This document shows positions 1 to 64,000 of a DNA stretch of 64,000 bases, one piece after another. The position numbers were made by a program, and so were the translations under genes. Below the pieces are notes generated by a model that did not search any database, was not told the origin of the DNA, and saw only the letters and a program-made list of their open reading frames with translations. Each line of letters starts with the position of its first letter. Within the stretch, counting starts at the first letter, position 1. The DNA comes from Kofleriaceae bacterium. GTDB lineage: Bacteria > Myxococcota_A > Polyangia > Haliangiales > Haliangiaceae. Where the stretch lies: contig CBDCCZ010000054.1 of the NCBI GenBank assembly GCA_965215005.1, positions 269,069 to 333,068 of the forward strand. Reading direction: 5' to 3'.

Positions 1-2
1 GT

Positions 3-530
3 GCCGTGGCCGACGCACGGGTTTCGGCGCCGCTAACGTGGGACGAGGTGCCAGACTGCGAGCCGGGAGATTTCACCATTACGACCATGCCCGCGCGCTA
101 TGGCCGACTGGGCGAGGTCCACGCGGGCATCGATGCGCCAGCGGCAGTGGGGTCGCTCGAGCCGCTCTTAGAGCGGTCTCGTCGCCATGAAGCGGAAGGC
201 CTGGGCGATGCGCCGTGGCCTCCGCACTATAAGAAGCAACGCGGTGAGCCGCGTCGAGTGCAGCCGTCGAAAGCCAAGGGACGGCAGTCGAAGATGCCAC
301 TCATCACCGTGGCCAAAGCGGCGAAGAAGGAAGACGCGCTGGCTGGCCTGGAGCGATGGAAGTCGCGTCACCCCGCCGCTGCCGAACACGTCGCCGTGGA
401 AGACGTGCTCGTGGATGCAATGCGTGGCAGGTCCTCCACGTGGACGCGCGTGCGGGTAAATTTGCGCCACGTACCCGAGACCGCTCGGCCTGCAGAAGAG
501 CCGCCGGATCCTGACTACGAGCCGTCGTAG
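3..530 (+). CDS. C-terminal part of a LigD-type primase-polymerase (Prim-PolC-like DNA polymerase domain protein); 5' end lies outside the window
   Basis: ARVSAPLTWDEV...DFTITTMPAR and DAPWPPHY are typical of the LigD polymerase domain C-terminus; close to an ATP-dependent ligase gene. Confidence 0.8.
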   Translation, partial: AVADARVSAPLTWDEVPDCEPGDFTITTMPARYGRLGEVHAGIDAPAAVGSLEPLLERSRRHEAEGLGDAPWPPHYKKQRGEPRRVQPSKAKGRQSKMPLITVAKAAKKEDALAGLERWKSRHPAAAEHVAVEDVLVDAMRGRSSTWTRVRVNLRHVPETARPAEEPPDPDYEPS

Positions 531-675
531 GCAGCCGAATATCTGGCTCGCGTCACGCGGCCGCTACCTATTGAAGAGCTTCGCTAAGGCCCTCGGTCGC
601 GCGTTTCCCTCGCTCAAGGATGATACTCTCGGGTCATTACCAGGCACCGAGAGTGCCTCAATGAGAGAGGGGATC

Positions 676-1150
676 ATGAAGCAGATCGTTATCATCGGAC
701 TGTTCTTCGCGGCGGTCTCCGCCTTCAGCGCTAGCGAGGCGGCAGCTCAGACCGGCGTTGGCGTGGGCGTCGACGCGTTTTCTCACCGGACCGGTGGGCC
801 CGAGCGTCACCTATGACGCGGATACGTTTCGGGTGGGCGGCATGTTCGCCTTCTCGGACGACCCAACGCAGTTCTTCCTCGGCGGTCGCGCGGCGTTCGT
901 CGTGCACGAAGGCGACCGCTCCGACTTCGCCATCGGCGCCGGCCTGGGAATTTTCAATCAGGACAATGACCCCGTCGACGATGAAACCAACTTCCATCTC
1001 GATGCTTTCGGGCAGCTGCGGGCGTTTCTAACCAGCAACGTGGCGTTGAACGCGAGCCTGGGCTTAGCGGTGATCGCAGGCGACGCCGATACAGTCGACA
1101 TAACCGGCGACCTCGTGGGTATCGCCGGCATTCACTACTACTTCTATTGA
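676..1150 (+). CDS. Small outer-membrane beta-barrel protein, split by a +1 frameshift near 778-781
   Basis: Signal peptide MKQIVIIGLFFAAVSAFSASEAAA after a GAGAGGGG RBS; removing one T from gcgTTTTctc joins it to the 758..1150 frame, which has alternating hydrophobic beta-strands and a C-terminal GIHYYFY BAM-type signal. Confidence 0.7.
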
Positions 1151-1166
1151 CCATCTCTTAGAGTGG

Positions 1167-1198
1167 GAGTGGCTCGCGGCTTACTCCGTGAGCCACTC
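1167..1198. terminator. Hairpin between convergent genes (probable bidirectional terminator)
   Basis: gagtggctcgcgg-cttact-ccgtgagccactc, a 13-bp stem with one G-U pair. Confidence 0.55.
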
Positions 1199-1255
1199 GC
1201 TTCTCGCGGCCGCTTCTCGGGTCTTCCCTCGAGCTTTACGAGTGTTCACGACCCG

Positions 1256-2338
1256 CTAGGCGCGGAAAATCTGCTGCAACTCGTAAGGCGGGGTGACCTC
1301 GAGCTGCGCATAGGTGCACTCGGCGGCGGGCTTGTCGGGCCGCCAACGCACGAAATGGGCGGTGTGACGAAAGCGATCGCCCTGCATATGGTCGTAGGAG
1401 ACCTCCACGACGAGCTGTGGACGCAGCGGCACCCAGCTCAAGTCTTTGCCGCGGTTCCAGCGGCTGCTGGCGCCTGGCATTCGTTGGCCGGTTTCGTCCG
1501 TTTGCGCCCATGAAGCCCACGGGTGATCGGCCATGGGGTCTTGCCGGTACGGGGCCAGCTCAACCGTGAGCGCACGCCTCTTGGCTGCGGCGAAACTCGC
1601 TGCCACGCCCGCATGGTGCAGAGTTCCGTCTGCATCGTAAAGACCAAGGAGCAAGGAGCCCACGAGCTCGCCCTCGCCGTCTTTGTGCCAGCGGAATCCA
1701 GCGACCACGCAGGCGGCAGTGCGCTGGTGCTTGACCTTGAGCATCGTGCGCTTGCCAGGCTCGTAGCGCGCATCGTCGGCTTTAGCGATGACACCGTCGA
1801 GTCCTGCCCCTTCGAAGCGCTCGAACCAATCGGTCGCAACTCCGCGGTCGCGCGTTGCTGGGGTTAGGTGAATAGGTGGCCTGGCGGCGTGCAGCGCGTC
1901 TTCGAGGAGCCGTCGGCGATCGCGGAACGGCCGCTGCGACAGATCTTGCTCGCCAAGGCACAACAGATCGAAAGCGACGAACGAGGCAGGTGTTTCTTCG
2001 GCGAGTTTTGCCACTCGCGACGCAGCGGGATGGATGCGCAACAGCAGCGCATCGAAATCGAGGTTGCCCCCGGTCGCGATGACGATCTCACCATCGACCA
2101 CACAACGAGGCGGAAGATTCCGCAGTAGCGGTGCCTCGAGCTCGGGGAAATAGCGATTCATCTGCTTGAGATCTCGACTCTGAATGTAAACTTCGTCACC
2201 GTCGCGAAACACGATTGCGCGGAAGCCGTCCCATTTGGGCTCATAGATCCAGGTGTCGCCTTTGGGCAAGGCGCCAGCGCGCTTCGCGAGCATCGGTTTT
2301 ACAGGCGGCACGACCGGCGACGACATGCGCACCATCAT
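1256..2338 (-). CDS. ligC: ATP-dependent DNA ligase, LigC type
   Basis: Adenylation motif YEPKWDGFR, VDGEIV, FVAFDLL, GLDGVIAK, C-terminal RFRHTAHFVRWRPDK. Confidence 0.9.
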   Translation of the reverse strand: MMVRMSSPVVPPVKPMLAKRAGALPKGDTWIYEPKWDGFRAIVFRDGDEVYIQSRDLKQMNRYFPELEAPLLRNLPPRCVVDGEIVIATGGNLDFDALLLRIHPAASRVAKLAEETPASFVAFDLLCLGEQDLSQRPFRDRRRLLEDALHAARPPIHLTPATRDRGVATDWFERFEGAGLDGVIAKADDARYEPGKRTMLKVKHQRTAACVVAGFRWHKDGEGELVGSLLLGLYDADGTLHHAGVAASFAAAKRRALTVELAPYRQDPMADHPWASWAQTDETGQRMPGASSRWNRGKDLSWVPLRPQLVVEVSYDHMQGDRFRHTAHFVRWRPDKPAAECTYAQLEVTPPYELQQIFRA

Positions 2339-2413
2339 GGCGCATTCAGCGACTGTCGCCTACATCATAGACGGTAGGATCGGCGCCGGGGGGACTGGTA
2401 ACATCACCCTTGG

Positions 2414-3925
2414 ATGGCAGCCCAGGACAGGTTCGACAACAGAGATGCTAGCGGCACCGACTGGAGTGATCGCGTTGGAATCGTGATCGACAAGCGCTAT
2501 CGCATCACCGGCGTCTTGGGCCGTGGCGGCATGGGCAGCGTGTATCGCGCCGAGCACGTTCACCTCAAGCGTTTGGTCGCACTCAAGCTGCTGCATGGCG
2601 CTCTTGGCAAGGTTCCCGAGATTCGCGCTCGCTTCGAACGAGAGGCGTTTGCGGCGGGTCGAATCGCTCACCCAAACTGCATCACTGCTTCGGATTTTGG
2701 TGAGCTCGACGATGGCTCGCTCTACATGGTGATGGAGCTCGCTGACGGTGAGTCGCTGGGCAACCTCATCGACCGTGAGGGCCGCATGCCGCCGCTGCGC
2801 GCGCTACGCATCATTCGCCACGTGCTTTGCGGACTCAGTCACGCCCACGGGTATGGCGTGGTTCATCGCGATATCAAACCCGACAACATCATCGTCGGAC
2901 CGCGAGATGGCGATCCCGATTATGCACGGCTGCTCGACTTCGGTATCGCCAAGCTCCTCGGACAGGCGGAGGCCGAAGAAGGTGGCGAACGTTTGACGCA
3001 GGCTGGCGTTACGTTTGGAACGCCGGTGTACATGTCGCCCGAGCAGGCGTTTGGTTCCGCGATAGATCCGCGCTCTGATCTCTATTCGCTCACGGTGGTG
3101 CTCTACGAGCTTCTCACCGGCAGGCCGCCGTTCGTCGCTGCGGATCATATCGCGGTGCTCAGCATGCATGCTTCGAAGCGGGTGCCGCCGCTGGCGTCGC
3201 GGGTGACGGAGGGGCGGTTTCCGCCAGCGCTCGAGGCGTTGATCCAACGGGGGCTGGCAAAGTCGCCAGAAAAGCGATTCGCTGACGCTGCAGCGTATAT
3301 CGCGGCGATTGACGGCGCGGGCGAGGCGCTTGCGGTCGAAGAAGCGATGACCATGGGGCAGCTGTCTTTGCCCGCCTCCAGCGCTGTTCGACATGGTTGG
3401 TCGGCCACGCCAACGGGCATAGGAACGGCGGTGACCGGACCGTATGCGCCAGTCGGCCCGCGATGGACGGCGCGACGATGGGCGGCAGTCGCAAGCGGTG
3501 TTGGCTTGGTGCTGCTTATCGCGTTTGCCGCCATCAGCGCGGAGCGCGACAGCACTGCTGCGGTGGCGAAAGCACCGGCGCGGCCGACGCCGAAGCAATC
3601 GCTTGCGGCCAAGGAGGTGCGCCCGTCGCAAGAGAGCGTGCCGTCGTTGCAGCCGTTGGCGCTAGAGGTGGCGCCGCCCGCTTCAGTGCGCGATGCCGAG
3701 CTGCGCGAGCTGATAGCCGCGCTGGAAGAAGGTCGGCGGTGCAAAGAGCGGCGTGCGGCGGTCGATAAGCTAGTGGCGCTGGGGGATGTGCGCGCGGTGC
3801 CAGCATTGAAGAAAGCGCGCTATCGCAAGGTGCGTGGCGGCTTTCTCGGGCTCGAGTCGCGCAACGCAAATGGCTGCTTGCGGCGCGCGGCAGACGCAGC
3901 CATCGCCGCACTCGAAGGTGGCTGA
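2414..3925 (+). CDS. Membrane-anchored Ser/Thr protein kinase with a C-terminal HEAT-like extracytoplasmic domain
   Basis: LGRGGMGSVY, VALK, HRDIKPDN, DFG, GTPVYMSPE; TM segment WAAVASGVGLVLLIAFAAI; C-terminal LVALGDVRAVPAL flanked by two Cys. Confidence 0.92.
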   Translation: MAAQDRFDNRDASGTDWSDRVGIVIDKRYRITGVLGRGGMGSVYRAEHVHLKRLVALKLLHGALGKVPEIRARFEREAFAAGRIAHPNCITASDFGELDDGSLYMVMELADGESLGNLIDREGRMPPLRALRIIRHVLCGLSHAHGYGVVHRDIKPDNIIVGPRDGDPDYARLLDFGIAKLLGQAEAEEGGERLTQAGVTFGTPVYMSPEQAFGSAIDPRSDLYSLTVVLYELLTGRPPFVAADHIAVLSMHASKRVPPLASRVTEGRFPPALEALIQRGLAKSPEKRFADAAAYIAAIDGAGEALAVEEAMTMGQLSLPASSAVRHGWSATPTGIGTAVTGPYAPVGPRWTARRWAAVASGVGLVLLIAFAAISAERDSTAAVAKAPARPTPKQSLAAKEVRPSQESVPSLQPLALEVAPPASVRDAELRELIAALEEGRRCKERRAAVDKLVALGDVRAVPALKKARYRKVRGGFLGLESRNANGCLRRAADAAIAALEGG

Positions 3926-3963
3926 GTAGAGCGGGGAGAAACTCGTATGCATCAAGCGGCGCA

Positions 3964-5289
3964 CTAGCGGCGCCAGGACGGCGCGCTGTGCAGATCCGGC
4001 GTTAGCTTCTGCGCGGCGAGCCACGGCTTGATACGGCGGAACGCCTCTTCGATGGCCTCCATGGAAGCGGCAAAGCTGATGCGAATGGCGTTGGGTGTGC
4101 TTTCGCCAAAGGCATCGCCCGGCACGACGCACACGCCGGTTTCCTGCAGCATGCGCATCGCGAGGTGTGAGCCATCGGTGTGCGGCGGCAGCGAGGGAAA
4201 GATGTAGAAGCCGCCCTGCGGCCAGTACCCACTGAGCTGCGGGCACTCGCTCACGAGCTGCACCACGCGATCCCGGCGCCGCGCGTATTCCGTCGTCATG
4301 ACGTCGACGCAGGAGCGATCGCCCTCGAGGGCCGCTACCCCAGCCCATTGGGCGGGCGTGTTAGCGACCGAGGTGGTGAACATGTGCAGTCGGCGAAGCC
4401 TGCGAATGGCGCCCATGCTGGAGATAACCCAGCCAATGCGCAGGCCTGGCATCGCGAAGGTCTTTGAAAAGCTGGATACGATGAAGACGTGATCGAGGTC
4501 TGCAGCGTACTGCAGCACGCTTGGGTATTCGATTTCGTCGAGGATGAGATGGTCGTAGACCTCATCGCTAAAGACCTTCACGCCGCGATACGCCGCCTCT
4601 TGTACGATGGCGTTGATGGTCTCTTTGGGATAGACGGTGCCGGTCGGATTGCTCGGCGAGTTGAGGATGATTCCCGCGGTGCGCGCGCCAATCTTGTTGA
4701 TGACCTCTTGTGGGTCGATCTGATGGCCGTGCTCGGCACGCGTGGATATTAACTTGACCTCACCGCCAAACATGCGAATGAGCGGCGCGTACAGCAAGAA
4801 CGACGGGTCTGGGACCAAGAACTGCTTGCCCGGCGTGACCGTGGCGGCCAACGCCAGATACATGGCCTCGGTTGCTCCCGAGGTAATGAGAACGTTGTCC
4901 TCGCTGAGCGGTCGCTGATAGCGCTCGCCATAGTATTTCGCCACTGCAGCGAGGAGGTCGGGCAGCCCTTGGTCCATCGTGTAGGCGGTGCGGCCTTCTT
5001 GCAGCGCCTTGATATGCGCCTCGATGATGTGTGGCGGCGTCGGGAAATCTGGCTGGCCGATGGAGAGGTGGATGACATCTTTCATGCCAGCAGCAACGGT
5101 GATCATCCGGCGAATTCCAGACATTGGAATTGCCTGCAGCGCCGGGCTCCACGTCGATTCGGGTTGAGCGATTTCGCCGTCGCTATCATCAGGTTTGGAT
5201 GCTTTTACCTGGAGATCTTCGCTATCCGCCGCGACCTCCGTGATCGAGTCATTCTTCGCTGCTTTGCTGCCGATACCGATCTCCGCCAT
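3964..5289 (-). CDS. PLP-dependent class I/II (aspartate-type) aminotransferase
   Basis: LSIGQPDF, ITSGATEA, NSPSNPTG, SDEVY, SSFSKTFAMPGLRIGW (PLP lysine), AIRISFA; acidic N-terminal extension of about 45 aa. Confidence 0.92.
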   Translation of the reverse strand: MAEIGIGSKAAKNDSITEVAADSEDLQVKASKPDDSDGEIAQPESTWSPALQAIPMSGIRRMITVAAGMKDVIHLSIGQPDFPTPPHIIEAHIKALQEGRTAYTMDQGLPDLLAAVAKYYGERYQRPLSEDNVLITSGATEAMYLALAATVTPGKQFLVPDPSFLLYAPLIRMFGGEVKLISTRAEHGHQIDPQEVINKIGARTAGIILNSPSNPTGTVYPKETINAIVQEAAYRGVKVFSDEVYDHLILDEIEYPSVLQYAADLDHVFIVSSFSKTFAMPGLRIGWVISSMGAIRRLRRLHMFTTSVANTPAQWAGVAALEGDRSCVDVMTTEYARRRDRVVQLVSECPQLSGYWPQGGFYIFPSLPPHTDGSHLAMRMLQETGVCVVPGDAFGESTPNAIRISFAASMEAIEEAFRRIKPWLAAQKLTPDLHSAPSWRR

Positions 5290-5387
5290 GCGATCAGACT
5301 ACGCCGCAGGAGCACGCGGATCAACGTGCGAGGTTTGACGGCTGCAGCGCGGCCCGATAACGTCACCGTTCGAACGCGAGGTTCTAA

Positions 5388-6390
5388 GTGAGTGCACAAG
5401 CGATACATTTGCCGGTGGTGGCGGTACTCGATGCCGAGCATGCTCCGCCATGGCCGGGTCTCGAGCCGCTCGCGGAACACGCTGAGGTGGTGCATTGCGC
5501 GGATGCCGGTGCGCTCGAGGAGGTCATGCAGCGCGCTGAGGTGCTGCTCGTTACCGACTTCCGCGCCACCATCAATTAAAACTGCCTGGCCCGATGCGAA
5601 GCGACTGTCGTGGGTGCACGCCACGAGCGCCGGCGTCGACATGTTGATGTTTCCCGAGCTGGTCGCGAGCGCCATTCCCGTGACCAACGCACGCGGCGTT
5701 TTCGACCGCACCATCGCGGAATACGTGCTTGGAATCGTGGCTGCGTTCGCGAAGGACTTTTGGCGAACACGCGCGCTGCAGCAACAGCAGCGTTGGCAGC
5801 ATCGCGATACCGAACGCATCGCGGGGGCCCGCATGCTGGTGGTCGGTGCCGGCTCGATCGGACGCGAGATAGCGCGACTAGCGCGCGCGGTAGGAATGCA
5901 GGTGAGCGGCCTGGCTAGACAGGCGCGAGATGACGATCCCGTGTTCGGCGAGGTATACGCGGCCGAGGAGCTGGCGCGGGTGCTGCCGCTTGCTGACTAC
6001 GTCGTGATTGCCGCGCCGCTCACCGAGGCTACGCGCCACCTTTTCGATGCGGCTGCGCTTGCTCTCATGAAGCCAACGGCGCGTCTGATCAATATCGGTC
6101 GCGGCCCCATCGTCGACACCGATGCGTTGGTGGCGGCGCTACGCGCAAATCGCCTCGCCGGCGCTGCCCTCGATGTGTTCGAAGAAGAGCCATTGCCGGC
6201 AAGCCATCCGCTTTGGGCGATGGAGCAGGTGCTGATCTCACCGCACATGGCTGGCGACTTTGCCGGCTGGCGCGAGGCGCTCAGCGCGCAATTTATCGCT
6301 AATTTTCATCGGTGGCGTGCGGGCCAGCCGCTCGTCAACCTCGTTGACAAACGCCGCGGCTACGCCGGGCCAGCTAAGGAGAGTGCATGA
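5388..6390 (+). CDS. D-2-hydroxyacid dehydrogenase (NAD(P)-dependent), +1 frameshift near 5575
   Basis: N-terminus in ORF 5388..5579 joins the 5392..6390 frame: WVHATSAGVD, TNARG, VVGAGSIG, INIGRG, GAALDVFEEEPLP, ISPHMAG. Confidence 0.88.
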
Positions 6391-7818
6391 CTGCCTCGTC
6401 TGCCATTGCCGAGCTCACTGCTGCTGAGCTCCTCGAGCTCTATCAGACCAAGAAGCTATCGCCGGTGGAGGCAGCGAAGGCGTGCCTTGCGCGGGTCCGC
6501 GCGCACAACGACGCGGTGAACGCCTACCGCTTCGTGGACGAGGACACGACGCTGCGACTCGCTAGCGAATCCGAGGCTCGCTACCTTGCCGGCGAGCCGC
6601 GCGGCAGTCTCGACGGCGTGCCGGTGGCGGTTAAAGATGTTTTTCTCATCAAGGGGTGGCCAACGATCAAGGGCTCGCACGCGATCGCCCGCGATCAACC
6701 TTGGGATATCGACGCGCCGGCCATCGCCGCGCTTCGTCGCAACGGGTTTGTTCCCCTGGGCATGACCACCACGCCGGAGTTTGGTTGGAAGGGCGTTACC
6801 GACAATCCGGTGGACGGTGTCACTCGCAATCCGTGGGATCCCAGTAAGACTGCGGGTGGCTCGAGCGGCGGCAGCGCGGCGGCAGTGCCGCTCGGCATGG
6901 GGCCTTTGGCGCTCGGCACGGATGCTGGTGGATCGATTCGTATACCCGCGGGATTTTGCGGCATCGTTGGCCATAAGCCCACGATGGGCCGAGCGCCGAT
7001 GTGGCCGCCGAGCGCGTTCGCCCCGCTCGCTCACGTGGGTCCGATGACGTGGACGGTGCAAGATGCGGCGCTGCTGCTCGATGTGTTGACCGAGCCTGAT
7101 TCCCGCGATGCCACTCTGCCTGCCAATCATAGCCGATTCAAAGATTCACTCGAGGGTGGCATCAAGGGCCTGCGCATCGCGTTCAGCCCCGCGTCTGGGC
7201 TACGTGGACATCGTCGAGCCGGAGATCGCTGAGGCAGTGGCCAGCGCCGCAAGAGTGTTTGAAACGCTAGGGGCGCGTGTCGAGGAAGTCGACCCTGGCT
7301 TCTCCGATCCACTCGAGATGTTTGACCGCATGTTCTATGGCGGCGCCGCAAACGCTCTGCGGGATCTGTCAGACGAACAGAAGTCCAAGATGGATCCGAA
7401 CTTGGTGTTGGTCGCACGCGAAGCTTCCAAGCTGACGATGCTCGAGTACCTCGAGGCCAGCAATCTGCGTCTACGGCTGATCGAGCGCATGAGCCTCTTC
7501 CATACCCATTACGACTTGTTGCTCACGCCTTCGCTGCCTATCGTGGCATTCGAGGCCGGGCGCGAGGTGCCTGCCGGCTGGCACAGCCCCCGCTGGCCCA
7601 CGTGGACGCCATTTACCTATCCATTCAATCTGACCGGGCAGCCGGCGTGTTCCGTGCCTTGCGGCTTTACCTCAAACAAACTGCCGATCGGCCTGCAGCT
7701 GGTGGGAGCCGCGCACGCCGACGACGTCGTGTTGCGCGCCGCGCACGCCTATCAGATCACTCGCCCCTTGACGGATCGTCGCCCAACGCTGCACGAAGCG
7801 GCGCAAGGAACAACATGA
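6387..7818 (+). CDS. Amidase-signature family amidase, +1 frameshift near 7187-7190
   Basis: GVPVAVKD, GGSSGGSAAAV, LGTDAGGSIRIPA; continues in the 7108..7818 frame (YDLLLTPSLP, FTYPFNLTGQPACSVPCG, LPIGLQLVG); ATGA overlap with the upstream gene. Confidence 0.9.
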
Positions 7819-9233
7819 ACCAGACCCCGGTGAAGATAGGTGGCTCGCCAGTGACCAAGGCGCGCACCATCGAGATACGCAATCCGTACAACGACGATGT
7901 CGTGGGTATCGTGCCGCAGTGCGACGCTGCCGATGTAGACCGCGCGTGTAAAGCGGCGAAAGCGGCACTCGATCGCGATGACTTTCCGCAACATCAACGC
8001 GCGGCGGTTCTGGAGCGCGCCGCGGTGCTACTTCGTAGCCGCATAGAGGAGCTAGCGCGCATCATCATGCGCGAGGGCGGCAAACCGATACGAACCGCGC
8101 GCAGCGAGGTCGAACGGTGCGTCGACACTCTCGTATTCTCGGCGGTCGAAGCGCGCAAGCTCACTGGTGAAATGATCCCAATGGCGGCCAGTGTCTCTGG
8201 GGCCGGAAAATTGGCCTTCGCGCTGCGGATTCCCATTGGGGTCATCGGCGCCATCACGCCATTCAACTTTCCGCTCAACCTCGTGGCCCACAAGCTCGCG
8301 CCGGCCATTGCCGCGGGGTGTCCTGTGGTGCTCAAGCCGGCACCGCAGACGCCCCTGACCGCGCTGGCGCTCGTCGACCTGTTGTTCGAGGCTGGCTTGC
8401 CGCAGGACTGGATTTCTACCGTCACCGATGGTGGCAAAGAGGCAGGCGAGCCGCTGGTCGAGCACGACATCCCCAAGATGATCACGTTTACCGGTAGCGC
8501 TCCGGTGGGCTGGATGATCGCCAGTAAAGCCGCTAAGAAGCGCGTCTCGCTCGAGCTTGGCTCCAACTCGCCGCTCATCGTCGAGCCAGACGGCGACGTC
8601 GACACCGTCATCAAGAAGCTCGGAGCTGCGGCGTTCGGCAACGCCGGCCAGAGCTGCATCTCGGTTCAGCGCCTGTTGGTGCACGAAAGCATTTGCGCGC
8701 CGTTCACCGATAAGCTCATCGCCGCGATGCGCGGCTTGGTCGTTGGCGACCCGGCTGACGAGAAGACCGATGTGGGCCCGATGATTCGTTCACAAGAGAA
8801 CGAGCGAGTGGCCGCGTGGCTGCAGGAAGCGGTGCAGGCAGGGGCCAAGGTACTGCTCGGCGGCAAGCCCGAAGGACGCCTATTTCCGCCCACCGTCGTC
8901 GCCGATGCGCCCTCCTCATGCAAGCTCTATCGCAATGAGGTCTTCGGGCCGGTCCTCCTCGTGAACAGCTATCGATCATTCGATCAGGCCATCGAGATGG
9001 CCAATGATAGCGACTTTGGCTTACACGCCGGCGTCTTTACGCGCAACCTGGGCCGTGCGCTGGAGGCGGCTAAGCGGCTCGAGTTTGGCGGCGTGTTGAT
9101 CAATGAGGTGCCGACCTTTCGCGCCGATCAGCAGCCGTACGGCGGCGTCGCAGATGCAGGCAACACCCGCGAGGGCCCCGCTTATACAGTTGCCGAAATG
9201 ACGGAGCTGCGCTTCGTGAGCTTGCAGGCGTGA
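7815..9233 (+). CDS. NAD(P)-dependent aldehyde dehydrogenase
   Basis: AITPFNFPL, VVLKPA, FTGS, LELGSN, NAGQSCIS (catalytic Cys), EVFGPV; start ATG at 7815 overlaps the amidase stop (ATGA). Confidence 0.93.
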   Translation: MNQTPVKIGGSPVTKARTIEIRNPYNDDVVGIVPQCDAADVDRACKAAKAALDRDDFPQHQRAAVLERAAVLLRSRIEELARIIMREGGKPIRTARSEVERCVDTLVFSAVEARKLTGEMIPMAASVSGAGKLAFALRIPIGVIGAITPFNFPLNLVAHKLAPAIAAGCPVVLKPAPQTPLTALALVDLLFEAGLPQDWISTVTDGGKEAGEPLVEHDIPKMITFTGSAPVGWMIASKAAKKRVSLELGSNSPLIVEPDGDVDTVIKKLGAAAFGNAGQSCISVQRLLVHESICAPFTDKLIAAMRGLVVGDPADEKTDVGPMIRSQENERVAAWLQEAVQAGAKVLLGGKPEGRLFPPTVVADAPSSCKLYRNEVFGPVLLVNSYRSFDQAIEMANDSDFGLHAGVFTRNLGRALEAAKRLEFGGVLINEVPTFRADQQPYGGVADAGNTREGPAYTVAEMTELRFVSLQA

Positions 9234-9240
9234 CCGTGCG

Positions 9241-9273
9241 CGAGCGGACGCCTCGTTTGCGGACGTCCGCTCG
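9241..9273. terminator. Hairpin between convergent ALDH and Bor-like genes
   Basis: cgagcggacg...cgtccgctcg, a perfect 10-bp stem. Confidence 0.55.
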
Positions 9274-9281
9274 GCCCGTGC

Positions 9282-9638
9282 TCAGTATGCTTCGCCCGGG
9301 GCGCCGCCATACAGGCCTTCGCCGCAGTACACGCTGACCTCGCGAAACTCGACCAGCGGCACCACAAAGAAGGTGAGCGAGTTGATCACGCTGCCGACCA
9401 CGCTGTTGAGAAAGCTCGTGCGGTCGACGAGCAACGCCGGCTCACCGTAGCTTGCGCACGCCAAATCGAGGTCGACTTCCTCTGCCTCGATGATTCCGTA
9501 GATGAGTGCAATGTGCCAGTGCTCGTCGTAACGCTGCGAACGCGCCTGCGGTTGTGCGTTCAGGTGATACACTGTTTTGTAGCAAGCAGTTGACGACAGG
9601 ATGAGCACTGTCAGAGCAAGAGTGATGCTGGTCCTCAT
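9282..9638 (-). CDS. Bor/Iss-like small lipoprotein
   Basis: Lipoprotein signal (LSSTAC-YK), HIALIYGII, conserved Cys, TSFLNSVV, final VSVYC. Confidence 0.6.
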   Translation of the reverse strand: MRTSITLALTVLILSSTACYKTVYHLNAQPQARSQRYDEHWHIALIYGIIEAEEVDLDLACASYGEPALLVDRTSFLNSVVGSVINSLTFFVVPLVEFREVSVYCGEGLYGGAPGEAY

Positions 9639-9979
9639 CGCCCTCGCTCCCCGAAGGTATCCACGGCGCAGGTTACCGTGGTGGTGCGCGGCGCATACAA
9701 CCCAAGGGTGATGAGCGTCAGGACCGTGTCGAGCGGCGTCTCGCGCGAGAAGATCTTGGCGACGCCTGGGGCGCCGCAGTCACGGCCCGCCCACACGTGC
9801 TCCTCACCAATCAGCCCCCAGAGAAAAAAGTGCAAGTCGTATTCGATTTGCCGATACGACTGCACTTTGTGAGGTGCGCGATAGGTGAGGCGCGAGCAGC
9901 CGAGGAGCCCCCAAGCCATCGCCAGCACGATGATGACGGAAGCGAGCTGGCGGCGAGACGAACGAACGGACGAACACAT
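9635..9979 (-). CDS. Bor/Iss-like small lipoprotein
   Basis: Lipobox LLGC, HFFLWGLIG, ETPLDTVLTLITLGLYAPRTTTVTC matches the Bor family pattern; 4-bp overlap with its paralogue. Confidence 0.7.
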   Translation of the reverse strand: MCSSVRSSRRQLASVIIVLAMAWGLLGCSRLTYRAPHKVQSYRQIEYDLHFFLWGLIGEEHVWAGRDCGAPGVAKIFSRETPLDTVLTLITLGLYAPRTTTVTCAVDTFGERGR

Positions 9980-10033
9980 GGGTTAGCCTCCTCGGCCAGA
10001 TGACCTTTCGCAGGAGATTCATCGAGCAGCATA

Positions 10034-10086
10034 GACGGCATCACAGGATGCCGTCACCCCCCCTTCTGCTCGTTCGTGACGAACGA
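10034..10086. promoter_or_regulatory. Two adjacent perfect inverted repeats (terminator and/or operator)
   Basis: gacggcatc-acag-gatgccgtc (10034-10055) and tcgttcgt-g-acgaacga (10070-10086). Confidence 0.45.
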
Positions 10087-10117
10087 CGCATGCCGCCCCA
10101 ACCCGACACGATGTAGG

Positions 10118-11389
10118 TCACGCTGTTGCGTTTAGCGCCTCTTCGAAGATAGCAACGGCGGTATCGACTTGGTCTTTGGTGACCACCAGCGGCGGCAGCC
10201 AGCGCGCGACGTTGCCAAAGGCCCCGCAGCGCAACATGAGAAGTCCGCGCCGCTCGACCTCCTCTAGTAGCTTTGCGGTGCGGTCGCCATCGGGTTTACC
10301 GCTCGCATCGACCATCCAAGTGCCGAGCATCAAGCCCTTGCCGCGGATGTGGCCGATGGCGCCGTGCTGCTTCTGCAGCTCGATGAGCCGCGCACGCAGA
10401 TGCGCCCCCATCCGCTCGGCGTTCTCCACCAGCTTCTCCTCGCGGATGACGCGAAGCGTGGCTACCGCCGCCGCGGAGGCCACTGCGTTGCCACCGTAGG
10501 TGCCGCCCTGCGAGCCCATCCAACCCTTAGCCATCAGCTCTTCACGCGCGCCGAATGCCGACAATGGAAAGCCGCTCGCGAGTCCCTTGGCGGTGATGAC
10601 AATGTCCGGTTGGGCATCGAAGTGCTCGTGTCCCCAGAACTTGCCGGTCCGGCCGTAGCCGGCTTGGACCTCATCGAGAACCAGCAGAATACCGTGCTCG
10701 TCGCAGCGCTCGCGCAGGCCAGCCAGGAAGGCGGCATTGGCGGGCGTGTAGCCGCCCTCGCCTTGAATGGGCTCGATGAAGAATGCCGCTGTCTCGTTGG
10801 GAGCGCAGTAGGTCATAAAGATGCGATCGAGCTCGCGCAGACAGAACTCGGTCGTGGTTGCTTCATCCCAACCGTAGTGAAATGGATCGGGGAACGGCGC
10901 CACGATCACGCCACCCATTAGCGGCTGCAAGCCGGCGCGCAGCTTTACGCTCGAGGTCGTCATCGACAATGCGCCGACGGTACGGCCGTGAAACGAGCCG
11001 TGGAACACGATGAGGTTCGGCCTTCCGGTCGCGTGTCGACAAAGTCGCATGGCGGCCTCTACAGCCTCGGTTCCGGCGCTGGCGAAGAAGAACCGGTCGA
11101 TGGGGCTCGGCATCACCTCCGCGAGCCCCGCGCTCAGCTCCTTGAGCTTGGGATGCATGACAGTGGTGTATTGCCCATGGATCAAGTTGCCGGCTTGCTC
11201 GCGCGCGGCCGCGACGACCGCCGGATGGCAGTGGCCGGTGCTGGTCACGCCGATACCCGACGTAAAGTCCAGATAGCGCTTGTCCTCAGGGTCAAAAAGA
11301 TAACAACCCTCGCCGCGCACCGCCGTGACTCGACTCGATTGTTTGAGCAGCGGCGAAAGTTGTCCATCTCGTGTCGATGCAGTTCCCAT
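10118..11389 (-). CDS. Class III PLP aminotransferase (GabT/diaminobutyrate-type omega-aminotransferase)
   Basis: YLDFTSGIGVTSTGHCHP, SAGTEAVEAA, FHGRT, FIEPIQGEGG, LVLDEVQAGYGRTG, DIVITAKGLASG, GTYGGN; ATG at 11389 with a GAGGGA RBS. Confidence 0.92.
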   Translation of the reverse strand: MGTASTRDGQLSPLLKQSSRVTAVRGEGCYLFDPEDKRYLDFTSGIGVTSTGHCHPAVVAAAREQAGNLIHGQYTTVMHPKLKELSAGLAEVMPSPIDRFFFASAGTEAVEAAMRLCRHATGRPNLIVFHGSFHGRTVGALSMTTSSVKLRAGLQPLMGGVIVAPFPDPFHYGWDEATTTEFCLRELDRIFMTYCAPNETAAFFIEPIQGEGGYTPANAAFLAGLRERCDEHGILLVLDEVQAGYGRTGKFWGHEHFDAQPDIVITAKGLASGFPLSAFGAREELMAKGWMGSQGGTYGGNAVASAAAVATLRVIREEKLVENAERMGAHLRARLIELQKQHGAIGHIRGKGLMLGTWMVDASGKPDGDRTAKLLEEVERRGLLMLRCGAFGNVARWLPPLVVTKDQVDTAVAIFEEALNATA

Positions 11390-11420
11390 GCAACGAGCAT
11401 CCCTCGCTGCCGAGTCTCGA

Positions 11421-12590
11421 TCAACCCGAGCGGTGCAGCGCTCCGAGAATCGACTCAGCGATCGCTGCGGTGGTGCGCCGCGCCTGGCCATGCTGGCGCA
11501 GGTCCTCTGCGACGGCTGCATGGAGGCGGCGGGCGGCGCTGGCTGCCCGAGGATCTTCTTGCCCCATCCAATCGAGCATCATGGCAGTGGTTAGTAGCAT
11601 CGCTCGGGGATCGGCGATGTCCTGACCGACGATATCCGGCGCGCTGCCGTGAGTCGGCTCGAACATGGGTGGCCGCGAGCGGTCGGATGGATTGATGTTG
11701 CAGGATGGCGCAACGCCCATGCCTCCACACAAAACCGCCGCGAGGTCCGTGAGAATGTCACCTTGCAAGTTGCTTGCAACGACGACGTCGAACATCCATG
11801 GGCTGGCGACGAACTTCATGCACGCTGCATCGACCAACTCATGATGAGTGGCGATATCTGGATAGTTCTTGGCAACCTCGGCAAAGACCTCAGTCCACAT
11901 CTGGCCCCAGTAGGCAAGGGCGTTTCGCTTGGTCACAAGACACACTTGTGCTGCCGCATCGCTGCCAGCGGCGGTGCGGAACTGGCGTGGGCGTCGTGCT
12001 CCGGCCGCACGCTCTGCGGCACGCTGTCGGGCACGCTCGAAGGCGTGAGTAAAAATTCGCTCGGCGCCGCGGCGCGTAAACACTTCCACCTGCGTGGCGA
12101 GCTCAGCAGGGCTGCCTACGCCCACGCGACCGCCCTGGCCGATGTATTCGCCTTCGCTGTTTTCGCGAATCACCAGTAAGTCGAGCTCGCCGGCGCGTGG
12201 ATCGGCGAGATATTGCCGCGCGCCTTCGATGGTGATAGCCGGACGCTCGCATGCCCATAAGTCGAACCCCTGGCGAATCTCGAGCAGCGGCGCCAGCGAA
12301 ACACCATCTGTCAACCGAAAGCGGTCGGTGGCGGTGAGCGGCCCGGGATCGCCGAGGGCGCCCAGCAGCAGCGCATCGTACTGCGCCAGCTGCGCTTTCC
12401 AGTCGCCGGGCATGCCCGCGCCGTTCTCGGCATAGTATGCGGTGGACGGCCACGCGAGCTCAGTGAGCTGCAAGCGCAGCTCGCCGAGCGCCGCGAGCGC
12501 GTCCGCGGCAACGCGCATCACCTCGGGACCGATGCCATCTCCCGGCGCGAGCGCGATCTTCCATTGGCTACGTGCGGCGCTCTCGACCAT
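11421..12590 (-). CDS. Isocitrate/isopropylmalate dehydrogenase family protein, tartrate dehydrogenase/decarboxylase-like
   Basis: PGDGIGPEV, LLGALGDP, VIRENSEGEY, VTKRNA, VDAA, DVVVASNLQGDILTDL, MFEPTHGSAPDI. Confidence 0.85.
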   Translation of the reverse strand: MVESAARSQWKIALAPGDGIGPEVMRVAADALAALGELRLQLTELAWPSTAYYAENGAGMPGDWKAQLAQYDALLLGALGDPGPLTATDRFRLTDGVSLAPLLEIRQGFDLWACERPAITIEGARQYLADPRAGELDLLVIRENSEGEYIGQGGRVGVGSPAELATQVEVFTRRGAERIFTHAFERARQRAAERAAGARRPRQFRTAAGSDAAAQVCLVTKRNALAYWGQMWTEVFAEVAKNYPDIATHHELVDAACMKFVASPWMFDVVVASNLQGDILTDLAAVLCGGMGVAPSCNINPSDRSRPPMFEPTHGSAPDIVGQDIADPRAMLLTTAMMLDWMGQEDPRAASAARRLHAAVAEDLRQHGQARRTTAAIAESILGALHRSG

Positions 12591-12593
12591 GAC

Positions 12594-12992
12594 TCAGTCT
12601 TTGATTTCTTCGGCGGCGAGCTCGTACGAGCCGTCTTTGTTGTGTACTTCGGTGCCGTGTAACGCTGGACTGAACACGCACGCGAGCTCGAGCTCGCTAT
12701 GAGCGCGCAGCACGTGCTTGTCGTGCTTGTCGAGCGCATAGATCATACCCGGCGAAATCGGGTGCTTTTCCCCCGTTCGCAGGTCTTCGATCTCGCCCTC
12801 GCCCTGGATGCAGTACACCGACTCCAGGTGGTTTTGGTACCAGAGCTGGAGCTCGGCGCCGCGATAGATGGTGGTGATGTGAAACGAGAAGTTCATCTCG
12901 TCGTTCTTGAGAAGGAGTCGCACTGACTCGAATCCCTCGGAGGAGATACGGCGTTTGCTTTTCCTGGCTTCTTGAAGACGTCTTACGATCAC
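12594..12992 (-). CDS. ectC: Ectoine synthase (cupin), solitary
   Basis: GTG start at 12992 with a GGAG RBS gives 132 aa: (M)IVRRLQEA...FSFHITTIY...[16 protein letters not shown]...YALDKHDKH...[19 protein letters not shown], the EctC signature. Confidence 0.92.
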
Positions 12993-13130
12993 GTTGATGC
13001 TCCAAACTCTTGGTGAGAAGTACGGAAGGAGAGGGCAGCCTACCATCTCGTCCGAGGCTTTGCAGGGCAGCGCCATCGCTCGATCGGCTTGCGTTGTCGG
13101 TGGTGAGCTGCGAAATTGCCGCCGCTGCTC

Positions 13131-14222
13131 ATGTACCGATTTCTGCGTCCCTTGCTGTTTCGTCTCGATGCCGAGCGCGCGCATCACTTGGCCACCACAG
13201 CGGCGCAGCTCGCGCAGTCGCTGGGCTCGCCGCTGATTGCGCCGCTGTTTGCGCATCGCGATTCCAAGCTCGTGCAGTCGCTCTGGGAGCTGGAGTTTGC
13301 CAATCCGGTCGGTCTGGCGGCGGGATTCGATAAGAACGCCACGCTGATGCGATTTTGGCAGGAGTTGGGGTTTGGCTTCGTGGAAGTTGGCTCGGTGAGC
13401 TCGCGACCATCCCGCGGCAATCCACGGCCGCGCGCGTTCCGACTGCCTGCCGATCGAGCCCTCATCAATCGCATGGGACTCAACAACGATGGCGCGGATC
13501 GCATCGCGCCTCGGCTCGAGCGCGCGCGCCGACAGCTTGGCGTGCCGGTAGGCATCAACATCGCCAAGACCCATGATCCTACCATTGTAGAAGATGCCGC
13601 CATCCGCGACTTCTGCGAGAGCTTTCGCGTCATGTGCGGCCTAGGCGACTACATCGTTCTCAATATCTCGTGTCCCAACACGAGAGAAGGGAAGACGTTC
13701 GAGGAGCCGCGCGCTTTGGAGGCGCTCTTGGCCGCCATCATGGCCGAGCGGGAAGCGCTGCGCTCTGCGGTGCCGGTGCTGATCAAGCTCGGACCTCCCG
13801 CCGATGAGGTTGGCGCCCAGACCGCGGAGCTCGTGGATATCGCTACCGCGCATCGGGTGCATGGATTCGTGGCGACCAACACCGCCAGTGATCGCCATGG
13901 ACTTGCCAGCGACACCACCACGATCGCGCGTGCCGGCGCTGGGGGGCTGAGCGGCGCACCACTGGCGGATCGCTCGACGCGCCTGATACGCTTCTTGTAT
14001 CGCCAAACCGGCGGCACAGTGCCCATCATCGGAGTGGGCGGCGTGGCCTCCGCGGAGGCTGCCTACGAGAAATTGCGCGCCGGCGCGAGCCTCGTGCAGC
14101 TTTACACAGCTCTCGTCTATGAAGGACCCGGCGTGGTGGGGCGTATCAACCGCGGGCTCGTCGAGCTACTGGAGCGCGACGGCTTCAGCTCGATCGCCGA
14201 GGCTACGGGGGTAGACTGCTGA
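13131..14222 (+). CDS. pyrD: Quinone-dependent dihydroorotate dehydrogenase (class 2)
   Basis: [65 protein letters not shown]. Confidence 0.95.
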
Positions 14223-14299
14223 CGCCGATGGCAGAGGTTTGCCGATAGAAACAGCGTAACGCAGTCGCGGTCGTGAGCGTGGCCAAGATATAAGCCCTC

Positions 14300-14650
14300 A
14301 TGATTCGAATCACGAGTCTTCTCAGTGCCATGGGGATCTTGATTGCGCTCGCCGCAGGCAGCGGCTGTGGGCGGACCAGATTCCGCGGTGACGCGAGGGT
14401 CCCCAACGGTCCATCAGGTTGCGAGGCAATCTGTGCGGCCTGGGGGATGGACATGGCGGGAATGGTCGCGGTGGGCGGATATTCCACGGCCTGCGTGTGC
14501 GAAGTCCCCGGCAAAGAGGTCGCGGTTACTAGCGTGGCGGCGGCCGTCGTTCCGGCGGTGGCCGGCGTGGTCATGCAGCAGCGTCGCCGAGAGGCGCTGC
14601 TGCTGGCGCTGCTGCAACAGCAGGCGATGCAAGGACAACAGGCGCGCTGA
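14300..14650 (+). CDS. Hypothetical Cys-containing lipoprotein
   Basis: Hydrophobic signal ending GSGC, CEAIC...CVC motifs, Gln-rich tail. Confidence 0.6.
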   Translation: MIRITSLLSAMGILIALAAGSGCGRTRFRGDARVPNGPSGCEAICAAWGMDMAGMVAVGGYSTACVCEVPGKEVAVTSVAAAVVPAVAGVVMQQRRREALLLALLQQQAMQGQQAR

Positions 14651-14690
14651 CGGTCGCAAACCGGCGGCCGCCGACATATCGTAGCGGCCA

Positions 14691-15635
14691 ATGCCACACT
14701 GGATGATCAAGGCCGCCCTGCAGGGGGCGCTCTCGCGCTTGCCCGAGCCGCAGCGCTGGAATCGCCTGTTTCAGCGTTACGTCACGAAGTCGCTCGACCT
14801 CACGGATGAATACTTTCTCGAGAAGTGGCAGCAGTGTGAGCGACATCTAGAGAATTTCCGCAAACATCACGCGAGCGCGGGTGGCTTCACTGCGCTCGAG
14901 CTCGGCACTGGTTGGATGCCCATCACGCCCGTAGGGCTCGCACTCGGCGGCGCGCGACGGGTGTACACCCTGGATATGCAGAGTCTGGTTCGCAAGCCCC
15001 AGGTGCTCGCGGTGCTGCGTGCTTACCAGACGCATCTGCGCCGGGGAACCATCTCCATGGCCGACCCACTGGCGATGGAGCGGCTGAGCGAGTTGGTCGC
15101 GCGGGCACGGCAGCTATCGGTTCGCGAGATGCTCGCGGCGCTGGGCATCGAGACGCTGGTGGCCGACGCGCGGCGCGCGCCGCTCGCAGACCAGTCCGTG
15201 GATTTGTTCCTCTCGAACAACACGCTCGAGCATATTCCCGGCGAGGTCATCGGCGACATTTTTCGCGAGTTCCGCCGCATGGCTTCTAGCGGCGCGATCA
15301 TGAGCCATTTCATCGATATGACTGACCACTACACCACGTTCGATAGCTCGATCAGTGTGTACAACTTCTTGCAGTTCTCCGAGCGCCGCTGGTCGCTGTT
15401 CAACAACGAGTTGCAGTATCAAAACCGCCTGCGGTTGCCGGATTTTCGCGAGCTCCACCAAAAGACGGGCTGGGTCGTCGAAGAAGAAGATAATTACGCT
15501 GAGCCGCCCGAGGCGCTGCACGGCCTCGAGCTGGCGGAGGAATTTGCGCATTACGACGAAGCGGAGCTGCGCGTGTATGCCAGCTGGATGGTGTCGCGCC
15601 GTCCAAATGAATCCAGCCCCGACCGCACCGCATAA
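14691..15635 (+). CDS. Class I SAM-dependent methyltransferase
   Basis: ALELGTG (motif I), ADARRAPLADQSVDLFLSNNTLEHI, HFIDMTDH, NRLRLPDF. Confidence 0.8.
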   Translation: MPHWMIKAALQGALSRLPEPQRWNRLFQRYVTKSLDLTDEYFLEKWQQCERHLENFRKHHASAGGFTALELGTGWMPITPVGLALGGARRVYTLDMQSLVRKPQVLAVLRAYQTHLRRGTISMADPLAMERLSELVARARQLSVREMLAALGIETLVADARRAPLADQSVDLFLSNNTLEHIPGEVIGDIFREFRRMASSGAIMSHFIDMTDHYTTFDSSISVYNFLQFSERRWSLFNNELQYQNRLRLPDFRELHQKTGWVVEEEDNYAEPPEALHGLELAEEFAHYDEAELRVYASWMVSRRPNESSPDRTA

Positions 15636-15703
15636 AACCCCTGCGAGGTACCCGTCGCTGCGCTTGCGGCGGTCCGCGGGTCCTCGAATATCGAGACATC
15701 ACC

Positions 15704-16597
15704 ATGATTTCTGAGCTATTTCGTTCCGAGCGTTGGCGCCAGGTTCCTGGCTTCTCCTTTGCCGATATCACCTATCACCGCGCTATCGATCAAGGAACGG
15801 TGCGCATCGCATTCCACCGCCCCGAAGTTCGCAATGCGTTCCGCCCCAAGACCGTTGATGAGCTCTACACGGCTCTAGAGCATGCGCGCACCACCAGCGA
15901 CGTCGCTTGCGTACTGCTTACCGGCAATGGTCCGTCGCCCAAAGATGGCGGTTGGGCGTTCTGCTCGGGCGGCGATCAACGGATCCGCGGCGCCGATGGC
16001 TATAAGTACGAAGGTGCCGAAGGCGTGCCTGATCCGGCCCGCCTCGGGCGCTTGCACATTCTCGAGGTGCAGCGACTGATCCGCTTCATGCCCAAAGTGG
16101 TCATTGCGGTCGTTCCTGGATGGGCGGTTGGTGGTGGCCACAGCTTGCACGTGGTTTGCGATTTGACGCTTGCCTCGAAAGAGCATGGCATCTTCAAGCA
16201 GACCGATGCTGACGTCGCCAGCTTTGACTCGGGCTACGGCTCAGCGCTGTTGGCGCGCCAGGTTGGGCAGAAGCGCGCTCGGGAGATCTTCTTCCTTGGT
16301 GCAGACTACAGCGCCGAAGAAGCCTTTGAGATGGGAATGGTGAATCGCGCCGTGCCGCATGCGCAGCTCGAAGAGGTCGCTTTGGACTGGGCGCGGGAGA
16401 TTGGCACCAAGAGCCCAACGGCCATTCGCATGCTCAAGTACGGCTTCAATCTTCCCGATGATGGAATGGTCGGCCAGCAGCTCTTTGCAGGCGAAGCCAC
16501 CCGTCTCGCCTACGGCACGGAAGAAGCGCAAGAAGGTCGCGACGCCTTCGTGCAGAAACGCGCCCGCGACTTCACTCGCTTTCCTTGGCGCTATTGA
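15704..16597 (+). CDS. menB: 1,4-dihydroxy-2-naphthoyl-CoA synthase
   Basis: RPEVRNAFRP, AFCSGGDQ, GWAVGGGHSLH, SFDSGYGS, EAQEGRDAF. Confidence 0.95.
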   Translation: MISELFRSERWRQVPGFSFADITYHRAIDQGTVRIAFHRPEVRNAFRPKTVDELYTALEHARTTSDVACVLLTGNGPSPKDGGWAFCSGGDQRIRGADGYKYEGAEGVPDPARLGRLHILEVQRLIRFMPKVVIAVVPGWAVGGGHSLHVVCDLTLASKEHGIFKQTDADVASFDSGYGSALLARQVGQKRAREIFFLGADYSAEEAFEMGMVNRAVPHAQLEEVALDWAREIGTKSPTAIRMLKYGFNLPDDGMVGQQLFAGEATRLAYGTEEAQEGRDAFVQKRARDFTRFPWRY

Positions 16598-16682
16598 GGA
16601 AACCGCGCTCTAAGCCCGCCTCAGATTCCACCTCGCGAGAGCACCGGTGGAATCGCGCGGGTAAATGCCGCATCATGCGTGC

Positions 16683-18647
16683 ATGTCTCGGCTCGAAACG
16701 TATCCGATACCAGAGCGCGTGAGAGAAGGCTCGAATAGCACGATTCGCAGCATGGCGGATTGGCGGGAGGTGTGGCTGGCGGCTAACGCCGATCCGAATG
16801 GCTTCTGGCTCGAGGAGACGAAGCGGCGATTGCGCTGGCGCGAGCCGCCGACGCGTAGCCTCGAAGGTAGCTTCTCCACTGTTGCAAGCGAGCCGCTGAG
16901 CTGGTTCGGCGACGGCACGCTCAATGTCACCGAATCGTGTCTCGACCGGCACGTGGAGACGCATCCCGACAAAGTGGCAATCATCTGGGAAGGGGATGAG
17001 CCCGGCGTCACCCGCACGCTTACGTACCGGCAGCTGCATCGCCAGGTGTGCAAAGCAGCAAATGCGCTCCAAGCGCTCGGGCTCGCGAAGGGCGAACGCG
17101 CCATCATCTATATGGGGATGGTGCCCGAGGCGGCGATCGCGATGCTTGCGTGTGCTCGGCTCGGAGCGATTCATTCCGTGGTGTTCGGCGGCTTCTCGGC
17201 CGAGGCACTGCGCGACCGCATACGCGACTGCGGCGCAGAGCTCATCATCACCCAGAACGAAGGGCGTCGAGGCGGCAGGCCGCTGCCGCTCAAGACGGTG
17301 GTCGACGAGGCATGCGAGGGCGAGCGCGGCGTCAAGAAGGTACTCGTCTATCAGCGCACCGACACTCAAGTGCCGTGGAAAGACGGTCGCGACGTGTGGT
17401 GGCACGATGCTGTCGATTCGGCTGCCGAGGGGGCGCCGGCGGTGGCAACGGGTGCCGAGGATCCGCTGTTCATCCTCTATACCTCGGGCTCGACCGGCAA
17501 GCCCAAGGGCCTCGTGCACACCACCGCGGGATATCTGACGTATGTCTCCTATACCCACGAAATAGTATTCGATTTGCGCCCGAATGACGTCTACGCGTGC
17601 GTGGCCGACGTTGGCTGGATTACTGGCCACTCATACATCGTGTACGGACCGCTCGCGAATGGCGCCACGACGCTCATGTTTGAGTCGACGCCGGCCTATC
17701 CAGACCCCTCCCGCTACTGGGACCTCGTCGAGCGCCATCGCATCAACATTTTCTACACGGCGCCTACTGCGATTCGCGCGCTGGCCGCCCACGGCGACGA
17801 ACCGGTGAAGGCGCACGATCGCTCGTCGCTGCGGGTGCTCGGCACGGTCGGAGAGCCCATCAATCCCGAAGCGTGGCATTGGTACTACGACGTCGTTGGG
17901 CAGCGGCGCTGCACCATCGTGGACACCTGGTGGCAAACCGAGACCGGTGGCATCTGCATTACGCCCATTGCCTCGGCAACCCCACCGCGGCCGGCGTACG
18001 CGACGCTGCCGATGCCGGGTATCTTTCCGTCGCTCGTTGATGCCGAAGGCCACGAGCTGCGCGGCCCCGCGCAAGGCCTCTTGTGCATTGATCATCCGTG
18101 GCCGGGCCAGGCTCGCACGGTTTGGGGCGATCACGACCGCTTCGTCGCCACGTACTTCTCGCAATACCCCGGGCGTTACTTCACCGGCGATGGTGCAATG
18201 CGTGAGTCGGATGGCTACTTCCGCATAACCGGCCGCGTCGACGATGTGCTCAACGTGAGTGGGCATCGCCTGGGAACGGCAGAGCTCGAGGCGGCTCTGA
18301 TAAACGTGGAGGAAGTTGCGGAGGCCGGGGTGGTCGGCTTCCCGCATCCCGTAAAAGGGCAGGGCGTCTACGCGTACGTGGTGCTGCAGCCAGGGGCGGA
18401 GCCATCCGCAGCGCTCGAGACTTCGATGAATGACAGCGTGCGAACGAGCATTGGCCCGATCGCCAAGGTCGACATCATTCAGTTCGTGCCGGGATTGCCA
18501 AAGACGCGCTCGGGCAAAGTCATGCGCCGCATCCTGCGCAAGGTCGCGGAAGGGCAGCCTGAGGCGCTCGGAGATATCTCGACGCTGGCGGATCCCTCGG
18601 TAGTGCGGGCCATCATCGATGGCGCAAAGTCGTTATCCGGAACGTGA
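16683..18647 (+). CDS. acs: Acetyl-CoA synthetase
   Basis: WFGDGTLN, YTSGSTGKPKG, ADVGWITGHSY, VGEPINPEAW, DTWWQTETG, YFTGDG, LPKTRSGK. Confidence 0.96.
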   Translation: MSRLETYPIPERVREGSNSTIRSMADWREVWLAANADPNGFWLEETKRRLRWREPPTRSLEGSFSTVASEPLSWFGDGTLNVTESCLDRHVETHPDKVAIIWEGDEPGVTRTLTYRQLHRQVCKAANALQALGLAKGERAIIYMGMVPEAAIAMLACARLGAIHSVVFGGFSAEALRDRIRDCGAELIITQNEGRRGGRPLPLKTVVDEACEGERGVKKVLVYQRTDTQVPWKDGRDVWWHDAVDSAAEGAPAVATGAEDPLFILYTSGSTGKPKGLVHTTAGYLTYVSYTHEIVFDLRPNDVYACVADVGWITGHSYIVYGPLANGATTLMFESTPAYPDPSRYWDLVERHRINIFYTAPTAIRALAAHGDEPVKAHDRSSLRVLGTVGEPINPEAWHWYYDVVGQRRCTIVDTWWQTETGGICITPIASATPPRPAYATLPMPGIFPSLVDAEGHELRGPAQGLLCIDHPWPGQARTVWGDHDRFVATYFSQYPGRYFTGDGAMRESDGYFRITGRVDDVLNVSGHRLGTAELEAALINVEEVAEAGVVGFPHPVKGQGVYAYVVLQPGAEPSAALETSMNDSVRTSIGPIAKVDIIQFVPGLPKTRSGKVMRRILRKVAEGQPEALGDISTLADPSVVRAIIDGAKSLSGT

Positions 18648-18653
18648 GCAGCG

Positions 18654-18693
18654 CCTCGTGGTTCACGGCGTGTGTCGTGAACCACGGGGTTTC
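18654..18693. terminator. Intrinsic terminator between acs and the V4R gene
   Basis: cctcgtggttcacggc-gtgt-gtcgtgaaccacgggg stem of about 16 bp followed by tttc. Confidence 0.7.
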
Positions 18694-18712
18694 ACGTTCG
18701 ATGGTAGAGACC

Positions 18713-19195
18713 TCAGGCGATATGAAGCTCGAACCCGCAGGCTTCATGGCCGAGGCCGCCGATGCAGGTGATTTCGCGCGCCTTGGTCTTCTTGCGAAGC
18801 ACTCCTTCGACCGCGCCGGCAATCAGTCCGCCCTCGAAATGGCAAAGCACCCGCCCTACTGGCTCCATGCCGCTGCAGGTGATGCACTCGTAAACGTCGA
18901 CTTGCATCTTCGACTCGGTCATCACAGGCACCTTGATGACACCAATCTTCAGCGTCTCGCAGAGAGCCAGAAAATCGTCTAGCGAGGTCAATCCGAGCGA
19001 CGTGCCGAGCTTCTTTCCCGCGACGTAGGCGGTGCCGGCAGCGCCTCGACCGATGATGTCCTCGAGCGCGACGAGACGGAGAAGCCGGTAAAGGGCTACG
19101 CCAACGTTGTCTCCCAGCGTCGGCCGCAGGATCTTGAGGGCGTTGGCAACGTCGACGTTTTGTTCCCTACTCGCGATGGGGGCCACTTCATTCAT
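18713..19195 (-). CDS. Standalone V4R (4-vinyl reductase) domain protein
   Basis: RPTLG..V...YRL, AYVAGKKLG, ECITCSG...LCHFEGGLIAG...EITCIGGLGHEACGF with the conserved V4R Cys residues; GGAGG RBS. Confidence 0.85.
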   Translation of the reverse strand: MNEVAPIASREQNVDVANALKILRPTLGDNVGVALYRLLRLVALEDIIGRGAAGTAYVAGKKLGTSLGLTSLDDFLALCETLKIGVIKVPVMTESKMQVDVYECITCSGMEPVGRVLCHFEGGLIAGAVEGVLRKKTKAREITCIGGLGHEACGFELHIA

Positions 19196-19610
19196 GCATC
19201 ACCTCCACGACACGGTTAGCACGCTCTTCGCCGACGTGTCACTGAACGCTTTCAACGCACACGTGGGCGGAGAGTGGTCTCATCTGGACAGACCGCGCGA
19301 GGTCCCGCGAATGCGTCACCCGTGATGGGTGAGTACGATGAGTGGGCGAACTTCCGTGGGGAAACGCCAAAACTGCCGTAGGCGACACTTGGCTGACGCA
19401 ATTGGTGATGTTGATGACGTCGAACGCAGATGATGAGCCGCGCGGAATACGAAAGCAGGGGTGAGAGCCGAAAAATTGGCCGTCTGGTCACGTAGTTTGG
19501 TGAAGGCTTGCGGTAGAGATAAGCCGACCGAGAACTGTTGGTGGCCGCTTTTACGAACATCGTTGTTGTTGATTCGCTAGCGGCAGAGCCCTAGCTTTGA
19601 GCCGAGCTTC

Positions 19611-20987
19611 ATGCGCGTTCGCACGGAAAAGGGCAACGCCCACAACTTCGCCCCCGGATATCGCTTCGGACGCTACACCGTTCAACGATTGCTGGCGCGC
19701 GGAGGCATGGGCGAGGTTTGGCTAGGGACAGTGAGCGGTCCGGGAGGCTTCGCAAAGCGGGTGGTGCTCAAGACCATCCTGCCGGAGCTCGCTGTCGATC
19801 AGAGCTATGTGCGCATGTTCATCAACGAGGCCTCGCTCGCCGCGCGCCTCGATCACCCCAACATCGTCCAGGTGTTCGACCTGGGTGAGCTCGATGGCGC
19901 GTACTACATCGCCATGGAGTACGTGGCGGGGGCGACGCTGTTGCAGCTCGCCGCGTCACACGCTCGGCAAGGTCGGTTGTTGCCGCGGTGGTTCGTCGCC
20001 GCGGTAATCGCCGAGGCGTGCGACGGCCTGCAGTACGCGCATGAGTTCGTGGACGAGGAGCTCGAATCGGCGGGCGTGCTGCACCGCGACATCAGCTTGA
20101 GCAACGTGATCGTCTCGAGCGCTGGACGAGTCGCGCTGCTCGACTTCGGTGTTGCTACGGCCGCCGATGGACCCGACAAGACCCAGTCTGGCTCGCTCAA
20201 AGGCAAGTTCCAGTACATGGCGCCCGAGCGGATTCGCGGCAGCGATGCCGACCGCCGCTCCGATATCTACTCCGTCGGGGTGCTGCTCTATGAGCTGCTG
20301 GTGGGGCGCAAACCGTTTCGCGGACGCACCGAATACGAGCTGTTCCGCTCAATCTTGGCGGCGGATGCGCCCGCTCCTAGCGAGCTCACCGCGGGGGTCC
20401 CGCCGGAGCTAGACGCGATCGTAGCGCGCGCGATGGCCGCCGACGCCGAACATCGATACCAAAGCGCCGACGCGCTCGCCTTCGACTTGCGCGGCTTCGT
20501 GCGCATGACCGAAGCGCCTGGCGAGCGCGCCGATATCGCTGCCTTCGTGCGCGCCGCGTCCGAAGACGATGAGCCGCTCATCGAGCAGTCCTACGACGAC
20601 ATCTCCTCTGTGCTCGCCGAGCTTCCTTCGGTCGATATCCAGCTAGAGGAAGAGGGCTCGCTGAGCGCTCATTTTGCTGCGGCTTCGGAGGCGTCGTGGA
20701 GCCCATCATTAGATGACGCCGCTGGGGGTGAGCCCGAGGACGTGCTGCGCCAGCGGTGGCCGCGCGCGTCCTCCTCGCTTCCCGAGGTGCCGGTTCAAAC
20801 GGCCACCTCCGGAGACCTGTTTCCTGAGCTCACCCCAACTCGGCGCACTGTCATTCGTGAGGTCGCCGACTTGTTCAGCGCCCCGGCAGACGCCGCGAAT
20901 CGCACCTCAGATGTCTTCGAGACGACGCCGCGTGACGGCGTTCGCGCCGAGGGCCGTTGGCCCTGGCTAGACAAAGAACGCAAGTAA
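19611..20987 (+). CDS. Cytoplasmic Ser/Thr protein kinase with an acidic C-terminal tail
   Basis: LARGGMGEVW, VVLK, HRDISLSNV, DFG, KGKFQYMAPE; no TM segment. Confidence 0.9.
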   Translation: MRVRTEKGNAHNFAPGYRFGRYTVQRLLARGGMGEVWLGTVSGPGGFAKRVVLKTILPELAVDQSYVRMFINEASLAARLDHPNIVQVFDLGELDGAYYIAMEYVAGATLLQLAASHARQGRLLPRWFVAAVIAEACDGLQYAHEFVDEELESAGVLHRDISLSNVIVSSAGRVALLDFGVATAADGPDKTQSGSLKGKFQYMAPERIRGSDADRRSDIYSVGVLLYELLVGRKPFRGRTEYELFRSILAADAPAPSELTAGVPPELDAIVARAMAADAEHRYQSADALAFDLRGFVRMTEAPGERADIAAFVRAASEDDEPLIEQSYDDISSVLAELPSVDIQLEEEGSLSAHFAAASEASWSPSLDDAAGGEPEDVLRQRWPRASSSLPEVPVQTATSGDLFPELTPTRRTVIREVADLFSAPADAANRTSDVFETTPRDGVRAEGRWPWLDKERK

Positions 20988-21000
20988 CCTGGAGGAATTT

Positions 21001-21369
21001 GTGGGAACCCTGGCTAAGAGCGTGAGTGATCAGTTGCGCGTACTGCGTACGAGCACACCGGAGATTCTCGGCGCCGTCGTCGTGACGATGGACGGTTTCG
21101 TGGTGTCGTCGGTGATCCCCTCGGAGGTCGACGAAGAGCTCATCGGCGGCATGGCAGCGGCGCTCTTGGGTGTGGGCGAGCGTATTGCCCATGACTTGAT
21201 GCGAGCGAGCATGGAGCAGGTCTACGTTCGCTCTCCCAAGGGATACGTAGTAATCAACGCAATCTCCAAAGATAGCGCCTTGGTTCTGTTGGTTACGCGG
21301 GAGGCAAAGCTCGGCCTCATCTTCCTGGAGCTGAAACGAGCTATTGCCGAACTGGCGAGGGTGATGTAA
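21001..21369 (+). CDS. Roadblock/LC7 (MglB-like) domain protein
   Basis: GAVVVTMDGFVVSS, MAAALLGVGER, EQVYV..KGYVV, KLGLIFLELKRA; GGAGG RBS. Confidence 0.9.
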   Translation: MGTLAKSVSDQLRVLRTSTPEILGAVVVTMDGFVVSSVIPSEVDEELIGGMAAALLGVGERIAHDLMRASMEQVYVRSPKGYVVINAISKDSALVLLVTREAKLGLIFLELKRAIAELARVM

Positions 21370-21374
21370 GAAGG

Positions 21375-22163
21375 GTGCGGGAAGGGGGGAACTTGTCAGC
21401 AGGGGGACCAGCAAAGATCGGATGTGCGTTAGCCTTGTTGGTTGGGCTGGCGGACCTCATGGTGCTCAACTTGCAACTTGCGCCGGCAGCGATGCGTGCC
21501 GACGAGGCTCCGCCCGAGGTAATGATGGCGGCTGGCTCGACGCAGCCCGCAGCAGCCAAGGCAGTGGTTCGAGCAATGCCACATGCTGCTGCTCGAACAG
21601 CCGCGAGTGCAGTAATCAATCCGCAGGCAGACCAACGCGCAGGTCATGACGAGACAATTTCCGACACAGCGGCGGATCCGGAGGCTGAGCTCGTTGCCAC
21701 GCTAGATCCTCCGTCTGAAGCGCCTGCTGGTGAGGCGCCCGCCTACGAGGTGACTGAAGATGCGACTGAAATCGAGGACGAGGCTTCGCCGGAGTCGAGT
21801 GACCCGCTGCCACGCCTGGTCTCGTCGGTCGCAATCTACTTCACGACCGATCGAGCAACGCTAGGTCCAAGGGCGCAGGAGCGGCTAACGATGTTTAGCA
21901 CCCGCATGCAACGAGCCTCGGGTCGCAGCGACGTGCGCGTGCACATCCGCGGCTATGCCGACCGGCGCGGAGACGATTCGTATAACGAGATTCTAAGCAG
22001 AAAACGGGCGGAGCGAGTTGCCTCCTATCTAAGCGAACTCGGTTTGGCGCCTGGCGCGATCGAGGTCGCTTGGTTTGGTGAAGACCCACAAGACTCTGTG
22101 CCGCTTTGGAAGATGCGCCGGGTGGACGTCGAGCTTGCACCCTTCGAGGAGGATGTCCCATGA
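21375..22163 (+). CDS. OmpA/MotB-family peptidoglycan-binding protein with an N-terminal membrane anchor
   Basis: Hydrophobic IGCALALLVGLADLMVLNLQL, acidic linker, IYF..DRATL, IRGYADRRGDDSYNEILSRKRAERV, RRVDV. Confidence 0.85.
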   Translation: MREGGNLSAGGPAKIGCALALLVGLADLMVLNLQLAPAAMRADEAPPEVMMAAGSTQPAAAKAVVRAMPHAAARTAASAVINPQADQRAGHDETISDTAADPEAELVATLDPPSEAPAGEAPAYEVTEDATEIEDEASPESSDPLPRLVSSVAIYFTTDRATLGPRAQERLTMFSTRMQRASGRSDVRVHIRGYADRRGDDSYNEILSRKRAERVASYLSELGLAPGAIEVAWFGEDPQDSVPLWKMRRVDVELAPFEEDVP

Positions 22164-22861
22164 GTCCCATCGCGCTTGTATGGTTGGCTTCGCTCCTCGG
22201 AGCTGTGGCGTTCTTCACTGCGGGCGCGCTGTTTGCGCGGAGTCGTCGTGCGCCCGCGCAGCCGGCGATAAATGTCCTCGGGCCGAGAAGCCAAGAGGAA
22301 GACCCATGGGAGTCGGCGCCGGCGCTGGCGCAAATACAGAAGTTGCGCCAGGAAAACGCCGAGCTTCGGCTCCTGGCTGAGCAGAATGCCGCTTTGCAGC
22401 AGCGATTGGATGCTGCGCAAGTCGAGCTTTCGACTCACGAAGAGCACTCTCGTCTCACCACGGTGCCGACGATCTCACTGCCAAGAGCTCCGACCGACGG
22501 ACTCACCACGGCCGCTGCGTTGGAAACGCTATTGGCACGTATCGCGGCAACCGAGGGCATTCGAGCGGTCGTGCTAGCAGATGATATCGGATTGCCGGTG
22601 GCGGGAATTGGCGAATATACCAATCAGCTGTCAGCCTTCGCCGGGTTCATTCGCGACGTTGGCAATAAGACGATGAATCACTTGGCGATGCGCGAGCTCA
22701 TTCGCATCGAGTTGGAAGACGTTGCCGGTACCACCCTCACCGCATGCCCCTTGCGGACGGGAGACGTTGAGCTGTCGTTGGTCACCTTGAGCGTTGGGGC
22801 GAAACCCAGTACGCAACACATGAGTCGGATCCTCGAATCCGCAGGGAGGATGTTCCAATGA
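22160..22861 (+). CDS. Membrane-anchored coiled-coil protein with a C-terminal Roadblock/LC7-like domain
   Basis: N-terminal TM helix, coiled coil QIQKLRQENAELR...AAQVEL, then GIRAVVLADDIGLPVAG Roadblock signature; ATGA-coupled on both sides. Confidence 0.7.
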   Translation: MSPIALVWLASLLGAVAFFTAGALFARSRRAPAQPAINVLGPRSQEEDPWESAPALAQIQKLRQENAELRLLAEQNAALQQRLDAAQVELSTHEEHSRLTTVPTISLPRAPTDGLTTAAALETLLARIAATEGIRAVVLADDIGLPVAGIGEYTNQLSAFAGFIRDVGNKTMNHLAMRELIRIELEDVAGTTLTACPLRTGDVELSLVTLSVGAKPSTQHMSRILESAGRMFQ

Positions 22862-23685
22862 ATCTGCTCCAACAGCGTCCACCACACTCCTACGAGCCCG
22901 CTCTGGCGGAGCCCACTGCATTCGACGCCCTCGAGCTCGATCTAGTGGGGTTGCGGCATGATCTGATGAGCCACGAGCTCTACCCGCTGGTGGATAGCAT
23001 CCCGCGGCTGCGCGTGTTTATGCAGGTCCATGTGTTTGCGGTGTGGGACTTCATGTCCCTCGTAAAGCGTCTGCAAGCGGACCTTGCGGGCACGCAGCTG
23101 CCGTGGCGACCCCCGGTCAGCAAGTCTCTGTCGCGGTTCATCAACGAGGTCGTTTTGACCGAGGAATCCGATCAGGGGCCGGACGGGGAGCCGGAGAGCC
23201 ACCTCGAAATTTATCTCGGGGCGATGGAGGAGATCGGCGCGCCGACCCGCCAGTTCCGCACCTTTCTCGAGCACATCACCGCGGGCGCTTCGGTCCGCGC
23301 GGCGCTGCGCGCGGTAGACGCGCCGCGGTTCGTTCGTCGCTTTGTCAGCTCGACCATCGAATGCGCGATCGAAGGCAGCTCGGCCGAGGTTGCTTCGTCG
23401 TTCCTGTTTGGTCGTGAGGACCTGATTCCCGACATGTTCCAGCGGATCCTTCGTCCGTGGCCAAAGAACGACCTGTCGATCCGACGCTTCCGATTCTATC
23501 TCGAGCGCCACATCGAGCTCGATGGCGATGAGCACGGCCCAATTGCCCGGCGTGCGCTCACCGAGATGGCGGGCACGGATGATCGGCAGTGGAAGATGGC
23601 TCGGAAATCGGCTCGGCGAGCGATTATCTCGCGCGTTCGCCTGTGGGACGGCGTTTGTCGGATCATCCGCGAGGGCAAGGTCTAA
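22858..23685 (+). CDS. DUF3050 family heme-oxygenase-like (HDO) diiron protein
   Basis: FMQVHVFAVWDFMSLVKRLQ, RFINEVVLTEESD, SHLEIYL, GREDLIPDMF, YLERHIELDGDEHGP, RVRLWD. Confidence 0.88.
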   Translation: MNLLQQRPPHSYEPALAEPTAFDALELDLVGLRHDLMSHELYPLVDSIPRLRVFMQVHVFAVWDFMSLVKRLQADLAGTQLPWRPPVSKSLSRFINEVVLTEESDQGPDGEPESHLEIYLGAMEEIGAPTRQFRTFLEHITAGASVRAALRAVDAPRFVRRFVSSTIECAIEGSSAEVASSFLFGREDLIPDMFQRILRPWPKNDLSIRRFRFYLERHIELDGDEHGPIARRALTEMAGTDDRQWKMARKSARRAIISRVRLWDGVCRIIREGKV

Positions 23686-23840
23686 AAGCAGCTCGATGCA
23701 GGCTGGTCTCAGCGCAGCTCGTGCGCTGAGCCGAGCCGCATCCACGAGCTCAGCATGACGAGACTCGTGGGTTGCCCTAGCAAAGGCTGCTAGGTGAGAC
23801 TCTGGCCGGTATCTGCGCTTGCAGCTGGGCGCTGCTAGCG

Positions 23841-24284
23841 CTACGCCCAGGGCATTGCGAGCGCTGCAGCGTCGGGTCCGCCATTGCCGATCATGACGGT
23901 GGCCACCGGCACGATCACCACGGCGTTCATCTTCATGCCGAGATCGTTGCATGAGGTCGCCGGATCCGTCACTCGCGCCGCCGGCTTGCCGTTGATCTTC
24001 ACGGTGAACGAGCCAAGCTCGATGGTGGCGCTGTTTTGCGCCGGACGCTGAAACGTGGTTCCCGGCGGGGTTGGCAAGTGTACCGGCAGGTTGGTCGCCT
24101 GCGACCCCTGGGTGGCCGCTTTGCGATTGTCGATGAAGACGTCGCTCGAGAGCCCGGTGTCGAGTTTGCCGTAAAAGACGTGGGGCAGTGGTGTTGGCAC
24201 CGGTCCGCCAGGCGAGGGCACCATCACGATGTGCACGTCGAGGCCCTGAACGAAGTCATTTTCCTTGGCGGCGGGAAGACCCAT
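23841..24284 (-). CDS. PAAR-domain (spike tip) protein
   Basis: PAAK..D...G.DVH, SSDVFIDNRKAA, GSFTVKINGKPAARVTD...C. Confidence 0.8.
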   Translation of the reverse strand: MGLPAAKENDFVQGLDVHIVMVPSPGGPVPTPLPHVFYGKLDTGLSSDVFIDNRKAATQGSQATNLPVHLPTPPGTTFQRPAQNSATIELGSFTVKINGKPAARVTDPATSCNDLGMKMNAVVIVPVATVMIGNGGPDAAALAMPWA

Positions 24285-24323
24285 CGCTCAATTCTACGCC
24301 GAAGCGGACCGATGCCTTCCGCG

Positions 24324-25733
24324 CTAGCGCGGCGAATCGCAAACGTCGAATATCTTCCCAGGGTTGAGTAAATTCTGCGGGTCGAGCGCGCATTTGATCG
24401 CACGCTGGAGCGCCACTTCGGCGGGAGAGCGTGAGTACCCAAGGTAGTCTTTCTTGACGAGGCCGATGCCGTGTTCGGCTGAGATGCTTCCCCCGTAGCG
24501 CTGGACCAACGAAAAGATCACGTGGTCGGCGCGCTGGGTGCGACTGCGAAACGTCGCCTCGTCCATGTCGTCTGGCTTGATGGTGTTGATGTGTAGGTTG
24601 CCATCACCGACATGGCCAAAGAGGCAGATCTCCCAACCCGGATACTCCGCGGCGAACACCGCCTCGAGCTCGGAGATGAATGCAGCGAGGGCGGCCACCG
24701 GCAGAGCGACATCATTCTTGTGAGGCACACCGGTGGCGTTGATGCTTTCGCTGATGCCTTCGCGAAGCTCCCAAAGTGCGCGCGCTTGCGCTCGACCGTA
24801 GCTAACCGCTGCATCGAGCACTCCTGGCAGCGCGAGTGCTTCGGCGAGCCAGTCTAGGAGCGCCTCTTCCTCTGCGCCCTCGAGCTCGACCAGGACGTAT
24901 GTCGATGCCGCTAGCGGCGGAGTAAGCTTGCGGTGTCGTGTCAGTCGCGCCATGCAGCGGTCGGTGAACATCTCATAAGCCGCAAGCGTAAAATTGCTGC
25001 GCCGCACGTTCGTCAATAGGCACATCGCTGCCGCGGGGTCGGATACTGCAAACAACAGCACGCGACCTTCTCTTGGCAATTGCGTTAGCTTGAGCGTAGC
25101 CGCGGTGATGAGCCCGAGGGTCCCTTCCGAGCCAATGAAGAGCTGGCGCAGGTCGATGCCGGTGTTGTCCTTCTCGAGCGCGCCCCCCAGCTCGAGCTGC
25201 TCTCCTGCCGCAGTGACCACCGCGAGCCCGAGCACCCAATTGCGAGCATGACCGTAGCGAATGACGCGAACGCCTCCGGCGTTGGTGGCCAAGTTTCCGC
25301 CGATATGGCTCGATCCCTTCGCGGCCAGCTCGATCGGCCAGTACAGACCATGAGCAGCACATGCCTGGTGCACTGCTGCTGTGACGGCGCCCGCCTCCAC
25401 ACGAACGGTCTGTCCCGCCACATCAACAGCACCGATTCGGTGCATGCGCTCGAGCGACACGATGACCTCGCCCCGCACCGCGACGGCGCCTCCGACCAAG
25501 CCGGTTCGGCCGCCCGAGGGAACCATGGCGACTCGATGTTGCGCGCACAGCCGCACCAGCTCCGCGACCTCGTCGGCACTGCGCGGAAACGCCAGAGCCG
25601 AGGGCGCGGCATCGTAGCGGCGCAGCCAGTCGGTGCCGTACCGGGCCAGCTCGGGTGGCTCGAGTGACAGGAAGTCGGCAGGAAACTCGCGGCGAATCGC
25701 CATCAATAGTGGCGCGGGCAGCGCGTGGGCCAT
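24324..25733 (-). CDS. FAD-linked oxidase (D-2-hydroxyglutarate/D-lactate dehydrogenase family)
   Basis: PSGGRTGLVGG, IGGNLATNAGG, FIGSEGTLG, FGHVGDGNLH, SISAEHGIG, LDPQNLLNPGK. Confidence 0.92.
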   Translation of the reverse strand: MAHALPAPLLMAIRREFPADFLSLEPPELARYGTDWLRRYDAAPSALAFPRSADEVAELVRLCAQHRVAMVPSGGRTGLVGGAVAVRGEVIVSLERMHRIGAVDVAGQTVRVEAGAVTAAVHQACAAHGLYWPIELAAKGSSHIGGNLATNAGGVRVIRYGHARNWVLGLAVVTAAGEQLELGGALEKDNTGIDLRQLFIGSEGTLGLITAATLKLTQLPREGRVLLFAVSDPAAAMCLLTNVRRSNFTLAAYEMFTDRCMARLTRHRKLTPPLAASTYVLVELEGAEEEALLDWLAEALALPGVLDAAVSYGRAQARALWELREGISESINATGVPHKNDVALPVAALAAFISELEAVFAAEYPGWEICLFGHVGDGNLHINTIKPDDMDEATFRSRTQRADHVIFSLVQRYGGSISAEHGIGLVKKDYLGYSRSPAEVALQRAIKCALDPQNLLNPGKIFDVCDSPR

Positions 25734-25788
25734 CAAAATGCAAGCTAGCACTCGCCACGGCGGCTGACGCTATGTAGTTTGCGACTCC

Positions 25789-26973
25789 ATGGCTGCGCTG
25801 CCCAAGCGAACCTCAGCGGCCGATGCCGCGATTCCGGCTTCTGGCGACGCAATCTACGTTTCGCGGCCCAGCGGACTGCGACCGGGCAATCGAGTCACGC
25901 CGCTATTTGGTGGTGGTGAAGCCTATCCGGCGATGCTCAAGGCCATCCGTGATGCGCGTGCATCGGTGAATCTAGAGACCTACATCTTGGAGAGCGATGC
26001 TACCGGCTGGCGCTTTGCCGAGGCTTTACGCGAGCGTGCGCGCGCTGGAGTGATGACTCGCCTCCTTTACGATGCCGTTGGCGGCATGACAGTCACTGCA
26101 GAGTTTCTCGCTGCGCTGCGCAGCGACGGCGTTCAGGTCGTCGAATATCACCCGGTGGTTCCGTGGCGAAAGCGCTTCAACCTCAGCCGTCGCGACCACC
26201 GCAAGATCCTCGTGGTCGACGAGGTTGTCGCGTTCACCGGCGGTCTCAACATTGGCGATGACTACGCTGCGGTCGAGGACGGCGGTCGCGGCTGGTACGA
26301 CGTCCACTGCGAAGTACGAGGACCGTGCGTTCAAGACTTTGCGCGCATGTTTCGCCGGGTGTGGATTAGCGAGGGCGGGCAGCCCTTCGAGCTCGCGAAA
26401 CAATCACCCACGGAGCAGGCCGGCGAGATGTTGGCGCGGGTGGTCGAGAACAAGAAGATCAGCAAGCGGTGGGCAATTCGTCGCGCCTATCTGCACGCAA
26501 TCCATCACGCGCGTCACAGCATTTGCGTGATGAATGCCTACTTCTTGCCGGACCGCCGCATCCGATGGGCGCTGCACCGCGCGGTTCGTCGCGGCGTTCG
26601 CGTATCGGTCATCGTTCCCGAAGATTCGGATGTTTCAGCCGTGGAATACGCCTCGAGCCACATGGCGGGCCGACTGCTGCGCAAGGGCGTCGAGTACTTC
26701 CAATGGCCGGAAACCATGATGCACGCCAAGACGGCGGTCATCGATGGGATCTGGTCAACCATCGGTAGCTACAACATCGATCATCGCAGCCTGTTCTACA
26801 ATCTGGAGGTCGTCATCGAGGTCATCGACCGCAGGCTTGGCGCACTGCTCGCCGAGCGTTTCCAGCGCGACTTGGCAGTTTGCAAGCCGATGACTCTTGA
26901 GGTGTGGAAGCGAAGATCATGGTGGCGCTGGCTAGGCGGCTGGTTCTTTTATCAGTTTCGCCGCTGGCTCTAG
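25789..26973 (+). CDS. clsB: Cardiolipin synthase (phospholipase D family, ClsB-like)
   Basis: Two HKD motifs: RDHRKILVVD and MMHAKTAVID; NLETYI; no N-terminal TM. Confidence 0.85.
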   Translation: MAALPKRTSAADAAIPASGDAIYVSRPSGLRPGNRVTPLFGGGEAYPAMLKAIRDARASVNLETYILESDATGWRFAEALRERARAGVMTRLLYDAVGGMTVTAEFLAALRSDGVQVVEYHPVVPWRKRFNLSRRDHRKILVVDEVVAFTGGLNIGDDYAAVEDGGRGWYDVHCEVRGPCVQDFARMFRRVWISEGGQPFELAKQSPTEQAGEMLARVVENKKISKRWAIRRAYLHAIHHARHSICVMNAYFLPDRRIRWALHRAVRRGVRVSVIVPEDSDVSAVEYASSHMAGRLLRKGVEYFQWPETMMHAKTAVIDGIWSTIGSYNIDHRSLFYNLEVVIEVIDRRLGALLAERFQRDLAVCKPMTLEVWKRRSWWRWLGGWFFYQFRRWL

Positions 26974-26986
26974 ACGACCTGCAGGA

Positions 26987-27907
26987 TCAAGCGCGCGGGC
27001 TCGGGCGGCGAAATCCCCACTTCGCCAGCTGCTTCGCGAGCACCACGGCAGTCACGATCGTGCCACCGGCGAAGAACACCACTGCGACATCGAGCCAACC
27101 GAGAAGCGCGAGCGCGAAGAACAGCAAGCAGAAGAAATCGCGTTTGAAGCAAAACTCGATCTTGGCAAACGGTCCGCCGCCGACGTCCCACTGAAACGCC
27201 TGCAGATTTCCTGAGCGATACACGGTCGCAATGGCGTAGTAGAGCACCGGTTGTGTCAACAAGAACAGGCCCGCGCCGATGAACCCTAACTTGCCAACCC
27301 AGTCATGCGACGCCACGTACGAGGCGCCGAGCAGGAAAGAGAGGTTGGAGAGGTCATCGCTCAGAGTATCGAGCCACTCGCCCAGTTTGCTGCCCTGAAA
27401 GCGCAAGCGCGACAGCTCGCCATCGGTGCCATCGAGCACCGACTGCAGCTGAAGCAGACCGGCACCAGCGACTCCGGCCCAGTACCCACCCATGGCTACG
27501 ACGAAACCGCTGGCGATTCCGAGCAGCATGGTGACCGCAGTGACGTGGTTCGGGCGGATTGAGGTGTACATCAGGCGTCGGGTGAGCGCGCCCGAGACCT
27601 TGCGATTGAGGTGACGAGAGACGGGGCCGTCGATGGGCTTGGTGAGACCCGCGATTAAGCGGTCTTCGATGGCGCGCAGGCCATCGGTGCAGACATTCAT
27701 CTCGTCATCCCCAACCAACACCACGCAGTCATCGATCACTCGGTCGGCGGCGGCCGCATCGTCGATGACTTGCACGCCGCGTTTGCTTAGCTCTTTCACC
27801 AAACGCTCGCGACGTGGCACACCGCACACGCGATCCGGTACCGGTCGAGCGCACTGACAGGATGTAATGGCCGCAGTACGGATTGCAGTTTGATCGGCTG
27901 TGCTCAC
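26987..27907 (-). CDS. CDP-alcohol phosphatidyltransferase family protein
   Basis: DGPVSRHLNR, PNHVT, LDGTDGELSR...GEWLDTLSD signature, several TM helices. Confidence 0.88.
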   Translation of the reverse strand: MSTADQTAIRTAAITSCQCARPVPDRVCGVPRRERLVKELSKRGVQVIDDAAAADRVIDDCVVLVGDDEMNVCTDGLRAIEDRLIAGLTKPIDGPVSRHLNRKVSGALTRRLMYTSIRPNHVTAVTMLLGIASGFVVAMGGYWAGVAGAGLLQLQSVLDGTDGELSRLRFQGSKLGEWLDTLSDDLSNLSFLLGASYVASHDWVGKLGFIGAGLFLLTQPVLYYAIATVYRSGNLQAFQWDVGGGPFAKIEFCFKRDFFCLLFFALALLGWLDVAVVFFAGGTIVTAVVLAKQLAKWGFRRPSPRA

Positions 27908-28045
27908 ACGGGCCTCCGCTCGCTGCTCGCAGCGTTAACACAAGGTCCCCAACGCCGGCAACCGCCGCTTCCGGCGGGAAATCGCGGCGCGCAGCAGCTC
28001 GAGCTGCCTTGCACCGTGAGCAGCGGACTGTAGAATCTGCCAGCT

Positions 28046-29206
28046 ATGCGCATCGCCTATGTCCTCGACCAGCTCTTGCCCAACACCGAGGCAGACACCG
28101 AGCAGGCCATCAACACCATCTCGGCGTTGGTGCGGCAAGGCGCTGAAGTGGTGCTGCACGTGCCGCGGTTGCTGGGCAGCGCAGGGGTGTCTTCAGCCGC
28201 ACTACGCGCTCATTATAAGGTGGAGGAGGAGCTGGCAATCGAGCAGCTTTGGGCACCGCTCGCGAGCGTGCGCGCAATCATCAAGCTCTTGCATCCGCTG
28301 CGGGTGACGACCGGCGCCGATCTTGGGAACTTCGATATCGTCTACACGCGCAACCTTCCGGCCGTGGCGAGCGCGCTAGCGAGCGATCATCGCGTCGTCT
28401 ACGAGACGTATCGGCCGTGGCCCGCTCAGTATCCACGCGTGGCGCCGGCGTTTCGGCTGGTCATGGGCCACCGTGGCTTCGTAGGTGCTGTGCTTCATTC
28501 GCAGCTTGCCAAAGAGAGTTACGCCGCCATTGGAGTATCGGATGACGTACTCGAAGTGGTGCACAATGGCTTCTCTCCCGCGCTCTTCGAGCCGCAGTTG
28601 TCGCAGGCTTCGGCACGGGCAGCGCTCGATCTGCCGGCGGATCGCTTCATCGCTGTCTATAGTGGTCGCGTGAGTCGCAAAAAGGGGCTCGACCTGGTGC
28701 TGGACATGGCGCGCCAACTTCCAGAGGTCTTGTTCCTGCTCGTTGGGTCACAACGTGAAGGAGCCATTGAGCAGTCCGCGCGTGAGCTCGACAACGTGCA
28801 GGTGCACCCGTGGATGCCGTTCGATCGGGTCGCGCCGTTTCTGTACGCTGCCGATGTACTTCTCGTGCCTCCCAGCCTCGGGCCACTGCAAAGGTCGCGA
28901 AACACCGTACTGCCGCTCAAGTTGTTTTCCTATCTCGCCGCGGGTCGGCCCATTTTGGCACCACGAGCGCCAGACACTGCCGAGCTGTTGCGCCATGAGG
29001 AAACCGCGGTGCTCGTGCCGGCCGATGAGCTCGCGGCCGCCGTTGCCGGTTTGCGACGTCTGCGCGAGCAGCCAGAGCTCGCCGAGCGCCTCGGCCGGAA
29101 GTGTCGCCAGCTTGCTGACGGACTCACGTGGGACGCGCGCGGACGTCGCCTGCTCGACTTCATCGAGCGGCGGCTCGAGCGCATGACGCCGTCGCGAGCC
29201 GCATGA
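28046..29206 (+). CDS. Glycosyltransferase family 4
   Basis: VVHNG, YSGRVSRKKGLD, ADVLLVP, PLKLFSYLAAGRPI, TWDAR. Confidence 0.88.
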   Translation: MRIAYVLDQLLPNTEADTEQAINTISALVRQGAEVVLHVPRLLGSAGVSSAALRAHYKVEEELAIEQLWAPLASVRAIIKLLHPLRVTTGADLGNFDIVYTRNLPAVASALASDHRVVYETYRPWPAQYPRVAPAFRLVMGHRGFVGAVLHSQLAKESYAAIGVSDDVLEVVHNGFSPALFEPQLSQASARAALDLPADRFIAVYSGRVSRKKGLDLVLDMARQLPEVLFLLVGSQREGAIEQSARELDNVQVHPWMPFDRVAPFLYAADVLLVPPSLGPLQRSRNTVLPLKLFSYLAAGRPILAPRAPDTAELLRHEETAVLVPADELAAAVAGLRRLREQPELAERLGRKCRQLADGLTWDARGRRLLDFIERRLERMTPSRAA

Positions 29207-30915
29207 CGAGTGGCCTCTACGTGGTGGCTGGAGCGCCGCCTTCGACCCCCGCTCTGCCATGTTCGGGCGGCATCTGGGCCCAGGCTCGAGGTGTGCTGGC
29301 CTCGAGTGCCCAGCGGGGTTCGCTCGAGCTGCTCTTCGAGGGCATCCTCACCGGCGGGCGTGCCGCAGATGCCGACGATGCGCAGGTGGCGCTCGAGGCG
29401 TTCGAGCGTGGTGGTGTGGAGGCGTTGCGCTCGCTCGATGGCTTCTACCAGCTGGCGCTGATCGACACCGTGCGCGGCTCGGCCACCATCGTCTGCGATG
29501 CGATGGCAACGCGACCTCTTTACGTCTATGCCGGCGCGGGTGTGGCTGCGATCGCTCCCTCTCCGGCTTGGTTTGCGGGCCTCGGGCTGCCGATGCAGCT
29601 CGACCGGCTTGGCCTTTACCAGGTGTTTCGACTCAACCACGGCATCGGCGGACGCACCCTGGCGCGCGAGGTGACGCGAAGCCGCCCACTCACGGTCTAT
29701 GAGCTCAGCGGCGACGGCAGTGTCCGCCGCTGGGGCCTGGAGCCGGTGCGCAAGCGCAGTGATGCTTCCATGACCCTCGATGCCGCCACCGACCGGCTGC
29801 GCGATATTACCGCCGAGGTCATCGCTGGAATCGTGAGTCATCCGCGGCTCCGCGCGCGGCAGATTCACCTTCCACTCACGGCGGGCATGGACTCGCGGCA
29901 CCTCCTCGCCGAGTTGCTACGCCAGGACCGAGCTCCGGCGCTGTTGCGCCACGTGCGGCTGAGCGACAACGAGTTGCTACCGGTGGCAGCGATTGCCGCC
30001 GATTACAAGCTACCGCTGCAGGCCACGGACGTAGCCAACCTGGATTACTCGAGTCTCTGCCGTCGATGGGTCGAGACCGCTGGCGCAGTGCACTTTCATC
30101 AGATGTATCTGATGGCGGTGGCCGATGCGCCTGTGGGCAGCGGCGTGCTCGGCTTCGATGGCTACCTAGCGGACATCTTTCTTGGCTTCTATCCGTTCAC
30201 CACTGCAATCGGCAACCGCTATTACAGTCGTGTCATGTTGCGCCGCTGGTTTGATGATCATCGTAGCCTCGATGCCGCCACCAACGCGGAGATAGACGCC
30301 GAGCTCGCGCTGTTTGCGGGACCAGAGAGCTTTTGCATCGGCGGTGCCGAAAGCTTCAACCGCGGCCTTTGCTACACGGGCTCGGTGTTTCCGGTGCTTG
30401 GGGACGATGCGCTGTACTTTGCGCCCGGTGCTCATCGAAAAGCGCTGGATTTCTACTGCACGGTGCCAGAAGCCGTGGCCGGCGCCAAGCGGGCCCGGCT
30501 GCACTTATTTCGGCGCGACTTTCCCGCGCTTGGCGCGTATCCAAACGAATATGGCACGAGCTATCTCGAGCTCGACACACTTTACAATTCCAAGAGTGTG
30601 CCATGGAGCAAGGCTCTCGCCTTCGCTCGGGGAATGCTCACGCCGCGCCGTCATGATCCAGCGCCTGACACCGAGCACGCATGGCTGCGCCAGATTGCGC
30701 CACTCCACGCGCTATCGCGACGCGTGAGCCACGACAGCGCACTCGCCGCTGATGGCCATCTGCCCGCATCGCGTCTAGCTCGGGCGTGGCGGCTTCATCA
30801 AGCGGGGGCGTTTCTGGCGTGGCCGCTCATGAGCTCGATCACGGCTGACGTGGGGTACCGTGTGCTGATATGCCGCCAACCGCCCGATGAAGTTGCCGGG
30901 TGGCTGCAGAGTTGA
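29203..30915 (+). CDS. Divergent asparagine-synthase-like amidotransferase/adenylation protein
   Basis: LDGFYQLALID...DAMATRPLYV (Ntn-like domain) and LPLTAGMDSR (variant of the SGGxDS PP-loop); ATGA-coupled to the GT4 gene. Confidence 0.6.
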   Translation: MTSGLYVVAGAPPSTPALPCSGGIWAQARGVLASSAQRGSLELLFEGILTGGRAADADDAQVALEAFERGGVEALRSLDGFYQLALIDTVRGSATIVCDAMATRPLYVYAGAGVAAIAPSPAWFAGLGLPMQLDRLGLYQVFRLNHGIGGRTLAREVTRSRPLTVYELSGDGSVRRWGLEPVRKRSDASMTLDAATDRLRDITAEVIAGIVSHPRLRARQIHLPLTAGMDSRHLLAELLRQDRAPALLRHVRLSDNELLPVAAIAADYKLPLQATDVANLDYSSLCRRWVETAGAVHFHQMYLMAVADAPVGSGVLGFDGYLADIFLGFYPFTTAIGNRYYSRVMLRRWFDDHRSLDAATNAEIDAELALFAGPESFCIGGAESFNRGLCYTGSVFPVLGDDALYFAPGAHRKALDFYCTVPEAVAGAKRARLHLFRRDFPALGAYPNEYGTSYLELDTLYNSKSVPWSKALAFARGMLTPRRHDPAPDTEHAWLRQIAPLHALSRRVSHDSALAADGHLPASRLARAWRLHQAGAFLAWPLMSSITADVGYRVLICRQPPDEVAGWLQS

Positions 30916-30925
30916 TGCTCGTCCT

Positions 30926-32407
30926 ATGACCGATGCTTCCAACGATGATGCGTTTCGCAAGCGTGTCGCCTTCTCGTTCTTGTACACAGGTGTTGGCAAC
31001 GCCGTAAGTAAGATCGTCAACGTGGTGGCGCTGCTCATCGCCATCAAGCTGGTCACCAAGGAGCAATTTGGTGCGGCAAGCTTGGTGCTGGCGGCGATCG
31101 CCATTCTCCGCAGCGTCACCGAGATGAGCCTGGGTGTGGCGCTAGTGCAAGCAAAGGAGCTGCGCAGCCGAGACGTGCACTCGCTGTTTTGGTTGTCGCT
31201 GCTGGTCTCACTGCTGTTTTACGCGTTGCTCGCCTTGGTCGGGGCGCCGCTGTTTGCGTGGTTCTATGATGAGCCAGAGCTGGCGGCGCTGTTGCGAGTG
31301 CACAGTCTCACGATCATCGTGTTCTCGTTCTACTTCGTGTCACGCACTCTCATGGAACGAGAGCTGCTCTTTGGCCGCATGGCCATCATCGACAACGTCG
31401 CACTCACTGCTGGCTCTGCTGTGATGATTTTGCTGGCGATGCGCGGATGGGGCGCTTGGTCGTTCGTCTGCGCCGACGTAGCGTATCGCCTGGTCCAGGC
31501 GTTGCTCTCGCAGCTGGCAAGGCCGTATTTGCCGCGCTGGAACTTTCGTGTGCGCCAAGTTTGGCACATGGTCACGTTTGGCGGTTACGCGGCGGGCTCG
31601 CGCCTTCTGTATAATTTTTATACCCAAGCCGACTATCTCATCGTCGGCAAGATCTTCGGTCCAGAGGAGCTCGCTATCTACACCATTGCGTACCGGGTGA
31701 TCAGCGATCCCGTGAAGGCACTCGCAACGGTAGTAAACCAGGTTGCCTATCCTGCGTTTGCGCGTCTGCAAGAAGAACGCGAGCGGCTCGAGCGGTACTT
31801 CTTCACGATCGCCCGCCTATCACTAGCTTTGATTGGGCTGATCCTGGTCGCCGTGCTCGTCTTCATCGATCTGGTGCTCGAGGGCTTTGGCTATCAGAGG
31901 TACATGGCTGCGGTGCCACTCATGTACGTTTTCGGCTTCATGGGTCTGCTGCAAGCCGCTGCGCCGCTGGTCCCTCAGCTCCTCAATGCAGTGGGACGCC
32001 CGCGACAAAATTTCCTGTATTCTGCTTCGTGCGCGGTCACCTTGCCGATTGCGTTCTTCGTTGGCGCGCAGGTAGCTCTAGCTGGCGTCGCGGTAGCCTG
32101 GCTCGTCGGTTATCCGCTCGTGGTGCTGCTGCTGTTTTGGTTTGGCGCCCGTGCTCTGGAGATTTCGCTCGGGCGCATGCTGGTCGGGGCGTTCTCTGGG
32201 CTCGTCGTGTTGGTGCCCGTGGCCCTCGTTGCGGTCGCGCTGCGCTTGCTGCTCACGCGGGCCCTTGCGCTCGATCCGGCGTTGGCGGCGTTGCTCGGAA
32301 TTGGCGGCACGTTGCTCATCGGCGGCGGCGTCGCGTTCCTTCGCGAGCGCGCGGATTTGCGCTCGGTCCGCCGCGGTCTAGCCGCGCCGAAACGCGATGC
32401 TCCGTGA
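30926..32407 (+). CDS. Wzx/PST-type polysaccharide flippase (MOP superfamily)
   Basis: More than 10 TM helices, EQFGAA, ALVQ, DYLIVGKIFGPEELAIYTIAY, VAYPAFAR. Confidence 0.88.
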   Translation: MTDASNDDAFRKRVAFSFLYTGVGNAVSKIVNVVALLIAIKLVTKEQFGAASLVLAAIAILRSVTEMSLGVALVQAKELRSRDVHSLFWLSLLVSLLFYALLALVGAPLFAWFYDEPELAALLRVHSLTIIVFSFYFVSRTLMERELLFGRMAIIDNVALTAGSAVMILLAMRGWGAWSFVCADVAYRLVQALLSQLARPYLPRWNFRVRQVWHMVTFGGYAAGSRLLYNFYTQADYLIVGKIFGPEELAIYTIAYRVISDPVKALATVVNQVAYPAFARLQEERERLERYFFTIARLSLALIGLILVAVLVFIDLVLEGFGYQRYMAAVPLMYVFGFMGLLQAAAPLVPQLLNAVGRPRQNFLYSASCAVTLPIAFFVGAQVALAGVAVAWLVGYPLVVLLLFWFGARALEISLGRMLVGAFSGLVVLVPVALVAVALRLLLTRALALDPALAALLGIGGTLLIGGGVAFLRERADLRSVRRGLAAPKRDAP

Positions 32408-32475
32408 GCCGTGGAGGTTCCGCTACGCGATCGGGTGACACAGTAGTGAGAAGTGTGGAGCGCAGAAGATGCGCC

Positions 32476-32491
32476 TGGCATGTAGCATGCT
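32476..32491 (+). promoter_or_regulatory. Candidate sigma54 (-24/-12) promoter upstream of the Omp85 gene
   Basis: TGGCATG-TAGC-ATGCT versus consensus TGGCACG-N4-TTGCW, with exact GG-N10-GC spacing. Confidence 0.4.
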
Positions 32492-32509
32492 TATCAACGC
32501 GCTCAGCTC

Positions 32510-33634
32510 GTGAAAAACGTTTGCGCACTTCTCTTACTTGAAATCATCTACGCGGCCTATCCGCTGCCTGTTGCCGCGCAGGAGTCGCGATCGGCAGCCG
32601 AAGTCGAGAACGGCGATGACGCGCAGCAGGCAGAGGTGCCACGCGGATGGCTGCTGCTGCCGGGCTTGAGTTTCTCGGACGACCGGGGCGTAACCGCGGC
32701 CCTGGCACTTTTCTACTACTTTGCCGCTGATGATAACTCGCGCCCTTCGGAGGTGCGTGTAGGCACAGCGGTGAGCAGCCAGGGCGACTACAACATTGAC
32801 CTCAGGCCACTCTTACGCCTCCACAAGGATGCGCTCGCTGTCATAGGAGTCGTTGATGCGTCACAGCAGAGCTGGCAGTTCTGGGGCATCGGCAACGATG
32901 CGCCGCGTGACGCCGAAGCGACGTATCAGCGCCGTCGAGTCGTGGGCCAGGTGGCGGTTCTATACCGAGTCTTGGCCGATTTGCGCGTGGGGCCCATGCT
33001 CGATCTGCAGAACGTGTCGAACCTGGAGATCGAGACTGCAGGCGCGTTCAGCGAGCCCCAGATGGTGCGCGGGACCGAAGGCGGATGGGTCGTGGGGCCG
33101 GCCGTACGGGCCCAGTGGGACAGCCGCAACCGGGTATTTGCGCCGCATGCAGGTTGGCTAATTGAGAGCCAGGCGCGGCATTATGACCGTCTCTTCGGCA
33201 GCGACTATACGTTTAGCGCCTTCAGTCTGGACGTGCGCACCTACCGCGAGCTGGCCCGAGAACACGTCCTGGCGCTGCAGGCGTTTGGGGACTTTCGCAC
33301 CGGCCAACCGCCCTTCGACCAGATGTCAGTCGCCGGAGGGTTCAATTTGCTACGTGGCATGCCGCGCGGTCGCCTTCGCGATCTCCACTACGTTGCGGGA
33401 CAAGCGGAGTATCGCAGTCCCATTTTTCTCTGGCGCTTTGGCGTCGCCGCGTTTCTCGGTGCCGGTCGTGTCGCACCTCGAATTCCCGACTTCATTGCCC
33501 GGGGGTGGATCTATTCGGCGGGCGGCGGCTTGCGATTCGCCGTAAAAGAACGCGACGGGGTTCATGTGCGCCTCGATGTGGCGCGAACCAACGATTCAAG
33601 CGGCATCTACCTCGACATCCTTGAAGCCTTCTGA
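32510..33634 (+). CDS. BamA/TamA (Omp85) family barrel-only outer-membrane protein
   Basis: Signal peptide, WDSRNRVFAP.AG, LLRGMPRGRLRD (VRGY-like), GGGLRF, C-terminal ILEAF. Confidence 0.8.
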   Translation: MKNVCALLLLEIIYAAYPLPVAAQESRSAAEVENGDDAQQAEVPRGWLLLPGLSFSDDRGVTAALALFYYFAADDNSRPSEVRVGTAVSSQGDYNIDLRPLLRLHKDALAVIGVVDASQQSWQFWGIGNDAPRDAEATYQRRRVVGQVAVLYRVLADLRVGPMLDLQNVSNLEIETAGAFSEPQMVRGTEGGWVVGPAVRAQWDSRNRVFAPHAGWLIESQARHYDRLFGSDYTFSAFSLDVRTYRELAREHVLALQAFGDFRTGQPPFDQMSVAGGFNLLRGMPRGRLRDLHYVAGQAEYRSPIFLWRFGVAAFLGAGRVAPRIPDFIARGWIYSAGGGLRFAVKERDGVHVRLDVARTNDSSGIYLDILEAF

Positions 33635-33688
33635 GCCGCCTGCGCCGTGCGGACGCGCACGGTGGGGCGCGGCCGCGGCCTCTTCCGC

Positions 33689-33991
33689 CTATAGAAACGG
33701 AAAGGCGTAGAAGATAACGATGCCGATAGCGAGAATCGCAAACAGGACCAGAATTGCCTTGCCGGCTCCGCCCGCCCCAGCCGTCTTGACGGCGTCGCGG
33801 TCGGTCTTCGGGTAGGGCCCGCCGGTGGTGCTCGGATCCTGCATCGAATCCGCAGGTGCGGAGAAGGATCCTTGATGACCGCCTGCATCCGCGGGTGCTG
33901 CAACCTCGGGAGGTCGCGGGTTGCCGCCGTACCCACGGGCCTCGCCGGTGCTCGAGCGGCCGTAATCTTGGGGTTCGAATGTCTCAGCCAT
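33689..33991 (-). CDS. Hypothetical protein with a disordered N-terminus and a C-terminal TM helix
   Basis: ATG with upstream AGGGA; C-terminal ILVLFAILAIGIVIFYAFPFL. Confidence 0.6.
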   Translation of the reverse strand: MAETFEPQDYGRSSTGEARGYGGNPRPPEVAAPADAGGHQGSFSAPADSMQDPSTTGGPYPKTDRDAVKTAGAGGAGKAILVLFAILAIGIVIFYAFPFL

Positions 33992-34021
33992 GTCCCTAAC
34001 GAGAGCAGGCCGCGTGCCAGC

Positions 34022-34441
34022 TCAGGAGGGGACGCGACGCGCTCGCGCTGGCGGGATAGGCGGAGTGCGTCCGAGGAGGACCTGGCGAGCCGCTGCAAGT
34101 CCTCCGGCGAGGAGGAAGAGGCACACCGATGCACCGGCAGTGACGGCCATTTGCTGGCCCACGAGATGACGTTCGGCGTCGCTGCGACGCAGCGCGGCAA
34201 GCCGTTCCACCAGCGCTGCTTCTACCTCTCGATAGGAGCCCTTTCGCGATTCTGACCGCTGCTGGCGCTGGAGGTGCAGCTCGAGCAGGTCGCCTTCGAT
34301 GCGATGCGAGGCGCGCTGGAGCGCAGCGACGCCGCTGGCCTGCCCGATGAGACTCATCGTCGCTAAGCCGCCGCCAGCAGCGGCGAGAAACGCGAGTGCA
34401 AGCAGCAGCGAGGCACGTTTGGCGGGCGTCTGCATGATCAC
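34022..34441 (-). CDS. Hypothetical two-TM membrane protein
   Basis: Hydrophobic segments at both ends flank a helical soluble region. Confidence 0.5.
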   Translation of the reverse strand: MIMQTPAKRASLLLALAFLAAAGGGLATMSLIGQASGVAALQRASHRIEGDLLELHLQRQQRSESRKGSYREVEAALVERLAALRRSDAERHLVGQQMAVTAGASVCLFLLAGGLAAARQVLLGRTPPIPPARARRVPS

Positions 34442-34557
34442 GAGTCAGTGTTGCAGAATCGGCCGCAGTTGCCAACGCACTCGCTCGTCACGCACATGCT
34501 GCGGCCGGTGGCCTTCCAGTGTTAAAACGCCGGCAGCTGCACGCAGGAGGAGGATGC

Positions 34558-34734
34558 ATGGCTGAGCTCATCGATGTTCGGACTCGCAAGCTAGTAGATG
34601 GTCGAGTCGAAGCGATCGCTATCACCGACAAGGAGGATGCCGCGGGAGATCCGCTGGTGATTACCGCCTATGGCGCAACCCCCGAGGAGGCCACTGCCGC
34701 AGCGCGTGCGCAGGCAAGCGAGCTGCCTTCGTGA
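34558..34734 (+). CDS. Small (58 aa) hypothetical protein
   Basis: Strong AGGAGGAGG RBS; GTGA overlap with the M61 peptidase start. Confidence 0.6.
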   Translation: MAELIDVRTRKLVDGRVEAIAITDKEDAAGDPLVITAYGATPEEATAAARAQASELPS

Positions 34735-36641
34735 GAGCCGTGATGCTCGCGCTGGTGATGCTCGTTGCCTGCCGCGGCGAGCAATCGAAGCAGCAGCGCG
34801 CTGACGACGAGCCCAGCAAGCGACTCAAACCGCCGACACCGCCGCCGGCCCCGCCGCCCGCCGCCCCCGTCAAACCCCGCGCATCCGCCGGTGAAGCCAT
34901 CGAATACACGCTGCGCTTCGACGATGCACCCACTCACTACGCGGACGTGACTGCCGTGGTGCCCTCGCCCGGCGACACCGTCGAGCTGATGATGCCGGTT
35001 TGGACGCCGGGTTCTTACAAGGTTCGCGACTACAGCCGCAACGTGAGCAGCTTGACTGCAGCAACCGCCGCGGGGGAGCCGCTAAAGGTCGATAAAACCC
35101 GCAAGAACCGCTGGAAGGTGCAGACCGGCGGCGCCGACCACGTCGTGCTTCGCTACCGCACCTATGGCAACGAGATCAGCGTCCGCACCAACTTCATCGC
35201 TGCAGAGATGGCGGTGCTAAACGGTGCGGCCACGTTTTTGACCCTGGCCGAAGGGCACGAGCGTCCGCACGACGTACTGATCGAGCCTCGCGCCGGGTGG
35301 GAAGCGGTGGTGACGTCACTGCCGCCGCATCCCGCGGGTGGCGAGCATCGCTTCTTGGCACCGGACTACGACACGCTCGTCGATTCACCCATCGTCGCCG
35401 GCTCCCCCACGATAACGGAATTCGTCGTCGCCAAGATTCCCCACGTGTTAGCGACCTTTGGTCCTCTTCAGCTTTGGGACCAACAGCAAGCAGCTAGCGA
35501 TCTCGCCAAGGTCACCGCAGAGCACATCGACTTTTGGAGAGTAACGCCGCATGAGCGTTACTGGTTTCTAAATACTCTAATTGGCAAGTTCAACGGCCTC
35601 GAGCATAAGCGCTCGACTCTGCTCAATGCGCCGCCACTGGTGATGGGCACGCGTAAGGAGTATCTAGATTGGTTGGCGCTTGCGAGCCATGAATACTTCC
35701 ACACATGGAACATCAAGCGGCTGCGACCCGCTGGACTCGGTCCATTCGACTATGAGAATGAGGTGTATGTCCGCAGTTTGTGGATCGTGGAGGGCATCAC
35801 GGCTTACTACGATGAGCTACTGCTGGCACGAGCCGGCCTGCTTTCCGAAGCCGAATATCTCGAGCGGTTGGGGAAACACGTGAAAGAGCTGCAAAAGGCG
35901 CCCGGCCGCCTTACCCAGTCGCTCAGCGAAGCGTCCTACGATGCGTGGATCAAGTACTACCAGAAGGACGAAAACTTCGTGAACACCGGCATCAGCTACT
36001 ACACCAAAGGCTCATTGGTGGCGCTGTTGCTCGATGTAGAGATTCGCCGTGCAAGCAGCGGTGCGCGGAGCCTCGATGATGTGATGCGGGCGGCGTACGA
36101 GCGATTCTCCGGTGAGAGTGGCTATACGCCTGCGGAGTTTCGCGCGCTCGCCAGCGAAGTGGCTGGCACCGAGCTCGAGGGCTTTTTTGCTCAGGCTGTC
36201 GATGGAACCAGCGAGCTCGACTACGCCCCCGCGCTGGAATGGCTGGGGCTGCGTTTTGCGCCGGCGAGCGAGGAGGATCCGGAGGCCGAGCCAGCTGGCT
36301 GGCTAGGCGCCAAGGTCAAGAGCAGTGCCCTGCAGTGGATCGTTGAGGAGGTGCCGCAGGGGACACCAGCCTACGCTGCAGGCGTAAGTGCAGGAGATGA
36401 GATCATCGCCATTGATGGCCTTCGGGTCCCCGCGGAAAGCAGGGACTCGGAGGGAACCGCGCTGGACGAGCGTCTCGAGCGATATCGGCCGGGCGCTGAG
36501 ATCGAGCTACTCGTGGCCCGCCGCGGCGTGATCACCCGGCTGGCGGTGACCTTGGGCTCGACGCCAGAGGAGGAGTTCGTTCTCGAGGCCGACCCCAAAG
36601 CCTCGGCTGCAGCCGTGAAGCGCCGGCGCGACTGGCTGTGA
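34731..36641 (+). CDS. M61 family metallopeptidase with a PDZ domain, lipoprotein
   Basis: Lipobox LVAC, MPVWTPGSY, GLEH, HEYFHTWN (HExxH), LWIVEGITAYY, SYYTKG, PDZ AGVSAGDEIIAIDG. Confidence 0.92.
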   Translation: MRAVMLALVMLVACRGEQSKQQRADDEPSKRLKPPTPPPAPPPAAPVKPRASAGEAIEYTLRFDDAPTHYADVTAVVPSPGDTVELMMPVWTPGSYKVRDYSRNVSSLTAATAAGEPLKVDKTRKNRWKVQTGGADHVVLRYRTYGNEISVRTNFIAAEMAVLNGAATFLTLAEGHERPHDVLIEPRAGWEAVVTSLPPHPAGGEHRFLAPDYDTLVDSPIVAGSPTITEFVVAKIPHVLATFGPLQLWDQQQAASDLAKVTAEHIDFWRVTPHERYWFLNTLIGKFNGLEHKRSTLLNAPPLVMGTRKEYLDWLALASHEYFHTWNIKRLRPAGLGPFDYENEVYVRSLWIVEGITAYYDELLLARAGLLSEAEYLERLGKHVKELQKAPGRLTQSLSEASYDAWIKYYQKDENFVNTGISYYTKGSLVALLLDVEIRRASSGARSLDDVMRAAYERFSGESGYTPAEFRALASEVAGTELEGFFAQAVDGTSELDYAPALEWLGLRFAPASEEDPEAEPAGWLGAKVKSSALQWIVEEVPQGTPAYAAGVSAGDEIIAIDGLRVPAESRDSEGTALDERLERYRPGAEIELLVARRGVITRLAVTLGSTPEEEFVLEADPKASAAAVKRRRDWL

Positions 36642-36653
36642 AGCCAACGCCAG

Positions 36654-38120
36654 CTACCGCAGCGCCTCCCGTACGGTGGCCTCGGCTTCGACCGCGGTGA
36701 GCACGCGCTCGATGTCTTCGGCTGCGACGCCGCGGGTGATGAAGACGATGCGGCTGCGGTGGTCGTCCGAGGGCCAGCGTTCCAGCCAACGAACGGGATG
36801 AAAGATATGCTGAACGCCATGGATCACGGCGGGGGTCGCGGGCCGCTCGGCCACGCATATGATGCCTTTGACGCGAAGCAGCCGATCGCCATATTGCGCC
36901 ACCAGTGCATCGAAGAGCTCAGTGAGCGCCGCGCCGCGTAGCGGGCCACGAGTTACGCAGTAGGCGTGAATGGCCGGATCGTGCGCACTCTCGCGAGAGT
37001 GATCGTGGGCGTGCTCGGATTCGGCAACGATGCGGTGGCGAGCGCGGTGATACGGGTCGGATGAGCCCTGCTCCGGTGGCGCGGCGAGCCACGCTTCGAG
37101 CTCTTCTGGTCGCGCGCGACGATCGAACCCGCCAGCGCCAAACAAGCTCGTGGCACTGACGTCGCCGGCGGAGCCTAGCAGCGTGGCGCCAGGGTTGATC
37201 GCGCGGAGCTGCTCAACGAGCGGGGCCAGGTCGTCCGGCGCGACTAGGTCGGTCTTGCTCAGAAGGAGCCGGTCGGCCACCGCGACCTGCTTGCGCGCCT
37301 CGGGATGGGCGGCCAGCGTGGCCGTGCCGCAGACGCTATCGACCACCGTCACCACGCCGTCGAGACGACAGCGCTGCAGCGCCGCGGGTGAGGCCATCAA
37401 CGCGTGCAGAATTGGCGCTGGATCTGCCATGCCGGTGGTTTCCACCAACACGCGCTCGATGGGCGGGATGCGACCCGTCGCCGCGCGCATCATCAGCACC
37501 TGCAGAGTCTCGAGGAGATCACCGCGAACGGTACAGCACACACAGCCACTCGAGAGCGCCATCATTCGCTCGTCTACTCGTTCTACGAGTAAGTGATCAA
37601 TAGAGATCTCGCCAAGCTCGTTGATGATGACCGCGGTTTTTGCCATGGCAGGATCGGCGAGAAGTCGGTTGAGCAGTGTCGTTTTGCCGCTGCCCAAAAA
37701 TCCTGTGATCACCGCAACGGGAATGCTCTTCGTGGCTGCTCGCGCGCGCGCGGATGCCACGGCGCTCACGCCATGCAAGCTAGCTATCGCTAGCCCCGCT
37801 AGCATGGCTAGGAGGCCGAGCATCCAGCCGCTGGTTCGCGTTGCGACCGCCAACGCTGCTGCGCTCGCAATCGTGAGCGCGAGCACTAGCAGCGTGCTGC
37901 GGTGGCGCATCCAGCCAATGACTGCGCTCGCCAGCGCAAAGCCGGCAGTCGCGCTTGCGAGCATGAGCGGCCCTCGCGCTGCTATCGAAAGCGCCGCCAA
38001 GACTGCGGTGCCGGCACCGTAGCCGAGCGCGACCCAGGCACCGGCGCGGTCGATCCAGACGTTGCCGTCGCGCCACGAGCGCAACCGTTGGAAAATCGCA
38101 TTGCTGCTGCGCGCCACCAT
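36654..38120 (-). CDS. COG0523/CobW-family G3E GTPase metallochaperone with an N-terminal multi-TM extension
   Basis: VITGFLGSGKTT, GCVCCTVRGDL, VETTGMADP, SKTD, His-rich linker, LLRVKG, IVFITRG; about 120 aa hydrophobic N-terminus; TGATG overlap with the sulfatase. Confidence 0.85.
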   Translation of the reverse strand: MVARSSNAIFQRLRSWRDGNVWIDRAGAWVALGYGAGTAVLAALSIAARGPLMLASATAGFALASAVIGWMRHRSTLLVLALTIASAAALAVATRTSGWMLGLLAMLAGLAIASLHGVSAVASARARAATKSIPVAVITGFLGSGKTTLLNRLLADPAMAKTAVIINELGEISIDHLLVERVDERMMALSSGCVCCTVRGDLLETLQVLMMRAATGRIPPIERVLVETTGMADPAPILHALMASPAALQRCRLDGVVTVVDSVCGTATLAAHPEARKQVAVADRLLLSKTDLVAPDDLAPLVEQLRAINPGATLLGSAGDVSATSLFGAGGFDRRARPEELEAWLAAPPEQGSSDPYHRARHRIVAESEHAHDHSRESAHDPAIHAYCVTRGPLRGAALTELFDALVAQYGDRLLRVKGIICVAERPATPAVIHGVQHIFHPVRWLERWPSDDHRSRIVFITRGVAAEDIERVLTAVEAEATVREALR

Positions 38121-39612
38121 CAGCACTCTGCCGGATGCCGAGCGGCCAGCTCTTCGGCCGCCTCGTGTCGCTCTGTGGCCCGCAGCCGCTCGAGGTAGGC
38201 TGCGAGCTTGCCGCGTACGTGGGTGGGGCCGCCTTCTTCGATGACCCGCCACATCGGGTCAGTTGGGTGATGCGCAGAACGCATCATCTCTGCAGTCCAC
38301 TGCTCCAACTGCCCCATGGCCTTGGCTACCAGCTCAGGCCTTGCAGTGGCGACATCTTGCTCCTCGTGTGGGTCACGAGCGAGGTCAAACAGCATGTAAT
38401 CGTTCCAGAGATGATATCCGTCGTGATACGTGCGCAGGCACAGCCAATCACCTTCGTCGTCGCGGAACCGCACTCCGCGCTGGCAGCTCCACGCTCCCTG
38501 TGACAGCACCAAAAACTCCCTGCCAGCACCGGTCTTGCCGGCACGAAAGTCCGCTTCGAATCCCGCGCCATCCCAGTTGGAAAATGGTCCGGTGCCGACC
38601 AGCTCGGCGACGAGCGCGGCGAGGTCTACCTGATACCGCAGCGCAGTGTCGACTCGCCCCGCCTGCGACTCTGTGATCCCTGGCCAACGAACGATGAAAG
38701 GCACCCGACACGTGTACTCATCGGCACTTTGATGATCGCCGTAGACGCCGAGCTCGCCGAGGTTCTCGCCGTGGTCGGCGCTTAGGAGGATGGCGCAGTC
38801 GTCGGCCACGCCTGCACCGGCGAGCTCGCTAAGCAGCCTTCCCCACCCAATCATCGGCGTAGCGAATCCCGGTGTCGTAGCCATCGAACAGCGCGCGGGC
38901 GGCGGCCATTGAATCGATTTGCAGCGGCTGCCGCGGATAGGCTGGCCGATACAGCGTGGGATCGACCTCAAAGCCGCAGACCTCACGCGCCGAGTGCGGG
39001 GCCCGCCGAGCACCAGTGACGTTCGCGCACCGCTTCGGTGTACCAAGCTGGCAGTGGATCGCTGGCGAAGGGCTCGCCGTACTCCCGTGGAGTTCGATAG
39101 GGCGTGTGAGGATCCCACAAGTTGACGTGAAGAAACCAATCGTCGCGCTGTGCGTTGCGCTGGAGCCAATCAAGCGCAATCGCTCCGATCTCATCACCGA
39201 GCTCGAGACCGCGCCGGCCGGGATTGTGAAGCTCTGCAAAGTTCGCGGCGAAGTGATGCGCGCCGTGGCGATCGGCAAACGGGCTGATCGATGCTGTATG
39301 CAGTCCAGCGTCGCGAAGGCAACGCATCCAGCTGGTGCGCCCCAGGATGCTGTTGAATCCGCGACTGGCGCCTTCGGGAAAGAGCTCAGCGGCGGCGCCA
39401 CCATGGCCAATCACGCCGGTGTGAATTCCAAAGCGACCGCTGAACAACGCGGTTCGGCTCGGCAGGCAAGGCGCGTCGGATGCGTAAACGCCGGTAAAGC
39501 GCACGCCTTGCGCGGCGATCGCATCGATGTGGGGGCTGGTAGCGCGATGATAGCCGTAGCAACCGAGATGATCAGGGCGGAGGCAGTCGATGTCGATGTA
39601 GAGGATGCGCAT
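38120..39612 (-). CDS. Cys-type sulfatase, split by two +1 frameshifts (near 39000 and 38843)
   Basis: [24 protein letters not shown] (CxPxR), DPHTPY; then YDTGIRYAD; then [24 protein letters not shown] in three successive frames. Confidence 0.88.
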
Positions 39613-39845
39613 CGCTGCTGCTACCCTACTTCATCACCTCACTGCCGGCGTGACTCATCGCTCGGAGTTCCAACTCGCTTTCGTGCGACGCGAGTGTCAC
39701 TATGGATGTCTTCGCCGCTCCATCGATACAACACTGCGCGATCGCGACGTGGATCTCCCAAGCCACATTCTCCTGCCCCGGTGTCTCAGCGCGCTGCCGC
39801 GGGTCTGGATGCTGCTGAGTTGCAGCGCGGTGGGGCGTGGCTCGC

Positions 39846-40940
39846 ATGAATGAGGAGTGCGATGAGCGCGTGTATTTGCCGGTCCTCGACCAGCGCTGGG
39901 AGCCGCTGGCGTACTTGCCCGCGGCGGCGGCGCGCGCTGATCCCGGAAGCCCGAGGAGGTCGCGTGGTCGCGAGAAGCGCTGGCCGATTGCGAGCGCTGC
40001 GTGATGCTTCCCGATCACAGCGGCGCCGAGCCGGATGCGCCGTGGTCGTTTCGCGAGGAAACCCGCTGCTGCACGTTCGAGCCCATCGTGCCAACTTCTT
40101 GGTGGGGCGTGCGCTTCGCCCGCGGCGGGGTTAGCGCCGAGAAGGTTCGCGCGCGGCTGCAGGGCGAGGGCGTGACGGCGCTGGGTATTTCGCCCTCGCC
40201 CGCCTTTCGCGCTCGCTACGAAGCCCGCCGCGCGCTCGGCTTTGGTCGCGACGTGAGCTTGCGCTGTCCGTACTTCGTTGGCGGTGAGCACGCGTGCGGC
40301 ATCTGGAACGACCGCAGCTCCACGTGTCGCACTTGGTTTTGTAAGCACGAGGAGGGCGTGGCCGGGGCCATGCGGTGGTGGCATCTCGATGAGGCCACGA
40401 CGATGCTCGAGCGAGAGCTCGCGTTGTTCTGCCTGCGCAAAGCGCGCGCGCCGCGAGCCGGCGCCAGCACCGATGAGCTCATCACGTGGTTCATCGCTTG
40501 CGCCGCCCGCATCGATGCCTTCGACGCCGCCGCCGACGTCGCATCGATCAATCTGCGCCCGCTCTTGCAACCGCGCGCAGCGCTCGCGCGGCAAGCGCTG
40601 CAGCCCTCGCCTTCGACCCTGCCGCTGCCCAACGCCATTGAGCCGAGCGTGAGCGAGGTGTTCGAGGAAGGCGACGAAGTTCGTGTGGTCGGCTACTCGA
40701 CTTACGACTCGGTGGTAGCCCCTCGCGCGATTTTTTGCGTTTCTCGGCCGTCTCGATGGCGTTCGCGACTGGCGTCAGACACTACGCGAGGTGGCCGCGC
40801 AACACGGCGAAGATCTCAGTGAAATCCTCGTGCGTGAGCTTGTACGTATCGGCGCCATCTCGGTTGCGGCCAGCGATGCTGAGCCAGATTCGGGAACTGA
40901 TCACCCTGCACCGGGGGACTCCAATCGGGGAGGAACGTAG
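39846..40940 (+). CDS. Cys-rich hypothetical protein (YkgJ-like Zn/Fe-S-binding), several frameshifts
   Basis: Reconstructed CERCVM...RCCTFEP..PNFLVG...CPYF.....CGIW..RSSTCRTWFCK; frameshifts near 39940, 40100-40120 and 40735; boundaries approximate. Confidence 0.6.
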
Positions 40941-40969
40941 TAAGGTCCGCCCGCCACGGAGGCACCTAC

Positions 40970-41521
40970 ATGTACGAACGCCGTCGCTTCTTCGCTGTAC
41001 TCGTGGACTGTGTCGTCACTGCTGATCGCGTCTACCGCATGGGCCCACGCGGGTGAGAGCCACACCGGGCCGAGTTTTTGGCAGGCGCTGGGCGCATCCG
41101 TTCACCGGCCCCGACCATCTGTTTGCAATGCTCGTGGTCGGGCTCATGGCATCGCGCTTTCGCGGTGCGCCACGCTTCGAGATCATCGTGAGTTTCTTCG
41201 CGCTGTTCGCTGGCGGCGGGTTGCTAGGCAGCCTCGCCGAAGCTCCATCTTCGCTCGTAGAGGTCGTAGTCCTGGCCTCGGTAGCGGCGCTCTCGCTGCT
41301 GCTCGCCACCGCGCGTCGGTTTGGTCCCCACGCTCGTGTCCTTCTTCGCGGGAATCTTCGCCCTCGCTCACGGTTTCGTGCACGGCGTCGAGATGGTGCC
41401 CGCCACCGCCCCAGCCGTCATGCTCGGAATGACGGTTGGAACGGCCTTTTTGATCGCCGCCGGGCTCATCTGCGGCGTGCTCATCGGCCGCACCTCGCGC
41501 CGCTGGGTCACCGTCATCTGA
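40970..41521 (+). CDS. HupE/UreJ family Ni/Co permease, three +1 frameshifts
   Basis: GGAGG RBS; AWAHAGESH...HPFTGPDHLFAMLVVGL and FALAHGFVHGVE motifs spread over ORFs 41010, 41053 and 41321. Confidence 0.8.
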
Positions 41522-41535
41522 CACTGGATGGAACG

Positions 41536-43055
41536 TTAGACCGCAGGCCGAAGGACTCGCGACGTGCTGCCATTCTTGAGTCGTTCGGTCTCGAGGCTGA
41601 CGTCGCCGGGGTGGCGCTGATGCCACTCCTCGATCAGCTCGATGCACGCGTGATCGATGTACGACACGTTATCGAGGTGAAAAATGCACTTCCGAGTCAT
41701 CAGGAATCGCTTCTAGCACCTCAGCCAGCTTCGGCAGGCTGATAAACGTGGCGGCGCCGTGCAGCGTTAAATCGTAGCGCTTGCCGTCGTTCTCGACGTT
41801 GACCTTGAGCTTTGCAAGTGCGAAGAGCAAGCGCGCGACCGCCAGGGCCAAACCAGTAGCCACGCCAATGAGTAGGTCTGTCGCTACGATCATTGCGACA
41901 GTGACCGCCCAAATTGCCAGCTCGACGCGCCCCTTGCTGGCCAGACGTCGCACCGCCGGAAAACCCAGTAGCTTCCAGCCGGTGTAGACCAAGATGGCCG
42001 CCAAGCTCGACGTGGGGATGAGCGAAAGCACCTGCGGCAGGACGGCGACCAACAGCAGGATCCACGCGCCGTGAAAAATCGCCCGACCACTTGGTCTTGG
42101 CGCCTGCCTCGATATTGGCCGAGCTGCGCACGATTACGCCGGTCATGGGCAACGCGCCAACGACGCCGCAGAGCATGTTGCCGATGCCTTGCGCGCGCAG
42201 CTCCTTGTTGTATTTGGTGCGCTCGCCGTCGTGCATGCGGTCGGTCGCGGTGGCGCAGAGAAGAGTTTCTGCACTGGCGATCAGCGCGAGCCCAACAGCG
42301 CTGGCCCAAAACGCCGGAACGCTCAGGAGCGAAAGGTTCTCTGCGGAGGTCCAGTTCAGCACCGATAAGAGGTCACTTGGCACCTCGACGCGGGCGATCG
42401 GCAGGGCCAGCAGCCCGGCACCCGCGGTTGCAGCCACCACTCCAATCAGCGGGCCCGGCAGCATTCGCAATTGCCGGGGGCGGAAGCGATTCCACAATAC
42501 GATGATGAGAATCGTCGAGACTCCCACCGCGGCGGCGAGATGATGCACGGTATCGGGCCCGGCGAATAGACCCAGATACACCGACTCAGGAATCGAGAGC
42601 AGGTTGTCCACCGCAGAGCTTCGCGGCGCGTCATCAACCATCATGTGGAACTGACTGGCGATGATCAGCACGCCGATACCGCTGAGCATGCCTTGAATGA
42701 CCGCGGGCGAGACGGCGCGGAACCAGCGGCCGAGACCGGCGGCGCCTGCTGCGAGCTGGACGACGCCGCAGATCAGCACGGCAAGCCCGAGCGCTGCCAG
42801 GCCGAAGTCTTGAATGAGCTCCCACACCATGACCGCCAGACCGGCCGCTGGACCACTCACTTGCAGCGGTTGACCGGCGATGAACCCGACGACGAGCCCG
42901 CCGATGATTCCAGTTACCAGGCCGAGTGCCGGTGGTGCTCCAGAAGCGAGCGCGATCCCCATGCAGAGCGGCAGGGCCACCAGGAACACCACGAACGAGG
43001 CCATGAGGTCCTGCCCCCAGAAGGACCTCTTCGAAGGCGACTGCTCAATGCTCAC
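41536..43055 (-). CDS. SulP/SLC26 anion (bicarbonate) transporter, frameshifts near 42083 and 41681
   Basis: VVFLVALPLCMGIALASG, VSGPAAGL, ELRAQGIGN, LPMTGVIVRSSAN; the remaining TMs and STAS-like end (YIDHACIELI) lie in the next frames. Confidence 0.9.
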
Positions 43056-43738
43056 GATGCTCGCTTCCCGTCTGCTGACGCAGCACGCAAGCGCAGATCC
43101 TGGCCAACCGGATGCATGGTTTCGGCGAGCTCGACGAAGGCCTTTTGCGACGGGTCGTAGCTGGTGATAGCGCCGCTGCCAATGTCGTAGACCCAGCCGT
43201 GGAGGGTGATCGCGTTCCTCGCTAGCGCCGCGGCGACCGCCGGATGGCCACGGAGGCTGTCGAGTTGCCGGAGCACGTTGACCTCGACGGTTCGCGCGAG
43301 TCGATCAGCGCTGCCGAGCCCCTCGCTGTCCATGCTGTCTACCACTGCCCGAGCCGGGCGAGCGAGGTCGAGCCAGCGCGCCACAGAGGGCATGGAGGCC
43401 GCGGAGCTCGGGTCCAGGAGTGCCTTCATCGCGCCACAGCCCGAGTGACCACAAACGATGACGTTGGTGACCCCCAACCCGGAGATCGCGTACTCAATCG
43501 TCGCTTGTTCTCCGCCCGGAGCCATCGCGTAAGGGGGCACCAGATTGCCCGCGTTGCGGATGACGAAGAGCTGTCCTGGCTCGGAATCGGTGATCAGGTG
43601 CGGGACGACTCGCGAATCTGAGCACGTAATGAACAGGATGCGTGGCTCTTGCCCGCCTTCCAGTTTCTTGAACAGGTCTTTGCGCTGGGGGAATCCGTCT
43701 CTCTGGAAACGAGCGACGCCGCGAACGATCTCATCCAT
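43052..43738 (-). CDS. Beta-class carbonic anhydrase
   Basis: FITCSDSRV, RNAGN, VCGHSGCGAM, HGWVYDI; GGAG RBS; overlaps the SulP start. Confidence 0.95.
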   Translation of the reverse strand: MDEIVRGVARFQRDGFPQRKDLFKKLEGGQEPRILFITCSDSRVVPHLITDSEPGQLFVIRNAGNLVPPYAMAPGGEQATIEYAISGLGVTNVIVCGHSGCGAMKALLDPSSAASMPSVARWLDLARPARAVVDSMDSEGLGSADRLARTVEVNVLRQLDSLRGHPAVAAALARNAITLHGWVYDIGSGAITSYDPSQKAFVELAETMHPVGQDLRLRAASADGKRAS

Positions 43739-43861
43739 CGTGGAGCTCCATCAACAAGTTAGCGGCGAGTCTAGAAGCCTCCGGTGTCGCCGGCAAGCCT
43801 GCACGCACAGACTGCTACTTTTCCACGTTCGCAGAGCCCGGGCCTCAGTAGAACGCTCGTT

Positions 43862-43909
43862 GAGCTGCTGCTGCTGCTGCTGCTGCGCAGGTAGCAGCAG
43901 CAGCAGCTC
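43862..43909. repeat. (CTG)7 / (CAG)4 inverted trinucleotide repeat forming a 17-bp hairpin
   Basis: gagctgctgctgctgct...agcagcagcagcagctc. Confidence 0.8.
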
Positions 43910-44307
43910 CGAAATTTAGCTAGCGACAGCGGATGACGGAGTGACGGCTGGGTGAACGAGGTTGTCTGTTGAATGCCGTAGGACGGCGCTCTGCGAGAGA
44001 GTCGATTGGCGAGGTCGCAAGTGAGTCTTCTAATTTCCATTGTCGATTGGGGCAGCTCGGTGCGTGTCCGGCTTCTGCAGAAGGGCAGGGAGTCACGACG
44101 GCTTCGAGACCTGTGATCGCTGGGGGATTCCGCAGCCTCCAGGCCGGCTGCTCGATAGCGGATACGCTGCGCAGGCGCGGGTGTGCGGCTCGTGATCCCG
44201 GTGCGGCTTGCCGTACGCTGCACCGCACTGCCCCGCCTCGCGAAGCAGCCTCAGCAAGGTCTCGGAATCGCGATTGATTCGGTTGCCTGCACGCGATAGA
44301 ACGCTGC

Positions 44308-46398
44308 ATGGCCAAGGCGAGGGATCCGCTGGCAGTGTCGTTTCCGGCAGTCGATATCGCCGCGTGGCGAGCGCGGGTTGAAGCGGAGCTGGGGGCGTCT
44401 GCAGACACCCTCACCCGAACCACGCCGGAAGAGCTGGTGCTCGAGCCGCTCTACACCGCGGCTGATTGGCCCTCGGGTGAAAATCGCGGCGGCTATCCAG
44501 GCGCGGCGTCATTCGTTCGCGGTGCCAAGTTTCTCGGCACCGGTGCGGGTTGGTTGCGCAGCCAGCGCTATACGCATCCGCTGGCCGAGGCGTGCGCCGA
44601 GCAGCTCAAAACCGACCTCAGTCGCGGCATGAACGCAGCGTTGTTAGTGTTCGATGAAGCGGGTCGTGCTGGCCGCGATGCGGAAGCCGATGGCGCTGGT
44701 GTCGCCGGCGTATCGATATGTTCGGTGGAGGATCTGGATCGCGCCCTCGCCCTCGACCTCGCGTCTACGCCGGTGATCCTCGAGGCCGGCGCTGGTGCCG
44801 CGGCGGCGGCAGCATTTCTGCTGGCGCTGGCGGCGCGGCGCGGCGTCGCCCGCGATGCGCTCGAGGTGCGCTTTGGCGCCGATCCGCTGGGAACGTTGGC
44901 GAGTGCGGGGACGCTTCCGGGCAGCCTCGAGGGCGCGCTTGCCGACGCTGCGGGGTTGGCGGTGTATTGCGCGCGCGGCTTGCCGCGGGCACGGGCGCTC
45001 TGTGCTTCGGCGGTGCCGTACCACGACGCCGGCGCTCATGGGGTGCAGGAGCTGGCGTTCGTGTTGGCGACGATGGCCGAATATCTGCGCGCCATGGTGA
45101 CCGCTGGGCTCGACGTGGCGACGGCCGGTGCACAGCTCGCGATGACGTTTCCGGTGGGGCGCGACCTGTTCGTCGAAATCGCCAAGCTGCGGGCAGCGCG
45201 GCTGCTATGGAGCAAGCTGTTTGCCGCCTGCGACGTTGCGGAGCCTCCGGCGCCGTGGCTGGCGGCGCAGTGCTCCACGCGCACGCTCACTCGCCGTGAT
45301 CCATGGGTCAACATGCTGCGCGGCACCACCCAAACCTTTGCCGCGATTGCCGGTGGCGCCGACTGCATCACGACGACCGCATTTGATGAGGCGCTAGGCG
45401 AGCCCGATGCGCTGGGGCGGCGAGTGGCGCGCAACACGCAGCTCATCCTTGGCCAAGAAAGCCGTTTGGGCGAGGTCATCGATCCCGGCGGCGGGTCGTG
45501 GTTCATCGAGTCGCTCACCGACTCGCTTGCGCGGAGTGCATGGCAAGCATTTCAGCGCATCGAAGCAGCTGGCGGTATGACGTCTTTTTTGCGCAGCGGC
45601 GCTGCCGCTCGCGAGGTCGAGGCTAGCTGGCAGGAGCGCGCGCGGCGGCTCTCACGTCGCAAAGACGCCATCACCGGCGTGAGCGAGTTCGCTAATCTGG
45701 CGGAAACGCTGCCGCAGCGCGACACGCTCACGGCGGCGCAGCAAGAGACGCTGGCGGCGAATCTGCGAACGCATCGTGAGAGCCACGGCAGCTTTGATTT
45801 GGCGCGAATTACCCACGCCACCGGCGCCAGTCGCATCGACGCGGCCGTCGAAGCCGCGGCGAGCCGCGCCACGCTCGGCGAGATTACCCGGGCCATGGCC
45901 GAAGGCGCCGCGGAGCGCATCGAGCCTCTCGTGCGGCACCGCGACAGCGAGCTGTTCGAGGTGCTGCGCGATGCGGCGGATGCGGCTGCGGAGCGCCCGC
46001 GCGTCTACCTCGCCAACCTCGGGCCGATCCCGGCGCACAAGGCGCGCGCAGCGTTTGCGAGCAACTTCTTTGCGGCCGGCGGGATCGAAGCGCAGGCCGA
46101 GGATGGCACCGGTGATGCCGATGCCGCTACTGCGGCTGCCGCGCTCGCCACGGGGTTTCGCGCCTCAGGCGCGCCGGTTGCGTGCGTTTGCGGCACCGAT
46201 GCGGACTACCAACGACTCGCTCCCGCGGTGGCCTCGGCCCTCATCGATGCTGGCGCCGAGGTCGTGTATCTGGCGGGACGCCCGGGCGCGCTCGAGGAGC
46301 CGCTGCGCGCCAGCGGCATCTCGCGCTTTCTCTATCTCGGTTGCGATGTCCGCGCGGAGCTCGCGTGGCTGTTGCAGACGCTGAAAGTGCTGTCATGA
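44308..46398 (+). CDS. mutA: Methylmalonyl-CoA mutase small (beta) subunit
   Basis: [21 protein letters not shown]...[36 protein letters not shown]; lacks the DxHxxG cobalamin motif. Confidence 0.9.
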
Positions 46399-48569
46399 AG
46401 AAGCTGCCGGATTTCGCTGCGATTGGCTTCGATGACCTCGACGTCGGCGGTGGCGACCGCTTGGCGTGGCAGACCGCCACCGCCAATGGTCGTCCGGCTG
46501 CACCGCTGCCCGAGGGTATCGAGCAGCGGCTGCTCTACGACCCTGCCGACGTGCAAGGTCTCGGGCATCGAGACACCATGCCTGGATTTCCGCCGTACGT
46601 GCGCGGTCCGTACTCCACGATGTACGTGCGGCGACCGTGGACGATTCGCCAGTATGCCGGCTTCTCTACCGCCGAGGAGTCCAATGCATTCTATCGGCGC
46701 AACCTTGCTGCGGGCCAAAAGGGTCTCTCTATCGCCTTCGATCTCGCGACCCATCGCGGGTATGACTCGGATCATCCACGCGTCACTGGCGATGTTGGAA
46801 TGGCCGGAGTCGCGATCGACTCCATCTACGACATGCGCATCTTGTTCGACGGCATCCCGCTCGATCAGATGAGCGTGTCGATGACCATGAACGGCGCCGT
46901 GCTGCCGGTGATGGCGCTCTACATCGTCGCCGCCGAAGAGCAGGGGGTGGCGCCGGAGAAGCTCAGTGGGACCATCCAGAACGACATCCTCAAGGAGTTC
47001 ATGGTCCGCAACACGTACATCTATCCGCCCGCCCCCTCGATGCGGATCATTGCAGATATCTTCCGCTACACCGCCGAGCGGATGCCGCGCTTCAACAGCA
47101 TCTCGATTTCTGGCTATCACATGCAAGAAGCCGGAGCCACCGCCGACATCGAGCTCGGCTATACGCTCGCCGATGGGCTCGAGTACGTGCGCACCGGTAT
47201 CGCAGCCGGGCTCGACGTCGATGCGTTCGCACCGCGGCTGTCATTCTTCTGGGCCGTGGGAATGAACTTCTTCATGGAGGTTGCCAAGCTGCGGGCGGCG
47301 CGCCTGCTTTGGGCGGGGTTGCTCGAGCAGTTTGCGCCCAAGAACCCCAAGTCGATGGCGCTGCGCACGCACTGCCAGACCTCGGGTTGGTCGCTCACGG
47401 CGCAAGATGTTTACAACAACGTCATTCGCACCTGCATCGAGGCCATGGCAGCAACGCAAGGGCATACGCAAAGCTTGCACACCAATTCGCTCGACGAGGC
47501 GCTGGCGCTGCCCACCGATTTCTCCGCCCGCATCGCGCGCAACACGCAGCTGCAGCTGCAACAAGAGAGCGGCACCTGCGCGGTCGTCGACCCATGGGGC
47601 GGTAGCTACTACGTAGAGCGGCTCACGCATGAGCTGGCGCGCAAAGCAGCGGCGCACATCGAAGAGGTCGAAGCGGCGGGTGGCATGGTCAAAGCGATCG
47701 AGGAGGGGCTGCCCAAGATGCGTATCGAGGAAGCGGCGGCGCGAACGCAGGCGCGCATCGACGCGGGGCGGCAGACCATCGTTGGCGTCAATACTCATCG
47801 CCTTACTGCAGAGGATCCGCTCGAGGTGCTCAAGGTCGACAACGCCGCGGTGCGCCAGGCGCAAATCGCGCGCCTGGAGCGACTGCGTGCCGAGCGGGAT
47901 GCCGGCGAGGTCGAGCGCGCTCTGCGCGCGTTGACCCGCTGCGCCGAGCTCGAAGAAGGCAATCTGCTGGCGCTAGCGGTGGATGCCGCGCGCGCCAAAG
48001 CCACCGTTGGCGAGATGAGCGAGGCTCTCGAGAAAGTCTGGGGACGTCATCAAGCAGTGATTCGCAGCATCGCCGGTGTCTATAGTGGCGAGGTGGGCGA
48101 AAATGCCGCTTCCATCGCCACGGCGCGTGCTCGGGTGGCTGGATTTCTGGCCGATGAAGGACGCCGGCCACGCATCCTAATCGCCAAGATGGGCCAGGAT
48201 GGCCACGATCGCGGCCAAAAGGTCATTGCCACCGCATTCGCCGACCTCGGGTTCGACGTCGACATCGGCTCGCTGTTCCAAACGCCCGCTGAAACCGCGC
48301 GTCAGGCGGTGGAGAACGACGTGCACGTGGTTGGCGTGAGCTCGCTCGCGGCTGGCCACCTCACGTTGGTCCCTGAGCTGCGCGCCGAGCTCGACGCGCT
48401 GAGCAGGAGCGACATCTTGGTGGTGGTTGGCGGCGTCATTCCGCCCGGCGACTATGAGGCGCTGCGCGCCGCCGGCGCCGCGGCAATCTTCGGTCCCGGC
48501 ACCGTCATCGCCGACGCCGCGGGCGAGCTGCTCGATCGGCTCACCGGCGCGGAATCCGCCTCGCGCTGA
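46395..48569 (+). CDS. scpA: Methylmalonyl-CoA mutase large (catalytic, B12-binding) subunit
   Basis: [58 protein letters not shown] overlap with mutA. Confidence 0.96.
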
Positions 48570-49573
48570 TGCCTCGACAACGGCTCACCGTCGATGCCTA
48601 TGTCGAGGGCGTGCGCCGCGGTGATCGCGCAATTTTGGCCCGCGCGATCACGCTGGTTGAGAGCCGTCTCGAGAGCGACTATCGGCTCGCGCAAGAGGTG
48701 CTGGCGGCGGTTGCACCTGATGCTGGCGGTGCACACCGGGTCGGCATCACCGGCGTTCCTGGCGTTGGCAAGAGCACCTTCATCGAAGCGCTCGGAATGC
48801 GACTTTGTGAGCGCGGCCTGCGTCTCGCGGTGCTTGCGGTGGACCCTTCCAGCTCGATTTCAGGCGGCAGCTTGCTCGGCGACAAGACGCGCATGGCGCG
48901 GCTGGCGCAGGATCCGCGAGCGTTCATTCGGCCGTCTCCGAGCGCGCTCAGCTTGGGCGGAGTCACCCGCCGAACCCGCGAGACCATGGTGCTATGTGAG
49001 GCCGCGGGATTTGACGCCATCTTCGTCGAGACCGTGGGAGTCGGCCAGTCCGAGGTCATGGTCGCCGACATGGTCGACTTTTTCTTGGTCCTCATGCTGC
49101 CGGGCGCAGGCGATGAGCTGCAGGGAATCAAGAAGGGGATTCTTGAATTGGCTGACGTCATCGCGGTGAACAAAGCGGATGGCAACAACGTGATGCGCGC
49201 GCGGCGCAGCCAACGCGAGCACGCCGCGGCACTCGGATATCTGCGGCCCAAGACTCCGTCGTGGAAGCCGCGAGCAGTCACCGTGAGCGCGCAAACCGGG
49301 GTGGGAATCGATGAGCTATGGGGGCTCGTGCTCGAGCACCACCGGCTCCTGAGCGAGAGCGGCGAGCTCACCGCCTTGCGAGCCGAGCAGCGTCGCCGGT
49401 GGATGTGGGCGCTAATCGAAGACCGTTTGCTCGAGGCCTTTCGCCGTGACGCCGGCGTTGCCGCGGAGTTGCCTGGCATCGAGGCTCGAGTGTGCGCCAA
49501 TGCGACCACTGCGACGTCCGCCGCGGACGCGCTCCTCGAGATGTTCTTGCCCCACGCGCGCCGCGACGGCTGA
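48569..49573 (+). CDS. meaB: Methylmalonyl-CoA mutase-associated GTPase
   Basis: GITGVPGVGKST, AVDPSS, GDKTRM, ETVGVGQSE, GDELQGIKKG, VNKAD. Confidence 0.95.
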   Translation: MPRQRLTVDAYVEGVRRGDRAILARAITLVESRLESDYRLAQEVLAAVAPDAGGAHRVGITGVPGVGKSTFIEALGMRLCERGLRLAVLAVDPSSSISGGSLLGDKTRMARLAQDPRAFIRPSPSALSLGGVTRRTRETMVLCEAAGFDAIFVETVGVGQSEVMVADMVDFFLVLMLPGAGDELQGIKKGILELADVIAVNKADGNNVMRARRSQREHAAALGYLRPKTPSWKPRAVTVSAQTGVGIDELWGLVLEHHRLLSESGELTALRAEQRRRWMWALIEDRLLEAFRRDAGVAAELPGIEARVCANATTATSAADALLEMFLPHARRDG

Positions 49574-49577
49574 GAGC

Positions 49578-50246
49578 TCAGCCTCCGGTGTTGCCGAGGA
49601 GTTCTTCGATCTCCGGCGGCGTCGCCTTCTCGTCTGGTGAGCCGCGAACCTCATAGGTGGTGTAGGTTCCGTCGCAATCGAGATCGCCGATAGCGCGCGC
49701 GGTGAAGCTGCGCAGATCCTCGGCAGCTACATACTCGTAAGAGAAGTGTTGCGGCGCGCTGATGCGAAACTGCAGCGCCAGCCACACCGGCTCTTGCCAA
49801 TAGGCTTGGTCGGGCTCACACGTGCCGCCCGACCGGCAGCAGGTGCCGAGCTTGGGAGTCGGACCGGCGCTGGAGGCTGGATACTGGCGCGCCCCGCCGG
49901 TGCCATCGAAGTTGTCGTCGTCTTGCCAATAGGACTGGGCCGCGGTCCATAACGCGGTCAGCCGCTGTTTGGCCGCTTGCGTTGGAATCTCATGCGACGC
50001 GGCGGCGTCCGACTCGGCGGTCCCAGTCTCGGCAAACTCCACCGGCGTGCTCACCGCCACCTCGTATCCGGCGCAGTCACAAGCGGCCCATGCGCGGGTC
50101 GTGGAACAGGTTTGCGAGCCTCTGCGGCCATCGGCGCAGGTGCACTCGAGCGTCGCGCCGGCGAGGCATCTTGGCTCGATAGATGAGCCCGCACAGCCCG
50201 CCATCAGCATGCAAGCGAACCCCAAGACCACCGCGCGGAGTGTCAT
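49578..50246 (-). CDS. Lipoprotein with a Cys-rich module and a pilin-like C-terminal domain
   Basis: Lipobox MAGC; C.AG..ECTC.DG..GSQTC...W..CDC; AKQRLTALWTAAQSYW; FTARAIGDLDCDGTYTTY. Confidence 0.6.
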   Translation of the reverse strand: MTLRAVVLGFACMLMAGCAGSSIEPRCLAGATLECTCADGRRGSQTCSTTRAWAACDCAGYEVAVSTPVEFAETGTAESDAAASHEIPTQAAKQRLTALWTAAQSYWQDDDNFDGTGGARQYPASSAGPTPKLGTCCRSGGTCEPDQAYWQEPVWLALQFRISAPQHFSYEYVAAEDLRSFTARAIGDLDCDGTYTTYEVRGSPDEKATPPEIEELLGNTGG

Positions 50247-50302
50247 GCGCGCGAATCTATCCCGCTGCCGGGGGCGCTGCAAATGCGGTAACGTCTCGCT
50301 TC

Positions 50303-51157
50303 ATGGACGTCGTGCGTCGCGATTCGGCGGCTAGAGCCCTGCTGGTCTGGGCACGAACCACGACCAATGGCGCACAGGTCGAGGTAGCCGAAGACGAAGA
50401 CGCCTTTCTCTGCCCGGGTTGGGTCTTGGGCCGTCATCTCGGGGCGGGTACCCATCTCGTAGTGGCGGATGCGTCCCAGCCGGTGGTGATCTACTTCGTT
50501 CGCCGTGGGCCGCTGGCGGTCCAGGTCAAGGGCCAGATATCTGGCTTATTCAAAGGCGCCGAAGCCGAGCTGCAGTACACTATGACCGCTGCGGTGCGTG
50601 CTGCCGAGCCAGCGACGTTGTGTCACGAAGTGCTGCCGTTGCCGCACGAGAACATCGGCACCGGCGTGCAACGCAGTGTCACCGCCAGCCTCGGTCGCTG
50701 CCTTCAGCACGCGATTGCGTGCGCCGGTGCTATGGCGGCAGAGCCGCTGCTTACGCTATTTCGCGGACAGGATCCCATGGCAGGCGCGGTTCGCGGCATC
50801 GAGCTAGTCCGCATCGAGACGCTCACCGTGGCGACCGCGGAGCGGCCGCTGCTCGAGTGGTCTGCCGCCGACGGGGCGGCTTCAACTAGCCGTCATGCGC
50901 TAGGAGAACGCAGCGCCGGCGGAGCAGACGCGGTGCCCAGAGAGGTGAGTCGAGCACCAACCCAACAAGCTCACGCCGTTGCGCCGCCGCCGCCGAGCGG
51001 CGCGCGACACCAAAATGGCTCCGACGTGCTGGTCTACTGGCGTGATGGGCTTTGGCACTCGGCTACGGTAGAGGCCTATCGCGCCGGCCAATATCGCGTC
51101 GCAGTAGACACTGGCGAGGTTCTTTGGGTGCCGGGCGAGCAAGTCCGCGGTAGCTGA
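50303..51157 (+). CDS. Hypothetical protein with a C-terminal Tudor/SH3-like domain
   Basis: C-terminus GSDVLVYWRDGLWHSATV...YRVAVDTGEVLWVP after a Pro-rich linker; N-terminus weakly SPFH-like. Confidence 0.55.
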   Translation: MDVVRRDSAARALLVWARTTTNGAQVEVAEDEDAFLCPGWVLGRHLGAGTHLVVADASQPVVIYFVRRGPLAVQVKGQISGLFKGAEAELQYTMTAAVRAAEPATLCHEVLPLPHENIGTGVQRSVTASLGRCLQHAIACAGAMAAEPLLTLFRGQDPMAGAVRGIELVRIETLTVATAERPLLEWSAADGAASTSRHALGERSAGGADAVPREVSRAPTQQAHAVAPPPPSGARHQNGSDVLVYWRDGLWHSATVEAYRAGQYRVAVDTGEVLWVPGEQVRGS

Positions 51158-51238
51158 TGGTTCAACAGCTGAAAATCCACGCCCGAAGGGAAGTCGCCAA
51201 GGGAAGACTCGAGGACCGTGACTCCGATGGCGTTGCAC

Positions 51239-51985
51239 TCAAAGCCGGGCTAGCGCCGCCCAGCGCGGACTGTATAGGTAGTCGGCGTTGAACTTGGGCT
51301 GCGTCCAGGCGATGTCGTCGTCGCGATGATCGAGGTGGACGAAGCCTTGGCGCGGATAGTAGCCAACCCCGACCCGCCGGTGATGGCTCCAGACGTAGTC
51401 GCGAATCTCCGCTAGCGAGGTGTTCTCGATGCGGATGTCGATTGCGCGTGCGTGCCGATGCGGCGAGCTCCGCGACTCCTGGGCGCCGATGCGATGCGCC
51501 GAGACGACCTCGATGGTTTGGCCAGGAAACCGGCGGCCGACATCAGCGAGCATCGCGACGAGGTGAGCGTGGATGCGCTTGACGTGGCCGGTTCGATGAC
51601 AGCGCAAGAAGCGAGCGAGCTCGAGCGCAGTGCGATCGTCGAGGTGGCCGTCGAGGGGCAAGAGGAAGTCTCGAGTTTGGCGAAAGTGGGTGCTATGGAG
51701 GCGCACGAGGCTTACCGCGGGCATCGACTCGCCCAAGAGCAGATGTAGGAGCGTCTCGGTGGCGGCCAAGAGCGGCCATCGGGGCGCCGGCAGCAGCGTG
51801 GCTTGCGCCAGCGGAGTAGCGAGTGCTGGCTCAGCGATGGTGGTCAGCGCTGCTTCGGTCGGCGCGCTCGCGGTGGGTTTGCGGGCATCGGTGGCACGGG
51901 CTGTGGCGCCGCGAATGCCCCCCAGGGACGCCAGCACCAAAACACCGAGCATGAGGGCGATCGAGCGCCGCGTTTCTGCACACAT
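51239..51985 (-). CDS. DUF882/YcbK family (peptidase M15A-like) protein
   Basis: FLRCHRTG, IEVVSAHR, SPHRHARAIDIRI, GVGYYP..GFVHLD; start may be at 51952. Confidence 0.85.
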   Translation of the reverse strand: MCAETRRSIALMLGVLVLASLGGIRGATARATDARKPTASAPTEAALTTIAEPALATPLAQATLLPAPRWPLLAATETLLHLLLGESMPAVSLVRLHSTHFRQTRDFLLPLDGHLDDRTALELARFLRCHRTGHVKRIHAHLVAMLADVGRRFPGQTIEVVSAHRIGAQESRSSPHRHARAIDIRIENTSLAEIRDYVWSHHRRVGVGYYPRQGFVHLDHRDDDIAWTQPKFNADYLYSPRWAALARL

Positions 51986-52130
51986 GATGGCGGGTAAATC
52001 AAGTCCAATGCCATGTCATGCGTGTCGGCAAGTCCCTGATTTTCTGTGCTATTGTTGACGGCAGCCGACGGAACAGCCCGTCGTTCCTCCGGATTTCGGA
52101 ACGCCTTTCCCAGAATCGGAACTACACACG

Positions 52131-53438
52131 ATGCCGCGTCGTGCAGATCCCACGCTCGTTTTTGGCCCTGCGCAGGAGCCCCCCGCGGTGGGGGGCCGGC
52201 TGCTCGTGCTCGACGATGAGGGCAAAATCACCCGCGAGGTCCGCGTCGATGGGTTGATACGCATCGGCAAAGGGCCCGACCTCGAGCTTACCCTCGCGGA
52301 TCCACACGTATCGCGAATTCATGCACAGGTGGACATCGGTCCCGAAGGCGTGACCTTGCGCGATCTGGATAGCCGCAACGGCACCCTGCTCTCCGGGGTA
52401 CCGATCAAAGAAGCGCAGCTGATTCACGGCGCGGTGATCAGCCTGGGAAAGAGCCGCATCCGTTTCGAAGAGGACGATCGCGACGATGACGACGCGACGC
52501 GCGTGGAGCCGCGGCGTTCCCGCTTTGGCGATGCCATCGGCGCTGCGCCGTCTATGCAAGATGTCTTTGCGCTGTTAGCCAAGCTGGCACCTACCGAGGT
52601 CTCGACCACGCTAATCGGCGAGACCGGCACCGGCAAAGACGTCCTGGCGCGCGCGATTCATCAGAACAGCCCGCGCAAAGCGGGCCCGTTCATCGTGTTC
52701 GACTGCGGCGCCGTGGCCGAGAACCTCATCGAGAGTGAGCTCTTTGGTCATGAGCGCGGTGCCTTCACCGGCGCGGTTGCCGAGCGGCAAGGAGCGTTCG
52801 AGCTCGCAAACGGCGGCACCTTGTTCGTCGACGAAGTTGGCGAGCTGCCGCTAAACCTTCAGCCGCGCCTCTTGCGGGTGCTCGAGCAACGCGAGGTCCA
52901 GCGCGTGGGCGGCGCGGGAAGGCATAGCGTCGACGTCCGCGTCATTGCCGCCACCAATCGCGACTTGGCCAGCGAGGTTGCCGAGGGGAGGTTTCGCCAG
53001 GACCTCTTCTTTCGCCTCAGCGGCGCTGTGGTTCCAGTGCCGCCCTTGCGCGATCGCACCAGTGATATTCCGGCGTTGGTGCAGAGCATGCTCACCGAGA
53101 TGGGCAACGCGCTGCAAGTCGCACCGGTTACCTTGGCGGCGCTTGCCAGCTACGACTGGCCCGGCAATGTTCGCGAGCTCAAGAACGTGATCTCGAGCGC
53201 CGCCGCGTTTGCGGACGGCCCCATGCTCGAGCCGCGTCACCTGATGTTCTTCAAGCCAAAGCGTCGGCACCCGACTCTGGAAGGGCTGCCGCTGGCCGGG
53301 CGCACTCTCGAGATGATCGAGCGCGCGGCGATCAAACAGACCTTGGAGCAGGAAAGCGGCAACAAGACCCGCGCCGCGCGCTCGCTTGGTATCGCGCCCT
53401 CAACGCTCTACGAGAAGATCAAGAAGTACAAGCTGTGA
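52131..53438 (+). CDS. FHA-domain sigma54-dependent enhancer-binding protein (Fis HTH)
   Basis: FHA (IGK...DPHVSRIHA...DLDSRNGT), GETGTGKD, ESELFGHERGAFTGA, FRQDLFFRL, WPGNVREL, C-terminal HTH. Confidence 0.94.
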   Translation: MPRRADPTLVFGPAQEPPAVGGRLLVLDDEGKITREVRVDGLIRIGKGPDLELTLADPHVSRIHAQVDIGPEGVTLRDLDSRNGTLLSGVPIKEAQLIHGAVISLGKSRIRFEEDDRDDDDATRVEPRRSRFGDAIGAAPSMQDVFALLAKLAPTEVSTTLIGETGTGKDVLARAIHQNSPRKAGPFIVFDCGAVAENLIESELFGHERGAFTGAVAERQGAFELANGGTLFVDEVGELPLNLQPRLLRVLEQREVQRVGGAGRHSVDVRVIAATNRDLASEVAEGRFRQDLFFRLSGAVVPVPPLRDRTSDIPALVQSMLTEMGNALQVAPVTLAALASYDWPGNVRELKNVISSAAAFADGPMLEPRHLMFFKPKRRHPTLEGLPLAGRTLEMIERAAIKQTLEQESGNKTRAARSLGIAPSTLYEKIKKYKL

Positions 53439-53479
53439 GCAGAGCGAGACTTGAGCGGTGCGTGGCAGCTGTCCCGCCG

Positions 53480-53782
53480 CTACCAGAACGAGCAGTGGCG
53501 TATCTCTTTGCGGGTCTTGGCTGCGAGCACACAGTCGACGCCGGCTTCGGTCCACTTGCTCTTACACTCGCTCTCGACTGACTGCTTCGTCGCGCGCTGT
53601 TGCCGCTCGAGCGCTGCCGGGCTCGCATCGTTCTCCGCGGCTGCATAGAGAATGCGCGACATGTGGCTCGCCGCCGTGCCGCAGCGCTCACCACTGGTCT
53701 TCTCTGCGCAGCCGAAGACGCTAAAGCACCCGCCGAGGAGCGCAGTCATGGCGAGTGTAGCGATACTGCGTGAGCGCCGCAT
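53480..53782 (-). CDS. Small Cys-containing secreted/lipoprotein
   Basis: Signal peptide with VFGC; C...ASHM...ECKSKW.....DCVLAAK...IRHC helical pattern seen in myxobacterial proteins. Confidence 0.6.
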   Translation of the reverse strand: MRRSRSIATLAMTALLGGCFSVFGCAEKTSGERCGTAASHMSRILYAAAENDASPAALERQQRATKQSVESECKSKWTEAGVDCVLAAKTRKEIRHCSFW

Positions 53783-53914
53783 GCAGAGAAATTCGGCGCA
53801 ATTGCGCAAACCTTGAGAGCGCGGCGGCTCGGAAGGTCCTGCTGGCGCGGACCATCTGCCGCAGGGCAAGCGCCGAGCGGGCTGCACTGAGCCCGCGGCG
53901 AGCTTTGGTGTTCG

Positions 53915-55609
53915 CTAGAGAAGACCCTCGTGGGCGAGAACGCGGCGCAGAAAGCTCAGCGGCATGTTTCCCGATTCGAGGTAGAGGCGATGGAAGGCGC
54001 GGTCGGTCGCGATGGCATCGGCGCCAGCGGCTTTGGCTTCGACCTCTCGCTTGAGCTTCCACACCAAGTGGTTTCCTGCGAGGTAGCTGAGGGGATAGGC
54101 GCGCTCCTGCGAGTACCAGTTGAGCTCCGCTTCTACCCGGGATGGCACGAAGCCGGTCACGGCGCGCAGCAGGTTGCCCGCGGCCTGGAATGGATCGGCA
54201 GGCTCGAGGTCGCAGTCGACTCCGACGTCGAGATAGCCGCGATCGCCGCTCATGAAGAATAGATCGATGGCGACGCGGGCGCCGATGCGGCTCAAGTCGA
54301 GCTTGCCGACGAAGCGCGCCTCGTCGGTTAGCTCGCCCATGTAACCGAGGTCGAGCATGTAGTCCTCGAGCATCGTGGTCCAGCCCTCAGCGTGATCATT
54401 GGCGTCGCAGTGGCGCCGAATCACCGAAGGATGCCGCGCAGCGGTGGCGAGTTGTAAATGATGCCCCGGGATGCCCTCGTGGATCATCATCGCCGGGATC
54501 GATAGCTCGGTGTGCTCGTCGAGGAGCTCTTGGCTGAGCGTTAGATAGACCATGCTGGTGCGCACGCCCGCGCGAAATGGCGCCGGTGGCATCATCGCGC
54601 CCGCCGGGATGCTCGGCGTCATGAACGCCGGCGTCTGGATGATCTTCATGTCCTGCTCGGCGAAGATGGGAAACAACGCGCGAGTGCGGACGAAGGCGAG
54701 AATTCGCTCGCGCTCGGCCTGGTAACGATCGAGCACCCGCGTGAGCTCGCCCTCGGTCTCGACCCGGTAGACCTTGGCGAGATGCGCTTGCAGCTCGGCC
54801 ACGCTGGTGCTCGCGGGCAACCCGTACTTGGCGGTGAGTCGAGCGCCGAGCTCTTCGAGCTGCCCGCGAGTTTGATGCAAGAAGTCGCGGGCGATCGCGT
54901 GCAGCTCTTCGAGCGAAAGCTCGATGCCCCGCAGGGCAACGATGTCTCGCGCGACCTCAGGGGATAGGTGCAGCTGCTGAGTGGTTGGCAGCATCTGGAG
55001 CTGCGTTGCGTAACGCTGCAGCGCAGCGGTGCCGAGCTCGATGGCGCTCGTCAAGCGGTCACAATCGGCCCAGCGCTGGCTTTGCGCCCAGCTGGCGATG
55101 TTGGCAAATAGCTTTGGCAGCCCCGCGACTTTCTCTGCATCCATCCGCACCCACCGGTCAACCGGTGTGTCGAGTCGCGCGAGCAACGTCTCGAGGTAGT
55201 CGGGAATGCGCTCGATGCGGGAGGTGATATCCCGGAGCCGCTCACCGGCCGGGCGTGGATCATTACTGAATAGAAGGAAGATGCCATCACCGATCTCGTC
55301 GCCGGCGCGCGGCATCTGGGTCAGCTCGGCCTTGCCGTTTAGCTGCTGGCTTCGGCGCTGCACCTCGGCATCGAGCATCAACGCAGCCAACTCGAGATCG
55401 AGCGCTTGGTCGAACGGCAGCTCCTCGGCGGGTAGCGAGCGGGCTTGGCTGGCCAAGCTGCTGGCTTCGGCGGCGCTGCTTCGCGCCTCCTCGAGGCTCG
55501 GGTCGGGCAGCTCGTCGAGGCGGCGCTCTATGCCTTTATTGACGCAGACGTTGGGATCGCGGGAAGCGTGATCGTGGAACGCCGAAACGAACGCATCGTA
55601 GGAGCTCAT
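53915..55609 (-). CDS. DUF885 family putative metallopeptidase (cytoplasmic)
   Basis: HEGIPGHHLQL, AEGWTTMLE, RVAIDL, PLSYLAG; no signal peptide. Confidence 0.85.
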   Translation of the reverse strand: MSSYDAFVSAFHDHASRDPNVCVNKGIERRLDELPDPSLEEARSSAAEASSLASQARSLPAEELPFDQALDLELAALMLDAEVQRRSQQLNGKAELTQMPRAGDEIGDGIFLLFSNDPRPAGERLRDITSRIERIPDYLETLLARLDTPVDRWVRMDAEKVAGLPKLFANIASWAQSQRWADCDRLTSAIELGTAALQRYATQLQMLPTTQQLHLSPEVARDIVALRGIELSLEELHAIARDFLHQTRGQLEELGARLTAKYGLPASTSVAELQAHLAKVYRVETEGELTRVLDRYQAERERILAFVRTRALFPIFAEQDMKIIQTPAFMTPSIPAGAMMPPAPFRAGVRTSMVYLTLSQELLDEHTELSIPAMMIHEGIPGHHLQLATAARHPSVIRRHCDANDHAEGWTTMLEDYMLDLGYMGELTDEARFVGKLDLSRIGARVAIDLFFMSGDRGYLDVGVDCDLEPADPFQAAGNLLRAVTGFVPSRVEAELNWYSQERAYPLSYLAGNHLVWKLKREVEAKAAGADAIATDRAFHRLYLESGNMPLSFLRRVLAHEGLL

Positions 55610-56286
55610 TGCCCGCCAGGATACATCCTTCGAGGTGCAGCGAGGCATGCGGCATAACTCTCGTTGCGATCGCGCTCGATCGATTCCAGCACTGCTGCCA
55701 GCCGTGCCCCATGCTCGAGCACGGTCTGCAGATTTTGCTCGGCAATGGTCTCGGAAACCGAAAGCGGCTGCGGCGGGGCCCGGAGCGTCGCGAGCGTTTC
55801 GCGCGCGGTGGCATAGCGCGAGCCTTCATCGGCCATCCGTCGGGCATGCAACAGGGATTCGCGCTTGACCAGCTGCACGGTTGGATCCGGAGAACGTCGC
55901 AAGTACGCTACCAAGCGCGCCGAGGTGGTCGTGTCGAGCGTCGCGCGCGGGTGAAAGGCGGCCATCGCAACGGTGCTCTTGCCGAGCGGATGAGCGCACG
56001 CGTGCATCTGCTCGAGCTCGCTCACGAAGCGGCGAAAATTGCCAGCGTCGAGCGCGAGGCGTGGCAGCAGCACCAGCGCAATGTCGGCGGCACCGGCGGC
56101 GAGCTCTTCGATGATGGCCGCGACCGGTGCAGGCGTTGCGTGCTCGATCAGGAGCACGCGCCGCTCGACCCGCCCGTGTCGCCGCGCCGCTGCCGCCCAT
56201 GGACACAGCCCGAATGCCTCGACCACCTCCTCGGCGTAGCGGTCGTAGAGGCGCAGCGCCTCGCGCTCGAGGCGCCTCTTCGGCAT
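55606..56286 (-). CDS. DUF1415-like hypothetical protein
   Basis: VVEAFGLCPWA, MAAFHP, RRSPDPTVQLV, IAEQN; 4-bp overlap with the DUF885 gene. Confidence 0.6.
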   Translation of the reverse strand: MPKRRLEREALRLYDRYAEEVVEAFGLCPWAAAARRHGRVERRVLLIEHATPAPVAAIIEELAAGAADIALVLLPRLALDAGNFRRFVSELEQMHACAHPLGKSTVAMAAFHPRATLDTTTSARLVAYLRRSPDPTVQLVKRESLLHARRMADEGSRYATARETLATLRAPPQPLSVSETIAEQNLQTVLEHGARLAAVLESIERDRNESYAACLAAPRRMYPGGQ

Positions 56287-56510
56287 AGCCGGCAGTCTAC
56301 AACGCTGCTTTACGGACCGGCATATGCCTGCCACGCGAATTGGCTTCCTTGCTCACGTCGCGGCGATGACGCGAAAGCATTGCGCGCAGCGGCGAGCAAG
56401 GGCGATAGCTGCCCGCGTTGGGTGTCGCACGTTCCCTACATTTCGGTCCATCGGTTGCATCGCGTGCGTCGCGCGCTCGAGCGCGAACGACGCGAACGAA
56501 AGGATCTACG

Positions 56511-57890
56511 ATGCGAAGGCTTCTGTTAGTTGGTTCGATGGTTGGCTTCATCGTCGGCGGCTGCGGCGATGACGAAGCGACTGGCAACTCCGATGCGGCG
56601 CCAGGACGAGGTGACGCGGGCATGGCCGACGCCGGCATGGCCGATGCGGCGGAAGGAGCGGACGCCGGCGGTTCTGCGGTCGGTTGCGATATCGATAACG
56701 GCGGCCTCACCCTTCCTGATGGCTTTTGCGCGGGGCGCTTTGCCATCGAGCTCGGCAAGGCACGCCACGTCGCGGTGACTCCGTCAGGAGATGTCTACGT
56801 CGCCATCAACCCCGATAGCTCCGCGCCCGGCGCTCCCGGTGGCGGCATCATCGCGCTGCGTGACACCGATGGCGATGGCATGGCCGACGAGCGCCAGCAG
56901 TTCTACGACCGCGGCGGAACTGGCATCCTGTGGCGTGATGGCGTCCTCTACTTCGCGCCAAACGATCGAGTGGTGCGTTGGCAGCTACCGGATGGACAGC
57001 TAGTGCCGGAGGGGGAACCCACCGTTATCGTCGGAGGCCTTCCGAGCGATGGCGATCATCCCTACAAAGCGATCGTACTCGCCGGAGACGACCTCTACGT
57101 GAACATCGGCTCGGCGACCAACTCGTGCCAGGTTGAGAATCGCGAGACCCAGTCGCCGGGGATCGATCCGTGTCCCGAGCTGGACACCCGCGCTGGCGTC
57201 TGGCGCTTTCCTGCCAACGGTGAGAACCTGACTCAGGCCGACGGCGAGCGCTTCGTCACCGGTGCGCGCAACCTCACCGCGATCACTCACCGCGCCGCCG
57301 ATGACGCGCTTTATGCGGTCCAAAATGGACGCGATGAGCTGGCTGACGACTGGCCGCAGCTCTTTACGCAAGAGCAGGATGATCGCTTGCCCTCCGAGGA
57401 GATGTTTCGGTTGGCCGCGGGGACCGACTACGGCTGGCCGTACTGCTATCACGACCCAGTCGCGAGCGAGAAAGTGCTTGCGCCCGAGTACGGCGGCGAC
57501 GGTACGATCATCGGGCGATGCGAGGCGGCCGCCGAGCCGCTGAAGGCGTATCCCGCGCATTGGGCGCCCCTGGGGATGCACTTTTATACCGGCACTCAGT
57601 TTCCCGAGCGGTACCGCGGCGGGCTGTTCATCGCCTACCATGGCTCGCGATTTGCGCCCAATGCCGTGCCACCGCTGCCGGGCTATCAAGTCAGCTTTCA
57701 GCCTTTCGCCGACGATGAGCCAAGCGGCGACGCTGAGGCGTTTGCCGATGGCTTCGCCGGTTCCGCGCGGCCGTTGCCCGATCGGGCGCAGTCGCGTCCA
57801 GTCGACGTCGCCGAGGCGCCCGACGGTTCGCTCTACGTCTCCGACGACAAGAGCGGCGTCCTGTTCCGCATCTATTACGTCGGCAATTGA
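56511..57890 (+). CDS. PQQ-dependent sugar/sorbosone dehydrogenase family lipoprotein
   Basis: Lipobox VGGC, LYVNIGS, GARN, YGWPYC, AHWAPLGMHFY, RPVDV..APDGSLYVSDD. Confidence 0.88.
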   Translation: MRRLLLVGSMVGFIVGGCGDDEATGNSDAAPGRGDAGMADAGMADAAEGADAGGSAVGCDIDNGGLTLPDGFCAGRFAIELGKARHVAVTPSGDVYVAINPDSSAPGAPGGGIIALRDTDGDGMADERQQFYDRGGTGILWRDGVLYFAPNDRVVRWQLPDGQLVPEGEPTVIVGGLPSDGDHPYKAIVLAGDDLYVNIGSATNSCQVENRETQSPGIDPCPELDTRAGVWRFPANGENLTQADGERFVTGARNLTAITHRAADDALYAVQNGRDELADDWPQLFTQEQDDRLPSEEMFRLAAGTDYGWPYCYHDPVASEKVLAPEYGGDGTIIGRCEAAAEPLKAYPAHWAPLGMHFYTGTQFPERYRGGLFIAYHGSRFAPNAVPPLPGYQVSFQPFADDEPSGDAEAFADGFAGSARPLPDRAQSRPVDVAEAPDGSLYVSDDKSGVLFRIYYVGN

Positions 57891-58162
57891 TTCGATTCGC
57901 CGCCGCGGGACCCTTAAAAGGCTCGTGCGCGGCGTCTTCGCTGTCCCTATACCGCCTACTGTGAAACGCCGAACGACGAGCGCCATCGTGCCGATTGGCT
58001 GCGCGATGGCGCCCGCCGAGCGCGGCAGCCGTTGTTGATCGCCGCCGCCGCGCATTTTCTGCTGCGGGTGGCTATGGCACAGTGGAACCCTTGTGCCTTG
58101 CGTGATGATGGCAATCTGCTGCCGTCTGGGGCGCTGCACGTGCGAAAGGAAGGGTACTCGCG

Positions 58163-59626
58163 GTGAGCTATCGAAGAAGAACGGCGGTCATGGTCATGGC
58201 AGGCGGCAAGGGATCGCGCCTGGCTCCCCTCACCTGCCACCGCTCGAAGCCGGCGGTACCGTTTGGCGGGCGGTATCGCATCATCGACTTCGTCCTCTCG
58301 AACTTCGTTAACTCCGACTATCGGCAGATCTATGTGCTCACGCAGTACATGGCCAGTAGTCTCATCAAACACCTCGGGCGCAACTGGCGGTTGTCTGGTT
58401 TTGGCGAGTTTATCGAGGTGGTCCCGGCGCAGATGCGCATGGGCGAGTTCTGGTATCGCGGCACAGCCGATGCCGTGTATCAGAATCTCAACCTGATTCG
58501 GGATGCTCGTTGCGATCACGTCGCCGTGTTTGGCGGCGATCATATCTACAAATTCGCCATCGATCAGATGGAGGAGCAGCACGTCGCTCGCGACGCAGAT
58601 CTCACTGTGGCGGCGTTTCCGGTGCCTACCTCCGAAGCTCACGAGTTTGGCGTCATCGACATCGACGCCAACCAACGCATCGTCGGCTTCCTCGAGAAAC
58701 CGGCGAATCCACCGTCGATCCCCGGTCGTCCCGGCTGGACGCTGGTGAGCATGGGCAACTATTTCTTCCGCTCCGAGGTGCTTCAGCAGGTGCTGGTCGA
58801 CGACAGTGTCGATGAAGAGTCAAAACACGATTTCGGCCGCAACATCATTCCGCGACTCGTGAGGGAAGGGGCGGAAGTCTTCATTTATGACTTCGCGCAG
58901 AATCGCATCATCGGAGAGCCTGAGTCTGCTCGGCCGTACTGGCGCGATGTCGGTACCGTCGACAGCTACTTTCAAGCAAACATGGACCTGCGCAGTCGGC
59001 TGCCGCATCTCAACGCCTACAACCGGACCTGGCGGATTCGAACCGCGCAGCGCGATTATCCGCCGGCGCGATTCGTTCGCGATAGTCCCAGCGGACGGCA
59101 CGTCGAGCTCGAGGACAGCCTGGTGTGCGAAGGCTCGATCGTCTCGAGCGCGCGGCTCTGCGAGGTGCTTCTCGGCTATGACTGCTTCGTGCACGGCGGC
59201 GCTACTATCGAAGAGTCGGTGATCCTATCTGGGTGCGACATTGGCGAGCGAGCGCGGTTGCGGCGAGTGCTGCTCGATAAGAACTGCAAGGTCGAACCGG
59301 GTGTGGTCATCGGCGAAGAGCCCGAGCTCGACCGGCAGCGTTTTCCGTTCATCACCGACTCCGGGATCGTCGCGGTGCCCAAGGGAACCTACGTCCCCGT
59401 AAAGGGACCCATCCAACTCGCGTACGACATCGAATTCCTGCTTCGCAACGATCCGGTGGCGGCCGATCAGCTGCGCAATTTCCCCGGCGAATACACCATC
59501 AGCGAGCAGTCTCGGCATAGCTACGTGTCCGCGGGCCCACGCTATCGGCGCTACCCAGCCCCGGTTGCTGCCGCCAATGCACCGCTAGCTCGCAGCGCTG
59601 GCACCCACGATGAAGACGACGAATGA
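58163..59626 (+). CDS. glgC: Glucose-1-phosphate adenylyltransferase with a C-terminal extension
   Basis: MAGGKGSRL.PLT..RSKPAVPFGGRYRIIDF, WYRGTADAVYQN, GGDHIY, FLEKP, SMGNY, DFG, YWRDVGT. Confidence 0.95.
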   Translation: MSYRRRTAVMVMAGGKGSRLAPLTCHRSKPAVPFGGRYRIIDFVLSNFVNSDYRQIYVLTQYMASSLIKHLGRNWRLSGFGEFIEVVPAQMRMGEFWYRGTADAVYQNLNLIRDARCDHVAVFGGDHIYKFAIDQMEEQHVARDADLTVAAFPVPTSEAHEFGVIDIDANQRIVGFLEKPANPPSIPGRPGWTLVSMGNYFFRSEVLQQVLVDDSVDEESKHDFGRNIIPRLVREGAEVFIYDFAQNRIIGEPESARPYWRDVGTVDSYFQANMDLRSRLPHLNAYNRTWRIRTAQRDYPPARFVRDSPSGRHVELEDSLVCEGSIVSSARLCEVLLGYDCFVHGGATIEESVILSGCDIGERARLRRVLLDKNCKVEPGVVIGEEPELDRQRFPFITDSGIVAVPKGTYVPVKGPIQLAYDIEFLLRNDPVAADQLRNFPGEYTISEQSRHSYVSAGPRYRRYPAPVAAANAPLARSAGTHDEDDE

Positions 59627-61104
59627 AGATTTTGCACGTAGCCAGCGAGGTGGCGCCGTGGAGTGAGACCGGAGGCCTGGCGCAGGTGGTGGGAGCACTG
59701 GGAGCGCCACTCGCGCGCGCCGCGGCCGAGGTTCGCTGCGCGGTGGCGAGCCCGCTTTACCGCGGTATCGCCGAGCGGGTGCGCGCTAGCGGCCTCGAGT
59801 TAATCGATCGCCACATCGAGGTCTCGGTGGTGCTCGATGGGCGGCGGCTGGCAGGACGATTCGTGTCAGTCGAGGCGCCGGAGCAGGCGCCGGTGCACTT
59901 TCTCGACTGCCCAGAGCTCTACGACCGCGACGGCATTTATGGCGACAGTCGCGGCGACTTCGGCGATAACTCGCTGCGGTTCGCGATGCTATGCCGCGGC
60001 GCCATCGATGCGTCGGAGCGGCTACTCGGCGGCGCCCCAGACGTGCTGCACGCCCACGACTGGCAGGCGGGACTGGTTCCGGTGTATCTCCAGCGTCACG
60101 CGCGCGGCTGGCTGCCCGACACGCGCGCGGTGTTTACTATTCACAACCTCGCTTATCAAGGCGTCTTTCCCAAGTCGACCGTGGAGTCGCTGGACCTTGG
60201 CTGGGCGGGGTTTCACTTGAACGGATTCGAGCTCTACGACCAGGTGAGCTTTCTCAAAGCAGGCGTTGCCTTTGCAGATGCCACAACCACCGTGAGCCCG
60301 ACGTATGCGCGCGAGATGCTCACGCCGAAGTTTGGCTGCAACCTCGATGATTTTCTGGCTCATGGCGCCCGCGGCGGGGTGCTCGGCATCTTGAACGGCA
60401 TCGACACGCGCGCGTGGAATCCCGCGGCCGATCCACATCTGCCGGCTACCTTCGATGCCGATGACTTGGCCGGCAAGGCGGTCTGTCGGCAGCAGTTACT
60501 GCAGGAGATGGGCCTCAAAGCCGCAGCCGACGAGCTGGTGCTCGGCGTGGTGTCGCGCTTCGCCGAGCAGAAAGGCATGGACCTGGTGGCGGAGCTGGCT
60601 TCCCAGCTGTATTCGCTGGGGGCACGGCTCGTGGTCCTTGGCAGCGGCGAGGCAGCGCTGGAGGCGCGCTTTCGGCAACTCGGTGACTGGTTTGGCGACC
60701 ATCTCGCCGTGCGCCTTGGCTACGTTCCGGCGTTGGCGCATCGTATTTATGCCGGAGCCGATGCGGTGTTGGTTCCGAGCCGATTCGAGCCCTGTGGCCT
60801 CGCGCAGCTGTATGCCATGCGCTACGGCGCACTGCCCATCGCAAGTGCCGTGGGCGGTTTGGCCGACACCGTTGTCGATCCCGGTGACGCCGCGCTGCTT
60901 TCTGGCCAAGGAAATGGTTTTTGCTTTCAGCACCCCACCGCCGATGGTTTGCGCTGGGCGGTCGAACGCGCAGCGCGATTGTTTCGCCGCGAGCCCCGCG
61001 GCTGGAAGCGCATTACGGCACGAGCGATGCGCCACGACGTCTCGTGGGCGAGCTCCGCCGCGGGCTACCTGCAGCTCTATCAACGGCTATCGATCCACCA
61101 CTAG
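59623..61104 (+). CDS. glgA: Glycogen synthase (GT5)
   Basis: SEVAPWSETGGLA, HAHDWQAG, TIHNLAYQG, ILNGID, SRFAEQKG, PSRFEPCGLAQL. Confidence 0.92.
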   Translation: MKILHVASEVAPWSETGGLAQVVGALGAPLARAAAEVRCAVASPLYRGIAERVRASGLELIDRHIEVSVVLDGRRLAGRFVSVEAPEQAPVHFLDCPELYDRDGIYGDSRGDFGDNSLRFAMLCRGAIDASERLLGGAPDVLHAHDWQAGLVPVYLQRHARGWLPDTRAVFTIHNLAYQGVFPKSTVESLDLGWAGFHLNGFELYDQVSFLKAGVAFADATTTVSPTYAREMLTPKFGCNLDDFLAHGARGGVLGILNGIDTRAWNPAADPHLPATFDADDLAGKAVCRQQLLQEMGLKAAADELVLGVVSRFAEQKGMDLVAELASQLYSLGARLVVLGSGEAALEARFRQLGDWFGDHLAVRLGYVPALAHRIYAGADAVLVPSRFEPCGLAQLYAMRYGALPIASAVGGLADTVVDPGDAALLSGQGNGFCFQHPTADGLRWAVERAARLFRREPRGWKRITARAMRHDVSWASSAAGYLQLYQRLSIHH

Positions 61105-61221
61105 AGACGCGCGATGAACCCGCGCACTTCCGCGGCTGCTGGCAGCGCGACGCGCCAAACCTGGTGGGCGTTCACACCAATGTCACCGCAGCGCAGCGTC
61201 GCCGCCCGTAATCTGCTCAGC

Positions 61222-62865
61222 ATGCTTCGCTCGACGCTCGTCTTTTCGCTCGCGTTCTCGCTCCTGGCTTGCAGCCGGCAGCCGCACCCGAGCTCGGCGC
61301 CGGCGGCCCCCGCTGCGGCAGATGCTAGCGCCCCCCGGCCTAATCTCGTGGTCCTCGTGGTGCTCGACCAGCTCGGCAGCTGGGTGTTAGAGGAACACAC
61401 GCCGCTGCTACCGAGCGATGGCTTGTTGCGGACCGCGATGGAGCAGGGCGTTTTCTATCCCGTCGCCGAGTATGGCTACGCCGGCACGTACACGGCTCCT
61501 GGTCACGCTGCCATCGCCAGCGGCGCGTGGCCCGCTGAATCGGGCGTGTTCTCCAATCAACGCTGGGATGCAGCGCGCGGCGGCGTGGTCTCGATGGTCG
61601 ACGATGGCACCTCGGCTGTCTTTGGCGTAGGCGGTGCCTTCGCCAGTCCTAGCGTCCTGCGCGTGCGCACCGTCGCCGACTCCCTCAAAGAAGTCACCGG
61701 CGGTCGTGGCCACGTGGTCGCAATCTCCTATAAAGACCGCGGCGCGATTCTCCCTGCGGGTCATCGTCCTGATATCGCCCTCTGGTACGACAGCCAGATT
61801 CCTGGCTTCACCACGTCAACCTATTACGCTAGCGAGCTGCCCGCTTGGCTCGTTCAGTGGCAAGCAGCGCATCCGCTCAGCGCGATTACCGGCGAGTGGA
61901 CGCCGCATGATCGCAAGGCACTCGCAGCGCGCGGCAGCGACGAAGCGCCAGGCGAGGGCGACTGGAAAGGCTATGGCACGAGCTTTCCGCATGCGCCGGA
62001 GCGTTCGCAAGACCCGAGCTCGACGCTTCGTGCTAGCCCCGGCGCTAGCGAATACCTTCTCGAGCTGGCGCGAGCCGCCGTGGATGCCTATGACCTCGGG
62101 CGCGACGCAACGCCTGATCTGCTGATTCTTTCGATTTCTGGAACCGACTACGTTGGCCATACGTTTGGTCCGAGCTCGTGGGAATACGCCGACAACTTGG
62201 TGCGCGTCGATCGCGCACTCGGGGTCTTCGCACGCCAGCTGCGCGCTGAAGGGCCGGTTGCCTTCGTCGTCACCTCGGATCACGGCGTGGCGCCACTGCC
62301 CGAGCAGAGCCGCGCCCAAGGCCACGTTGCCGGCCGCATCTTCGAAGACGAGGTTGCCGCGGAGATGGAGGCGATGCTCGATGCGCGCCTTGGCCGCGGC
62401 GACTGGATCGCCGCCTATGCACCACCATTCATCTATCTCACTGCTGCCGCGCTCGCTTCGCCCAACCGCGACCAAGCCACGAAGCTGCTCGTCCAGCACC
62501 TCACCGCGCTGGAGTCGATCGAGCGAGCTGTCGATGTGCGCGCGCTGGCTGCGCCAGCCGATCCCATCGCCACTCTCGTTGCCGCCAGCGTGCCGGCAGA
62601 CGCGCCTGGACAGATCTTCGTGGTTCCCGAGCGCTACTTCGTCACCGACGAAGCAATGCCGCGCGGCTTTGGCACCAGTCACGGAACGCCGTGGGAGTAC
62701 GATCGACAGGTGCCGGTGCTGCTTTGGGGCGCCGGTATCGAGCATGTGCGCGCTGCAAAGCCAGCGGCGATGACGCAGGTCGCAACGACGTTAGCCGCAC
62801 TCCTCGGCGTGCCGGCACCCGCAACCGCCGCGCCCGAGCCACTTGCTGGACTGTCCCAGCAGTAG
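61222..62865 (+). CDS. Alkaline phosphatase family (PafA/PhoV-type) lipoprotein
   Basis: Lipobox LLAC, LVVLDQ, TYTAPGHA (Thr nucleophile), SYKDRGAI, TDYVGH, TSDHG, HGTPWEYD. Confidence 0.88.
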   Translation: MLRSTLVFSLAFSLLACSRQPHPSSAPAAPAAADASAPRPNLVVLVVLDQLGSWVLEEHTPLLPSDGLLRTAMEQGVFYPVAEYGYAGTYTAPGHAAIASGAWPAESGVFSNQRWDAARGGVVSMVDDGTSAVFGVGGAFASPSVLRVRTVADSLKEVTGGRGHVVAISYKDRGAILPAGHRPDIALWYDSQIPGFTTSTYYASELPAWLVQWQAAHPLSAITGEWTPHDRKALAARGSDEAPGEGDWKGYGTSFPHAPERSQDPSSTLRASPGASEYLLELARAAVDAYDLGRDATPDLLILSISGTDYVGHTFGPSSWEYADNLVRVDRALGVFARQLRAEGPVAFVVTSDHGVAPLPEQSRAQGHVAGRIFEDEVAAEMEAMLDARLGRGDWIAAYAPPFIYLTAAALASPNRDQATKLLVQHLTALESIERAVDVRALAAPADPIATLVAASVPADAPGQIFVVPERYFVTDEAMPRGFGTSHGTPWEYDRQVPVLLWGAGIEHVRAAKPAAMTQVATTLAALLGVPAPATAAPEPLAGLSQQ

Positions 62866-63096
62866 AGGATAGCGGTCGCTGTCGGACATCGTCGCCGCTG
62901 CCACCACCGCGCCGGCTTTCTCCGACACGCTGCGTTGCAACCAACGCTTCAAAACCGTCTTCCTGCGCTCGAACCGCAAGGATTCCGCAGCCTCCGAGAT
63001 CGGCGGGATCGGCTTTGGTGTTACCATCGCTAGCTGCTACCAGAGCCGCCCCACCGCGCGAAGGTACGCCATCACACGCCTTCGCTGAGAGGAATC

Positions 63097-64000
63097 ATGG
63101 CCGATCGGAACGATTTCGTAGCCGCCGCGAACGCCGTTAAAGCTGCCCCGGAAAATCAGGCCTCATGGGATGAGCTCGATGCGCTCGCCGCCGAGCTCGA
63201 TGCGCCCGATCAGGTGCTAGCCGTTTACCACGAGGTTCTCAGTCAGCCGCTTGCTGCCGAGGCGTTGCGAGTGGTGGGCCAGCGGGCGGCTGACTTCGCC
63301 GAGGAGTGGCTCGGCGACGAGCCCGATCAGCTGGCGGCGATTCTCGGTAGGGTGCTCGAGCTCGCGCCCAACGATCAGGCCGCGTTTCAGCGGCTCACGG
63401 TCGCCTATACGGTGTCGGAGCGGTGGAGCGAGCTTCTTGCCCTCTACGATCGCGCGCTCGAGGACAGCACCGACGAAATTCGCCGTGAGCGGCTCCTTGA
63501 TGAAGCGGCGCAAGTCGCCAAGGATGTCGCCAATCGGCCCGATAAAGCCATTGGTTATCTGCAGCGACTCTTGCCGCTTCGATCCGACGACACGCAAATG
63601 GCGCAGGCGCTCGAGCGGTTGCTCGAGAGGCATGAGCGCTGGGCGGAGCTGATCGAGCTGTGGGAGTCGCGGCTGGAATCTCAGCCTCCGCGCGAGCGCG
63701 AAAAGAGCCGTGCTCGCATCGCGTCGGTGTGGCTCGAGAATCTCGACCAGCCGCGGCGCGCTTTGGAGGCGCTGCGACCGCTGCTCGCTGCGGCTGAAGA
63801 CGACACCATCGCCTGCCAGTTGCTCGAGCGCATCGTCACCTCCTCTACGGCCAAAGCCGCGGTGCGCGAAGGCGCCCTCGATCTATTGCGCAATCATTAC
63901 GAGGCCACTGAGCGGCCGCGCGAGATCGTTCGCGTGCTCGAGGCGGCGATCGAAATCGCCGATGCCGAGCTCGGTCCGGCGCTGCGCGAAGAAGCCGGCG
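63097..64000 (+). CDS. N-terminus of a large TPR-repeat protein (myxobacterial AgmK-like architecture), runs off the window
   Basis: GAGG RBS, ATG at 63097, open frame to the end with repeats like VLELAPNDQAAFQRL, ERWSELLALY, AIGYLQRLL, ERWAELIELW. Confidence 0.75.
   Translation, partial: MADRNDFVAAANAVKAAPENQASWDELDALAAELDAPDQVLAVYHEVLSQPLAAEALRVVGQRAADFAEEWLGDEPDQLAAILGRVLELAPNDQAAFQRLTVAYTVSERWSELLALYDRALEDSTDEIRRERLLDEAAQVAKDVANRPDKAIGYLQRLLPLRSDDTQMAQALERLLERHERWAELIELWESRLESQPPREREKSRARIASVWLENLDQPRRALEALRPLLAAAEDDTIACQLLERIVTSSTAKAAVREGALDLLRNHYEATERPREIVRVLEAAIEIADAELGPALREEAG

Follow-up and report, generated by a model that had tools for sequence, protein, structure and literature searches.

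Why should a gene for ectoine synthase, ectC, stand apart from other ectoine genes and head a row of apparently catabolic ones? The arrangement occurs at positions 3,964 to 12,992 of a 64,000-nucleotide stretch of DNA (the window) from a Kofleriaceae bacterium, a myxobacterium as first annotated (its ribosomal protein S3 is 92% identical to that of Haliangium ochraceum). Two questions follow: (i) whether this EctC makes ectoine or degrades it; and (ii) what the neighbouring enzymes act on.

Gene order and assembly of the locus

ORF calls and family profile searches of the window proteins gave this gene order:

3964..5289, minus strand: AT1, class I PLP aminotransferase (PF00155, E 2.6e-68; longest ORF 441 aa)
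5388..6390, plus strand: HDH, D-2-hydroxyacid dehydrogenase, frameshifted (PF02826, E 2.6e-54)
6387..7818, plus strand: amidase-signature (AS-family) amidase, PRK06169-like, frameshifted (NF004815 halves and motifs)
7815..9233, plus strand: ALDH, aldehyde dehydrogenase (PF00171)
9282..9979, minus strand: two small lipoprotein-like genes, one Bor-like (PF06291, E 4e-15 for 9635-9979)
10118..11389, minus strand: AT3, class III aminotransferase, GABA-aminotransferase-like (NF005993, 473.7 bits, cut-off 574)
11421..12590, minus strand: TDH, beta-decarboxylating dehydrogenase, tartrate/D-malate dehydrogenase-like (best PDB match 3FLK)
12594..12992, minus strand: ectC (NF009806 and PF06339, above cut-offs)

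The first-pass annotation had described an ectC-TDH-AT3 operon facing a translationally coupled HDH-amidase-ALDH operon, with AT1 divergent from the latter. The order ectC-TDH-AT3 on the minus strand is as described, and the 3-nt gap between ectC and TDH suggests that they are co-transcribed. AT1 (3964-5289, minus) does diverge from the plus-strand genes. Coupling is borne out by ATGA overlaps at 6387-6390 (HDH/amidase) and 7815-7818 (amidase/ALDH), but HDH and the amidase are both frameshifted. The two operons face each other, but the description had missed the lipoprotein-like pair that separates them. This pair is outside the six-gene module (AT1, HDH, amidase, ALDH, AT3 and TDH) and had no tblastn match in loci L001-L132 or L152-L167. 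A promoter and terminator scan of the locus gave no signal above chance.

The order from ectC to ALDH is not a mis-join, because one contig of the source run, from an independent assembly, covers 7193-13200. The HDH frame, whose true N-terminus starts from GTG 5388, breaks at 5573/5575: intact relatives match 5406-5573 in one reading frame but need another for 5575-6378. The amidase frame breaks at 7186-7199. Source-run contigs have their first bases at 5575 and 7193, matching both breaks, and the frameshifts are probably assembly errors.

EctC and a probable split ectoine synthesis

The protein is clearly an EctC, as first read, with 180.6 bits on NF009806 (cut-off 128) and 184.7 bits on PF06339 (cut-off 27). 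Aligned to 5BXX/5ONM, it keeps Glu57, Tyr85, His93, Arg25, Thr40, Tyr52, Ser23, Phe107 and Cys105, and has the residues that bind iron (Glu57/Tyr84-85/His92-93) and those for the substrate (Arg25, Asn/His38, Thr40, Tyr52, Ser23, Phe106-107), with roles as given in PMC6344544. Trp21, reported there as invariant in 437 operon EctCs, is Phe in the window protein, and the source-run contig supports the Phe. The change is probably tolerated, because an ordinary ectABC operon in a relative (G011) likewise encodes Phe21; as a mark of reversed EctC function it is ruled out on the same ground.

In a tree, the window EctC branches among operon-type EctCs; its nearest named relative is that of Microbulbifer yueqingensis (72%). 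It shares family cut-offs, key residues and branch with canonical EctC (ectABC operons; PDB 5BXX, 5ONM), and differs in lying apart from ectAB, in Trp21 and in its position 3 nt upstream of TDH-AT3. With orphan EctCs (groups 2 and 3 of Czech et al. 2018, e.g., Pseudomonas syringae B728a) it shares only a place outside ect operons. Those form a basal clade with the Trp shifted by two residues, often in genomes without ectAB; the window EctC has no such shift and does not fall among the Rhizobium-type orphans, unlike the host's second ectC (on contig C3).

The gene had been called solitary, and this is true locally: genome-wide profile searches agree with the annotation that no ectA, ectD or eutD/doeA lies in the window. 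It does not extend to the genome, where ectA and two copies of ectB score above their cut-offs outside the window. A fused ectA-ectB with ask, one 610-aa frame behind aspartokinase, lies at G000:C54:104943-106697, about 175 kb from the window ectC, and no ectC adjoins it. In relative G016 the fusion recurs, along with a second ectB and a solitary ectC (66-67% identity to that of the window); no amidase orthologue was found there. ectB adjoins ectC in 47 of 49 related ectC loci. The first-pass annotation had itself allowed that ectA and ectB elsewhere would assign this ectC to a split pathway of biosynthesis, and they do so, as in G016. The window ectC is likely the ordinary ectoine synthase of such a pathway, judging from residues, phylogeny and gene content. 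We hold it quite probable that ectC is biosynthetic and that its position reflects no conserved design, although a purely biosynthetic role leaves the 3-nt spacing to TDH unexplained.

The module in other genomes

The survey of linkage took in loci of the amidase (80), TDH (79), AT1 (80, from metagenomes) and AT3 (38), and 16 ectC loci from relatives. The annotation had expected the gene set to recur beside ectC, and it does not: none of the 213 other loci that carry a module orthologue at 50% identity or more has ectC next to it, so that an EctC heading a catabolic operon is no conserved design. Locus L170 has the window architecture minus ectC. The amidase/aminotransferase/ALDH set that had been singled out fares better, as part of a conserved, ectoine-tied module, mostly without EutD, in marine Gammaproteobacteria, Planctomycetes and Actinobacteria. 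Co-transfer of ectC and module from one donor is not supported: four of five genomes with close module orthologues have an ectC that is only 50-52% identical and beside ectB, and none was found in the fifth. The amidase orthologue occurs in 1 of 36 other genomes of the host family, and alone in unrelated contexts at L168 and L264.

AT1's most constant partners are HDH (67/80 AT1 loci) and TDH (61/80). Most often in the AT1-centred sample, AT1, HDH and TDH occur alone (44/80 loci), and no amidase orthologue was found in any of four genomes of this form; with neither amidase nor AT3, the D-malate route set out below would need free 2,4-diaminobutyrate (DABA) or other host enzymes there. Every one of the 18 genomes that have a TDH orthologue carries the D-specific HDH next to its amidase, and TDH is found in none of the 24 in which an Ldh_2-family reductase takes the place of HDH in the module, a mostly Microbulbifer set, so that the genomes in these counts are non-independent. 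Ldh_2 enzymes would be expected to yield L-hydroxy acids, and the occurrence of TDH with the D-specific enzyme, and in none of these genomes with Ldh_2, fits D-malate logic. The 24 Ldh_2-type loci have no AT3 or SSADH orthologues nearby.

Each enzyme can be given a putative function. AT1, whose family match begins near residue 45 and which has the PLP-lysine motif SFSK, would be the alpha-transaminase (orthologues in module loci are 57-72% identical), and HDH the 2-oxo-acid reductase. Scored separately on NF004815 (cut-off 506), the two amidase halves reach 402.3 and 255.2 bits, against 666 for the intact relative L072, and they contain GGSSGGS and D.GGSIR.PA; a role as N-deacetylase is inferred. 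ALDH is not of the SSADH type usual in the module (about 34% identical); its counterpart in an actinobacterial cluster next to ehu genes (L390), which has the same HDH-amidase-ALDH order, is 65% identical to it, and it is a candidate malate-semialdehyde dehydrogenase. AT3 had been read as a class III aminotransferase without the EctB pattern, and rightly: its N-terminus, MGTASTRDGQLSPLLKQ, has no ESxVRSY stretch, and it scores 196.7 bits on TIGR02407 (EctB) against a cut-off of 552.2. It is not EctB; its best solved relatives are PuuE/GabT, and it would be the omega-transaminase of the module. TDH belongs to a divergent subfamily (TIGR02089, 305.8 bits, short of the cut-off of 470.4); it matches tartrate dehydrogenase/decarboxylase 3FLK (E 5.4e-66), shares its D.(I/V)SL...LL..R specificity stretch, and is predicted to be a decarboxylating D-malate dehydrogenase.

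The module keeps company with ectoine genes. The order to which Halopseudomonas salina belongs was represented by 251 genomes, 15 with AT1 orthologues; all 15 have ectA (background 108/251) and none has eutD (background 12/251), although among ectA-positive genomes the eutD difference is not significant (0/15 vs 10/93, p = 0.35). The 49 genomes behind the amidase loci have ectA in 42 (seven are without it), EutD over cut-off in none and ectD over cut-off in 18; for the TDH carriers the counts are ectA 18/18 and ectD 9/18. Among 251 genomes from the phylum that includes Prauserella flavalba, ehuB is present in six of eight amidase carriers (background 18/251), and three of them have it within 0.8-7.4 kb. 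In L125, L262 and L263, an AT3 orthologue (56-61%) accompanied by an orthologue of HDH or the amidase shares an operon with an EutD-like hydrolase, an ArgE-type deacylase, SSADH, an FAD-linked D-2-hydroxyacid dehydrogenase and an HTH-less class I aminotransferase; by family assignment, these operons fill the module's functional slots with unrelated proteins. The aminotransferase-like neighbours in L125 and L262 score best on MocR models, but over profile positions 101-447 only; the regulator reading was rejected and they are read as stand-alone enzymes, because the DNA-binding part is missing. Shared saline habitat alone may explain why ectA tracks the module. On balance, the module probably acts on a compound of the ectoine pathway.

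Many actinobacterial clusters have no AT1 orthologue and carry an extra DUF3830 protein and two EutA-like proteins, which the D-malate route set out below does not explain. DUF3830 was considered as a ring opener for the host, but was not found in the host genome. Choline/betaine transporters are also among the module's neighbours (L072, L095, L119).

A possible D-malate route and its alternatives

The known Eut/Doe systems (Halomonas elongata, Ruegeria pomeroyi, Sinorhizobium meliloti) use EutD/DoeA, EutE/DoeB, Atf/DoeD and Ssd/DoeC. At family level the module matches them in its deacylase, its class III aminotransferase and its aldehyde dehydrogenase, and some of its actinobacterial relatives abut ehuABCD or an EutD-like hydrolase. 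It differs in that its deacylase is an amidase-signature enzyme, in adding AT1, HDH and TDH, and in a window cluster without transporter or regulator. The host genome (92.8% complete, searched with 8,000 bases withheld) has no EutD/DoeA (best TIGR02993 score 31.9 bits, cut-off 613) and no ectD, and no EutE/DoeB is among the scanned window proteins. The best EhuB score in the genome is 25.6 bits (cut-off 190.9), and no Ehu gene is in the cluster. The suggestion that a predator scavenges prey osmolytes is therefore unsupported, and an endogenous substrate fits better.

We tentatively propose the following route, with every substrate and the step order deduced from enzyme families and neighbours. 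AT1 would convert the free alpha-amine in N-gamma-acetyl-L-2,4-diaminobutyrate (N-gamma-ADABA), or in DABA, to a 2-oxo group, which HDH would reduce to a D-2-hydroxy acid. The amidase would strip the acetyl group to give 4-amino-2-hydroxybutyrate, AT3 would transaminate the terminal amine to give malate semialdehyde, ALDH would oxidise this to D-malate, and TDH would decarboxylate D-malate to pyruvate and CO2. The host's own ectoine pathway would supply the substrate, through overflow from EctA or through a slow reversal of the EctC reaction, drawn on by the later enzymes. The order proposed earlier, from DABA through aspartate semialdehyde and aspartate to oxaloacetate, falls short in having no job for HDH and TDH; the D-malate route uses all six enzymes rather than leaving two idle. 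The last two steps have a model in carnitine catabolism, where an ALDH and a tartrate-dehydrogenase-family enzyme are demonstrated to take malic semialdehyde through D-malate to pyruvate (PMC11353897). The likeness, an ALDH plus a beta-decarboxylating dehydrogenase, is one of family, the window enzymes being set beside the Acinetobacter proteins by description; unlike that pathway, the scanned window genes include no CntA/CntB-like oxygenase, and a transaminase would provide the semialdehyde. A split-pathway ectC beside a module that degrades N-gamma-ADABA or DABA to pyruvate via D-malate is the overall reading that we favour, with less than even confidence.

A further-reaching version, which we consider doubtful, is that ectoine producers without EutD (Halopseudomonas, Marinimicrobium, Microbulbifer, Bremerella, some actinobacteria and the window myxobacterium) recycle ectoine by running EctC backwards and draining N-gamma-ADABA to pyruvate by the same steps. 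The ectC-TDH-AT3 operon would then join an entry enzyme to the pathway that it feeds.

It is rather unlikely that the substrate is unrelated to ectoine, some other N-acyl or 4-amino-hydroxy acid yielding malate semialdehyde, with ectA and ehu co-occurring through salt-adapted lineages and the ectC adjacency due to chance. That adjacency is indeed confined to the host genome, related genomes are not independent, choline/betaine transporters are among the module's neighbours and the amidase can occur alone; against this, ectA in 15/15 genomes on a 43% background, ehuABCD adjacency in three of eight actinobacterial carriers and the EutD-like genes of L125, L262 and L263 are hard to blame on habitat.

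About as unlikely is degradation of 5-hydroxyectoine, in which AT3 and ALDH would take hydroxy-DABA to 3-hydroxyaspartate, AT1 would form oxaloglycolate, and HDH and TDH would give tartrate or glycerate. The AT1-HDH-TDH core would then be three consecutive steps on one skeleton, and TDH's best solved match is a tartrate dehydrogenase; EutA-like genes accompany the actinobacterial clusters, and the Ehu transporter also takes up hydroxyectoine. But ectD is far patchier than ectA in module genomes, the host has neither ectD nor Ehu, no glycerate kinase was noticed among recurring neighbours in the general neighbour listing, and the ring-opening enzyme required is absent from most carriers.

The first-pass route itself now seems improbable: ectC as a dedicated catabolic gene whose product opens ectoine, followed by deacetylation to DABA (amidase), transamination to aspartate semialdehyde (AT3), oxidation to aspartate (ALDH) and transamination to oxaloacetate (AT1). 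The 3-nt spacing, the lack of EutD and the Phe at the reportedly invariant position 21 speak for it; so do PMC5924519, in which DoeB, DoeD and DoeC fill the slots mirrored by amidase, AT3 and ALDH, and PMC3187862, which cites EctC reversibility in crude extracts of Halorhodospira halochloris. Yet purified EctC has no or minimal back-reaction (PMC3187862, PMC6344544), ectAB elsewhere need a synthase, G011 has the same Phe in an ectABC operon, the module adjoins ectC in none of the 213 loci, and AT1's steadiest partners would have no role.

Least probable is decay of the window copy (not of the family), leaving only the split biosynthetic ectC functional: two frameshifts within 1.7 kb of one operon and the rarity of the amidase in the host family would fit true pseudogenes, but both breaks are first bases of source-run contigs beside gaps in depth-2 coverage, in-frame stops are absent, catalytic motifs are intact, the long pieces are 58-66% identical to relatives, and elsewhere there are three more frameshift-like splits (one doubtful) against 59 intact loci.

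The main finding is the six neighbouring genes rather than the placement of ectC, whose lesson is more ordinary: here a solitary ectC is a displaced canonical synthase. No description of the module was found in the literature searched, which comprised main texts and few subscription papers. Its novelty may be affected by Fig. 7 of PMC13188858 and by data sets accompanying PMC5924519 and PMC6344544. Intact copies exist in cultured environmental strains, Halopseudomonas salina and Marinimicrobium agarilyticum being examples of intact carriers. If the D-malate route is true, it would answer a question posed in PMC3187862 and PMC5924519, namely the fate of N-gamma-ADABA, which is no substrate of DoeB/EutE, and in ectoine production strains the module would be a leak worth deleting. 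Surveys of ectoine consumers use EutD as their marker (PMC5924519, section 8.2; PMC13188858), so a second route would imply that they have overlooked many ectoine degraders, both marine and actinobacterial.

Gene order and integrity of the region

The genes named in the first-pass annotation are all present, in the divergent and convergent layout and with the translational coupling that it described:

3964-5289, minus strand: AT1, class I aminotransferase, divergent from the plus-strand run
Plus strand: HDH (D-2-hydroxyacid dehydrogenase), amidase and ALDH (aldehyde dehydrogenase), a run joined by ATGA overlaps
9282-9979, minus strand: a pair of small, overlapping lipoprotein-like genes that separates the two operons; one of them is Bor-like (PF06291)
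31 nt beyond TDH: AT3, class III aminotransferase
3 nt downstream of ectC: TDH, tartrate-dehydrogenase-like enzyme, in the same convergent group as ectC
12594-12992, minus strand: ectC, which with TDH and AT3 converges on the plus-strand run

A single source-run contig spans 7193-13200 with no differences from the window; the gene order is therefore real in the sample. The annotation missed two frameshifts that emerge from alignment of intact relatives: HDH is split over two frames (5406-5573 and 5575-6378), as is the amidase, with the break at 7186-7199. Source-run contigs start exactly at 5575 and 7193, beside uncovered gaps where depth is about 2, and the motifs are intact. A rough screen, using 521 of 1566 external proteins, returned four frameshift-like loci (the window amidase included, one doubtful) versus 59 intact. 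Both frameshifts are probably consensus errors. AT3 had been considered atypical for EctB, and an identity as EctB is indeed ruled out by its score (196.7 bits versus a cut-off of 552.2).

A six-gene module and its link to ectoine

The six enzyme genes near ectC (AT1, HDH, amidase, ALDH, AT3 and TDH) form a conserved module that is independent of an adjoining ectC. In the top 80 of 477 amidase matches, the neighbours include an AT1 orthologue (61/80), HDH (37/80), an Ldh_2-family reductase (24/80), TDH (24/80, two partial), SSADH (23/80) and AT3 (21/80), and ectC is beside the amidase in none. The counts alongside AT1 in its best 80 of 175 metagenome matches are 67/80 for HDH, 61/80 for TDH, 16/80 for amidase, 13/80 for AT3 and 0/80 for ectC. 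One locus, L170, has the window's architecture minus ectC. By these counts the amidase and aminotransferase genes recur together away from the window, and ectC is not a conserved partner, being present in 0 of 213 fetched loci that hold at least one module orthologue at 50% identity or more (many of these loci are short, or near-copies of one another; of those with at least two module genes, 147 span at least 15 kb). The amidase orthologue occurs in just 1 of 36 other genomes of the host family, which suggests that the module was gained horizontally. One marine lineage (L248-L253 and the majority of L274-L333) commonly has a reduced form, with AT1, HDH and TDH (sometimes AT3) but without the amidase.

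On the evidence of genome content and gene neighbourhood, the module is tied to ectoine. Genomes were searched for 49 of the 80 amidase loci; ectA is present in 42 and ectD in 18, and EutD exceeds its cut-off in 0/49 (EutD-like genes in four of them score 400-543 bits). In 251 genomes sampled evenly from the order of Halopseudomonas salina, all 15 carriers of an AT1 orthologue have ectA, versus a background of 108/251 (naive p about 1e-5 with two already known genomes dropped; kin are non-independent), and none has eutD (background 12/251), an exclusion that is non-significant (p = 0.35). A second sample of 251, from the phylum of Prauserella flavalba, holds the amidase orthologue in eight genomes, six of them with ehuB versus 18/251 in the background. 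In three of these actinobacterial genomes ehuB lies 0.8, 1.4 and 7.4 kb from the amidase orthologue; no EhuB was found in the host genome. The ehuB-adjacent locus L390 carries HDH-amidase-ALDH in the window's order, plus AT3, and its ALDH shares 65% identity with the window ALDH, which is of an unusual type. L125, L262 and L263 each have an operon in which orthologues of AT3 and of HDH or the amidase occur together with SSADH, a EutD-like hydrolase, a deacylase of the ArgE type, a class I aminotransferase that lacks the HTH part and an FAD-linked D-2-hydroxyacid dehydrogenase; L349 is similar, its M24 enzyme being more distant. Two cultured species carry intact copies: Marinimicrobium agarilyticum DSM 16975 (L089) with the complete set of six genes, and Halopseudomonas salina CGMCC 1.12482 (L088) with all but AT3. 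In the former, ectD, a medium-chain reductase and a dehydratase-like gene of the proline-racemase family (L089:18073-20706) are some 6-8 kb away from the module.

Origin and role of the window ectC

The host, whose ribosomal protein S3 is 92% identical to that of H. ochraceum, is a myxobacterium related to Haliangium. Its window ectC, first taken to be solitary, is not so genome-wide, since ectA, two ectB and a second ectC are present. A single frame of 610 codons, about 175 kb away on the same contig and behind an aspartokinase, scores above the cut-offs for both ectA and ectB and has no ectC beside it. This EctA-EctB fusion (G000:C54:104943-106697; L001:9932-11698, minus strand) follows a LysC-type aspartokinase. 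A second ask-ectB pair and the second ectC sit on other host contigs; the second ectB (654 bits; L002:8901-12295, G000:C24) has neither ectA nor ectC at its locus and diverges from a MarR-like gene. The search for eutD proposed at first pass found none by profile in the host genome, which is 92.8% complete (best match 31.9 bits), and neither EctD, whose control gave no match although the model itself does match in other genomes, nor DUF3830 was found there.

The simplest reading of these data is that the window ectC belongs to a split biosynthetic pathway. The window EctC is of the operon type: related ectC loci adjoin ectB in 47 of 49 cases; those of relatives are beside ectB in 11/16 and beside the module in 0/16. 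In a tree of 132 columns with many forks unresolved, the window EctC branches among operon EctCs and the second host ectC groups with Rhizobium-type orphans. The window protein keeps the catalytic residues except for Trp21->Phe, at a position reported as invariant Trp (PMC6344544); the same replacement occurs in the ectABC-operon EctC of a relative, G011 (L138/L157). Another relative, G016, shares the host layout of EctA-EctB fusion, second ectB and solitary ectC (66-67% identical), and no amidase orthologue was found in it. Its fusion likewise follows a LysC-type aspartokinase without ectC (L396:7991-9730, minus strand). The initial proposal of EutD-independent ectoine catabolism thus stands in part: the module is ectoine-linked and mostly without EutD, but the window ectC most probably encodes an ordinary synthase whose gene has been displaced.

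A dual synthetic and catabolic role for EctC is possible, because the back-reaction would yield the N-gamma isomer, in which the alpha-amine is free, exactly the input that the proposed route requires, and because most module carriers have ectA and lack EutD. Reversibility has been reported in crude extracts, and no or minimal ectoine hydrolysis for purified EctC (PMC3187862, PMC6344544). The 3-nt coupling of ectC to TDH, a single case, is suggestive of such a role.

The second host ectC, of the shifted-Trp orphan type, is near a stand-alone adenylation protein (L003:9623-12663). In relative G012, an ectC of this type directly adjoins genes for an adenylation protein, a small carrier-like protein and a PigA/RedW-like prolyl-carrier dehydrogenase, which scores 437.6 bits on NF053553 against a cut-off of 500; in G028 a similar dehydrogenase lies alongside (loci of the relatives: L164:6626-10188 and L165:9798-11662). 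Orphan EctC is possibly used by a pyrrolyl-carrier cassette.

A putative route through D-malate

The recurring slots, filled by differing protein families, would imply one pathway layout. An alpha-transaminase would convert N-gamma-acetyl-diaminobutyrate (C4 skeleton) to 4-acetamido-2-oxobutyrate, a 2-oxo-acid reductase would form the D-2-hydroxy acid, a deacylase would release 4-amino-2-hydroxybutyrate, an omega-transaminase would yield malate semialdehyde, a semialdehyde dehydrogenase would produce D-malate, and a D-2-hydroxy-diacid dehydrogenase would give pyruvate and CO2. The steps from malate semialdehyde through D-malate to pyruvate have been demonstrated in carnitine catabolism (PMC11353897). 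The TDH orthologue is paired with a D-specific HDH in 18 of 18 genomes carrying it, and is found in 0 of 24 genomes, mostly Microbulbifer, that use the Ldh_2 reductase. Ldh_2 enzymes would yield L-acids. Across these genomes, the stereochemical prediction that TDH accompanies a D-specific reductase holds.

Most proteobacterial module loci lack a transporter, and this lack, together with the tight link to ectA, would point to an endogenous substrate. The commonest form of the AT1 locus (44 of the best 80 of 175 metagenome matches) lacks amidase and AT3, and no amidase orthologue was found in 4 of 4 genomes with this form; there, the route would require free diaminobutyrate or host enzymes, a supply made plausible by the reported acceptance of GABA by EctB in reverse (PMC5924519). 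In many actinobacterial clusters AT1 is missing, and DUF3830 and EutA-like genes are present that fall outside the proposed route. The additions in the actinobacterial form (L085, L097, L350, L353, L356, L360-L362, L390-L395) are DUF3830, a GntR regulator and two EutA/arylmalonate-decarboxylase-like genes, and some of these loci adjoin ehuABCD. DUF3830, for which the literature search gave no match, may serve in ring opening or isomerisation.

Like the Eut/Doe system, the module combines a deacylase, a transaminase and an ALDH; however, it lacks EutD, the defining trait of that system. EutD-based clusters without EutE have been proposed for Gram-positive bacteria (PMC13188858), in the accessible text of which the words amidase and hydroxyacid do not appear. 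A literature search of article text found no description of the module, nor is it described in the accessible parts of PMC5924519, PMC6344544, PMC3187862, PMC11353897, PMC13342039, PMC5884947 or PMC13188858. We suggest that the module neighbouring ectC is a credible candidate for an undescribed ectoine-linked catabolic pathway, which would operate through a D-malate mechanism.

Follow-up and report, generated by a model that had tools for sequence, protein, structure and literature searches.

A conserved V4R-Roadblock-OmpA gene unit of soil myxobacteria and its suggested link to the redox or nitric-oxide state of the cell

Introduction

Which task could be fulfilled by two Roadblock proteins that are encoded beside a Ser/Thr kinase, a stand-alone V4R protein and a transmembrane (TM) OmpA protein, but without a small GTPase? 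Where a GTPase partner is missing, bacterial Roadblock genes are described as mostly uncharacterised (PMC4316618). The question is raised by a locus in a 64-kb stretch of DNA, denoted here as the window. The initial annotation proposed an undescribed signalling system, and no description of such a unit was found in the literature searched, which lay mostly outside subscription journals. The locus contains a five-gene unit of soil myxobacteria. Its repeated pairing with an iron oxygenase or a haem electron-transfer chain suggests a role in reading the redox or nitric-oxide (NO) state of the cell.

Layout of the locus

All six open reading frames were confirmed (Table 1), and the arrangement and domains first proposed were reproduced exactly: intergenic gaps of 13 and 5 bp, two ATGA overlaps (one of them between the OmpA and Roadblock-2 genes), and a divergent spacer of 415 bp. 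Pfam E-values are 3e-12 for V4R, 1e-35 for Pkinase, 1e-11 for Robl_LC7, 9e-14 for OmpA, and 2e-82 for DUF3050, whose gene is translationally coupled at this locus. GGAGG precedes the V4R start; no SD motif was found upstream of the kinase ATG.

Table 1. Features of the locus (window coordinates)
Feature	Position	Strand	Basis
Palindromic hairpin in the acs-V4R intergenic region (convergent genes)	18654..18692	+	folding energy
V4R, stand-alone, 160 aa, Bet3/H-NOX-like fold	18713..19195	-	Pfam and fold search
Candidate sigma-70-type promoter of the kinase operon (TTGATT, 17 bp, TAGCTT)	19569..19597	+	footprinting
Ser/Thr kinase, Hanks-type, soluble, 458 aa	19611..20987	+	Pfam and alignment
Roadblock-1, soluble, 122 aa	21001..21369	+	Pfam
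TM-OmpA: N-terminal TM helix, acidic low-complexity linker, C-terminal OmpA-like peptidoglycan-binding domain	21375..22163	+	Pfam/NCBIfam
Roadblock-2: N-terminal TM helix, coiled coil, C-terminal Roadblock	22160..22861	+	profile-profile match and AlphaFold model
DUF3050/HamA-family haem-oxygenase-like iron oxygenase, accessory gene	22858..23685	+	Pfam

The kinase operon is probably driven by the sigma-70-type promoter listed in Table 1, as judged by footprinting only: of 16 divergent spacers, 13 have TTGAT on the strand of the kinase gene, in most cases at a distance of 70-135 nt from the end of the spacer. A plain consensus promoter scan returned no sites. No FNR box was detected in the spacer of the window, and one weak match was obtained among the 16 spacers.

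The hairpin on the left had been taken for a strong terminator bounding the module. It folds with -34.9 kcal/mol (z -3.85 on the + strand) and may act as a terminator; its tail comprises only three T, and it went undetected in the terminator scan. Since it belongs to a palindromic repeat dispersed in the genome, with copies at no fewer than nine other places (E<=0.031, among the matches listed), it is not specific to the unit and was rejected as its dedicated boundary.

Conservation of the core

Comparison was based on 35 loci chosen for the presence of V4R plus both Roadblocks. All of them encode an OmpA protein and 28 a kinase, which is absent or replaced in seven; these counts are not independent because many of the loci are close kin. 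The initial annotation had made the module depend on co-location of the homologues in other genomes, and the core genes are indeed linked in several families, with several gene orders. At the level of gene content and synteny, V4R, the two Roadblocks and TM-OmpA constitute one inherited unit, usually accompanied by the kinase and devoid of a GTPase. Pairwise distances of three core proteins correlate with 0.77-0.85, a result that shared ancestry alone gives as well. Two GTPase queries yielded no match in any of the 35 loci, and no short P-loop gene was found there; thus, no MglA-type GTPase lies within four genes of a Roadblock gene. From ESM Atlas, only generic clusters of V4R and OmpA were obtained.

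The Roadblock pair and the kinase

The best solved relatives of Roadblock-1 are Asgard Roadblocks and CvnB5 (E 1e-23 to 3e-12, the latter for CvnB5), with MglB reaching only 1e-5. Roadblock-2 stays below the Pfam cut-off (E 0.019, 15 bits), and its assignment as the second member of the pair is borne out by a profile-profile match to Roadblock-1 (95%, E 4e-8) and by an AlphaFold model (pLDDT 89) that in structural comparison is closest to Asgard Roadblocks and MglB (TM-score about 0.76). The Roadblock/LC7 fold of MglA/MglB systems is thereby present. The TM helix of Roadblock-2 carries the motif S-x2-GA-x2-FF-x-AG and is followed by basic residues, which places the C-terminus inside. The catalytic residues of the kinase are intact (K54, E73, HRD, DFG, APE). 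Its acidic tail ends in a WPW motif (450-452), shared by 16 of 36 module-adjacent kinase rows; among the 125 kinases of the genome, only that of this locus has it.

The pair could also be read as a wall-anchored GAP or adaptor for a GTPase encoded elsewhere, either MglA or a second MglA-like GTPase, thus forming a landmark for polarity or motility that the kinase and V4R would modulate. Roadblock-2 folds like MglB, and the genome encodes both candidate GTPases. Related cassettes have kept a GTPase, as MglA-DUF4388-Roadblock-Roadblock...V4R in G218 and as a kinase-GTPase fusion in two Rhodocyclaceae-family (betaproteobacterial) genomes, and in G036, G472, G609 and G629 DUF4388/PATAN receivers stand beside or in place of the kinase. 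Nevertheless, this reading is considered unlikely in view of the GTPase-free loci, the far greater closeness of Roadblock-1 to Asgard Roadblocks and CvnB5, and the patchy occurrence of the unit (its V4R subfamily is found in 29 of 401 genomes of the class), a distribution that does not resemble that of a core motility system; the alternating redox partners described below would also stay unexplained. The genome has its own canonical coupled mglBA far from the module on the contig, and the two Roadblocks were rejected as the MglB of this genome on account of that operon and the far weaker match of Roadblock-1 to MglB.

The TM-OmpA protein

The membrane features initially assigned to TM-OmpA and Roadblock-2 hold. 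The OmpA helix harbors a conserved Asp27 (and Asn32), the motif D-x2-G...N..LS..RA is present, and the Asp occurs in 31/31 main-clade loci with a membrane-anchored Roadblock-2. Roadblock-2 is soluble in four divergent loci, and the OmpA TM Asp is absent from all three of these with a readable N-terminus.

A TM Asp combined with a peptidoglycan-binding OmpA domain is the layout of MotB. TM-OmpA displays this MotB/ExbD-type combination, an invariant TM Asp followed by a periplasmic peptidoglycan-binding domain, and NCBIfam gives a weak MotB match (E 0.0013) over the OmpA domain only. Hence the two TM proteins might be imagined as an ion-coupled pair in which the Asp is protonated and the proton-motive force sensed or used, and neighbouring redox chains would alter that force. 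However, no MotA/ExbB/TolQ-type partner was found among the recurring neighbour families or the genes of the window, the Asp sits in mid-helix, and the divergent loci retain the core without it, which renders an ion-coupled function highly improbable.

The V4R protein

V4R exceeds the cut-off of Pfam PF02830 (46.8 bits vs 31), and a fold search confirmed the V4R/Bet3 fold, with YslB, MJ1460, Thor-TRAPPC3 and the phenol sensors PoxR and MopR among the best matches; Bet3 was also retrieved. Invariant in 35/35 loci are Cys 104, 107, 118, 144 and 153 as well as Glu 103, 121 and 141, of which C107, E141, C144 and C153 may form a Zn site by analogy to DmpR/PoxR. YxSxR, the haem-binding motif of H-NOX, is missing from the conserved columns, H119 varies, and H-NOX ranks 47-50 in the fold search, so that V4R was rejected as an H-NOX haem protein. 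NCBIfam matches the V4R part to MsvR (E 4e-10, 40 bits vs a family cut-off of 220), a protein in which V4R cysteines are reported to drive redox switching (PMC3729527). A redox- or NO-responsive input is the function proposed for V4R.

Gene fusions support the suspected link between V4R and the kinase: kinase-V4R proteins were found (P0247; P0250 and a close relative in G684), as was a distant Roadblock-V4R protein (P0276). More distant V4Rs sit at the N-terminus of GGDEF, PP2C, histidine kinase and sigma-54 proteins as their input, and several V4R loci lack Roadblocks (L187-L190, L204, L210, L214, L215). In Thiothrix, an orthologue (64% identical) is followed by COX3-family, COX4-family, hemerythrin, NorQ-family and VWA genes in an operon that resembles NO-reductase accessory genes, with NnrS, two Crp/Fnr regulators and a truncated haemoglobin encoded nearby. 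Two of five Rhodocyclaceae-family orthologues lie in a Roadblock operon, and the three solitary ones adjoin DsrC and cobS, rhodanese and hydrogenase, or PHB depolymerase genes. No V4R was detected in 401 genomes of the class of G736, in five DUF3050-bearing genomes of other phyla, or in viral contigs.

Alternating redox accessories

DUF3050 was at first counted as a member of the module. Among the 35 loci, seven have DUF3050 with the core and 18 have a multihaem cytochrome cassette; none carries both, and nine carry neither (some on short contigs). The cassette comprises a multihaem cytochrome, a Tll0287-like haem protein, a small TM protein and an FAD/[2Fe-2S] reductase. DUF3050 and cassette have been swapped at least five times on the core tree, and DUF3050 was recruited more than once (AU p=2e-5; 32 of 95 rows under a simpler model, with the long partial row L124 left out and the unlinked L106 counted with the linked group; the first DUF3050 tree was a quick tree). 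A fixed sixth subunit was accordingly rejected, and DUF3050 is regarded as an accessory. Exclusion applies per locus, not per genome, as unlinked DUF3050 genes in G005 and G574 and an unlinked Tll0287-like gene in G629 illustrate. The window's genome (92.8% complete) gave no match to the cytochrome, the Tll0287-like protein or the reductase, and one weak match to the small TM protein. A haem-oxygenase-like and a cupin protein adjoin the divergent module L212.

DUF3050 could, on the other hand, be a mere passenger that drops into low-oxygen or iron operons, next to a genuine core sensing, for example, envelope stress. This would suit the OmpA domain and the TM Asp, the location of the gene away from the module in 20 of 28 genomes of the class that encode a full DUF3050, and its neighbourhoods outside the class, which have no family in common beyond lineage synteny. 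The remaining eight genomes have it directly at the module, in two families, five genera, four positions and at least two DUF3050 clades; it is coupled in the window and never occurs at a haem-cassette locus. A passenger role is therefore very doubtful.

HamA (PDB 9VWB), the only solved DUF3050 protein, is reported as mono-iron and 2-oxoglutarate-dependent (PMC12522199). The DUF3050 protein of the window matches it with E 3.5e-63 and keeps all of its named site residues, H40, E84, H96, R167, H199, E206 and R240, as H58, E102, H115, R186, H218, E225 and R259. Its invariant E102, H115, E187, H218, D222 and H226 agree with a CADD-type diiron list (PMC4520260), but HamA is reported as mono-iron, and the oxidase assumed initially may or may not use two irons.

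HamA and MgoB, both of the DUF3050 family, act in signal and diazeniumdiolate pathways (PMC12522199; PMC3298696), so V4R might instead bind a small hydrophobic or N-oxygenated DUF3050 product in a chemical circuit akin to pvf/ham signalling. The retained HamA residues, the phenol sensors among the V4R matches, and the direct adjacency of DUF3050 to V4R in six genomes (G014, G023, G680, G653, G597, G702) fit such a circuit. It is nonetheless judged quite unlikely: HamA acts on carrier-bound, not free, valine (PMC12522199), the ham/pvf/mgo context (NRPS or carrier, N-oxygenase, cyclase) is absent from the neighbours in the window, and one specific product is hard to reconcile with a V4R that is 70-79% identical across loci with haem cassettes instead of DUF3050.

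Stand-alone Tll0287-like proteins are described as weakly NO-binding and redox-related (PMC12889525). Alignment of the cassette's Tll0287-like protein to solved structures gave no real match, and no Cys outside CxxCH is invariant in alignment A2. NO synthase was found in none of five module genomes, with positive controls detected.

Proposed mechanism

Taken together, the conserved unit of the initial interpretation stands, whereas DUF3050 as a fixed part, a necessarily diiron centre and a left terminator dedicated to the unit are not supported. The preferred reading, held tentatively and at somewhat less than even confidence, is that a Roadblock pair tethered to the wall acts as scaffold for a kinase, and that a redox- or NO-responsive V4R gates this kinase. 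The OmpA protein would bind peptidoglycan, and its TM Asp would pair in the inner membrane with the Ser/Gly-faced helix of Roadblock-2. Roadblock-2 and Roadblock-1 would form a heterodimer at the end of the coiled coil, a fixed cytoplasmic platform holding V4R and the kinase, the latter possibly through the WPW tail. V4R, equipped with a Zn-type structural site and the spare C104 and C118, would switch the kinase as its state changes with oxidation, nitrosation or metal loading. DUF3050 here and the cytochrome cassette elsewhere might make or handle the sensed oxidant or N-oxide; whether the accessories provide input or are regulated output is the weakest step. The NO link derives from the single Thiothrix locus, and among solved structures the nearest V4R folds are phenol or lipid binders, which argues against a redox reading. 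The lack of an NO synthase in the five genomes and of an FNR box in the spacer, the weak NO binding of Tll0287-like proteins, the solitary Rhodocyclaceae-family orthologues, the V4R loci lacking Roadblocks, the seven loci without this kinase and the nine without either accessory also weigh against the preferred reading.

A bolder version appears unlikely as a whole. It regards the unit as a bacterial counterpart of Ragulator/MP1-p14, in which an Asp-paired, wall-pinned Roadblock heterodimer would scaffold the Ser/Thr kinase, and a Bet3-fold V4R would act as haem-free NO/redox switch, replacing the GTPase of an ancestral MglA cassette and served by redox front ends that can be exchanged, either a HamA-type oxygenase or a multihaem cytochrome chain.

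Comparison with known systems

MglA/MglB systems (above all Group 3 and PATAN-linked Group 1/5; Wuichet and Sogaard-Andersen 2014, PMC4316618) resemble the module in having one or two Roadblocks in a signalling operon, and cassettes related to the module (L197; L228, L229) carry an MglA-type GTPase, a Roadblock-1 homologue and V4R. The module lacks the GTPase and instead combines a Hanks kinase with a stand-alone V4R, a TM-anchored Roadblock and a peptidoglycan anchor. The main text of PMC4316618 does not mention V4R, and no orphan MglB had been characterised according to that paper. The Group 1 Rup neighbourhoods described there share a TM-OmpA and a coiled-coil protein, but are centred on the Rup GTPase with a c-di-GMP enzyme or histidine kinase, with neither Roadblock nor V4R in that description.

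Actinobacterial conservons (CvnA-D) likewise combine a kinase with a Roadblock, related to Roadblock-1 through CvnB5, and some carry an attached oxygenase, cytochrome P450. The module differs in its Ser/Thr kinase, V4R and OmpA; Pfam/NCBIfam found no membrane histidine kinase, CvnC or CvnD GTPase in the six genes. The DUF3050 protein belongs to the family of HamA, PvfA and MgoB, but resides in a signalling operon. V4R resembles the methanogen redox sensor MsvR in its Cys-rich domain (PMC3729527), though without a DNA-binding domain and far below the family cut-off.

MP1-p14 (LAMTOR2/3) scaffolds MEK/ERK. Ragulator/MP1-p14 and TRAPP offer a works-like analogy to the module, which would place a membrane-anchored Roadblock heterodimer beside a kinase and a Bet3-fold protein. 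Both module Roadblocks match Asgard Roadblocks best and also MP1-p14, and V4R matches Thor-TRAPPC3 and Bet3, although it is equally close to PoxR, YslB and MJ1460. Rag/Rab GTPases and longin are absent, and the anchor is bacterial peptidoglycan. Asgard genomes are reported to place partners rarely in operons (PMC10933270). The unit names matched partners for the V4R/Bet3 and Roadblock folds, bearing on their pre-eukaryotic cooperation, and adds a kinase output and a wall anchor; its small soluble proteins are expressible in E. coli. The swap of a HamA-type oxygenase for a haem chain is a testable lead on the roles of stand-alone V4R, DUF3050 and Tll0287-like proteins.

Gene organization and boundaries of the module

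The six open reading frames lie where the initial annotation had placed them, and its intergenic gaps (13 and 5 bp), both ATGA overlaps, and the 415-bp divergent spacer were all confirmed. Pfam upholds the V4R, protein kinase, Roadblock, OmpA, and DUF3050 assignments. The second Roadblock (Roadblock-2) scores under the Pfam cut-off and is nonetheless real: a profile comparison pairs it with Roadblock-1 (95%, E 4e-8) and its model shows a Roadblock fold (pLDDT 89), with Asgard Roadblocks and MglB as the closest structural matches in a fold search. SD-like motifs precede the V4R, both Roadblock, and DUF3050 genes; a weaker one is found upstream of the OmpA gene and none ahead of the kinase gene. 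The strong terminator proposed on the left does form a strong hairpin (z -3.85), but it belongs to a family of palindromic repeats dispersed in the genome and is not a boundary specific to the unit. Three or four hairpins in a row (z -2.55) between DUF3050 and a PAAR gene likely mark the right boundary of the transcript. The PAAR gene shows no sign of belonging to the module.

On the kinase strand, TTGAT recurs in 13 of the 16 V4R-kinase spacers compared, and its instance in the window is, judged from sequence, the probable promoter of the five-gene transcript. A CRP-like box (TGTCA-N6-TCACA type, at most 2 mismatches) lies just upstream of TTGAT in six other loci (L100, L111, L114, L115, L118, and L163); its counterpart in the window matches at merely 6 of 10 positions. 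No FNR box was found in the window spacer.

Coordinates of features in the window, its genome (G000), and compared loci
Feature	Location	Position	Strand	Remark
Module, V4R to DUF3050	window	18713-23685
REP-like palindromic repeat	window	18654-18692		many similar copies across genome
Counterpart of CRP-like box	window	19540-19555
TTGATT-17-TAGCTT	window	19569-19597	kinase strand	instance of conserved TTGAT
Series of hairpins	window	23686-23830
Stand-alone PAAR-domain protein	window	23841-24284	-	convergent on module
Second MglA-like GTPase	G000 C18	298463-299128
Weak Roadblock-like protein	G000 C45	11322-11645
Reductase/cytochrome/Tll0287-like cassette	L101	14216-18221
Reductase/cytochrome/Tll0287-like cassette	L132	4958-6971
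Haem-oxygenase-like gene and 767-aa protein	L151	12115-15293
MglA-to-V4R gene series	L197	7738-12680		one direction
Haem-oxygenase-like + cupin fusion	L212	7678-8874		convergent on module
V4R-led operon, plasmid pTfr153	L219	11992-16310
Short V4R, A. ferrooxidans plasmids	L220	12037-12327
V4R-closed operon	L228	7843-14881
V4R-closed operon	L229	7793-15020

Conservation of the genetic unit

Close relatives of the V4R protein comprise 867 proteins at E<=0.001, and those with names come from Kofleriaceae. In the surrounding loci, drawn from genomes and metagenome contigs, the proposed co-location was borne out, the same genes being kept together in several orders: V4R divergent from kinase-Roadblock-1-OmpA-Roadblock-2, as in the window; kinase-Roadblock-1-OmpA-Roadblock-2-V4R; V4R-kinase-Roadblock-1-OmpA-Roadblock-2; Roadblock-1-OmpA-Roadblock-2-V4R with a convergent kinase; and, more distantly, OmpA-V4R-Roadblock-1-Roadblock-2. 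Counts refer to 35 loci selected for a distinct V4R sequence plus both Roadblocks; they are conditional on this selection, and many of the loci are closely related to one another. All 35 loci thus selected encode the OmpA protein, and 28 have a kinase within 3 kb, two others (L103 and L139) adding a shorter kinase-like ORF. Receiver-DUF4388 proteins substitute for or accompany the kinase in four genomes (G036, G472, G609, and G629). The V4R subfamily is patchy, occurring in 29 of 401 genomes of the host's class (a tally that includes one unpublished genome, G697, from which no conclusion is drawn), and is also found without Roadblocks (L187-L190, L204, L210, L214, and L215). In three genomes (L187-L189), a solitary five-Cys V4R is followed by an ABC-type ATPase, which in L187 is fused to radical SAM/SPASM.

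V4R as a candidate sensor

Five Cys and three Glu residues of V4R are invariant in all 35 loci and in six proteobacterial orthologues; one Cys, C104, is missing from a sister subfamily. The V4R model (pLDDT 78) matches YslB, MJ1460, PoxR/MopR, and Thor-TRAPPC3/Bet3, with H-NOX ranking lower. In the nearest fusions, V4R is C-terminal to a kinase (P0247, and likewise P0250, which has a close relative in G684) whose kinase part, among 134 kinases, matches the module kinases best by a small margin. A distant protein (P0276) is a Roadblock-V4R fusion, and V4Rs further removed serve as input domains in GGDEF, PP2C, histidine-kinase, and sigma-54 proteins. Three small Acidithiobacillus ferrooxidans plasmids carry a V4R of the same subfamily that is short and incomplete at its N-terminus.

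Kinase, Roadblocks, and the membrane pair

The window kinase has intact catalytic residues, no TM helix, and a WPW at its tail end, a feature of 16 of the 36 kinase rows adjacent to a module and, among the 125 kinases of the genome, of this one only. In all 31 main-clade loci, the TM helix of the OmpA protein contains an Asp and Roadblock-2 is TM-anchored, mostly by S-x2-GA-x2-FF-x-AG followed by basic residues. In the four divergent loci Roadblock-2 is soluble, and the Asp is absent from the three with a readable OmpA N-terminus. This co-variation suggests that the two helices pair, without proving it, since it reflects a single evolutionary split. That the two TM proteins form an ion-coupled pair is highly improbable.

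Roadblock-1 resembles Asgard Roadblocks and CvnB5 much more closely than it does MglB. No MglA-type GTPase occurs in any of the 35 module loci, and a canonical mglBA is found elsewhere in the window's genome; regulation of a GTPase in trans by the Roadblock pair is considered unlikely. A further MglA-like GTPase is encoded in the genome, as is a weak Roadblock-like protein.

DUF3050 and the haem cassette as exchangeable accessories

DUF3050 had been proposed as part of the system. Its linkage to the module stands, its fixed membership does not: it is present in 7 of the 35 loci, 17-18 others carry a haem cassette (multihaem cytochrome c with a Tll0287-like haem protein, plus a small TM protein or an FAD/[2Fe-2S] reductase), and no locus has both. 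The cytochrome contains 5 or 10 CxxCH motifs (four counted). On a tree of concatenated core proteins these states change at least 5 times, and strongly supported sister loci differ (e.g. L151 versus L203). The two accessories exclude each other within a locus but not within a genome (G005, G574, and G629); no haem cassette was found in the window's genome. Module-linked DUF3050 copies are not monophyletic (AU test on a subset of 32 rows, p=2e-5; full quick tree). DUF3050 is best described, by its distribution, as a swappable accessory. That it is a mere passenger is quite improbable. Its association with the module is not due to chance: among the 28 class genomes that encode a complete DUF3050, 8 place it directly beside the module, in two families and at four positions.

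The sole solved DUF3050 structure, HamA (PDB 9VWB), was reported in PMC12522199 to be a mono-iron oxygenase that depends on 2-oxoglutarate and acts on carrier-bound valine. Every named HamA site residue is present in the window protein, for which a diiron centre, as first proposed, is no more than putative, and no NRPS genes neighbor it; that DUF3050 makes a chemical signal for the unit is rather improbable. A haem-oxygenase-like + cupin fusion, of SznF-like layout, flanks a divergent module (L212). Another haem-oxygenase-like gene follows the haem cassette in L151, and next to it comes the gene for a protein of 767 aa containing a DDAH/arginine-deiminase-like domain. The cassettes at L101 and L132 look like an undescribed trans-membrane electron chain. 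They combine a cytochrome c of 5 or 10 haems with a Tll0287-like protein, in which a Met is invariant but no Cys outside CxxCH is, and with an FAD/[2Fe-2S] reductase that bears a TM domain, or else just that domain; such a cassette is present unlinked in G629.

A tentative model

From the genetic unit, its folds, motifs, and fusions, and the accessory swap, all observed, we infer the following interactions. With slightly less than even confidence, a wall-tethered Roadblock platform is proposed to hold a kinase gated by a redox- or NO-responsive V4R. The OmpA protein would bind peptidoglycan and pair in the membrane with Roadblock-2, which together with Roadblock-1 would build the platform for kinase and V4R. 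V4R would sense the redox or NO state via its cysteines or a metal and gate the kinase, and the accessory oxygenase or haem chain may make or handle the sensed species. The redox reading is better supported than the NO reading, because stand-alone Tll0287-like proteins were reported in PMC12889525 to bind NO weakly and to be redox-related, a search of 5 genomes yielded no NO synthase, and no FNR box was found in the window spacer.

On the Thiothrix fructosivorans plasmid pTfr153 (L219), a 64%-identical V4R is the first gene of an operon whose further genes are annotated as COX3-family, COX4-family, hemerythrin, NorQ-family, and VWA, and which may be read as norE-F-Q-D-like, i.e. NO-reductase-accessory-like. 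NnrS, two Crp/Fnr regulators, and a truncated haemoglobin are encoded nearby. Three other proteobacterial V4R copies are all solitary and show no NO link.

Relation to known systems

Outside Myxococcota, a 57-63% identical V4R occurs in 5 of 131 genomes of one family, that of G736, whose locus (L024) is titled Azoarcus sp. In two of the five, V4R closes a betaproteobacterial operon (L228 and L229) encoding a Ser/Thr kinase-MglA-type GTPase fusion, a protein whose end is Roadblock-2-like, a homologue of Roadblock-1, a PAS protein that we take to be Aer-like, and two periplasmic binding proteins of phosphonate-binding fold. The operon resembles the Group 3 MglA systems outlined in PMC4316618. 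Genome G218 combines MglA-DUF4388-Roadblock-Roadblock with a distant V4R, and L197 encodes MglA, DUF4388, two Roadblocks, helix-hairpin-helix, HU-like, and uncharacterized proteins, and V4R. Since the L228/L229 and G218 cassettes keep the GTPase, the window unit looks like a GTPase-less member of a kinase-GTPase/MglA-Roadblock-V4R cassette lineage. No published description of the unit was found among the titles and abstract openings surveyed. Lacking a GTPase in its loci, the unit is neither an MglA/MglB system nor a conservon, but it shares the kit of both and is built from it.
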